A stretch of DNA of 35,768 nucleotides from a virus (Duplodnaviria; Caudoviricetes): IMG/VR virus record IMGVR_UViG_3300032218_000317, positions 1-35,768 of that record. One strand, written 5' to 3'. The position numbers and the translations under genes are program-made. The notes under the pieces were generated by a model that was not told the DNA's origin, did no database searches, and worked only from the letters and a program-made list of their open reading frames with translations. Positions 1 through 35,768 of the stretch are shown here, one piece after another (position 1 is the stretch's first letter; every line of letters starts with the position of its first letter).

Positions 1-116
1 ATTTCTGGTGACTTGTATGGTGATGGTACTGGTAACGGTGGTAAGAACTTGGATGGTTTGGGCGCTGCTGTTGCTGCTGTTCCAACATCTGGTACTTACG
101 GTGGTATTAACCGTGC
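1..116. repeat. Terminal direct repeat (left copy), imperfect; marks a circular assembly
   Basis: Matches 35653-35768 except at 79-81 (GTT vs TCC), 87 (A vs T) and 90 (T vs A). Confidence 0.97.
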
Positions 117-582
117 TAACTGGACTTTTTGGCAAAACCAAATCACTACTGGCGCTACTTCAGGCACAATTTTGGCTAAGATGACAGAAGCTGCTATCAA
201 GCAGATTCGTGGCACAGACAAAGCTGACCTTATCGTTGCTGGTAACACAATGTATCAATATTATGTTGGCGCATTGCAAGCTATTCAGCGTATTGCTTCT
301 GAAGAGTCTGGCGCTGCTGGTTTCGCTTCATTGAAGTTCTACGGTGGTGGTACATCTGCTGATGTGGTACTCGGTGGTGGTTATGGTTCACAAGAAACAG
401 ATACATATATGTATTTGTTGAACACTAACTACATCTTCTTGCGCCCACATAAGGAACGCAACTTTGTACCTATCGGTGGTGAACGCCAAGCTATCAACCA
501 AGACGCAATCGTGAAGTTGTACGGTTGGGCTGGTAACTTGACAACATCTAACAGCTTCCTACAAGGCTTGTTGACAACCTAA
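1..582 (+). CDS. Major capsid protein, 3' part (continues from 35260 across the junction; about 324 aa in total)
   Basis: In frame with the ORF starting at 35260. Follows the scaffold gene. ...LYGDGTG..LDGL..YGGINR... is typical of phage major capsid proteins. Confidence 0.9.
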   Translation: MSGDLYGDGTGNGGKNLDGLGAAVAAVPTSGTYGGINRANWTFWQNQITTGATSGTILAKMTEAAIKQIRGTDKADLIVAGNTMYQYYVGALQAIQRIASEESGAAGFASLKFYGGGTSADVVLGGGYGSQETDTYMYLLNTNYIFLRPHKERNFVPIGGERQAINQDAIVKLYGWAGNLTTSNSFLQGLLTT

Positions 583-608
583 TAGATTGGGCGAAAGCCC
601 TTTCTATT
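581..608 (+). terminator. Hairpin with GAAA tetraloop after the capsid gene; possible partial terminator or stabiliser
   Basis: GGGC-GAAA-GCCC (589-600), extended by AATAGA/TCTATT and followed by T-rich sequence. Confidence 0.5.
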
Positions 609-642
609 GTTTGTCTACTCATTTAATTTAAGGAAATAAATC

Positions 643-948
643 ATGGCATATTCAGTAACCCCCCTATCTGGAATTAACCTTAACGGTACAACTCCAGTTT
701 CTTTTTCATACACCGAAGGTACAACAGCTATCAATATTCCAGCTTTTGGCCCATTAGGTACACAAGTATTTGGTAATGATGGTAAGCGTTATGTATTCGC
801 ACAAGCTGGTGCAGCTATTGCAGCTTCTACAGCTACTGTGGTAGTTAATGCTTCTACATTCCAAGCAACTTTGGGCGCTGGTTCATATTTCACTGCAACC
901 TCTATGGCTTCTGGTGATTTTGGCTGGTTCTCTATCGCTTCTGTTTAA
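643..948 (+). CDS. Putative capsid decoration/cement protein
   Basis: 101-aa Ala/Thr/Gly-rich protein directly after the capsid gene; AAGGA RBS. Confidence 0.6.
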   Translation: MAYSVTPLSGINLNGTTPVSFSYTEGTTAINIPAFGPLGTQVFGNDGKRYVFAQAGAAIAASTATVVVNASTFQATLGAGSYFTATSMASGDFGWFSIASV

Positions 949-988
949 TAGGTTATCCCTTTTAAATTGAAGAATATGTAGTAAAACT

Positions 989-1025
989 GGGATTCCCTCA
1001 AAATGGGAGTCCCTTTTATTTTTTT
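989..1025 (+). terminator. Rho-independent terminator
   Basis: GGGATTCCC-TCAAAAT-GGGAGTCCC followed by TTTTATTTTTTT. Confidence 0.85.
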
Positions 1026-1053
1026 AATAACCCTAACCACTTAGGAGATTTAA

Positions 1054-1677
1054 ATGGCTATCGAATCAGATATGCAAGGTGCAGATTCAAAATTAGCAGT
1101 CACATTCTATAAACGGTCTATGGAACAAAAAGATGAGTCCATTGCAGCAGGTAGACCGATTTTTAAAGAATTTGATTTTGTCCGTATTTGTGTCCCAGGA
1201 GACGCTTTAACTGAGATTGACACATACGCAAATAATTCACATAAAGCACGCTTTCCACGCCAATGGATGCACTATCAGAATCAAGTAGCAGGTCAAGAAA
1301 TGATTATTGGCACTCCTATTGAACAATGGCCTTTAATTACTCGTAGTCAAGCCGATGAGTTAAAAGGCATTAAATTTCGCACAGTAGAAGATGTTGCTAA
1401 CTGTTCAGACCAGCAATTACAGCGTATTGGCATGATTGCAGGTATGTCGCCTCATTCTTTCCGTGAAAAAGCCAAGTCATTTTTGAATTTAGCTTCAGAT
1501 TCAGCAGAAACTGCCCAAAGAGAAGAAGAATTGCAAGAACTTCGTGCAGAAAATGATAAAATCAAGGCTGAAACAGAGGCGAAGCTGGCAGCTATGCAGG
1601 AACAAATGTCAGCGATACTTGCGGCTGTAGCGGAAAAAACACCCAAAACACGCAAAACTAAAGTAGCCGAGGCTTAA
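1054..1677 (+). CDS. Phage hypothetical protein (head-tail region, C-terminal coiled coil)
   Basis: 207-aa ORF with AGGAG RBS, between the capsid and adaptor genes. Confidence 0.75.
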   Translation: MAIESDMQGADSKLAVTFYKRSMEQKDESIAAGRPIFKEFDFVRICVPGDALTEIDTYANNSHKARFPRQWMHYQNQVAGQEMIIGTPIEQWPLITRSQADELKGIKFRTVEDVANCSDQQLQRIGMIAGMSPHSFREKAKSFLNLASDSAETAQREEELQELRAENDKIKAETEAKLAAMQEQMSAILAAVAEKTPKTRKTKVAEA

Positions 1678-1678
1678 T

Positions 1679-2584
1679 ATGTCCCAAACGATGTTGCAAC
1701 TTGTTCAGCAAACAGCAGCCGAATTAAACTTGGCTGTTCCTACCTATGTAGCTGGCAACACTTCCCAAGATGTCCAGCAAATTCTTGCGCTGATGAATGG
1801 CTTTGGCTATGACATGGTAAAAGAGTACGAATGGCAGGCTTTGCAAGTGCAATATCGTTTCTACACACAAGCTATTAACTGTAATGCCACCTCTGTAAAC
1901 GGTTCTGTATTGCTGACTGTAGACCCAGGTGTTGACCTTACTGCTGTTGACAAACAATGGCAGATTACAGGCACTAACATTAACCAAGATACCAATGTTG
2001 TGTCTGTAAATGGTCAAGTTATTACCATGAGTCAGATGGCTTCTGGCACAGGAAATGGCGCTATTGTATTGGCGCAAACTGCTTATTCTTTGCCACCTGA
2101 TTTTGAGTCTATTACCAACCGCACTCAATGGGATAAAACAAAACATTGGGAAGCTTTAGGGCCTGAAGACCCACAGCAATGGCAATGGCTAAAGTCTGGT
2201 TATATTTCAACTGGCCCTCGTATTCGCTGGCGTATTTTTGACAACCAATTCCAAGTATGGCCTCCAATGAATACTAATGAGTATTTAGGTTGGGAATACA
2301 AGTCTAAAGGCTGGGCAAGAAGCGCAACAAACGAAATAAAAAACAGCTTTACAGCAGACTCAGACACGACTGTGTACGATGACCGTTTAATGGTTTTAGG
2401 CACAAAATTAAAGTATTTCCAAGTTAAAAACTTTGATACAACTGCTTTGCAACAAGACTATTTCCGTTATCTGTCTATTATCAAAGCAAACGAAAAAGGT
2501 GCGCCAAATCTGTCATTTGCACCATATCCAAGTAAGGTGCTTATTGGTTATGCCAATATTCCTGATACTGGTTATGGAAGCTAA
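1679..2584 (+). CDS. Putative head-tail adaptor / tail tubular protein A-like
   Basis: 301 aa with a helical N-terminus (MLQLVQQTAAEL); lies just before the nozzle-like gene. Confidence 0.6.
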   Translation: MSQTMLQLVQQTAAELNLAVPTYVAGNTSQDVQQILALMNGFGYDMVKEYEWQALQVQYRFYTQAINCNATSVNGSVLLTVDPGVDLTAVDKQWQITGTNINQDTNVVSVNGQVITMSQMASGTGNGAIVLAQTAYSLPPDFESITNRTQWDKTKHWEALGPEDPQQWQWLKSGYISTGPRIRWRIFDNQFQVWPPMNTNEYLGWEYKSKGWARSATNEIKNSFTADSDTTVYDDRLMVLGTKLKYFQVKNFDTTALQQDYFRYLSIIKANEKGAPNLSFAPYPSKVLIGYANIPDTGYGS

Positions 2585-2586
2585 TT

Positions 2587-4383
2587 ATGGCAACACCTCA
2601 GCGTAGAAATGCGGTAACAACTTCAGCCCCAGCGCCTATTGGCGGCTGGAACGCTAGGGATTCTTTGGCAAATATGTCGCCAACTGACGCTGTGCAGTTG
2701 GTTAACTTTTTTCCTACACCTACAGATGTAACCCTTAGAAAAGGCTATACAAAAGCTTCTACAGGCATTACAGGTAAAGTTAATACTTTAATGAATTATT
2801 CAGATAGTTCATTAGCTGCTGGTTACAGGTTATTTGCCGCAGCAGGAAATAAGATTTATGACGCTAAACCATCTACTGCTGTAGAGTTTTTTAGCGGTAT
2901 TACTAACGACAAATTTCAATCTGTAAACCTTACAAACCAAGCAGGTCATTTTTTAGTGGCTTGTAATGGTGTAGACCCAACAATGGTGTTTGACGGAACG
3001 CATTGGTTTTATATTGCAAGCACAACAACTGCACAAACAATTAGCAGTATTACCCATGTTGGCGCTGTAGCTACGCTTACAACTGCTGCGCCTCATGGAT
3101 TAATTACAGGCAATAGAGTGACCATTTCTGGCGCTACTTCTAGCGAATATAACGGCACTTATGTCATTACCAAGACTGGCGCAAGCACCTTTACTTACAC
3201 AATGGCTTCTACCCCTGCGGCTAATGCTACAGTAGTAGGAACATATACAACTATTGGTATTGTTGGCGCAACTGTTGGCGGCACTACTTACACCATTGAT
3301 TCAAGCAAATTTGTCAATGTAAACCTATTTAAAAACCGCTTATATTTCACCGAAAAAGACAGCTTAACTTGTTGGTATTTGGATGTAGATGCTATTGGTG
3401 GTGAAGCTTCACCTTTGTTTTTTGGTGGAATTGCTAGAAATTCTGGTTATTTACAAGCTATGGGAACATGGACATTAGACGCTGGACAAGGCGCTGATGA
3501 CTATGCTGTATTTGTAACCAGTATGGGCGAGGTCATCGTTTATAACGGCACAGACCCAAATACGGCTGACACATGGTTACTTAAAGGCGTATGGCAATTA
3601 GGTCAAACTTTTAATAGGCGCTGTTTCTTTAAATGGGCTGGCGACCTTTTGTTGCTTACGCAAGATGGTTTAGTGCCTTTGGCTTCTGCACTTCAATCAA
3701 GCCGCTTAGACCCTAGAATTAACCTCACAGACAAAATTTACTATGCTGTAAGTCAAGCAGCAACCAATTATTACGCCCTTTTTGGTTGGCAAATTAACTA
3801 TTTTGCTAGTGAAAATATGCTTATATTATCTATTCCTACTGATACAGGAATGGAACAGTATGTAATGCACACCATTACTAAAGCTTGGGGTCGTTTTACA
3901 GGTATTGAAGGATATTGCTGGGAAGTTTCAGGCGACAACGATATGCACTTTGGCGGTGATGGTTATGTTGGTAAGTTCTACAATACAACCTCTGATAATG
4001 GTAATAACATTGTTGCAACAGCACAACAAGCGTATAGTTACTTTGACAGCCCAGGGCAATTAAAGCGCTTTACTTTAGTCCGACCTATTCTTCAAACAGA
4101 CAATGGCATACCGACTGTTCTATGCGGTATTTCAGTAGATTTTGATACCACTCCTTTGACAAACCAAATAGCGTTTAATCCTAATGCCTCAAAAGTAGGT
4201 AAATGGGATGTTGCTAAATGGGATGAGGAAAACTGGGGTGGTCAGCTTGTAACTACAAAAATTTGGCAAGGTGTAACAGGATTGGGCTTTAGTGGTTCAG
4301 TCAATATGAATGTGGCCTCTGCTGGTATTGAATTGCATTGGGCTTCAACCGATTATGTAATGGAACGAGGTGGCGTACTGTAA
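2587..4383 (+). CDS. Putative tail nozzle / DNA stabilisation protein (P22 gp10 or tubular protein B-like) with a Thr-rich inserted domain
   Basis: 598 aa, beta-rich; PAPIGGWNARD N-terminus; insertion TTAAPHGLITGNRVTISGA..YNGTY. Confidence 0.65.
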   Translation: MATPQRRNAVTTSAPAPIGGWNARDSLANMSPTDAVQLVNFFPTPTDVTLRKGYTKASTGITGKVNTLMNYSDSSLAAGYRLFAAAGNKIYDAKPSTAVEFFSGITNDKFQSVNLTNQAGHFLVACNGVDPTMVFDGTHWFYIASTTTAQTISSITHVGAVATLTTAAPHGLITGNRVTISGATSSEYNGTYVITKTGASTFTYTMASTPAANATVVGTYTTIGIVGATVGGTTYTIDSSKFVNVNLFKNRLYFTEKDSLTCWYLDVDAIGGEASPLFFGGIARNSGYLQAMGTWTLDAGQGADDYAVFVTSMGEVIVYNGTDPNTADTWLLKGVWQLGQTFNRRCFFKWAGDLLLLTQDGLVPLASALQSSRLDPRINLTDKIYYAVSQAATNYYALFGWQINYFASENMLILSIPTDTGMEQYVMHTITKAWGRFTGIEGYCWEVSGDNDMHFGGDGYVGKFYNTTSDNGNNIVATAQQAYSYFDSPGQLKRFTLVRPILQTDNGIPTVLCGISVDFDTTPLTNQIAFNPNASKVGKWDVAKWDEENWGGQLVTTKIWQGVTGLGFSGSVNMNVASAGIELHWASTDYVMERGGVL

Positions 4384-4826
4384 TGCGTAGAGTGACAACA
4401 GAAAACCAGCAATATATGGGGGATTGGCTGGTTAGAATGATGAACTACCCTTTGCCAACAGAAACAGTATGTATAGGTCAAGAAATTGATGGCAATTTAG
4501 CAGCAGTTGTAGGATTTTGTAGTTTTATGCCAAAAGCGTGCCAAATGCACATTGCGGCAGTAGATGAAGTTAATTGGATGAACCGTGATTTGTTGTGGGC
4601 GGCTTTCGATTATCCCTTTAATAAACTAGGAGTTAGCGTTATACTAGGGCAAGTTTGCGGAGATAATGACGCAGCCCTAAGATTGAACCGACACCTTGGT
4701 TTTAAAGTGATAGCCGAAATCCCTGACGCACACATGGATGGTGACTTAGTGATAATGGCTATGAGGCGTGAAGATTGTCGTTGGTTAGACATCAAATGCC
4801 CTTTAAGGACAGCAAGAGGAGAATGA
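4383..4826 (+). CDS. GNAT-fold acetyltransferase-like protein
   Basis: Start reassigned to ATG 4383 (TAATG overlap). FDYPF..LG and N..ALRLN.HLGF are GNAT-type motifs; position is typical for podoviruses. Confidence 0.75.
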   Translation: MRRVTTENQQYMGDWLVRMMNYPLPTETVCIGQEIDGNLAAVVGFCSFMPKACQMHIAAVDEVNWMNRDLLWAAFDYPFNKLGVSVILGQVCGDNDAALRLNRHLGFKVIAEIPDAHMDGDLVIMAMRREDCRWLDIKCPLRTARGE

Positions 4827-4827
4827 C

Positions 4828-5886
4828 ATGGGTGGTGGTGGATTTTTAGGATTAGGGCCTGCGCCAAGTGCGCCAGCAGCGCCTGACTATACAGCAGCAG
4901 CAAATGCTACAGCTTCAGGCAATCTTGACGCTGCAAGGGCTGCTACGGCTGCCAATCGTGTAAATCAAGTTACTCCTTATGGAAACCTTGATTACAGTAT
5001 TAATGGTACAGACCCTTATGGCAATCCTACTTGGACTGCTACCACATCACTTTCTGATGTAGGCCAACAGCTTTTAAACAATCAAAACAACGCAAGTCTT
5101 GGTTTAGGAAGCACAATTAATGCTGCTTTAGGACAAGTCCAAAACACAATGGGTCAAACTTTTGACCCTAATTTACCTTCTACTGGCATGAATCCTGGGC
5201 AGTCTTATCAAGATGCTTATATGCAGCGTCTTGCCCCACAAATTGCACAAAGTCGTGAATCAACACAATCACAGTTAGCAAATCAAGGCGTAGTTCCTGG
5301 GACAAAAGCCTATGACAATGCTATGCGTCAACAATCACAAAAAGAAAATGATTTGTTATTGGGCGCTACAACCCAAGGTTTTGGTGTTGGTCAACAAGCA
5401 AATCAACAAGCTTACAACCAAGCGCTTACCAATTATCAGTTACCACTTAATACTTTAAGCGCATTGCGTAGCGGTTCACAAGTTCAAAACCCTTCTTTTG
5501 TAAATTCTGCCCAACAAGCTACTACTTCTGGCCCTGATTTATTAGGCGCAGCACAAATGGGTTATAACGCACAAATGGGCGGCTTTAATGCCCAACAAGC
5601 AGCGCAACAAGGCATGAACAGTGGATTAATGGGTTTAGGTGGAACATTGGGCGCTGCTGCAATCATGTCAGATATTCGCACAAAAGAAAATATTAAAGCT
5701 ATTGGTTGGTTGCCTAACGGATTACCTGTATACGAATACGAATACAAACCAGAGTGGAAAGATGAAGCAGGTCATGGCAAGTTTATTGGTGTTATGGCAC
5801 AAGAAGTTGAAATGGTTAAGCCTGAAGCTGTTGTCACACGCCCAGATGGGTACAAAATGGTTAATTATGGAGTGCTAAATGGATAA
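4828..5886 (+). CDS. Putative DNA ejection/pilot protein with C-terminal peptidase S74 (intramolecular chaperone) domain
   Basis: Gln/Ala/Gly/Asn-rich body; C-terminal SDIRTKENI..YEYEY..GVMAQEV..PEAV..VNY motif. Confidence 0.75.
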   Translation: MGGGGFLGLGPAPSAPAAPDYTAAANATASGNLDAARAATAANRVNQVTPYGNLDYSINGTDPYGNPTWTATTSLSDVGQQLLNNQNNASLGLGSTINAALGQVQNTMGQTFDPNLPSTGMNPGQSYQDAYMQRLAPQIAQSRESTQSQLANQGVVPGTKAYDNAMRQQSQKENDLLLGATTQGFGVGQQANQQAYNQALTNYQLPLNTLSALRSGSQVQNPSFVNSAQQATTSGPDLLGAAQMGYNAQMGGFNAQQAAQQGMNSGLMGLGGTLGAAAIMSDIRTKENIKAIGWLPNGLPVYEYEYKPEWKDEAGHGKFIGVMAQEVEMVKPEAVVTRPDGYKMVNYGVLNG

Positions 5887-6262
5887 CAATTACTTTTCAC
5901 AAGTAAGCCCATATTTTCAACAACAAGACCAAGGTTTAAGTCCTGTATTTCAAAATATTGCACAACAACAGCAAAACCAAAACGCTGCTTTGCAACAACA
6001 AATGCAGAACAATCAGATGGCTGGTCAACAACATGGTGGTTCAATGGGTGGTATGAACCCATTAGCTATGGCTGCTATGTTGCGTGGCAAACAAGGTCAA
6101 AATCAATTTGGTAATAGCGGCATGAGTCCAGGAATGACTAATGGCGGTGTTACTGGCAATGTTTACGATGATAGCGGAAACTTGGTTAGTTCTGGTAATG
6201 CAGCGCCTGCTGCGGCTACTTGGAATCAAGCGTTTGGCGGAACTGGTGGAATGGGCGACTAA
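5879..6262 (+). CDS. Gln/Gly-rich hypothetical virion protein
   Basis: 127-aa ORF tightly packed within the ejection-protein cluster. Confidence 0.65.
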   Translation: MDNNYFSQVSPYFQQQDQGLSPVFQNIAQQQQNQNAALQQQMQNNQMAGQQHGGSMGGMNPLAMAAMLRGKQGQNQFGNSGMSPGMTNGGVTGNVYDDSGNLVSSGNAAPAAATWNQAFGGTGGMGD

Positions 6263-6263
6263 T

Positions 6264-7520
6264 ATGGCAACTAATGAATTAAACATAGCCCAAGCTGGAA
6301 CAATGTCTCCAGAAGATTTTGCACAGCAACAAGCATTAAGTCGCCAACAACAAATGGCTACAATGTTGATGCAACAAGGTCAACAGCAACCACAAGGCCA
6401 AATGGTTAGTGGTCGTTATGTGCCAACTTCATTTTTTCAAAACTTGCAACCAGTAGCCAATATGCTGACTGGCGCTTACCTTGCAAAACAAGGGGATACT
6501 GAAGCTGCTAAGTTAGCGCAAAAGATTCGTGAAAACAAAAATGCTTCAGAACAAGCAATTCTTAATAAAGTTCTCGGCACTCCTGCAACACCAGGAATGG
6601 AAGGTGGTATTCAAGGCCCTAGCGGTCAAATGACAAAAGAAACTACTGCTGATATGTATAACGCAGATATGTCTCTTAATCCACAATATAAGCAAGTAGC
6701 CCCTGTAGCAGCAAAACCTGCTACTGCGCCTGATTTAGCTGCCGCTTTGCGTGAAATTGAATCGCCAACAAATTACTATGGCGCTGGAAAAGATTTAAAG
6801 CCAACCATTCTTAAGCAGTTAATGCCTGAAAAACCATCTGACCAACTTGGCTATGAACTTGCTAAATCGCAAGGATTCCCAGGTTCTTTCTTGGATTATA
6901 AAGTTGGCCTTGCAAACGCTGGCGCTTCTAGAACATCTTTAAATGTTCAAAATCAATTACCGTTCAAAGAACAAATCCAAAAAGAAGCCGCTTCTGGTTT
7001 GATGAAAAACTTTGAAACATTGCAAAACATTCCGTCTACATTGCAAAATATGGACAAAATGGTTAAGTTGTCACAACAGCCTATTTACGCTGGTGTTGGT
7101 GGCGAAACTAAATTGCAAATTGCTAAATTGCTTAATAACAACTTTGGCACAAATATTAACCCAGATGCAGTTAAAAATACTGAGGAATTTAAATCTGCTG
7201 CTTACATGGGTATTATGGAAAATCTTAAAAAGACAGACTCCAACCCAACAATGGCACAGCAAAATGCACTTAAAGATGCTATTGGTAGCTTAGGTACTGA
7301 CCCATCAGCATTGCCAAGAGTGGTTAATGTAATGCGTGATGTATTGATTAATAAAGCAGAACAGCACAATAGACTTGTTCAACAAACCATGCAAAATGGC
7401 GTTCAATATCCATATAGCATTGAAGTGCCATTGCCTAAACCAGCACCTGCTGGCGGCATAGGTAATGTTGATACATCTTCTTTAGATGCAATTCTTAGAA
7501 GCCGTGGCGCAATTAAATAA
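6264..7520 (+). CDS. Putative ejection (internal virion) protein
   Basis: Start reassigned to ATG 6264, right after the upstream stop; Gln-rich, helical, about 418 aa. Confidence 0.65.
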   Translation: MATNELNIAQAGTMSPEDFAQQQALSRQQQMATMLMQQGQQQPQGQMVSGRYVPTSFFQNLQPVANMLTGAYLAKQGDTEAAKLAQKIRENKNASEQAILNKVLGTPATPGMEGGIQGPSGQMTKETTADMYNADMSLNPQYKQVAPVAAKPATAPDLAAALREIESPTNYYGAGKDLKPTILKQLMPEKPSDQLGYELAKSQGFPGSFLDYKVGLANAGASRTSLNVQNQLPFKEQIQKEAASGLMKNFETLQNIPSTLQNMDKMVKLSQQPIYAGVGGETKLQIAKLLNNNFGTNINPDAVKNTEEFKSAAYMGIMENLKKTDSNPTMAQQNALKDAIGSLGTDPSALPRVVNVMRDVLINKAEQHNRLVQQTMQNGVQYPYSIEVPLPKPAPAGGIGNVDTSSLDAILRSRGAIK

Positions 7521-7529
7521 GAGATAAAT

Positions 7530-9212
7530 ATGGCAGAACCAACACAATCTCCTGCGGTTGATTTAAACAAGCTTTCCACTGAGGATTTGCTTGCTATTAA
7601 ATCTGGCGATTTAAATAAAGTATCAACAGAAGGTTTATTGATGCTTAAAGCTTCACAGCCACAAGCAGAACAACAACCACAACCGAAAAGAGAAATACCT
7701 GCCTATCAATCAGCTATTGTTGGTGGCGGTAAAGGTGTTACAGAACCATTATTAGCTGCTGGTCAGTATATGGGTGGTGCGCCTGCCGAATTTTCTAATG
7801 AAGTATTACGCAGAATGAAACCGTTTCAAGAAGCCAATCCAACTACATTTGGCGCTGGTCAATTAGGCGGTGGAATGTTAAGTGGTGGCGCTTTAATGAA
7901 AAGCGCTGGCATGATTCCTAGCTTTGCAAAACTAGGGCCTTATCTTCAAAGTTCTGCAATAGGTGGAATGATGGGCGTTTTAACGCCTAATGAACAAGGT
8001 AAATCAGGTCTTGATATGCTTGCTGAAGCACCACAAAAAGCAGTAGTTGGCGCTGGTGGCGGAGTTATAGGAACTGGTTTAGGTCGTACTTTTGCCAATG
8101 TTGTAGGCCCTAATTTAGACGCTGCTGTTCGCAAATTAATTGGCGAAGGTGTTAATTTAACCCCTGGTCAAATGATGGGCGGTATTCCGCAAAGAATAGA
8201 AGATAAATTAACTAGCGTGCCATTGCTTGGTGACCTTATTAATTATTCAAAAACCAAAGGCATTGAAGAGTTTAATAAAGCTTCTTATCGCAGGGCATTA
8301 GAACCTATTGGCGGAAAAGTACCTGAAGAAACGGGTCGTGCTGGCATGGAATCAGTTAAAAATCAAATTTCTGGCGCTTATAACGAATTATTGCCAAAAT
8401 TAACTTATAAACCTGATAATCAATTTTTAACAAGTCTTTCAAATGTTAAAAATCAAATTGAAGGTATAGACCCTGATAATGCAAAAAAAGTAGCCGATAC
8501 TGTTTTTGATGTAGTAAGCAAAAGATTAGATAAAAACGGTGAAATTAAAGGCGAAGCGTTTAAAGTTGTTGAAGAAAAGCTTGGTAACCTAGCTAAAACT
8601 TATCGTGCAAGCCAAGATGCAGACCAAAAAATGATGGGCGATGCCTATGCCAACGCTTTAGGTGAATTGCGTCAAAACTTAGCTAGAAACAACCCTCAGT
8701 TTGCAGAACAACTAGGAAAAATTAACACTAGCTTTGCTAATTTTGCACGCTTGCGTAGCGCTGGTTCTATGGCTAATACACAAGAAAGATTTACCCCTAG
8801 TCAATTAGCAGCAGCAGTAAAATCAGCCGACCAATCTTCAGGAAAAGGTGCTACAGCCACTGGAAATGCTTTAATGCAAGACCTTTCTGATGCTGGCGTA
8901 CAAGTATTGCCAAGCAAAATTCCTGATACTGGTACTGCTGGCAGACAAGCTGTTAATACTGCATTAGCTGCTTTATTGGGAGGTGGAGGCTATCAAACAG
9001 CACAAACGCATCCCATAGCTACTGGAACAGCCGCATTATTAGGCGCTGCAGCTTCTGCACCATATCTTCCAGGTGGTCGTAGCTTAGTCACAATGATTGG
9101 CGCAAAACGCCCAGAATCCATACAAAAATTGGCAGACTTTATTCGTGAATCCTCACCGTATTTAGCTGCACCAGGCGCACAAAAAGCAGTAGAAAAATCG
9201 GAGAATAAATAA
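7530..9212 (+). CDS. Putative ejection (internal virion) protein
   Basis: 560 aa, Ala/Gly-rich with hydrophobic glycine-rich segments; last of the large internal-protein genes. Confidence 0.65.
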   Translation: MAEPTQSPAVDLNKLSTEDLLAIKSGDLNKVSTEGLLMLKASQPQAEQQPQPKREIPAYQSAIVGGGKGVTEPLLAAGQYMGGAPAEFSNEVLRRMKPFQEANPTTFGAGQLGGGMLSGGALMKSAGMIPSFAKLGPYLQSSAIGGMMGVLTPNEQGKSGLDMLAEAPQKAVVGAGGGVIGTGLGRTFANVVGPNLDAAVRKLIGEGVNLTPGQMMGGIPQRIEDKLTSVPLLGDLINYSKTKGIEEFNKASYRRALEPIGGKVPEETGRAGMESVKNQISGAYNELLPKLTYKPDNQFLTSLSNVKNQIEGIDPDNAKKVADTVFDVVSKRLDKNGEIKGEAFKVVEEKLGNLAKTYRASQDADQKMMGDAYANALGELRQNLARNNPQFAEQLGKINTSFANFARLRSAGSMANTQERFTPSQLAAAVKSADQSSGKGATATGNALMQDLSDAGVQVLPSKIPDTGTAGRQAVNTALAALLGGGGYQTAQTHPIATGTAALLGAAASAPYLPGGRSLVTMIGAKRPESIQKLADFIRESSPYLAAPGAQKAVEKSENK

Positions 9213-9793
9213 TGAGTAGAAACGGTAGCGGTACATATAGCCTACCTGCTGGCAATCCAGTAGTAACTGGCACAACTATATCGTCTACATGGGCTAATAA
9301 TACCCTTGCAGACATTCAAAATGCGCTTACTCAGTCTATTGCTGCTGATGGTCAAACACCGATTACTGGCAATTTGCAAATGGGGACTAATAAAGTCACC
9401 AATATGGGTGCGGCTACTGTAGCTGGTGATGCTGTTGAATATGCCCAATTCGTCACTCCTACCTTTACTGGTAATGTGACTATGCTTTCCACAGGGTTTG
9501 TATTGATTCCTAAAGGCACAACTGCACAACGCCCTGTAAGTCCTGTAGCTGGCGAAATCCGTTATAACACCGATTACAACGCTTTTGAAGGCTATGCAAA
9601 TGGCGCATGGGGTAATATTGGTGGTGGCGCAACAGGCGGTGGTGGCGACCAAGTTTTCGTAGAAAATGGCGTAACAGTAACTACAAACTACACATTAAGC
9701 ACAAGCAAAAATGCTGAGTCAGTCGGGCCAATTACCATAAATTCAGGCATTACGGTATCCATTCCCTCAGGACAACGCTGGGTCATACTTTAA
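9212..9793 (+). CDS. Tail fibre base/adaptor protein
   Basis: MSRNGSGTYSLPAGNPV N-terminus, PKGTTAQRP..GEIRYNT..FEGY motif, C-terminal ...SGQRWVIL module. Confidence 0.75.
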   Translation: MSRNGSGTYSLPAGNPVVTGTTISSTWANNTLADIQNALTQSIAADGQTPITGNLQMGTNKVTNMGAATVAGDAVEYAQFVTPTFTGNVTMLSTGFVLIPKGTTAQRPVSPVAGEIRYNTDYNAFEGYANGAWGNIGGGATGGGGDQVFVENGVTVTTNYTLSTSKNAESVGPITINSGITVSIPSGQRWVIL

Positions 9794-10371
9794 TGTATTA
9801 CACATACGCCCATTACACTCCTAAAGGCGACCTTTTCTATATAGGAAAGGGAAAAAATGACCGTGCTTATTCTTATCGTGATAGAGGGTATCAATGGCAT
9901 GATGTAGTGGCTAAAAATCGTGGTATTTCTATTGAAATATTAGCAGATTGGCATACAGAAGAAGAAGCATTAAGCCACGAAGAATTGCTTATTTCATGCT
10001 TTAAAGAAATGGGTGCAAATTTAGTCAATTTGACAAATGGAGGCCTTGGTGTAAAAGGTTATAAACAATCACCAGAAACTCGTCAAAAAAGAATTGGCTT
10101 ATTGGCTGGGTATAAGCATCAAAATGTTGTATGTCCTGTATGCAAAAAAGAAGGCGGTAAAACAGCCATGAAACGCTGGCATTTTGAAAAATGCACAGGA
10201 AATCGCCCATTTAAAGCACGAATATCTTATAATGGCAAAAGAATTTATTTGGGATATTTTGCAACAAAACAAGAAGCAGACCAAAAGTGTATTGATTTTT
10301 ATGCTTCAGTAAACAAACCATTACCTAAAGAATTTATTAGGCATAAAGGAACAAAACAATGTCAAGCGTAG
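9793..10371 (+). CDS. Free-standing GIY-YIG-type homing endonuclease with C-terminal AP2-like DNA-binding segment
   Basis: YYTYAH..FYIGKG..RAY..E..LI..NL.NGG catalytic pattern, CPVC, and ARISYNGKRIYLGYFATKQEA. Confidence 0.75.
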   Translation: MYYTYAHYTPKGDLFYIGKGKNDRAYSYRDRGYQWHDVVAKNRGISIEILADWHTEEEALSHEELLISCFKEMGANLVNLTNGGLGVKGYKQSPETRQKRIGLLAGYKHQNVVCPVCKKEGGKTAMKRWHFEKCTGNRPFKARISYNGKRIYLGYFATKQEADQKCIDFYASVNKPLPKEFIRHKGTKQCQA

Positions 10372-10889
10372 TCATTTCAGGCGATTCATCAGGTCAAGTT
10401 TCATTGACCGTGCCATCTGCCGCAGGAACAAACACAGCGACCCTTCCAGCCGCTACTGGCACAGTAATGGTTAGCGGTAATATGCCAGCGTTTAGCGCTT
10501 ATGCTAATACAACTCAAAGCATTTCATCATCTACTTTTACTAAATTAAATTTTCAAGCTAAAGAATTTGATACCGCCTCTTGTTTTGACAATACTACAAA
10601 TTATCGTTTCACCCCTACTGTAGCTGGCTATTATCAAATTAATAGTGGATATAATGTTGGTGGAACTATAACAAATGGTCTTATTTCTATTTTTAAAAAT
10701 GGTTCAGAATATAAAAGAGGCGTTTGGTTTGCAACTAATTATGCAAATTCAACTATTTCTTCAATAGTTTATTTTAATGGTTCTACTGACTATATTGAAA
10801 TTTATGCTTATATTGTAGGAGTAAGCATAGTCATTGGTTCAGGTTCAAATGAAACTTGGGTTAATGGTTCAATGATAAGGGCTGCATAA
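10359..10889 (+). CDS. Short tail adhesin with C1q/TNF-like domain
   Basis: PAFSAY..F..EFDT..FD..YRFTPTVAGYYQI..SSIVYFNGSTDYIEIY. Confidence 0.7.
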   Translation: MSSVVISGDSSGQVSLTVPSAAGTNTATLPAATGTVMVSGNMPAFSAYANTTQSISSSTFTKLNFQAKEFDTASCFDNTTNYRFTPTVAGYYQINSGYNVGGTITNGLISIFKNGSEYKRGVWFATNYANSTISSIVYFNGSTDYIEIYAYIVGVSIVIGSGSNETWVNGSMIRAA

Positions 10890-11044
10890 TGTACGAAAAA
10901 ATCATGGCTCTATATCCTAGCCTTACACAACAGGATTTCTTGACTGTAATCACACTTCAAAACGATTCAGACGGCAAAGGCGATTACATTGCTAAATGGG
11001 AACACCCTACACTAGATAGACCAACAGATGAGGAATTAGCATAA
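10889..11044 (+). CDS. Small XkdW/YorD-like tail-fibre partner, 51 aa (not in the ORF track)
   Basis: MYEKIMALYPSLTQQDFLTVITLQNDSDGKGDYIAKWEHPTLDRPTDEELA; TAATG overlaps at both ends. Confidence 0.75.
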   Translation: MYEKIMALYPSLTQQDFLTVITLQNDSDGKGDYIAKWEHPTLDRPTDEELA

Positions 11045-12120
11045 TGGCTTACGGACAAGTTTCGGCAGATGTAATAAACACTTCAGTTAGCGGTAGTTCG
11101 CTAGGTGCTGGTAACGCTTCTATTATGAAAAATAGGTTCATCAATGGTGCAATGATGATTAGTCAGCGTAACGGCACAAGCACAGTTACTCCTGCGGCTG
11201 GCGATTACACTCTTGACCGCTATCGCACAGTAGCAAATGCCGCTTCAAAGTTTTCCGTTGCACAAAGTTCTGATGCACCTGCTGGGTTTGTAAATAGCCT
11301 TTTAGTTACTTCTTTATCTGCATATTCGGTAGCTTCAGGAGATGAATTAGGTATTCAGCAACGAATTGAAGGTTACAACATTTCAGATTTAGCATGGGGA
11401 ACTGCTAACGCTAAAACTGTTACTGTTTCTTTTTGGATTAAATCATCATTAACTGGTAGTTTTGGTGCTTCATTAACCAATGGTTCGTTCAATCGTTGGT
11501 ATCCTTTTAGCTACACAATTTCTTCCGCAAATACTTGGACACAAGTTAGCGTAACTATTGCTGGCGATACAACTGGCACATGGGCTACAAACAATACAAC
11601 TGGTATTCAAATTGAATTTGGACTTGGTGTTGGTTCAACCCTACAAGGTGCGGCTAACGCATGGACAAGTTCTGTTTATGTAGTTCCAACTGGTTCTGTT
11701 TCTGTTGTTGGCACAAATGCCGCCACATGGCAATTAACAGGACTTCAACTAGAAGTAGGAAGTAGTGCTACTGGATATGAGTATCGTCAGTATGGTCAAG
11801 AGTTAGCATTGTGTCAGAGGTATTTTGAAATATTTGGAAGAAGTGGTGTTGGAGGTTCAAGAACTTCTGCATTATTTACTCTTAATTTCCCTTTTGCTGT
11901 TGCAAAACGGGCATCGCCAACTATTGCACAAACAACAACTTTTTCACTTTTAGTAATTGGTGTTGCTAGTTACACGGCAAATTCTATAAACGCATCAAAT
12001 CCAACAACAAGTGGCACTCAACTAGATTTTAATACTTCAAGCGGAAGCACAGGAACATTTCCTACTGTATATGGTAATGGTTCTGCTTCTGATGTATTAA
12101 CTGCTTCTGCGGAGTTATAA
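11044..12120 (+). CDS. Tail adhesin with carbohydrate-binding-like domain
   Basis: [43 protein letters not shown] motif set of phage fibre proteins. Confidence 0.75.
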
Positions 12121-12121
12121 A

Positions 12122-12283
12122 ATGTATAAACAATGTAAAAACGAATTTAATGAAATTGTTAATTGTGTAATTCGCACAACAGATGGTGCTTGCATCCCAT
12201 TCGACCCAGCCAACACAGACTACCAAGCCTACCTTGCATGGGTAGCTGAAGGCAATACACCATTACCAGCAGAGGAAGCATAA
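12122..12283 (+). CDS. Small tail-fibre assembly-like partner, 53 aa (not in the ORF track)
   Basis: [53 protein letters not shown]. Confidence 0.75.
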
Positions 12284-12807
12284 TGACATTTATTATTGAT
12301 GGAACAAATGGCGAAACATTCCCTGATAGCACTACGCAATCAACTTCAGCATTAGTAGCTGGAAAAGTGCCATATTCAACATTGCCTGCAGGTAGCGTAT
12401 TGCAGGTAGTTCAAACTGCATATAACACTATTTTATCTACTACATCTACTTCTTATGTAACAACTGGTTTATCAGCTTCAATTACGCCTAAATTTTCTAC
12501 AAGTAAAATTGTAGCAACAGTAAATATGCCTTCAGCAACCTTAAATAATGCTGCACAAAATACAATTACTGTTTTTAGAGGTGCAACTAATTTAGGAATT
12601 AGTGGTGGGGCACAACAAGGATTTAATCAATTATATAATGCCGCAGGTCAAGGACAATGTTCATTAACTGCTTGTTATTTAGATTCTCCTGCAACTACAT
12701 CATCTACAACATATACTGTTTATTTTGCATCTACAAATGGTGGAACAGTACAAGTATTTAATAATCAATTAACAGGAACAATGATTCTTATGGAGATTGC
12801 GGGATGA
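12283..12807 (+). CDS. Short tail adhesin
   Basis: PAGSVLQVVQ..GLSASITPKFSTSKI..LDSPATTSSTTYTV..LMEIAG. Confidence 0.7.
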   Translation: MTFIIDGTNGETFPDSTTQSTSALVAGKVPYSTLPAGSVLQVVQTAYNTILSTTSTSYVTTGLSASITPKFSTSKIVATVNMPSATLNNAAQNTITVFRGATNLGISGGAQQGFNQLYNAAGQGQCSLTACYLDSPATTSSTTYTVYFASTNGGTVQVFNNQLTGTMILMEIAG

Positions 12808-13052
12808 TTGATATTCACCAAGCTATTTATGCACTTAATTCTTCTGTAGTTACCATTCGTGGCGATGTAGCTTATGACGCTAATGAAAAAGAAGTTGCTT
12901 ACGACAAGTCAGCCGCAGAAGCTAAATTAGCCCAATTACAAGCAGAAGAAGCCGCCAAAGAACAAGCCGCTAAAGATGCAAAGGCTTCTGCACTAGCTAA
13001 ATTAACTGCACTTGGTCTTACACAAGACGAAGTTAAAGCATTGATAGGTTAA
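12804..13052 (+). CDS. Small tail-fibre partner protein
   Basis: 82 aa, ATGA overlap, ends KASALAKLTALGLTQDEVKALIG. Confidence 0.65.
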   Translation: MIDIHQAIYALNSSVVTIRGDVAYDANEKEVAYDKSAAEAKLAQLQAEEAAKEQAAKDAKASALAKLTALGLTQDEVKALIG

Positions 13053-13053
13053 T

Positions 13054-13242
13054 ATGTTTATTATTTCTTGGGTATTTGACAAACTAGGTTATATGCCAAA
13101 AATTAGCGTTGATGCTAACTGGCCTTTCCCTGCTACGCAAAAAGACTATAAACCTCACCCTGATGAAGTTAAGCCTAAAAAAGTAGCTAAAAAAGCTGTT
13201 AAAATCCCTAAAGCGACTACTCGCAAACCTAAAACTAAATAA
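13054..13242 (+). CDS. Hypothetical Lys-rich protein
   Basis: 62-aa ORF in the operon. Confidence 0.6.
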   Translation: MFIISWVFDKLGYMPKISVDANWPFPATQKDYKPHPDEVKPKKVAKKAVKIPKATTRKPKTK

Positions 13243-13253
13243 AGAGTAGTGGT

Positions 13254-13469
13254 ATGGCTGATATTGAAAAATTCGATATGTTTAAATTTGGCGGCTTGGT
13301 AAACCAAGTCGAGAATTTGCAGCATAAAGTTGATGACATGGACAGGGACATCAAAGAATTATTAGAGTTAGCCAATAAGTCTAGGGGTGGTTTCTGGATG
13401 GGCATGACCATCGCTTCTCTTGTAGGTGGTTTTATTACTTACATCACTACATTCTTATTTCACAAGTGA
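13254..13469 (+). CDS. Coiled-coil protein with C-terminal TM helix (XhlA/holin-accessory-like)
   Basis: Heptad segment followed by GGFWMGMTIASLVGGFITYI; start of the lysis cluster. Confidence 0.55.
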   Translation: MADIEKFDMFKFGGLVNQVENLQHKVDDMDRDIKELLELANKSRGGFWMGMTIASLVGGFITYITTFLFHK

Positions 13470-13648
13470 AAGCACATCGTAGTAAAACAATGTGGTTTTC
13501 CCTTGCGTTAGTTGTATTTGGCGCATTATTTGACAACTTTACCTATTTACAGTCAGTTATTGACCCTCAATATTATGGTGCGCTACTTGTTGCTATTGGC
13601 ATTATTGTGGCTGTGCTTAGGTTTATTACTACGAAGCCTATAGAATGA
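13466..13648 (+). CDS. Putative holin
   Basis: 60 aa, two hydrophobic segments, SKTMWF..LRFITTKP; GTG start overlapping the upstream stop. Confidence 0.6.
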   Translation: MKAHRSKTMWFSLALVVFGALFDNFTYLQSVIDPQYYGALLVAIGIIVAVLRFITTKPIE

Positions 13649-14043
13649 TTGATTATGTCAAAATTTCACTTATTGCTGGCATATGTGCTATTGCTTTTGG
13701 CAGTGGGTGGTGGATGGGCTATTCACGATATATTGAATATAAAAAGTCAGTTGAAATTGCCGCCAAAGAACAAGAAGCCCATGTCGAGTCAATCCAAAAA
13801 CAACACGAATTAGTAACCAAAGGAATAGCCAATGAATATGATGCAAAACTTGCTTTGTTGCGCCAGTATTATGCTAGTGGGGTGCGCCAGCCCAATTCCA
13901 GCAGCGTGTCCAACCTTTCCTCAACCTCCGCAATCGCTAATGCAAGTGCCGCCTACTCAGAACTTATTGGACAATGCGCTGAAACGACCCAGCAATTAGT
14001 CAGTTTGCAAGAATGGATTAACCAGCAAATAGGTATTAAATGA
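13645..14043 (+). CDS. Putative Rz-like spanin/lysis protein
   Basis: N-terminal TM helix then coiled coil; within the lysis cluster. Confidence 0.55.
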   Translation: MIDYVKISLIAGICAIAFGSGWWMGYSRYIEYKKSVEIAAKEQEAHVESIQKQHELVTKGIANEYDAKLALLRQYYASGVRQPNSSSVSNLSSTSAIANASAAYSELIGQCAETTQQLVSLQEWINQQIGIK

Positions 14044-14261
14044 CAAAGGACAAATTAAGCGCTTATGTTACGCTTACTGCTACTTGCACCCTTACTATTA
14101 TTTTATTGTCTATGGTTGGGGCTTTGCTTATTGGCTTATTTAACCCTATGGTTGATAACACAAAAATATTTGAAGCCATTACGCCAGCATTTCAAACGAT
14201 TGTAGGCGGTTTTATTGGGCTTATTACAGGCATAAAAATAGGCACAGACAATGCAGGGTAA
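14040..14261 (+). CDS. Two-TM membrane protein (holin-like)
   Basis: Two hydrophobic segments; directly before the endolysin. Confidence 0.55.
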   Translation: MTKDKLSAYVTLTATCTLTIILLSMVGALLIGLFNPMVDNTKIFEAITPAFQTIVGGFIGLITGIKIGTDNAG

Positions 14262-14763
14262 CTTTAAAGAATGTTTAGACTTGGTATTAAAGTCAGAAGG
14301 TGGTTGGGTTAATAATCCAGCAGACCCTGGTGGTGAAACGAATTTAGGGGTTACCAAGCGAGTATGGGAAGAATATGTAGGTCATCCTGTGACCACAATG
14401 AAAAACTTAACACCAGAATTAGTAGCGCCAATGTACGAACAAAAATACTGGAGACCATGCTATGGGGAAATACTACCTAGGGGACTCGACTTTGTTACAT
14501 TTTCAATGGGAGTTAACGCAGGCCCAGGCAGGGCAGTTAAACTGCTTCAACAAGCTATTGGATGTATACCTGACGGAGTTATTGGCCCAAGAACAAGAGA
14601 ACTTATTTCCAACAGTAATAGTGCAACTCTTATCGCTAAATTCTCAGAAGCTAGGCGAGAATATTACAGAACACTAAAGACTTTTCCAATATTTGGAAAG
14701 GGCTGGCTAAATCGTGTAGACCACGAAGAAGCGCAAGCCCTTAATATGGCTAAAAACGGCTAA
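14251..14763 (+). CDS. Endolysin, glycoside hydrolase family 108 with peptidoglycan-binding domain
   Basis: EGGWVNNPADPGGETNLGVT, VNAGPGRA.KLLQ, DGVIGPRT, FGKGWLNRV. Confidence 0.92.
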   Translation: MQGNFKECLDLVLKSEGGWVNNPADPGGETNLGVTKRVWEEYVGHPVTTMKNLTPELVAPMYEQKYWRPCYGEILPRGLDFVTFSMGVNAGPGRAVKLLQQAIGCIPDGVIGPRTRELISNSNSATLIAKFSEARREYYRTLKTFPIFGKGWLNRVDHEEAQALNMAKNG

Positions 14764-14932
14764 TAAGCCAAGCAACTAGCACTAAAGCTGTAATAACCCC
14801 AAAAACAGCCCATAAATGGTCGTATTCGGCTTTTTGCGGCATTTCTATACCTATAGCATAGTCAGCGTCTTTAAACGCCTCAGAAGCGCTGCTATAGCTT
14901 TTACCAACCATTCCAAAACTTCTCGTACTCAT
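14750..14932 (-). CDS. Hypothetical protein with C-terminal TM helix
   Basis: Start placed at ATG 14932 behind an AAGGGGAAA RBS (14938-14946); the frame is open to 15001. Confidence 0.6.
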   Translation of the reverse strand: MSTRSFGMVGKSYSSASEAFKDADYAIGIEMPQKAEYDHLWAVFGVITALVLVAWLISRF

Positions 14933-14981
14933 AGTAATTTCCCCTTCTTTGCAATTGACTGTGTAACTGCCATCTTTTTCT

Positions 14982-15152
14982 TTATAAATAACGGTCTTCA
15001 TAGCTTAACCAAGGTTTAGACTTCAAAACATACCCAAAAACATAATGCAATGGGTCGTATTTTTCTATTTCTTTGCGCTTTAAATTAAGACTAAGGTTTT
15101 GTATTTCAAAGTCTATGTTGTTTCGCAGTTTAAAAGCGTCATAACAAGTCAA
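14982..15152 (-). CDS. Hypothetical protein
   Basis: TTG start at 15152 behind AAAAGGGGG; fills the gap in the operon. Confidence 0.45.
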   Translation of the reverse strand: MTCYDAFKLRNNIDFEIQNLSLNLKRKEIEKYDPLHYVFGYVLKSKPWLSYEDRYL

Positions 15153-15393
15153 TTTGACCCCCTTTTGCTTTAAGCGCTTTAAGATAATTTTTAAGTGCGG
15201 TGTCGTCATCCCTAAATATTAGATTAAAAAGATGATTTGTTGGGCAGCGTGGTGTGTGCGGTTCAAATGTGCCTTTTCGGACATAGAAAGAAAATGCCCT
15301 ACAAGCCAATTCTTCATTTTTGCAATTTTGTGCTTGGTCGCACTTGTCGCATGGTGCTTCGCCTTCAAAAACTCTGCGAATGTAATCTTCCAT
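15139..15393 (-). CDS. Cys-rich hypothetical protein
   Basis: AAGGGGAA RBS; PCDKC..C..C pattern. Confidence 0.7.
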   Translation of the reverse strand: MEDYIRRVFEGEAPCDKCDQAQNCKNEELACRAFSFYVRKGTFEPHTPRCPTNHLFNLIFRDDDTALKNYLKALKAKGGQIDLL

Positions 15394-15412
15394 TTATTCC
15401 CCTTAAAAAGAA

Positions 15413-15481
15413 AGCAGGTCAAGGTCTTTTTAGTTTGAAATCCCTACGGGCCATAAAGCTGAATAGTGTCAATGACCTGCT
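15413..15481 (-). ncRNA. Candidate structured leader/sRNA: 9-bp closing stem around a 51-nt interior
   Basis: AGCAGGTCA (15413-15421) and TGACCTGCT (15473-15481) are perfect inverted repeats. Confidence 0.45.
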
Positions 15482-15551
15482 ATGAAAGTAATTTATTACT
15501 GTTTTCAAGGGTTAGACATAGGTGTTTACCCTAGTTTTGCATAAATACAAC

Positions 15552-15639
15552 AGGGCTGTATTTGGCAGTTACTGCGAATAGGGCAGAAAGCCGCAAAATT
15601 CCCTAATTACTGCATCCTACATTGGCGGCTTAACGCCCT
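15552..15639 (-). ncRNA. Candidate pseudoknotted RNA
   Basis: Four nested helices plus a 7-bp bulge-to-apical-loop pairing (AAGCCGC/GCGGCUU). Strand inferred from the operon direction. Confidence 0.6.
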
Positions 15640-15647
15640 TAAAAAGG

Positions 15648-15678
15648 TGACCTACTCGCTTCTTTACGCTTTCGGTCA
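15648..15678 (-). ncRNA. Hairpin with loop-E/bulged-G-like internal loop
   Basis: UGACC-GAAA-GC-GUAAAGAA-GC-GAGUA-GGUCA, with GAA opposite AGUA. Confidence 0.45.
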
Positions 15679-15683
15679 TAGAA

Positions 15684-15744
15684 GGTGGGGGCGGTCTGCA
15701 CGGACAGACATGGTAGATGAAAAGGGGAAAATCACCTCGCCCCC
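15684..15744 (-). ncRNA. Candidate tRNA-like (D-armless) small RNA with an anti-RBS loop
   Basis: GGGGGCG AGGUGA UUUUCCCCUUU UCAUCU ACCAU GUCUG UCCGUG CAGAC CGCCCCC ACC; one G.U pair favours the minus strand. Confidence 0.65.
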
Positions 15745-15749
15745 GTTGT

Positions 15750-16499
15750 TTAGTTTAACTTATTTTTAAGTTTGTATATGCCTAAAAGATGTAAAAACAT
15801 TTGATAGCCGTCTCTAAGGTCTTGTTCGGTATGTTCATAGATGGCAACTTCCCCAGTTTCACCATTGATATACACATTGGCGCATCGTGCAGAAGGTGCT
15901 AAGACCTCTCTATACGCTGCTAGTTGTGTGGTATGTTCTAGGTAGGGTGTTAAATCACCAGGGGATTTTTCTGTCGTCTTAAAGTCAATTACTACCCCAG
16001 AAAAGTCATGGCGTGCTTTGCAATACAAATCGCACTTACCACCATATCCCTCTTGGGCATTTACTAGACTCTGTTCAGCAATCCATAACTGAGGCCCAAA
16101 ATGGGCTGTTATAGCCTCGTCTACCTTGCGGACATACGCTGGCATATCTGGCAGGTATTCTTGGCTGTAAAACGATTCTAAGAAGTCATGGATGATTGTG
16201 CCTCGGTCAGCCGCTTCTTTAGATTTGCGCTTGGCTAACTCTAAGATTCTGTAAACCCAATCTTTTTCTTCTTCATCTTCGTAGCGTGGGTATTCAACGG
16301 CTGCGTATAAGACTTGTGTTTGTTTCCAAGTGTCAAGTCCAGCTTTAGATAATTGGCTGTTAATTGTAGAAACGGAAGGTACGAGAGTTCCTGGGTTTGC
16401 TTTTGCGTCACGCAAAGTTGTGCTTCTCTCTTTTCCATTTTTTCCTATAGTTGTATATCGTGGTGCGCCAGTTACGGCATCGTACCAATGTTCACTCAT
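15750..16499 (-). CDS. PD-(D/E)XK exonuclease-like protein
   Basis: PSVSTI, AADRGTIIH, E..GYGGKCD..VIDFKT..QLAAY motifs. Confidence 0.85.
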   Translation of the reverse strand: MSEHWYDAVTGAPRYTTIGKNGKERSTTLRDAKANPGTLVPSVSTINSQLSKAGLDTWKQTQVLYAAVEYPRYEDEEEKDWVYRILELAKRKSKEAADRGTIIHDFLESFYSQEYLPDMPAYVRKVDEAITAHFGPQLWIAEQSLVNAQEGYGGKCDLYCKARHDFSGVVIDFKTTEKSPGDLTPYLEHTTQLAAYREVLAPSARCANVYINGETGEVAIYEHTEQDLRDGYQMFLHLLGIYKLKNKLN

Positions 16500-16518
16500 A
16501 ATTTCCCCTTTGTTTACT

Positions 16519-16716
16519 TCAGTCTAGTAACTTAGTTATTTCTTGGCGGCTTGCTTCGTCAAGACAGCAGTCCGCACAAGTTTTTATTACATCACGGATT
16601 ACAGCAGCTAAGTCATTAACCTCAAACGCTATTAGCTGTCTTTCTTCATCTACCCCAAAAGGTTCTGTAGAAACTATGGCCTTATCGCCAATAACATCTT
16701 TGATATGACTTAGCAT
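16519..16716 (-). CDS. Hypothetical protein
   Basis: 65 aa with AGGAG RBS, in the operon. Confidence 0.65.
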   Translation of the reverse strand: MLSHIKDVIGDKAIVSTEPFGVDEERQLIAFEVNDLAAVIRDVIKTCADCCLDEASRQEITKLLD

Positions 16717-16725
16717 GGCTTTCTC

Positions 16726-16983
16726 CTAGAACGGAACTTCGTCATCAACGATTGTGTTGCGTGGCAGTTCGTCAGCGCCACGAGGCGTAAACCCTACTGG
16801 TTGTTTTTCTTTGCCAATAGACACGCTAAAAAATTTACCTTTTTTGCCTTCTTTACCCCACGCAGAAAGATAATGTTCACGCCCATTGACCATAATGCTG
16901 CCTGTATAGTCTGGGTGAGTCTCAGTCGTTTTGCGGTCATTTTTAAATAAACTCCCAGAACCTTCTTTTGGTACATAAGCCAT
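16726..16983 (-). CDS. Small single-stranded DNA-binding protein-like
   Basis: GSLFKN..HPDYTG..LSAW; acidic C-terminal DDEVPF tail; adjacent to ERF. Confidence 0.75.
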   Translation of the reverse strand: MAYVPKEGSGSLFKNDRKTTETHPDYTGSIMVNGREHYLSAWGKEGKKGKFFSVSIGKEKQPVGFTPRGADELPRNTIVDDEVPF

Positions 16984-16985
16984 AA

Positions 16986-17414
16986 TTAAATATCCTTTGC
17001 TTTTACTACTGGTTTAGGTGACGAAGCGGCATTACCGTCATCGTCTGCTTGAACTACTCCAACTACTGCTGCTAATGCGTATCTACGCATATATGTGATA
17101 GCCGAACCTGCGCCTTGTGCGTCAGCTTTAGTGACAGGCACAGACATTTCTTGGCTAATGTATTCGCCAGATTTGTGGCTAATGATTGTTGTCAAAGACA
17201 TAGACTTGTCTAACTCTGAATACATACCAGGAAACTGCATAACTGCTAGGCCATTTTCAGCTAGCAAGCTACGGCACGCATCCCATACAGATTCAAGGTC
17301 AGCGTATTTAGATTTAAAGAAAGGGTTAGCAGAATCTTTAACAGCATGGGACATTTTGCCCTGCACAATAGATAAAGCTAATGATAAGTTTGCAATGCTT
17401 TCTGATTGAATCAT
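16986..17414 (-). CDS. erf: ERF-family single-strand annealing protein
   Basis: KDSANPFFKSKYADL and Q..GSAITYMRRYAL....DDDGN signature. Confidence 0.92.
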   Translation of the reverse strand: MIQSESIANLSLALSIVQGKMSHAVKDSANPFFKSKYADLESVWDACRSLLAENGLAVMQFPGMYSELDKSMSLTTIISHKSGEYISQEMSVPVTKADAQGAGSAITYMRRYALAAVVGVVQADDDGNAASSPKPVVKAKDI

Positions 17415-17611
17415 TTTGCACTTCCAAATACATTGCCAAAATCTTCAAATACTGATTGCAATAAGTTGTTGCGTTTGTTGTTTGGTTTGCCACAAGCAGC
17501 ACGAATAACATCTACATCGTCTTGTGATAGTTCTGTGCCATACTCCATGTTGTCCAACGCAACTTCTAAGCGTTGTTCCATTTCATTCATAACTTCAAAC
17601 ATTTCATCCAT
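17411..17611 (-). CDS. Hypothetical acidic protein; first gene of the leftward operon
   Basis: AAGGGGGA RBS; ATGA overlap with erf. Confidence 0.7.
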   Translation of the reverse strand: MDEMFEVMNEMEQRLEVALDNMEYGTELSQDDVDVIRAACGKPNNKRNNLLQSVFEDFGNVFGSAK

Positions 17612-17652
17612 TTAAGTCCCCCTTAAATACATAGCGAATTTGCTATATACAC

Positions 17653-17681
17653 ACTATAAGCCAACTTATAAAGTTTTGCAA
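17653..17681 (-). promoter_or_regulatory. Leftward sigma70-type promoter with overlapping palindromic operator
   Basis: TTGCAA-17 nt-TATAGT; palindrome TATAAG-CCAA-CTTATA at 17655-17670. Confidence 0.7.
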
Positions 17682-17686
17682 TAGTC

Positions 17687-17715
17687 TTGATAAATATATT
17701 ATTTTTATGTAAGAT
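17687..17715 (+). promoter_or_regulatory. Rightward sigma70-type promoter giving a probably leaderless cro-like mRNA
   Basis: TTGATA-17 nt-TAAGAT; ATG follows 6 nt later with no SD. Confidence 0.65.
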
Positions 17716-17721
17716 TGACGC

Positions 17722-17991
17722 ATGAATACAACATTAGCACTTACAGACGCACAAATGATAGGTCTTTTGGGGGGCGCTAAAGCTGTTGCAAACCTTTTTA
17801 AAATTGATGTTGCGGCTGTTAATCAATGGAAGGTCAATGGTATTCCGCTTAACAGACTAGTATTTTTGGCGGCAGAAATTGAAAAACAATCACATGGTTT
17901 GGTTACTCGTAAAGATATGTTTCCAAAACTAGCATTTTATGTATGGCCTGAACTTGTGCCAAAAAACAACAGTTTTATTGAAAGAGAATAG
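17722..17991 (+). CDS. Cro/YdaS-like HTH regulator
   Basis: LGGAKAVANLFKID.AAVNQW..NGIP..R and terminal WPEL motif. Confidence 0.85.
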   Translation: MNTTLALTDAQMIGLLGGAKAVANLFKIDVAAVNQWKVNGIPLNRLVFLAAEIEKQSHGLVTRKDMFPKLAFYVWPELVPKNNSFIERE

Positions 17992-18006
17992 TGTAGAATC
18001 AGTACC

Positions 18007-18198
18007 CCTTATGCTGGCGGCTTTAACAACATCGTGGCGGCATAAGGTTTAGCGTTACCAGAGGGAAGAGGCTGAAACAGCGCAATATGGGTGGCGAAGA
18101 TAGTGCCCATGCCTCGCAAGACTGTCGGGTGATGCGATTCCTCAATGGAAGCATTTGAAGGCACACTTAGGTAGGCTAGGTGTGCTTAAACCTCTTGG
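18007..18198 (+). ncRNA. Candidate large multibranch non-coding RNA
   Basis: At least six helices in an ORF-free gap; multiple G.U pairs favour the + strand. Confidence 0.65.
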
Positions 18199-18296
18199 AA
18201 GTTGTTTTTAAACAACTAAGGATAAATACTAATAGCTATAACTAAAATTTACTAAGAAACTAAAAGAACTCAATAACGAGTTAAAAGGGGAATTAA

Positions 18297-18581
18297 ATGA
18301 AATCATTAGTAATAATTAACGTTTTATTTTCATGCGCAGTCAACGCACAAACAATTCAGTTAACTGATAATCGTGTTTACAGTCAAGGAACTGTGCAAAT
18401 TAACGGCAACACCGCACAATTTGTAAACCCAATGGGTTACACAACTCAGACTGCTACAATATATCCTAACCAAGTTGTAATCACGACACCGAATGGTTAT
18501 ACACAAAGCGTTGTTGGAAACCCAGGTTACACAGTGCCGCTTAGCCCACCAACACCAGCAAGTCCGAGGGTAATGCAATGA
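18297..18581 (+). CDS. Putative exported protein
   Basis: Signal-peptide-like N-terminus (..AVNA/Q), beta-rich body; AAAAGGGGAA RBS. Confidence 0.65.
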   Translation: MKSLVIINVLFSCAVNAQTIQLTDNRVYSQGTVQINGNTAQFVNPMGYTTQTATIYPNQVVITTPNGYTQSVVGNPGYTVPLSPPTPASPRVMQ

Positions 18582-18778
18582 AATTATTTAGTAAATTATT
18601 TGAAAAGCCTAAAAAAACTTATACAAAAAAAATTGTTACTTGTTCAAAACATGGTGTTGTGCCTAATTATGTAATTTCTGTTTTTGGAAGTAGAAATTAT
18701 GATATTTGTTGGGATTGTATTGGTGAGTTTGGTTCGCAATACTGCACTACACAAACTATTGAGTCAGAGGGAGAATAA
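18578..18778 (+). CDS. Hypothetical protein with CxxH/CxxC
   Basis: 66 aa, overlapping start and stop with both neighbours; AT-rich. Confidence 0.6.
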   Translation: MKLFSKLFEKPKKTYTKKIVTCSKHGVVPNYVISVFGSRNYDICWDCIGEFGSQYCTTQTIESEGE

Positions 18779-19149
18779 TGTTTGATGAATTCTGGTCTTT
18801 ATATCCACGAAAAATTGCTAAAGCAACTGCAAGAAAAGCCTGGGGCAAGTTATCAGCAGAACAACAGCTTATGGCTGCAAAAGCTATTAACGCACATTGC
18901 CAATACTGGAAAGCAAAAGAAACTGAATTAGAATTTATACCTCACCCATCTACCTGGCTTAATGGCGAACGATGGGAAGATGAAATAGTAATAGAACCTA
19001 AGAAAGAAAAAATTGATAAGAGGTGGATGTTTTCTAACGAAGGTATTGAAGCGAAAGCTAGAGAACTTGGTGTGCTTGGAACTGGTTATGATTCATACGA
19101 CAGCCTTAAACGCAAATGTATGAACAAGCTAAACATGAGTGTGGAGTAA
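18778..19149 (+). CDS. Protein resembling the C-terminal domain of phage replication initiators
   Basis: FDEFWSLYPRKIAK..A.KAW.KL..FIPHPSTWLNGERWEDE. Confidence 0.7.
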   Translation: MFDEFWSLYPRKIAKATARKAWGKLSAEQQLMAAKAINAHCQYWKAKETELEFIPHPSTWLNGERWEDEIVIEPKKEKIDKRWMFSNEGIEAKARELGVLGTGYDSYDSLKRKCMNKLNMSVE

Positions 19150-19331
19150 GGTATTTATGTCATCTTAGACATAAAAAAGGGTTGTCTTGGTTTAGAAATT
19201 ACATTAGTGAAAAGAATTTTAGCCAAGCATTATTAAACGATTTTTACGACCAATGGAAATTGGGTAACAAAGGGGAATGGGGATGTTGGAAAAATACATT
19301 GTTGCAGCAACAGGGCTTGGGTATTTGGTAG
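19116..19331 (+). CDS. Hypothetical protein
   Basis: 71-aa ORF, KHECGVRYL..QWKLGNKG. Confidence 0.55.
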   Translation: MYEQAKHECGVRYLCHLRHKKGLSWFRNYISEKNFSQALLNDFYDQWKLGNKGEWGCWKNTLLQQQGLGIW

Positions 19332-19429
19332 TTGGCCTAGCACAATACTTCAAAGGTTCATTGTCTAATGGTTTAATTTGGATTGGCTATGCTGCCGCCC
19401 AAGTTGGTTTATGGATGAATCTAAAATGA
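19283..19429 (+). CDS. Small two-TM membrane protein, 48 aa (not in the ORF track)
   Basis: MLEKYIVAATGLGYLVVGLAQYFKGSLSNGLIWIGYAAAQVGLWMNLK; AAAGGGGAA RBS; ATGA overlap with the next gene. Confidence 0.65.
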   Translation: MLEKYIVAATGLGYLVVGLAQYFKGSLSNGLIWIGYAAAQVGLWMNLK

Positions 19430-20022
19430 AAATATTAGTAGCGTGTGAGTTTAGTGGCACGGTTCGTGATGCGTTCATTAGGGGGGGGCATGAAGCCATG
19501 AGTTGTGACTTAGAATCTTGTGATACGCCAGGACCACATTACAGAGGCGATGTAATGGATATTATTGGCGCTGGTTGGGATTTAATGATTGCACATCCAC
19601 CATGCACACATTTAGCTGTTAGTGGCGCTAGACATTTTGCTAAAAAACAAGCAGATGGTCGGCAGCAACAAGGTATTGATTTTTTTATGGCATTAGCTAA
19701 TTCGAACATACCACGCTACGCCATTGAAAACCCAATAGGAATTATGAGTAGCAAATGGCGTAAGCCTGACCAAATAGTAAACCCTTGGGAATATGGTCAT
19801 AGCGTGACTAAAGCGACTTGTTTATGGCTTAAAAATTTACCTTTATTGCAACCTACAAATGTAGTAGACAAAGGAAAAGTTTGGGTTGCTAAAAGCGGTA
19901 AACGAATGAGTCAATGGTATTACGACAGCAGTTGTTTGCCGCCAAAAGACAGGGAAAAAATGCGTAACAAAACATTTCAAGGTATAGCTGACGCTATGGC
20001 CCAGCAATGGGGTAATTTATGA
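19426..20022 (+). CDS. DNA cytosine-C5 methyltransferase-like protein
   Basis: Start at ATG 19426 (MKILVACEFSG); WDLMIAHPPCT (PC motif), IENP, R.KTF.GIA.AMA.QW. Confidence 0.8.
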   Translation: MKILVACEFSGTVRDAFIRGGHEAMSCDLESCDTPGPHYRGDVMDIIGAGWDLMIAHPPCTHLAVSGARHFAKKQADGRQQQGIDFFMALANSNIPRYAIENPIGIMSSKWRKPDQIVNPWEYGHSVTKATCLWLKNLPLLQPTNVVDKGKVWVAKSGKRMSQWYYDSSCLPPKDREKMRNKTFQGIADAMAQQWGNL

Positions 20023-20342
20023 AAGACCCAAATGATGCGATTGATTTCATATTCAAGACAGCGCCAATGTATGCAAAAGCTAAGGGAGAACTCGCCCAGC
20101 TTGAAGCGTTTAAGAGTTCTCTTAAGGCGATTAAAATGGCACAAACAGACGAACAAAGTTTGGGCGCACAAGAACGAGAAGCTTATCGAAGCCAAGAGTA
20201 TCAAGATTTATGCAAAGCGATTGGAGTTGCTACGGAACAGGCGGAAGCTTTACGCTGGCAATTAGAGGCAGCTAAGATGAGGTTCGAAGCCTGGCGCAGC
20301 CAAGAAGCAAGTAACAGAAATATTGAAAGAATGACTAAATGA
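20019..20342 (+). CDS. Helical coiled-coil protein (possibly UvsY-like)
   Basis: 107 aa, all-helical, AQEREAY..Y..WRSQEAS. Confidence 0.55.
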   Translation: MKDPNDAIDFIFKTAPMYAKAKGELAQLEAFKSSLKAIKMAQTDEQSLGAQEREAYRSQEYQDLCKAIGVATEQAEALRWQLEAAKMRFEAWRSQEASNRNIERMTK

Positions 20343-20518
20343 CCGACTATTGCGAACCATATTTAAAAATACAACAATTGCTTAAGGCCTATCACAACGC
20401 AACGCTTAAAGGTAATTTTGAAAAAGCCACTAAGATTGCCCATGACCTTGCAGACCAAACAATTAAATTGGAAATTGCAAGCATTAAACAACTTAAAAAC
20501 CAATGGGTTAACCAATGA
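20339..20518 (+). CDS. Hypothetical protein, 59 aa (not in the ORF track)
   Basis: MTDYCEPYLKIQQLL...; ATGA overlaps on both sides. Confidence 0.7.
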   Translation: MTDYCEPYLKIQQLLKAYHNATLKGNFEKATKIAHDLADQTIKLEIASIKQLKNQWVNQ

Positions 20519-20883
20519 AATCGTTGCGGTCAACATTGGCTTTAAAGGCTGATTATGGTGATTTGATTGGGCTTATACCTAGCAATCCTAAATTTTCTCC
20601 AAGTGATTTAGATGGTATATGCGAACGCAAAGGTTACTTTTTAGTAATGGAGTGGAAACGCCCAGGAGAAAAAGCAAGCGATGGTCAAAAGCGTTTGTTG
20701 CAAGCATTGGCTGCAAACCCTAGATTCATGGTTGTAGTTGTCATTGGCAACACCGACAACGGCACAGTAGTTGATGAGTTTTGGCAATATGCGCCTGATG
20801 GTAAATGCTTTTTAGCTGGCAAAGGATTTAATTCTTTTAAAGAGTTTTATCGTTTATGGTATGAATTTGCAGATGGTCACTAA
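20515..20883 (+). CDS. PD-(D/E)XK-fold nuclease-like protein
   Basis: PSDLDG..FLVMEWK..S.GQ..LL motif. Confidence 0.6.
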   Translation: MKSLRSTLALKADYGDLIGLIPSNPKFSPSDLDGICERKGYFLVMEWKRPGEKASDGQKRLLQALAANPRFMVVVVIGNTDNGTVVDEFWQYAPDGKCFLAGKGFNSFKEFYRLWYEFADGH

Positions 20884-21160
20884 AAATGAAAAGAACGCAT
20901 ATCGTAAGATTGCAGAACTCGGATGTATTCTCTGTGCCACCAAGCTTGGGTTTGAAGGCACTCCGTCAGAACTCCATCACATTCGCAGGTATGGAACTAA
21001 ACGGTCTACATCCCCTTGCATCCCATTATGCCCAGAACACCATCGTGGAAACTCTGGTGTTCACGGATTGGGTCACAAAGGTTTTGCAAATAAATGGGGC
21101 ATTACCGAGGAGGAGTTGCTGGAACGAGTCAATCAAAAACTTGGAAAGGGAAATGAGTGA
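20873..21160 (+). CDS. Ref/HNH-like zinc-binding nuclease
   Basis: GCILC..ELHHIR..IPLCPEHH..GVH. Confidence 0.75.
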   Translation: MVTKNEKNAYRKIAELGCILCATKLGFEGTPSELHHIRRYGTKRSTSPCIPLCPEHHRGNSGVHGLGHKGFANKWGITEEELLERVNQKLGKGNE

Positions 21161-21225
21161 ATGATATTTTTTTAGCTTTTGGAGTATTGGTGATGTTGTT
21201 ACCAGCAATTGCCGTATGGATAAGT

Positions 21226-21579
21226 CTACAACTCTAATGGGTCAAAGCCCAATTCTTTACCAATTTGGTGCGCCCTGCGCCTAAATGTAGCATCATGCTT
21301 TAACCAAGCATCCGTAATAGTGCCACTTCTACTCATGTGAATCATTTCATGGGCTACAGTTTTAATTGTAGTTTCCAAAAACCCACATCTTGCTGCAGAA
21401 ATGGTAATCGTATGTTCATGTTTCTCCCCCTCATCATACATATATGTGCCCATAGTATCAGGGTCATAGTCAACTATGAATTTAATTTCTTCTGGCAATG
21501 GAAGTTTCCATTTTGAAAACGGTTCGCAACAATACAAAGTTGCGTATATGTTTTTAAGAATGGTTGGAGTGAGTTTCAT
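21226..21579 (-). CDS. SprT-like zinc metalloprotease domain protein
   Basis: HEMIH plus downstream H..F. Confidence 0.75.
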   Translation of the reverse strand: MKLTPTILKNIYATLYCCEPFSKWKLPLPEEIKFIVDYDPDTMGTYMYDEGEKHEHTITISAARCGFLETTIKTVAHEMIHMSRSGTITDAWLKHDATFRRRAHQIGKELGFDPLEL

Positions 21580-22535
21580 ACTTTATGAATCTTGCCTCTA
21601 AATTCGACTTCATCCTCGCCCCAAACTCTAACCATTTCTGGTTGAAGTAGTTTGCTGCGTTCAAATGAAAGCATCACAAACCCTGAATTCCAATCTTTAG
21701 GCGTGTCTTCAGTATAAGCAAATTGTTGCCCATTGGGGTCAGCTAGCGTGCCTGTTTGAACACCCCAGCGTGTGCCGTTATAGTCATTAAAAGGAATGGC
21801 AGACAAAACATGGGTATGCCCTGTAATCATATTTACACCAGCATTAACTGCGTTGTTTCTGCCACCAGTCCAGCCACCCTTCCAGCGATGTTTAATGCAA
21901 GTATCTTCGTTTACCCAAAATGACCAGCATGGTTGCCACATAGGAAAATAGTCACGCAATGAAGTGCCAAACACGCCCTCAAAAGTAGGCAAGTTGGCAA
22001 TAATGGACATTTCTAAGCGTTGGTCATGGTTTCCCATAGGCCAAAACAACTTAGCACCTTTGGCTACAGATTCAATTTCGCCCAAAAAATACTGACAGGC
22101 TTCTAATTCTTCTTTAACGCTAGGAACTTTATTCCAATCTTGGCGTGGGAAGCGGCTTAAATTCGCCCCATCAAGCGCATCGCCATTACAGACTATGGCG
22201 GTAGGCTTAAACTCTTTAATCATTTCTAAGAGGGCTTTAAACGCTGTGGTGGTATCGTCAGGCCAGAAGTGTGCATCGCTAAATACAATGACTCTGCCTT
22301 TTTCTATTTCCATGCCTCTGCGAACATGACCAGGTGTTTGGTCAATCTTTTTTACATAGGCTGGATTTTTGCTAGCAAATGTATCTAATTTGATACCATG
22401 CCTAGCTTCAATGTTTCTGCGCCTAGAATAAACATTTCTAATAGAAATTTTGTTTATTTTTGAAAATTCGTCTGGACTGCCAATCTTATTCCAAGATTCA
22501 ATCCATTCTTCATCTGTTAACCAGTAACCAGCCAT
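21576..22535 (-). CDS. Calcineurin-like metallophosphoesterase
   Basis: SDAH, NGD..D, GNHD, GHTH motifs. Confidence 0.9.
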   Translation of the reverse strand: MAGYWLTDEEWIESWNKIGSPDEFSKINKISIRNVYSRRRNIEARHGIKLDTFASKNPAYVKKIDQTPGHVRRGMEIEKGRVIVFSDAHFWPDDTTTAFKALLEMIKEFKPTAIVCNGDALDGANLSRFPRQDWNKVPSVKEELEACQYFLGEIESVAKGAKLFWPMGNHDQRLEMSIIANLPTFEGVFGTSLRDYFPMWQPCWSFWVNEDTCIKHRWKGGWTGGRNNAVNAGVNMITGHTHVLSAIPFNDYNGTRWGVQTGTLADPNGQQFAYTEDTPKDWNSGFVMLSFERSKLLQPEMVRVWGEDEVEFRGKIHKV

Positions 22536-22580
22536 TCAATTCCCCTTATACTGTAAGTTGCTAAACACTAACATATTATT

Positions 22581-22862
22581 ATGTCTTATATCAAAAAAGT
22601 TGATAAAAATCAAAAGGATGTTGTAAAAGCACTACGAGATTATGGTGCTGATGTATTCCTTTTGCATACAGTCGGTGGAGGAATCCCTGACTTATTGGTT
22701 TGCTACGAAGAACAAACCATTTTAATGGAAGTCAAAGATGGCGCAGATAAAAAGTTGACACCCCAACAAATTACGCTGTTTGCTGGTTGGAAAGGTGGCC
22801 CGCTTCATCGAGTAAATTCCGTGCAAGAAGCCGTAGAAGTGCTAAAATTGTATGAAATTTAA
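22581..22862 (+). CDS. VRR-NUC/resolvase-like nuclease
   Basis: VDKNQ..GIPDLLV..LMEVKD..LTPQQ. Confidence 0.8.
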   Translation: MSYIKKVDKNQKDVVKALRDYGADVFLLHTVGGGIPDLLVCYEEQTILMEVKDGADKKLTPQQITLFAGWKGGPLHRVNSVQEAVEVLKLYEI

Positions 22863-22871
22863 AGGTGTCTT

Positions 22872-23237
22872 ATGAATGAAACCCAAAATGTCGCTTTGTT
22901 TGCTGCTACTCTTTTGCATAGCAGCACAAATACTCATTTCTTTCATTGGGCAACAAATTCTTACTCACAGCATAAAGCTTTGGGCAAATACTATGATGAA
23001 ATTATTGAACTTGTAGATGATTATGTAGAAGCCTATATGGGTTGCTACGAACAAGTAAAAGAGTTCCCAAGCGTCTATCATCAGCCAAAAGAACCGCTTA
23101 AGTATTTAGAATCATTAAAGAATTTTGTCGCAGAAGCAAATAACGACCTGCCAAAAGAACAAGAGTTGGTTAATATTGTTGCAGAAATACAACAGTTAAT
23201 TGATTCGACCATTTACAAACTCAAATACCTCAAATAA
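22872..23237 (+). CDS. Ferritin/Dps-like four-helix protein (DUF5856-like)
   Basis: HFFHW.T.SYSQHKALG.YY..D.YVE.YMG..YKLKYL. Confidence 0.75.
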   Translation: MNETQNVALFAATLLHSSTNTHFFHWATNSYSQHKALGKYYDEIIELVDDYVEAYMGCYEQVKEFPSVYHQPKEPLKYLESLKNFVAEANNDLPKEQELVNIVAEIQQLIDSTIYKLKYLK

Positions 23238-23245
23238 GGATTGCC

Positions 23246-23437
23246 ATGCCACTCGATAAATCTGGAAGCGCCCAAAGCGTAGGCAAAAACATCAAAGCCG
23301 AAGAAAAAGCTGGCAAACCACGCAAACAAGCCGTGGCTATCGCTTTAAATGTAGAACGAGATAATGCTAAAGGTAAGCGTAAAGCCAAGTTGGAAGAGGC
23401 TTATGGCAAGTTCCTGGGCAAACGAGAGGAAATGTAA
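23246..23437 (+). CDS. Small basic phage protein
   Basis: MPL..NIK.E..GKPRKQAVAIAL; AAGGA RBS. Confidence 0.7.
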   Translation: MPLDKSGSAQSVGKNIKAEEKAGKPRKQAVAIALNVERDNAKGKRKAKLEEAYGKFLGKREEM

Positions 23438-23601
23438 TGTTTAAGCTAGCTAGCGTGGCAGGCCGCAAAGATAACAAAAAACCTGAAGAAACTGTTAATA
23501 GCAAAGACGACATTATCAATAAAAAGATAAATGAACGCCTAAAGCGTAAAGAAGCCCTTGCTAAAGCTATGAACAAAATCCACGACCCAGACATCGCCTA
23601 A
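23437..23601 (+). CDS. Small basic protein, 54 aa (not in the ORF track)
   Basis: TAATG overlap and GAGGA RBS; MFKLASVAGRKDNKKPEE...HDPDIA. Confidence 0.6.
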   Translation: MFKLASVAGRKDNKKPEETVNSKDDIINKKINERLKRKEALAKAMNKIHDPDIA

Positions 23602-23690
23602 ATTCCAAATCAATATCAAAATTCCAATACCCTACGGAAATTGCCATAGTCAAGCAAATTCCAAAAGGGTATGAGAATTCCAAAACCCTA
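23601..23690. repeat. Phased AATTCCAA direct repeats
   Basis: Copies at 23601, 23620, 23657, 23676 and a variant AATTGCCA at 23639. Confidence 0.75.
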
Positions 23691-23701
23691 TCAAAAAAGT
23701 A

Positions 23702-23875
23702 TTACCCTCCCATCATCTGCTTAAATTGTAGGCAAGCCATTGGAATATGCTTAGGCGGTATCTGAACCCCTGTTTCCCACCTAGTATAAGTAACACGATG
23801 CACCCCAAGCAATGCAGCCGCCCCCGTTTGGGTAAGCCCTAACCCCATGCGCCACTTGCGCAAGTTGTAATCCAT
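23702..23875 (-). CDS. XRE-family HTH protein
   Basis: Start at ATG 23875 with GGAG RBS; LRKWR..LGLTQ..AA.LLGV...TY.RWE.G. Confidence 0.85.
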   Translation of the reverse strand: MDYNLRKWRMGLGLTQTGAAALLGVHRVTYTRWETGVQIPPKHIPMACLQFKQMMGG

Positions 23876-23887
23876 AAAATACTCCGC

Positions 23888-23912
23888 AAAAAAGAAGGGG
23901 AACAAGTCCCCT
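23888..23912 (-). terminator. Rho-independent terminator upstream of the XRE gene
   Basis: AGGGGA-CTTGT-TCCCCT followed by TCTTTTTT on the minus strand. Confidence 0.65.
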
Positions 23913-23917
23913 ATAAG

Positions 23918-24175
23918 TTAATAATCTAGGCCAGCACAATCCATCATTAGCGATTGATTAGCTATAAGCAAAGACCTAAGACCCTTAGCAGCACGCTTTA
24001 AGTGGTAGCGGTTAATCTCAGGCTTTTCTAACTCTTCCAAGATTAGATATAGAACGCCCTGGGCTTCGTCTCCATCGTCATAAGCCATATATAAGGCATT
24101 AGTCAGAATAGCTACTTGCCTATCTAATTCCTGTAGTTTGGTCAGTTTTTTAGGTGCTGCGGTTTTTGTAGTCAT
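23918..24175 (-). CDS. Hypothetical early protein
   Basis: 85 aa; AAAAGGGGAA RBS. Confidence 0.7.
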   Translation of the reverse strand: MTTKTAAPKKLTKLQELDRQVAILTNALYMAYDDGDEAQGVLYLILEELEKPEINRYHLKRAAKGLRSLLIANQSLMMDCAGLDY

Positions 24176-24176
24176 A

Positions 24177-24341
24177 TCATTCCCCTTTTAAAAGATTAAA
24201 TACTGCATTTTTTAGGTCAATTGCGTTTTCCATCATGTAGCCCGAATAATTCATTGAATCGCTTCTAGAATAGGGTTCTAAATCCCTTTCAATAGCCAAA
24301 ATTAGTTCCTTTACTTCCTGTAGTCTTTTTTCTTGCGTCAT
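24177..24341 (-). CDS. Hypothetical early protein, 54 aa (not in the ORF track)
   Basis: MTQEKRLQEVKELILAIERD...; AAGGAG RBS. Confidence 0.65.
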   Translation of the reverse strand: MTQEKRLQEVKELILAIERDLEPYSRSDSMNYSGYMMENAIDLKNAVFNLLKGE

Positions 24342-24451
24342 AACAATGACTCCTTTTTATTTGTTGATACCCAAGCGTTAAAAGATAAGGCCGTAAGACC
24401 TTGTTTAGCGCATAAGTAGCAGTAAGCCGAATATTTGTCGTTTATTGACAT
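24338..24451 (-). CDS. Hypothetical early protein, 37 aa
   Basis: MSINDKYSAYCYLCAKQG...; AAGGA RBS; ATGA overlap downstream. Confidence 0.55.
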   Translation of the reverse strand: MSINDKYSAYCYLCAKQGLTALSFNAWVSTNKKESLL

Positions 24452-24453
24452 AT

Positions 24454-24627
24454 TCAATCCTTCGCAAAACAAGCTTTGAAGTCCCATTGTGGGCGCTGCT
24501 GCTTTGCGTCTGCTGCTGCATCTTTGCAAGTCTTAAAGGCATTTGTAGACCACGCATACCAGAGGCCGCTAGGCTTTTTGTAGTAAACATGGATTTTTCG
24601 TGGATAAACCTTAAAATCTGTTCTCAT
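24454..24627 (-). CDS. Hypothetical early protein, 57 aa (not in the ORF track)
   Basis: MRTDFKVYPRKIHVYYKK...; AAAAGGGGAA RBS. Confidence 0.65.
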   Translation of the reverse strand: MRTDFKVYPRKIHVYYKKPSGLWYAWSTNAFKTCKDAAADAKQQRPQWDFKACFAKD

Positions 24628-24629
24628 TC

Positions 24630-24839
24630 TTATTCCCCTTTTAATAATGGATATTTTTCAATCATTGATTCGTCTGCCTCGCAAACATCGTCAATCTGCC
24701 AATCACAATCGTTTAGTTCTACAAAGTCCCCTCCATCTAAGCCAATAGCCAGTTCGTAGGCTTTTTCTTCAGATTCAGCTTCAATATTGACAGCGTAGTA
24801 AGTAATTTGTGAAGTCATTACACGATAAATCTTAGTCAT
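24630..24839 (-). CDS. Acidic small protein (DpnD/PcfM-like pattern)
   Basis: Y.V..V.IEAESEE.A; AAGGGGAAA RBS. Confidence 0.65.
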   Translation of the reverse strand: MTKIYRVMTSQITYYAVNIEAESEEKAYELAIGLDGGDFVELNDCDWQIDDVCEADESMIEKYPLLKGE

Positions 24840-24886
24840 AGTATTTCCCCTTAATGAAATGGGCTAAAAATGCCCTTTAAATGCGT

Positions 24887-24976
24887 TTAAATGATGCCTT
24901 TGAGTGTAAGCAGCCATACAAACTGCGCCACGCCCAAAAGAAGTAGAGAAAGAATCACCGCTTGCCAGTTTTTCAT
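24887..24976 (-). CDS. Single-TM peptide, 29 aa (not in the ORF track)
   Basis: MKNWQAVILSLLLLGVAQFVWLLTLKGII; GGAG RBS. Confidence 0.55.
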   Translation of the reverse strand: MKNWQAVILSLLLLGVAQFVWLLTLKGII

Positions 24977-24977
24977 G

Positions 24978-25205
24978 TTAAATACTCCAAATAGTGTCTA
25001 AGGTAGGACTGCCGTAATGAGTGCCAATAGTTGCGTTTACTTCTTTGCCATCGTAGTTAGTAACGCAGTAACCATGACTAGAATCAACAGCAGTCTTACA
25101 GGTATAACCACCAATACTCAATAAGTAGCGTGGATTACCATTAACACTGCTTGGAAGGCGTTTGAGAATTTCTAGTTTGCCCTGATGTTTTTTAATGTTT
25201 CTCAT
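24978..25205 (-). CDS. Hypothetical early protein
   Basis: Start placed at ATG 25205; SVNGNPRY motif. Confidence 0.65.
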   Translation of the reverse strand: MRNIKKHQGKLEILKRLPSSVNGNPRYLLSIGGYTCKTAVDSSHGYCVTNYDGKEVNATIGTHYGSPTLDTIWSI

Positions 25206-25207
25206 AA

Positions 25208-25519
25208 TTAAATCCAACGATGTTTGAGGTTTAAGCCAGTAGCGTTATTGATTCTGTCTACTAGGTGGAATCCCATATCCATACCGCAACCTTTAACTAC
25301 TAGACCATCGTGTTTACCTAAGCGTAAGCCTAATGCTTCACCTACTAAGTAGTCGTAATGGTATAAATTGCCATCTTCAATAGTCTTAATGCTGATTTCC
25401 CTAGACATTCCAGAAGATGAGACATGACGAATGACTGTATAGATGGTGTCTACATTCTTTAAGTTTTTAGCTAAGTCAAATAGTGCATCTTGCTGCGCTT
25501 GTGCTTTAGTTTGTTTCAT
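25208..25519 (-). CDS. Phage hypothetical early protein
   Basis: IYTVIRHVSSSGMSR..GCGMDMGFHLV; AAAGGGGA RBS. Confidence 0.75.
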   Translation of the reverse strand: MKQTKAQAQQDALFDLAKNLKNVDTIYTVIRHVSSSGMSREISIKTIEDGNLYHYDYLVGEALGLRLGKHDGLVVKGCGMDMGFHLVDRINNATGLNLKHRWI

Positions 25520-25550
25520 TTTGAATCCCCTTTAAAACATTGATAAATTG

Positions 25551-25662
25551 ATGCAGTAGGTTAGAACGCTTTTAATTGTTAGGCAACTGACTCGAATACT
25601 TCCGTGATTGCTTTTACCCCTACTAGTGGGTTTCTTTAAAAGTCTAATAAAACCTACTGCAT
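25551..25662 (-). ncRNA. Candidate structured 5' leader/sRNA with a 12-bp closing stem
   Basis: ATGCAGTAGGTT (25551-25562) and AACCTACTGCAT (25651-25662); internal helices; begins 6 nt after a TACAAT -10 box. Confidence 0.6.
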
Positions 25663-25809
25663 GACTAAATTGTAGCGTAAAACTACATTAATACATTAGG
25701 ACAAACCCTAGTTTTAGTAAATAAATTAAAAGTGTTGTATTTGTGCTATATTGCGTTCAATAGAATCAATGACTTATGTTTTTTGATAACTGTTTTATAT
25801 AGAAATAGA

Positions 25810-26238
25810 ATGGAAAACTCCAAACCTATGACAAAAAGTTATAACAATTTGACTGTCAATGAAGATGGTTCAAGCGTCAAAGCCTCCAAATATCCTGGAT
25901 TAACTAATGCTGGTAAAGGTAGACCGCCAGGAACACCCAATAAAGTCACAAACATAGCCAGAGAAGCCATAGCCAAATTCGTAGATAAGAATAGTCCTAG
26001 GATGCAGCATTGGCTGGAAGAGGTTGCTTCTGGAATCCCTAAGACTGATAAAGAAGGCTGCATTAAATACGATAAGGATGGCAATGTCCAATGGATAGTT
26101 CAACCTAATCCCGAGAAAGCCTTTCTCATGCTTCAAGCCGTAATGGAGTATCACTTGCCTAAGCTAGCTAGGACTGAAATGGTAGGGGATGAAGAGAAGC
26201 CGCAACGCATGGTCATATCTTGGAAGCGTCCAGAATGA
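25810..26238 (+). CDS. terS: Terminase small subunit (putative)
   Basis: KGRPPGTPNK motif, EY..PKLARTE..G; overlaps the terL start; start codon uncertain. Confidence 0.7.
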   Translation: MENSKPMTKSYNNLTVNEDGSSVKASKYPGLTNAGKGRPPGTPNKVTNIAREAIAKFVDKNSPRMQHWLEEVASGIPKTDKEGCIKYDKDGNVQWIVQPNPEKAFLMLQAVMEYHLPKLARTEMVGDEEKPQRMVISWKRPE

Positions 26239-27581
26239 GTGAGGCAGTCCTAGAGGTTGAAATGGAGTATTGCCCTCGTAAGGTATTTGAGGACTTTCAC
26301 GATAGAAAAGAACGCTGGTCGGTAATCGTAGCCCATAGGCGGTGCGGTAAGACTGTTCTATGTATTAATGACTTAATCTATAGGGCATTGATAGATGATA
26401 AAGAGAATGGACGCTATGCCTATGTAGCACCTTACTATGCCCAATCTAAGACTATCGCATGGGATTACCTAGTCAGGTTCTCTCAGCCTGTCCTAGCGAA
26501 GGCTAATCAGTCCGAGTTATGGGTAGAACTAATCAATGGCGCAAGAATCAGGCTATTCGGTGCAGACAATCCAGATGCCTTACGGGGTCTATACCTTGAT
26601 GGGGTCGTATTGGATGAGTATGCAGACATGAAGCCTAGTATCTTCGGTGCAGTCCTTCGCCCTTTACTATCAGACCGCAAGGGGTGGGCTACATTCATCG
26701 GAACTCCAAAGGGTCATAACAGCTTCTGGGAAGTCTACAACAACGCTACTAAAGATAAAGACTGGTATGTAAAGGTATTAAGGGCTAGCCAGACAGGGCT
26801 ACTAGAACAGGCGGAACTAGATGATGCCGCCAAGACAATGACCCAAGACCAATACCTTCAAGAATTCGAATGTGACTTTGAATCTGCAATCCTAGGCGCT
26901 TACTACGGCAAGGAAATGAGGCAGTTGACTGACCAGGGCAGGATTAGGGAAGTCGAGTATGACCCACTATTCCCTGTCCATACTGCTTGGGATTTAGGAT
27001 ACTCAGACGACACTGCAATATGGTTCTTTCAGGTCGTGCATGGCGAAATTAGATGTCTAGATTATCACTCATCTAATGGACAGCCTGTCGCTTTCTACGC
27101 TGGAATTATCCAGAACAGGGCAGACGAAAGGGGGTATGTCTACGGGACTCATTGGTTACCTCATGACGCTAGGGCCAAGACCCTGTCTTCTAATCGTTCT
27201 GTAATCGAACAACTTGGCGATAAAATCCCTTTAAAGACAATCAAGATTGCGCCTAATTTAAAGCTTCAAGACGGCATACAGGCAAGTCGTTTAGCACTTA
27301 CCAGGGCATGGTTCGACCACAAGTGTAATGACGGCATAGAGTGTCTACGCCAGTATCAAAGAGAATATGATGAAGATAAAAAAGTATTCAGGGATAAGCC
27401 TCGCCATGATTGGACTTCTCATGGTGCTGATGCTTTTAGATACCTTGCGTTAGTTTGGAAAGACGAAGCGAAGATTGTCACTCACGATGAACCGATACGG
27501 GGGGTATTTGTCGGGCAAACGGATGTTAGCCTTAACGACTTATGGAAAGAAACTAAGGTTAAAACTGATAAAAGAATATAA
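26235..27581 (+). CDS. terL: Terminase large subunit
   Basis: HRRCGKT Walker A, LRG..DGVVLDE Walker B, IGTPKG, WDLG..D and H.ADA nuclease motifs. Confidence 0.95.
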   Translation: MSEAVLEVEMEYCPRKVFEDFHDRKERWSVIVAHRRCGKTVLCINDLIYRALIDDKENGRYAYVAPYYAQSKTIAWDYLVRFSQPVLAKANQSELWVELINGARIRLFGADNPDALRGLYLDGVVLDEYADMKPSIFGAVLRPLLSDRKGWATFIGTPKGHNSFWEVYNNATKDKDWYVKVLRASQTGLLEQAELDDAAKTMTQDQYLQEFECDFESAILGAYYGKEMRQLTDQGRIREVEYDPLFPVHTAWDLGYSDDTAIWFFQVVHGEIRCLDYHSSNGQPVAFYAGIIQNRADERGYVYGTHWLPHDARAKTLSSNRSVIEQLGDKIPLKTIKIAPNLKLQDGIQASRLALTRAWFDHKCNDGIECLRQYQREYDEDKKVFRDKPRHDWTSHGADAFRYLALVWKDEAKIVTHDEPIRGVFVGQTDVSLNDLWKETKVKTDKRI

Positions 27582-27636
27582 AAGAGGTAAAATAAGCCAA
27601 CATTTCGCCAAAATATTCAACATTTAGGGCAACTCT

Positions 27637-29904
27637 ATGGCAAACGATAAAGCAACTGTTAACCACACCTATGAAGATTGGTATAAAACCATCATGGGTT
27701 ACGAACGGACTTATAAGCGCTGGGAAGCTAGGGCAGACCGAATCGTAAAAAAATACAAAGATGACAGTCGTTACGATAGAAACCCTAATGCTAGATTTAA
27801 TATTCTTTGGTCAAATGTTCAAACAATCCAACCTGCAATCTTTGCCAGACTACCTCGCCCTGATGTAAGCCGTAGATTTAGAGATAACGACCCTATTGGT
27901 CGTGTCGCTTCTATGATGTTGGAAAGGGCTTTAGAGTTTGAAATTGAACATTATGGCGACTATAAGTCCGCTATGAACAATGCGGTGCTAGACCGCTTAT
28001 TAGGTGGTCGTGGTGTTAGCTGGGTTCGTTATGAACCGCATATCGTTGGTGAAACTTCTGATGAACCCGAAGACGGCTATGAAGTAACCGAAGATGCTGA
28101 CGAAGCAGAGACCGAAGGCGCAGTAGAAACCGAAGACCAAGAACGCATTGAATATGAGTGCGCACCTGTAGACTATGTGCATTGGAAAGAATTTGGTCAT
28201 AGCCCTGGCGCACGCACATGGGAAGAAGTAACCTGTGTATGGCGTAAAGTCTATATGTCTCGCCCTGCCCTAATTGAACGCTTTGGCGAAGAATTAGGCG
28301 GCAAAATTCCTCTTGATACCAAACCTGCAGACGACAAGAATTCATACAAGCCTGACGAAGGTCAATATGAGGCAGTAATCTATGAAATTTGGGATAAAGA
28401 AACAGGTGATGCCCTGTGGTTATCAAAGTCTTTAGGAAAAATCCTTGACACTGTTAAAGACCCACTCCAATTAGAAAATTTTTTCCCTTGTCCTAAGCCG
28501 TTATATAGCACTTTAACGACTGATAGCCTTGAACCAATTCCTGATTTTGTAATTTACCAAGACCAAGCACGAGAACTCGATGTTCTGTGCGACAGAATTG
28601 ACGGCTTGATTAACGCTTTGAAAGTCAGAGGTGTCTATGACGCTTCCGCTACCGAATTACAGCGTCTGTTCTCCGAAGGCGAAAACAACACAATGATTCC
28701 AGTTTCTAACTGGATGGCTTTTGCTGAAAAACAAGGCATGAAAGGCGCTATTGATTTAGTTGATTTAGCACCTTTTGCAAGCGCTTTGATGTCTTGCTAC
28801 CAAGCAATGGAACAAGTTAAAGGCCAAATCTATGAATTGATGGGTATTGCCGACATTCAGCGTGGTCAAACTGACCCTAATGAAACTCTTGGCGCACAAA
28901 TCATCAAATCTAACAACGCTGCTGGTCGTCTAAAGACGATGCAACACTCCGTTGTAGATTTTGCTACCAGCTTATTGTCCATTAAAGCGCAAATTATCTG
29001 TAATCATTTTACTGATGACACGCTTATTAAGATTTCTGGCGCTATGCAACTGTCTGAACAAGACAGACAGCTTATTCCGCAAGCAATTGCCCTGTTAAGA
29101 GACGAAGCAGCTAAGAATTTCCGCATTGAAGTCACTTCTGACTCAATGATTTACCAAGATGAACAGCAAGAAAAAGCCGATAGAACTGCATTTTTGGCGG
29201 CTGTTGGTCAATTCGTCTCAATGGCGCTTCCTGCTGCTACCCAAGCCCCAGAATTAACCCCAATGTTGATGGAAATGTTGAAATTTGGCGTAACTGCGTT
29301 TAAAGCTGGTAAGCAATTAGAGGGAATTATTGACCAAACTGCTGATGATATGAAAAAACAGTTTGAAGCTAGCAAAGGTCAACCAAAACAGCCTCCTGTT
29401 GAGATTCAAAAAGCGCAAATGGATGCACAAACCAAGATGCAGCAGCTTCAAATGCAAGCCCAGCTTGAACAAGCAAAGCTTCAGGGTCAAATGGAGTTGG
29501 AAAAAGCTAAACAAGAGTACCAAGCCCAAGAAAATCAGCTTAAATTCCAATTGGAAGCACAGCGTAATCAAGCAGACCTTGAAATGCAGTCTCGTGTAGC
29601 CCAAATGAAGATGATGACCGAAAGAAACACACAAGTGTTGCTAGCACACATCAACAATGGCGCAAAAATTGAAACTGCACGCATTTCTGCTGGCGTTGAT
29701 GACGGAACTGAAGCCTATATGACTGAAGAATCTATGGCGCACGCTATGGAACATCCAATGCAGCCGATTGCTAACGCTATTGGTCAAGGAAACCAGCAAA
29801 TGGCCCAAGCTATTAGCGCTTTAGTTGATACAATTAATGCACAACATAACCGCCCTAAGACAGTAGTTCGAGGCGCTGACGGCAAAATTATCGGGGTTCA
29901 ATAA
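27637..29904 (+). CDS. Portal protein (P22-like, long Gln-rich C-terminal barrel)
   Basis: 755 aa directly after terL, with a coiled-coil C-terminus. Confidence 0.85.
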   Translation: MANDKATVNHTYEDWYKTIMGYERTYKRWEARADRIVKKYKDDSRYDRNPNARFNILWSNVQTIQPAIFARLPRPDVSRRFRDNDPIGRVASMMLERALEFEIEHYGDYKSAMNNAVLDRLLGGRGVSWVRYEPHIVGETSDEPEDGYEVTEDADEAETEGAVETEDQERIEYECAPVDYVHWKEFGHSPGARTWEEVTCVWRKVYMSRPALIERFGEELGGKIPLDTKPADDKNSYKPDEGQYEAVIYEIWDKETGDALWLSKSLGKILDTVKDPLQLENFFPCPKPLYSTLTTDSLEPIPDFVIYQDQARELDVLCDRIDGLINALKVRGVYDASATELQRLFSEGENNTMIPVSNWMAFAEKQGMKGAIDLVDLAPFASALMSCYQAMEQVKGQIYELMGIADIQRGQTDPNETLGAQIIKSNNAAGRLKTMQHSVVDFATSLLSIKAQIICNHFTDDTLIKISGAMQLSEQDRQLIPQAIALLRDEAAKNFRIEVTSDSMIYQDEQQEKADRTAFLAAVGQFVSMALPAATQAPELTPMLMEMLKFGVTAFKAGKQLEGIIDQTADDMKKQFEASKGQPKQPPVEIQKAQMDAQTKMQQLQMQAQLEQAKLQGQMELEKAKQEYQAQENQLKFQLEAQRNQADLEMQSRVAQMKMMTERNTQVLLAHINNGAKIETARISAGVDDGTEAYMTEESMAHAMEHPMQPIANAIGQGNQQMAQAISALVDTINAQHNRPKTVVRGADGKIIGVQ

Positions 29905-32381
29905 TGGCTATTAAGGTCACGCATAGTAAGGTTTCAACGATACCTGACGGAGACGACTCGTCTTTAATCCGCCCAAGTGATTGGAATAGCGACCATACTT
30001 TAGTTGGTCTTGGCACAATGGCAGAACAAAATGCCAATTCCGTAGCAATTACAGGTGGCACGATTAGTGGCGTAGCAGTTACAGGTTATGTACCAACAAC
30101 TGAAACCATTACGGCTGGAACAGGTCTTACTGGTGGCGGTGACTTGTCCGCTAACCGTACAATTGCCCTAGCAAATACTGCTGTTACAACTGGAACTTAT
30201 GGCAATGCCGCAAGAACCATTACACAGACTGTTGACCAACAAGGTCGTCTTACAAACATATTTGACCAGCCGATTGCTATTGCCAATACCCAAGTTTCAG
30301 GACTTGGTACTGCGTCAACTAAAGACGCTGGTGTAGCGTTAGGAGTAGCAACGCTAGATTCTGCTGGCAAAGTACCGCTTACACAAATACCTGATTCAAT
30401 CATTGGTGCGTTAAACTACCAGGGTACTTGGAACGCTTCAACAAATACACCTACATTAACTTCATCCGTTGGAACTAAGGGTTATTACTATGTTGTCAGC
30501 GTTGCAGGTACAACTAATTTAAATGGCATTACAGATTGGCAAATTGGCGACTGGGCTGTATATAACGGCACAGCTTGGCAAAAAATTGACAATACTGATG
30601 GCGTAACCAGCGTAAACGGCTACACAGGCGCAGTTGTATTAACTCAGTCTGACATTAGTGGCACAGTCCCTACTAGCCGAACAATTACTGCTGGAACAGG
30701 TTTAAGCGGTGGTGGTGATTTATCTGCAAATCGCACTTTAGCTATTGCAAACACAGGCGTAACAGCAGCAACTTATGGTTCTGCAAGTTCAGTACCTGTT
30801 GTAGCTGTAAACGCACAAGGCCAAGTAACTAGCGCAACAAACACAACTATTGCCATTGCCAATACACAAGTTAGCGGTCTTGGCACAATGTCCACACAAA
30901 ACGCTAATAGCGTAACAATTACTGGTGGTTCATTAAACGGCACAAATATTGGTGGAAGCGTAGCTGGCGATGGTACTTTTGACATCCTTACAGCCAATGT
31001 TTCAAGACTTGGCACATCAACAGCGACTTCTTATGTAGCAAGCAATGGTTTATCCTCTACTAGCACTTTTACAGGTAGCGCCCCAACAGATGGCATAGTT
31101 GTTGACTATTCAACAGGCTATGGTCGTTTTAGCGCATTTACTGGCGATGGTTACCAATGGTACACAGGTGGCATTGGCACTACCAAAATAATGGATTTGT
31201 CATCTAGTGGCGCATTAGTCACTAATGGCACAGTAACAGCTAATGGCGTTGTATTAACAGGCAATACAGGAACAGTTACAAGTATTACTGCTGGTACAGG
31301 TTTGTCAGGTGGCACGATTACGACTAGCGGAACTGTAGCCCTTGCAAACACAGCCGTAAGCGCTGGTTCTTATACAAACGCCTCGTTAACTGTTGATGCA
31401 CAAGGTCGTTTAACTGCAGCTTCTAGCGGTACAACGCCTGTAACATCGGTAGCGGCAACAAGTCCTGTAGTTTCTAGCGGTGGCACAACTCCAACGATTT
31501 CAATGGCAGCCGCCAATACGACCACAAACGGTTATTTGACTTCTACCGATTGGAACACATTTAATAATAAACAACCTGCTGGTAGCTATTTAACTTCAGT
31601 AACGGCTGATGCGCCTTTGTCTGGGTCAGGTACTTCAGCAAGCCATTTATCCATTCCAGCCGCAACAACAAGCGTAAATGGTTATCTGACAAGCACAGAT
31701 TGGAACACTTTTAACGGCAAAGCCCCAGCCGTAACTTACACAACCAATTACATTCCTTTTGGTCAAGGCACTACAACGCCTAACCAATCAGCTAATTTGC
31801 AATGGGATGGTTCAACAATGCGTGTTGGTTCTGCTGCTTTATTAGGCGGAACAACAAATCCGATTGTTGGCATTACTGGCGGTTCAAGCAATTACATTCA
31901 GGGCTATATCTATAACAGCACCAATGGCGCAAGTTCATCTGCTGACCTAGTTGCTTACCCAAATAACGGTACAGATGCGCATGGCTGGGTAGATATGGGC
32001 ATTACTTCCCAAACCTATGCAGATGCAACTTATACTGTAACTGGCCCTAACGAAGCTTATTTGTTTGGTTCTGCCCCAAGCGGTGCAGGCAAAACAGGTA
32101 ACTTGGTTTACGCAACTGATTCCACAGGTTCAGCTAATGCCCATCAATTCTATGTAGGTGGATTTACGCAAGCCAAATCCGCATGGAAAGCACAGATTGA
32201 TACCAATGGTTTATCAGCTACTCAGTTAAATGCTACAAACGGCATTATTGTTAATAGCAAAACAGTATCGGCAAGCTATTCAATTCCTAGTGGTTCTAGC
32301 GCAATGTCAACAGGCCCTATGACAGTAGCTTCTGGTCAAACTGTAACTGTAGCTAGTGGTTCACGCTGGGTAATCCTATAG
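29904..32381 (+). CDS. Long repetitive fibre protein
   Basis: Thr/Ser/Gly-rich; repeats TITAGTGL.GGGDLSANRT, IAIANTQVSGLGT, NGYLTSTDWNTFN; ends ..SGSRWVIL. Confidence 0.8.
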   Translation: MAIKVTHSKVSTIPDGDDSSLIRPSDWNSDHTLVGLGTMAEQNANSVAITGGTISGVAVTGYVPTTETITAGTGLTGGGDLSANRTIALANTAVTTGTYGNAARTITQTVDQQGRLTNIFDQPIAIANTQVSGLGTASTKDAGVALGVATLDSAGKVPLTQIPDSIIGALNYQGTWNASTNTPTLTSSVGTKGYYYVVSVAGTTNLNGITDWQIGDWAVYNGTAWQKIDNTDGVTSVNGYTGAVVLTQSDISGTVPTSRTITAGTGLSGGGDLSANRTLAIANTGVTAATYGSASSVPVVAVNAQGQVTSATNTTIAIANTQVSGLGTMSTQNANSVTITGGSLNGTNIGGSVAGDGTFDILTANVSRLGTSTATSYVASNGLSSTSTFTGSAPTDGIVVDYSTGYGRFSAFTGDGYQWYTGGIGTTKIMDLSSSGALVTNGTVTANGVVLTGNTGTVTSITAGTGLSGGTITTSGTVALANTAVSAGSYTNASLTVDAQGRLTAASSGTTPVTSVAATSPVVSSGGTTPTISMAAANTTTNGYLTSTDWNTFNNKQPAGSYLTSVTADAPLSGSGTSASHLSIPAATTSVNGYLTSTDWNTFNGKAPAVTYTTNYIPFGQGTTTPNQSANLQWDGSTMRVGSAALLGGTTNPIVGITGGSSNYIQGYIYNSTNGASSSADLVAYPNNGTDAHGWVDMGITSQTYADATYTVTGPNEAYLFGSAPSGAGKTGNLVYATDSTGSANAHQFYVGGFTQAKSAWKAQIDTNGLSATQLNATNGIIVNSKTVSASYSIPSGSSAMSTGPMTVASGQTVTVASGSRWVIL

Positions 32382-32857
32382 TGTTTCAAACTGCTTTTCA
32401 ACCTAGTGCGTTTCAAAATAACGCATTTCAGATTGTCATCACTCCTGTTAACCCAAAGCAGGGTGGTGATGATGCGTCTTGGACACCAGAGGAAAGAAAG
32501 CGTTATAAAGCGCTTCAGAAAAAGCTAAGACAGGCCGAAGCAAAACGCATTGAAGCATTAAAACTTGACCAACAGTCAAGAAAGCAAACTATTGCTGATT
32601 TGGTAGACCCACCAAAAGTAAGCAAACGCAAACAAAATAAAGTAGAATCCAATCAAGCAGTTAGCGTTGATACACCGTCACAGCTAGCAAATATAGACAG
32701 GTACATCGCTAATCTTGTAAAACAACAGCAAGACTTGCAAACCGCAGTAGCAATGAGGGCAGCAAAACTCCGTTTAGAACAGGAGTTGGCAGTCTTAGAA
32801 GCAAAGCGGCAAGCAGAATTAGACGATGAAGAGGCCCTATTAGCACTAATACTTTAA
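32381..32857 (+). CDS. Hypothetical protein (N-terminal FQ repeats, coiled coil, ends DDEEALLALIL)
   Basis: GTG start overlapping the fibre gene stop; 158 aa. Confidence 0.7.
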   Translation: MFQTAFQPSAFQNNAFQIVITPVNPKQGGDDASWTPEERKRYKALQKKLRQAEAKRIEALKLDQQSRKQTIADLVDPPKVSKRKQNKVESNQAVSVDTPSQLANIDRYIANLVKQQQDLQTAVAMRAAKLRLEQELAVLEAKRQAELDDEEALLALIL

Positions 32858-33747
32858 ACCCAAGAGAACAGTTTGCTTTAGCTTATAAGCACTTACACGC
32901 TGGCAGATATGAACAAGGTTTCAAACTATTTGAATACCGTTGGCATCCTGAAGTTATTGCGCAAGAACCAAGCCCAACAAAACCAGCGTTAAAAATGCCT
33001 GTATGGCAAGGCGAATCTTTATTAGGGAAAACCATTACTGTTCAAGTTGAACAAGGTTTTGGCGACATTATTCAATTTGCCAGGTTTTTACCAGCGCTTA
33101 AAATATTGGGCGCTAAAAAGGTTGTGGTTTTGCAAGAATCCACATTACATTACCTTTTGGGCCAAATTGACGCTGTTGATGTCTTTACCAATCAAACAGA
33201 TGAAGGCGAGGCTACCGAGTCCGATTACTGGATTGGCTTGATGTCTCTTCCTTATTACTTATCTTTATCCCATCCTTTAGCTAAAAATCTATTCCCTGTA
33301 ACACCTAAGAAAATAGTGGCTTCTGAAGGATATTTGCACGCTATTCCAAGCAATATTCCGCCAAAAATTGGTGTGAACTGGGAAGCCTCTAAACAAATTC
33401 TTTATTACATTAAATCCATTGATATGCACGAAATGGAAAAGTTAGTGGGCCACGATGCTTACAGCTTAAATCCTAAAACTGATGGATTGTTTAATTCTTT
33501 GCCTGATGACGGTTGGAAGCAAGATTGGTCAAAAACCGCCTCGCACATGAAAGCCATGAAAGGCATTGTTACTGTAGACACAGGCACAGCCCACCTTGCA
33601 GGCGCATTGGGCGTGAAAACGATTGTATTGCTACCTAAAGAAGAATATGTTTGCTGGCGTTGGAAAAACGCACGATGGTATGACTCTGTAGTGGCATTAC
33701 GACCCAATGAATACGACAAAATCTCAGAACTAATAAGGAGAATGTAA
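32854..33747 (+). CDS. Glycosyltransferase (GT9/heptosyltransferase-like, TPR-associated type); start uncertain
   Basis: W.GE.L.GK.I.V..EQG.GD.IQFARF and TVDTGTAHLAGALG motifs. The frame is open from 32830, but the first ATG is at 32995. Confidence 0.8.
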   Translation, partial: LNPREQFALAYKHLHAGRYEQGFKLFEYRWHPEVIAQEPSPTKPALKMPVWQGESLLGKTITVQVEQGFGDIIQFARFLPALKILGAKKVVVLQESTLHYLLGQIDAVDVFTNQTDEGEATESDYWIGLMSLPYYLSLSHPLAKNLFPVTPKKIVASEGYLHAIPSNIPPKIGVNWEASKQILYYIKSIDMHEMEKLVGHDAYSLNPKTDGLFNSLPDDGWKQDWSKTASHMKAMKGIVTVDTGTAHLAGALGVKTIVLLPKEEYVCWRWKNARWYDSVVALRPNEYDKISELIRRM

Positions 33748-34124
33748 TGAATATCTGTCCTAAATGCGGATATAGCGAAGGTAATCATATTGCAAAAAAA
33801 CAACAGTCTGACAAAGATTATTACCTTGAATTTTGGGGGTATACCTTGGGTAGCCCAGAAGCCGAGGAAGCTTGGAAAGAAAAGCAAGAAATGACCGCAA
33901 GAGAAGCACCTATGGTTATGTCTGATATTGAAGGCTATGTAAGCCAGGTAGACGGCACATGGATTAAAAGCCGTAGCCACCATAGAAGCCATTTAAAACA
34001 GCACCGAATGATTGAATTGGGCAACGATGTACCAATGCAACACGCAAAAATAGACATGAGTAGCAAGTCTAAAGAAGCAAGAAAGCGCCAGATTGCAGAA
34101 TTGGCATACGAAAAACTTAGATAA
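33747..34124 (+). CDS. Phage hypothetical protein
   Basis: CPKC; MSDIEGY.S..DG.WI.SR..HR.HLK.H...ELGND. Confidence 0.7.
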   Translation: MNICPKCGYSEGNHIAKKQQSDKDYYLEFWGYTLGSPEAEEAWKEKQEMTAREAPMVMSDIEGYVSQVDGTWIKSRSHHRSHLKQHRMIELGNDVPMQHAKIDMSSKSKEARKRQIAELAYEKLR

Positions 34125-34145
34125 CCTGATAACTTAGGAGAACCC

Positions 34146-35219
34146 ATGTCAGAAGAACAATTAGACCGTAGAGAACTATTAATGCAAGCTATGGAAGCTG
34201 CAGAGGAAGGCGAACTTGAAGCACCAATCGAAAAAGATATTGAGGTGGTTGAAGACGATATTGCCGCAGAATCCGCTAAAGAGAAAGCTAGCGAAGAAGT
34301 TGGCGAAGAACTTGCCGAAATCGTTGAAGAATCTGAACCTGAGATTACGCATGAAGAGGCGGAGGCTGCAGCAGAAGAAGTAAAGCCTGTTCAAAGACCT
34401 TCTACATGGAAAAAAGAATATGTCCAAATTTGGGACAAAATGGAAAAAGGCGAACAAATTAGTAAGGAAGACTTTACTAAATTTGCCGAATATGCCAATC
34501 AGCGTGAGTCCGAATACAAAAAAGGCGTAAGCACTTATAAGGCTGAGGCTGACCGTGCTAGAGACTTAGAAAACGCTATTGCACCATTTATTTTAGAACT
34601 GCAATCCCAAAATATTAGCCCATCTGCATGGATTAATAATCTTGGTCGTGCGCACATGATTTTGACAAAAGCACCGTATAACGAAAAAGTGCAAATGTTT
34701 CAACGACTTGCACAAGATTATGGTATACAATTAAATGGTGAGGGTCAATTTGCAGCACCACCGCAAGTTGATGCTTACACTCAACAATTGATGAACCAAC
34801 TAAACATGGTTAATCAAGAGGTCTCAACCATTAAAAGCCGATTCCAACAAGAGGAAAATCAGCGTTTAATGAGTGAGATTGAAAGAGTCAGAAGTGATGT
34901 GGAGAAATACCCTCACTTTGATGTGGTCAGGGAAGAAATGGCGCAATTACTTGAGTTAGGAAAAGCCCAAGACCTAGAAACGGCCTACAAGAAAGCCGTG
35001 CGTATGAATGACGATGTATGGGCATTGGAACAGGACAGACTCCTGAAAGATGTCAAACAAGCGACAATCAAAGCACAGCAAGTAGCGAAGGCTAAGGCTG
35101 CAGCAGTAAGTCCTAAATCCGTTACACCTAGCGGAAAAGTGTCTGAACCTGGAGATAAAAAGGATAGACGGTCTCTATTGTCCGAACAATTAGGCGAGGC
35201 AATGAGTCGTAGGGTTTAA
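34146..35219 (+). CDS. Capsid scaffolding protein (putative)
   Basis: Very acidic N-terminus, helical body, directly before the capsid gene; AGGAG RBS. Confidence 0.75.
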   Translation: MSEEQLDRRELLMQAMEAAEEGELEAPIEKDIEVVEDDIAAESAKEKASEEVGEELAEIVEESEPEITHEEAEAAAEEVKPVQRPSTWKKEYVQIWDKMEKGEQISKEDFTKFAEYANQRESEYKKGVSTYKAEADRARDLENAIAPFILELQSQNISPSAWINNLGRAHMILTKAPYNEKVQMFQRLAQDYGIQLNGEGQFAAPPQVDAYTQQLMNQLNMVNQEVSTIKSRFQQEENQRLMSEIERVRSDVEKYPHFDVVREEMAQLLELGKAQDLETAYKKAVRMNDDVWALEQDRLLKDVKQATIKAQQVAKAKAAAVSPKSVTPSGKVSEPGDKKDRRSLLSEQLGEAMSRRV

Positions 35220-35259
35220 CAGGCCAATTTTGGCAATTTTTTAACTAAGGATAATAATC

Positions 35260-35768
35260 ATGGCATTTGCTAACTCAGCGATTACCGATATTATCGCTAC
35301 CACTATTCAAAGTCGTAGCGGTGAATTGGCAGACAACTTAACACAAAACAACGCAATTCTTCAGCGCTTGAACCAAAAGGGCAATGTTCGTCCTTTCTCA
35401 GGCGGTAATGTGATTCTTGAAGAAATTATGTATAACGACCCAAATACTAACAACGCTAATTCTTATAGCGGTTACGAAGTATTGAACATTGCACCAGACA
35501 GCCCAATTTCTGCTGCGCAATTTAAGATTGCACAGTATGCTGATTCTGTAACAATGTCTGGTTTAGAAATGTTGCAAAACAGCAGCAAAGAAGCAATTAT
35601 TGACTTGTTAGATGGTCGTATGCAAGTTTCTGAAGCACGCTTGTTAAACCGTATTTCTGGTGACTTGTATGGTGATGGTACTGGTAACGGTGGTAAGAAC
35701 TTGGATGGTTTGGGCGCTGCTGTTGCTGCTTCCCCAACTTCAGGTACTTACGGTGGTATTAACCGTGC
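35260..35768 (+). CDS. Major capsid protein, 5' part (missing from the ORF track)
   Basis: AAGGA RBS; MAFANSAITDIIATTIQSRSGELADN...; open to the window end and joins 1-582. Confidence 0.9.
   Translation, partial: MAFANSAITDIIATTIQSRSGELADNLTQNNAILQRLNQKGNVRPFSGGNVILEEIMYNDPNTNNANSYSGYEVLNIAPDSPISAAQFKIAQYADSVTMSGLEMLQNSSKEAIIDLLDGRMQVSEARLLNRISGDLYGDGTGNGGKNLDGLGAAVAASPTSGTYGGINR
35653..35768. repeat. Terminal direct repeat (right copy)
   Basis: 111 of 116 positions identical to 1-116. Confidence 0.97.

Follow-up and report, generated by a model that had tools for sequence, protein, structure and literature searches.

The window, by which we mean the whole stretch of DNA analysed here, is the complete 35,768-base virus record of a freshwater phage with a GC content of 41%. 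Scans of its proteins against PHROGs and Pfam placed terminase, portal, capsid, tail and endolysin genes on the plus strand. The early region is arranged in lambdoid style, with a Cro-like gene at 17722 lying between a leftward early unit that encodes Erf, SSB and exonuclease and a rightward early unit that includes a replication protein. The 42 window proteins scanned against PHROGs and the 30 scanned against Pfam included no integrase, CI-type repressor or antirepressor, in agreement with an earlier, sequence-only reading of this DNA that had described a phage with no CI. No SD precedes the cro-like gene (window 17697-17724), which may therefore be leaderless, and the two divergent early promoters have only about 110 bp in common. 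A Betaproteobacteria-1 RNA sits between the cro-like gene and the first rightward gene, and is found in 22 of 46 related records; this strong match suggests a betaproteobacterial host. The loops of this RNA show apparent internal pseudoknot covariation, which is absent from the Rfam structure line.

15750..16499, minus strand: exonuclease gene, the last gene before module 1 and also a predicted target
17722..17991, plus strand: Cro-like HTH gene, the sole repressor-like gene found; not a target
18007..18130, plus strand: Betaproteobacteria-1 RNA (Rfam, 90.9 bits); context, separate from module 1

A structured RNA downstream of the exonuclease gene

The exonuclease gene is followed by an array of small RNAs, the first of which, module 1, begins 5 nt past the stop codon. 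It carries an arm whose loop is complementary to a type of ribosome-binding site (RBS).

15684..15744, minus strand: module 1, an RNA with a three-way junction (closing stem, anti-RBS arm, second hairpin) that begins with G at +1 and ends in a 3′ ACC
15744-15738/15693-15687, minus strand: closing (first) stem, 7 bp
15737-15732/15720-15715, minus strand: anti-RBS arm, 6 bp with one G.U pair
15721..15731, minus strand: exposed loop with a run of four C, complementary to AAAGGGGAAAA
15709-15705/15698-15694, minus strand: second hairpin, 5 bp
15686-15684, minus strand: 3′ ACC

All parts of this fold, which the sequence-only reading had proposed for the minus strand, were located at these coordinates. 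A linker of 5 nt separates the anti-RBS arm from the second hairpin, and the loop (15731-15721) has a predicted unpaired probability of about 1.0. The minus-strand fold was better than shuffled sequences (z −2.82, with 2 of 200 shuffles as good), whereas the plus-strand fold was not (z −0.69). On this ground, and for lack of an ATG-led ORF downstream, we rejected the loop as a plus-strand RBS. Module 1 was unmatched in Rfam in the window, in 15450-15800 and in 12 distant loci, as the novelty claimed for it had implied, and BLASTN of annotated phages gave no match.

We examined 80 viral loci with close exonuclease relatives, two of which stop too early to judge. Module 1 was present in all 78 evaluable loci, in 77 by pattern and in one variant (L010) by eye, and the loop and 3′ ACC are nearly fixed among these close relatives. 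The viral contig collection holds 195 exonuclease-bearing stretches among close relatives, and the module 1 family is common in it. The stem covariation foreseen for relatives was borne out: across 13 distinct window-type sequences, 6 of 18 pairs changed on both sides, all within the two arms, and 97.4% of cells pair, a level reached by none of 500 shuffles and compared with 45-58% in slid controls. G.U pairs in the covariation alignments point to the RNA strand, and the window-type model found a single match per genome in the 11 genomes searched. Module 1 is a real structured RNA.

An ORF of ~500 nt, homing-endonuclease-like by eye, lies between the exonuclease stop and module 1 in two loci (L005 4745-5283 and L073 2705-3187), both of which retain module 1 despite the insert.

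In distant relatives the first stem is 7-15 bp long and variable in sequence, with its pairing kept, while the second hairpin is lineage-dependent and in several lineages is only a bulge. The core that persists is a closing stack of ~13 bp, a G at +1 (58 of 71) and the 3′ ACC; the U that RNase P favours at −1 is found in only 16 of 71, which speaks against processing by this enzyme. Of 80 distinct candidates, a set that includes false positives, 46 have the ACC immediately after the longest stem and 14 more have it there when the register is shifted by one base. Loops are 7-14 nt long and their C-runs 3-6 nt. Seven loci (L140, L259, L262, L265, L279, L297 and L300) keep the fold and ACC with a CAAAA/ACACAAU loop and the arm CUCCUUCAC. 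For the CAAAA-loop variants, of which three genomes were examined, and for UCCCUCC-loop variants we found no RBS class matching at 7 nt or more. Because the CAAAA-loop variants retain the fold without an RBS match, the scaffold may have another or older role.

Early ribosome-binding sites and their co-change with the loop

In the window, the sequence AAGGGG stands before 9 of 27 non-late genes and before none of 31 late genes (Fisher p 4.4e-4). Across the window and ten close genomes the figures are 65 of 288 and 0 of 286, from related genomes whose counts are not independent. Gene calls came from a simple script with an SD term blind to the class, and the late/non-late split is based on homology; the caller overlooked two window targets, 15393 and 24627. 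Besides the loop, the window contains 13 AAGGGGA sites, 10 of which lie 0-7 nt before the ATG of an ORF of at least 35 aa, as against 6.8% of random positions. We refer to RBSs of the type AAGGGGAA, as opposed to AAGGAG, as the private class. The predicted targets in the window are the following.

14940..14946, minus strand: predicted target RBS, 60-aa gene
15398..15404, minus strand: predicted target RBS of the 84-aa gene that comes first after the array
16502..16511, minus strand: predicted target RBS, exonuclease (10-nt match)
17617..17624, minus strand: predicted target RBS of the gene that opens the leftward early unit; five-G variant
18283..18292, plus strand: predicted target RBS, first gene after the Betaproteobacteria-1 RNA, rightward early unit (10-nt match)
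19270..19276, plus strand: predicted target RBS, 48-aa gene; site within upstream coding sequence
22541..22547, minus strand: predicted target RBS, metallophosphoesterase
24180..24189, minus strand: predicted target RBS, 85-aa gene (10-nt match)
24633..24642, minus strand: predicted target RBS, 57-aa gene (10-nt match)
24846..24852, minus strand: predicted target RBS, 69-aa gene
25526..25532, minus strand: predicted target RBS, 103-aa gene heading a minus-strand cluster

The sequence-only reading had quoted the four 10-nt matches, all of them correctly; three involve the closing U of the arm. Loop-only duplex energies are −12 to −15 kcal/mol on the 11 targets and −8.5 kcal/mol or weaker on late RBSs, and the anti-SD motif gives about −7 kcal/mol on most of the same 11 sites. 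Orthologues that recurrently carry the site are the exonuclease, the first gene of each early unit and the phosphoesterase. A gap or strand switch precedes 52 of 72 G-run genes and 81 of 211 others, in genomes that are related. Late genes have AGGAG/AAGGA sites in all loop classes, and in none of 26 genomes did a late gene match its own loop at 7 nt or more. The idea that the early programme is shut off through an RBS class gains from a class that is early-only, but its reach would fall short of the whole early programme, as only about a third of the non-late genes called in the window carry the site.

Of the 42 genomes sorted by class, 26 have a C-run loop following the exonuclease and 16 have none; two others, in which no exonuclease was found (G049 and G053), were left out of the counts. 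We tallied non-late RBSs with a G-run followed by A. Genomes with four-C loops have four-G sites in 72 of 83 cases, those with three-C loops have three-G sites in 14 of 17, and a five-C lineage (G017-G020) has five or more G in 18 of 21. The flanks co-change too, as in G045 (TAGGGG) and G016 (TCGGGGG). In the 16 genomes that lack the loop, 7 four-G and 4 five-G sites occur before 440 non-late genes, and 11 four-G sites before 293 late genes; loop-less relatives are mostly without an early-only class. On an exonuclease tree, for which the G009 protein was mis-called short, the loop classes require 8 changes. An eight-lineage permutation of the own-loop diagonal of a double-centred match matrix gave 6/40,320 for match length and 14/40,320 for energy, p-values that are indicative, as the lineages were set by hand and three of them (E, F and G) come from one clade. 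Loops were taken as lying inside the innermost G-C pair, but were set by hand with the RBS lists already seen.

The expectation that the loop follows the early RBS of each genome thus holds across the lineages, two of which fit imperfectly. Lineage D (G021/G022) ranks its own loop 5-6 of 8, and the five-C loops of G012/G015 and the six-C loop of G002 occur with four-G sites, where 7-nt pairing remains. Cross-matching among the loop and RBS variants is often substantial. One genome (G033) has three four-G early sites and no loop found, in a genome-wide scan that recovered only 20 of the 26 listed C-run loops, and in G038/G039/G041 the RNA is absent and G-run sites occur on early and late genes alike. 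The co-change of loop and RBS across distant lineages is our strongest result. The central proposal of the sequence-only reading, a structured RNA whose loop would target a class of the phage's own non-structural RBSs, is partly supported.

A CCCC loop in G044, a genome tabulated with the others but kept outside the eight-lineage test, was considered as module 1 and rejected, since it belongs to module 3 of the array and pairs in cis.

Predicted function, alternatives and known systems

From these comparisons, module 1, a conserved covarying RNA with a loop complementary to a non-structural G-run RBS class, is probably a trans-acting small RNA that blocks translation of that set. Pairing on the SD should exclude the 30S subunit, so that repression is far likelier than activation. 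The RNA would be transcribed as part of the exonuclease unit, in the leftward early transcript, and cut at G+1 by host RNase P, which would recognise the ~13-bp stack and 3′ ACC. The stable matured product would build up, and its loop would pair over 8-11 nt across the SD of about 11 genes and so exclude the 30S subunit. The block would be strengthened by polarity, since many of the targets stand first in their units, and could extend to downstream genes that lack a site. Late genes, whose AGGAG/AAGGA sites form mismatches with the C-run, would escape. As the RNA is a distal product of the unit targeted, its purpose is most economically explained as delayed negative feedback that brings early expression to an end; exclusion of superinfecting phages of the same class would be a compatible second use.

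On a more ambitious version we are evenly divided. It describes an RNA-programmed regulon with an orthogonal address code, in which chosen early SDs would have been recoded to a private G-run still read by the host and an RNase P-matured RNA would read only that variant. Guide and address would co-evolve (GGG, GGGG, GGGGG and flanks), protein-free early shut-off and immunity would replace CI, and the modular array would hold several undescribed RNAs. If the RNA does silence a co-evolving private RBS class, it would join single-locus phage antisense control with RegB-type class shut-off, and offer one answer to how CI-less phages could set the timing of early expression or keep out their kin. 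Nature supplies compensatory alleles in the three-, four- and five-G loop/RBS pairs, which could become orthogonal translation switches.

The same pairing could instead serve mainly superinfection exclusion or a carrier state, with the loop/RBS variants acting as immunity groups and not in the timing of the cycle. Since this shares the molecular mechanism of trans repression, it differs in purpose only. The variants of loop and RBS number at least eight lineages, the proteins scanned lack an integrase or CI-type repressor, and specificity differences of the phage RNA C4, as between P1 and P7, define immunity (PMC5320573), all of which suit such a role. We regard it as possible though rather unlikely, as the frequent cross-matching would leave immunity groups leaky, the placement of the RNA within the early unit targeted suits feedback, and the RNA-bearing genome contigs (2.9-38.9 kb) showed no prophage context.

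A purely local role is improbable. Module 1 would then act in cis where the leftward transcript ends, in processing or stabilisation or much as a terminator does, with its loop pairing only with a nearby RBS, that of the exonuclease or of the next gene. Its start so close to the stop codon and its U-rich tail fit such an element; so do an intrinsic terminator-like hairpin at this spot in relatives that lack module 1 (L121-L133), and the retention of the fold in CAAAA-loop variants. Against this, the matching class extends across some 10 kb, involves both strands and separate units, and shifts as a whole with the loop, and a promoter/terminator scan called no terminator at module 1. Within the RNA-less clade L125-L129, some members carry UUCCCCUU just 5′ of the terminator-like hairpin past the exonuclease stop, as a relic or by coincidence.

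We think it slightly less probable still that loop and RBS co-vary indirectly, whether through hosts that differ in their anti-SD, through the base composition of each lineage or through a binding site shared at the protein or DNA level, even though the lineages are few and partly related. A shift in the host anti-SD should have moved the late genes as well, and these keep AGGAG/AAGGA in every loop class. The motif lies at SD spacing on the coding strand at 10 of 13 sites, and the G.U pairs mark the RNA strand. Four Burkholderiales genomes, which serve as proxies and are not the host (54-62% GC against 41% in the phage), end their 16S in the canonical way, and in 100-kb samples of them AAGGGG stands before 3 of 383 genes.

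The description of module 1 as 'D-armless tRNA-like' is overstated, since only the ~13-bp stack, G+1 and 3′ ACC are conserved; the 7-bp stem and T-arm proved lineage-specific, and the T-loop consensus is absent. Unlike a tRNA, module 1 has no fixed 7-bp acceptor stem and no fixed 7-nt anticodon loop, and its second loops are of UCCGUG/UUCAC types, the window's being one that we take not to be a tRNA T-loop consensus. In a tRNA about 17 nt separate the T-loop position from the discriminator. A UCAC/UCCG-type motif lies 16-19 nt from the end of module 1 in 55 of the 68 rows having the motif, in a search limited to 12-22 nt and with 7 rows misregistered at 13. The base after ACC is U or C in 71 of 71, so that CCA is not encoded. 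A functional tRNA mimic, acting as a CCCC quadruplet Gly frameshift suppressor or as a decoy for tRNA-cutting defences with the RBS match secondary, is very improbable, for despite this minihelix-like spacing and an array shared with real tRNA genes in some relatives, the loop, C-run and stem vary in length as given above, CCA is not encoded, ARAGORN called no tRNA anywhere in the window, Rfam gave no tRNA match, and the RBS tracking would be left unexplained. RNase P reads a 3′ RCC by pairing (PMC4919922), and the ~13-bp stack, G+1 and 3′ ACC fit an RNase P substrate better than a tRNA.

For the preferred reading of module 1 as a trans-acting repressor, the nearest comparison is C4 of P1/P7, a small three-stem phage RNA that RNase P cuts from a longer transcript at the 5′ end of P1; its loop pairing occludes an RBS, and its specificity is set by co-varying loop and target (PMC5320573). 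Like C4 (RF01695), window-type module 1 is a three-stem junction closed by P1, with a third stem that is a bulge in several lineages, and three C4 alignment rows in PMC2864571 likewise start with G after AUG and end near CACC/CGCC. The C4 model gave no match at E up to 5 in the window, 10 in 15450-15800 and 3 in the 12 distant loci. Where C4 has paired a′/b′ loops, one loop of module 1 matches the targets, and inspection of the RBS lists by eye showed no conserved second site. C4 acts on dedicated a/b sites in one operon, whereas module 1 has about 11 dispersed predicted targets defined by the SD itself. C4 also lies in an immunity region with an antirepressor operon, in contrast to module 1, which follows the exonuclease in a window whose scanned proteins include no antirepressor, CI or integrase. 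Of C4-type RNase P 5′ maturation, module 1 has the signals only (G+1, and ACC after the stem).

The CI RNA of satellite phage P4 and the CA RNA of N15 consist of a stalk and two hairpins, are matured by RNase P, are encoded in the transcript that they control and impose a polar translation block. They act on their own leader only, whereas module 1 matches a genome-wide RBS class. Exposed C-rich loop seeds on the G-rich SDs of many mRNAs are also known from RsaE, RNAIII, LhrC and the cuckoo RNAs, which are chromosomal and have host genes with ordinary SDs as targets; to our knowledge none of these C-rich anti-SD sRNAs is built on a scaffold of RNase P type or has private targets that co-vary with it as a class.

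In phage T4, early genes are marked by a GGAG SD class and inactivated through the SD by RegB, which spares late transcripts (PMC3014915). The restriction of the SD class to non-late genes in our phages follows the same logic. RegB is a protein nuclease that needs S1 and cuts a canonical SD; here, by contrast, the predicted reader is an RNA loop, and it co-evolves with an SD class peculiar to these phages. Scans of the window proteins against PHROGs (42) and Pfam (30) gave no RegB family hit, many small proteins being without a family. Antisense RNAs of phages, C4 among them, are confined to one locus, and the known means of shutting off an early class through the SD is a protein nuclease. The literature searched does not describe this RNA, the supplements of PMC5737381 and PMC10690425 lying outside it, so that the motif could be among the 10,006 candidates of PMC10690425. 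Within that compass module 1 is an undescribed structured RNA, with comparative evidence for trans pairing to a private early RBS class.

Other elements of the array

Two further RNA modules and a dyad follow module 1.

15646..15677, minus strand: module 2, 4-bp stem, GAAAG/AGUA internal loop, variable hairpin, 3′ ACC
15553..15638, minus strand: module 3, a separate conserved RNA with covarying pseudoknot-type pairing
15519..15533, unstranded: dyad closing the array, conserved in most relatives, just upstream of a promoter-like region

As seen in the window and in L004, L071, L080, L258, L295, L310 and L318, the GAAAG/AGUA internal loop of module 2 is loop-E-like, its inserted hairpin is highly variable and the module is sometimes repeated; in L295, L310, L318 and MW202674.1 the insert bears C-rich or anti-SD-like loops.

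Module 3 is more widespread than module 1 and has no Rfam match at threshold; over modules 2-3 the RAGATH-26 family matched at E 4.6, short of significance. Both sides of the long-range pairing in module 3 differ between lineages, with at least three versions of the double change (L021, L062, L076, L155, L180 and L185), and the module could be a ribozyme, an antiterminator or a protein-binding RNA. A 9-nt window match had raised module 3 as an antisense to the Betaproteobacteria-1 loop, which we rejected as the match does not track in L017 or L065.

The dyad at 15519-15533 is likely an operator or promoter element for the next unit, probably an operator for the Cro-like protein. In many relatives the leader of the gene at 15393 contains a further conserved hairpin (15480-15425, minus strand), closed by the stem AGCAGGUC/GACCUGCU. 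In L010 (2716-2788), L065 (4817-4889) and L062, a real tRNA gene (GTT anticodon by eye) occupies the array right after module 1 or 2.
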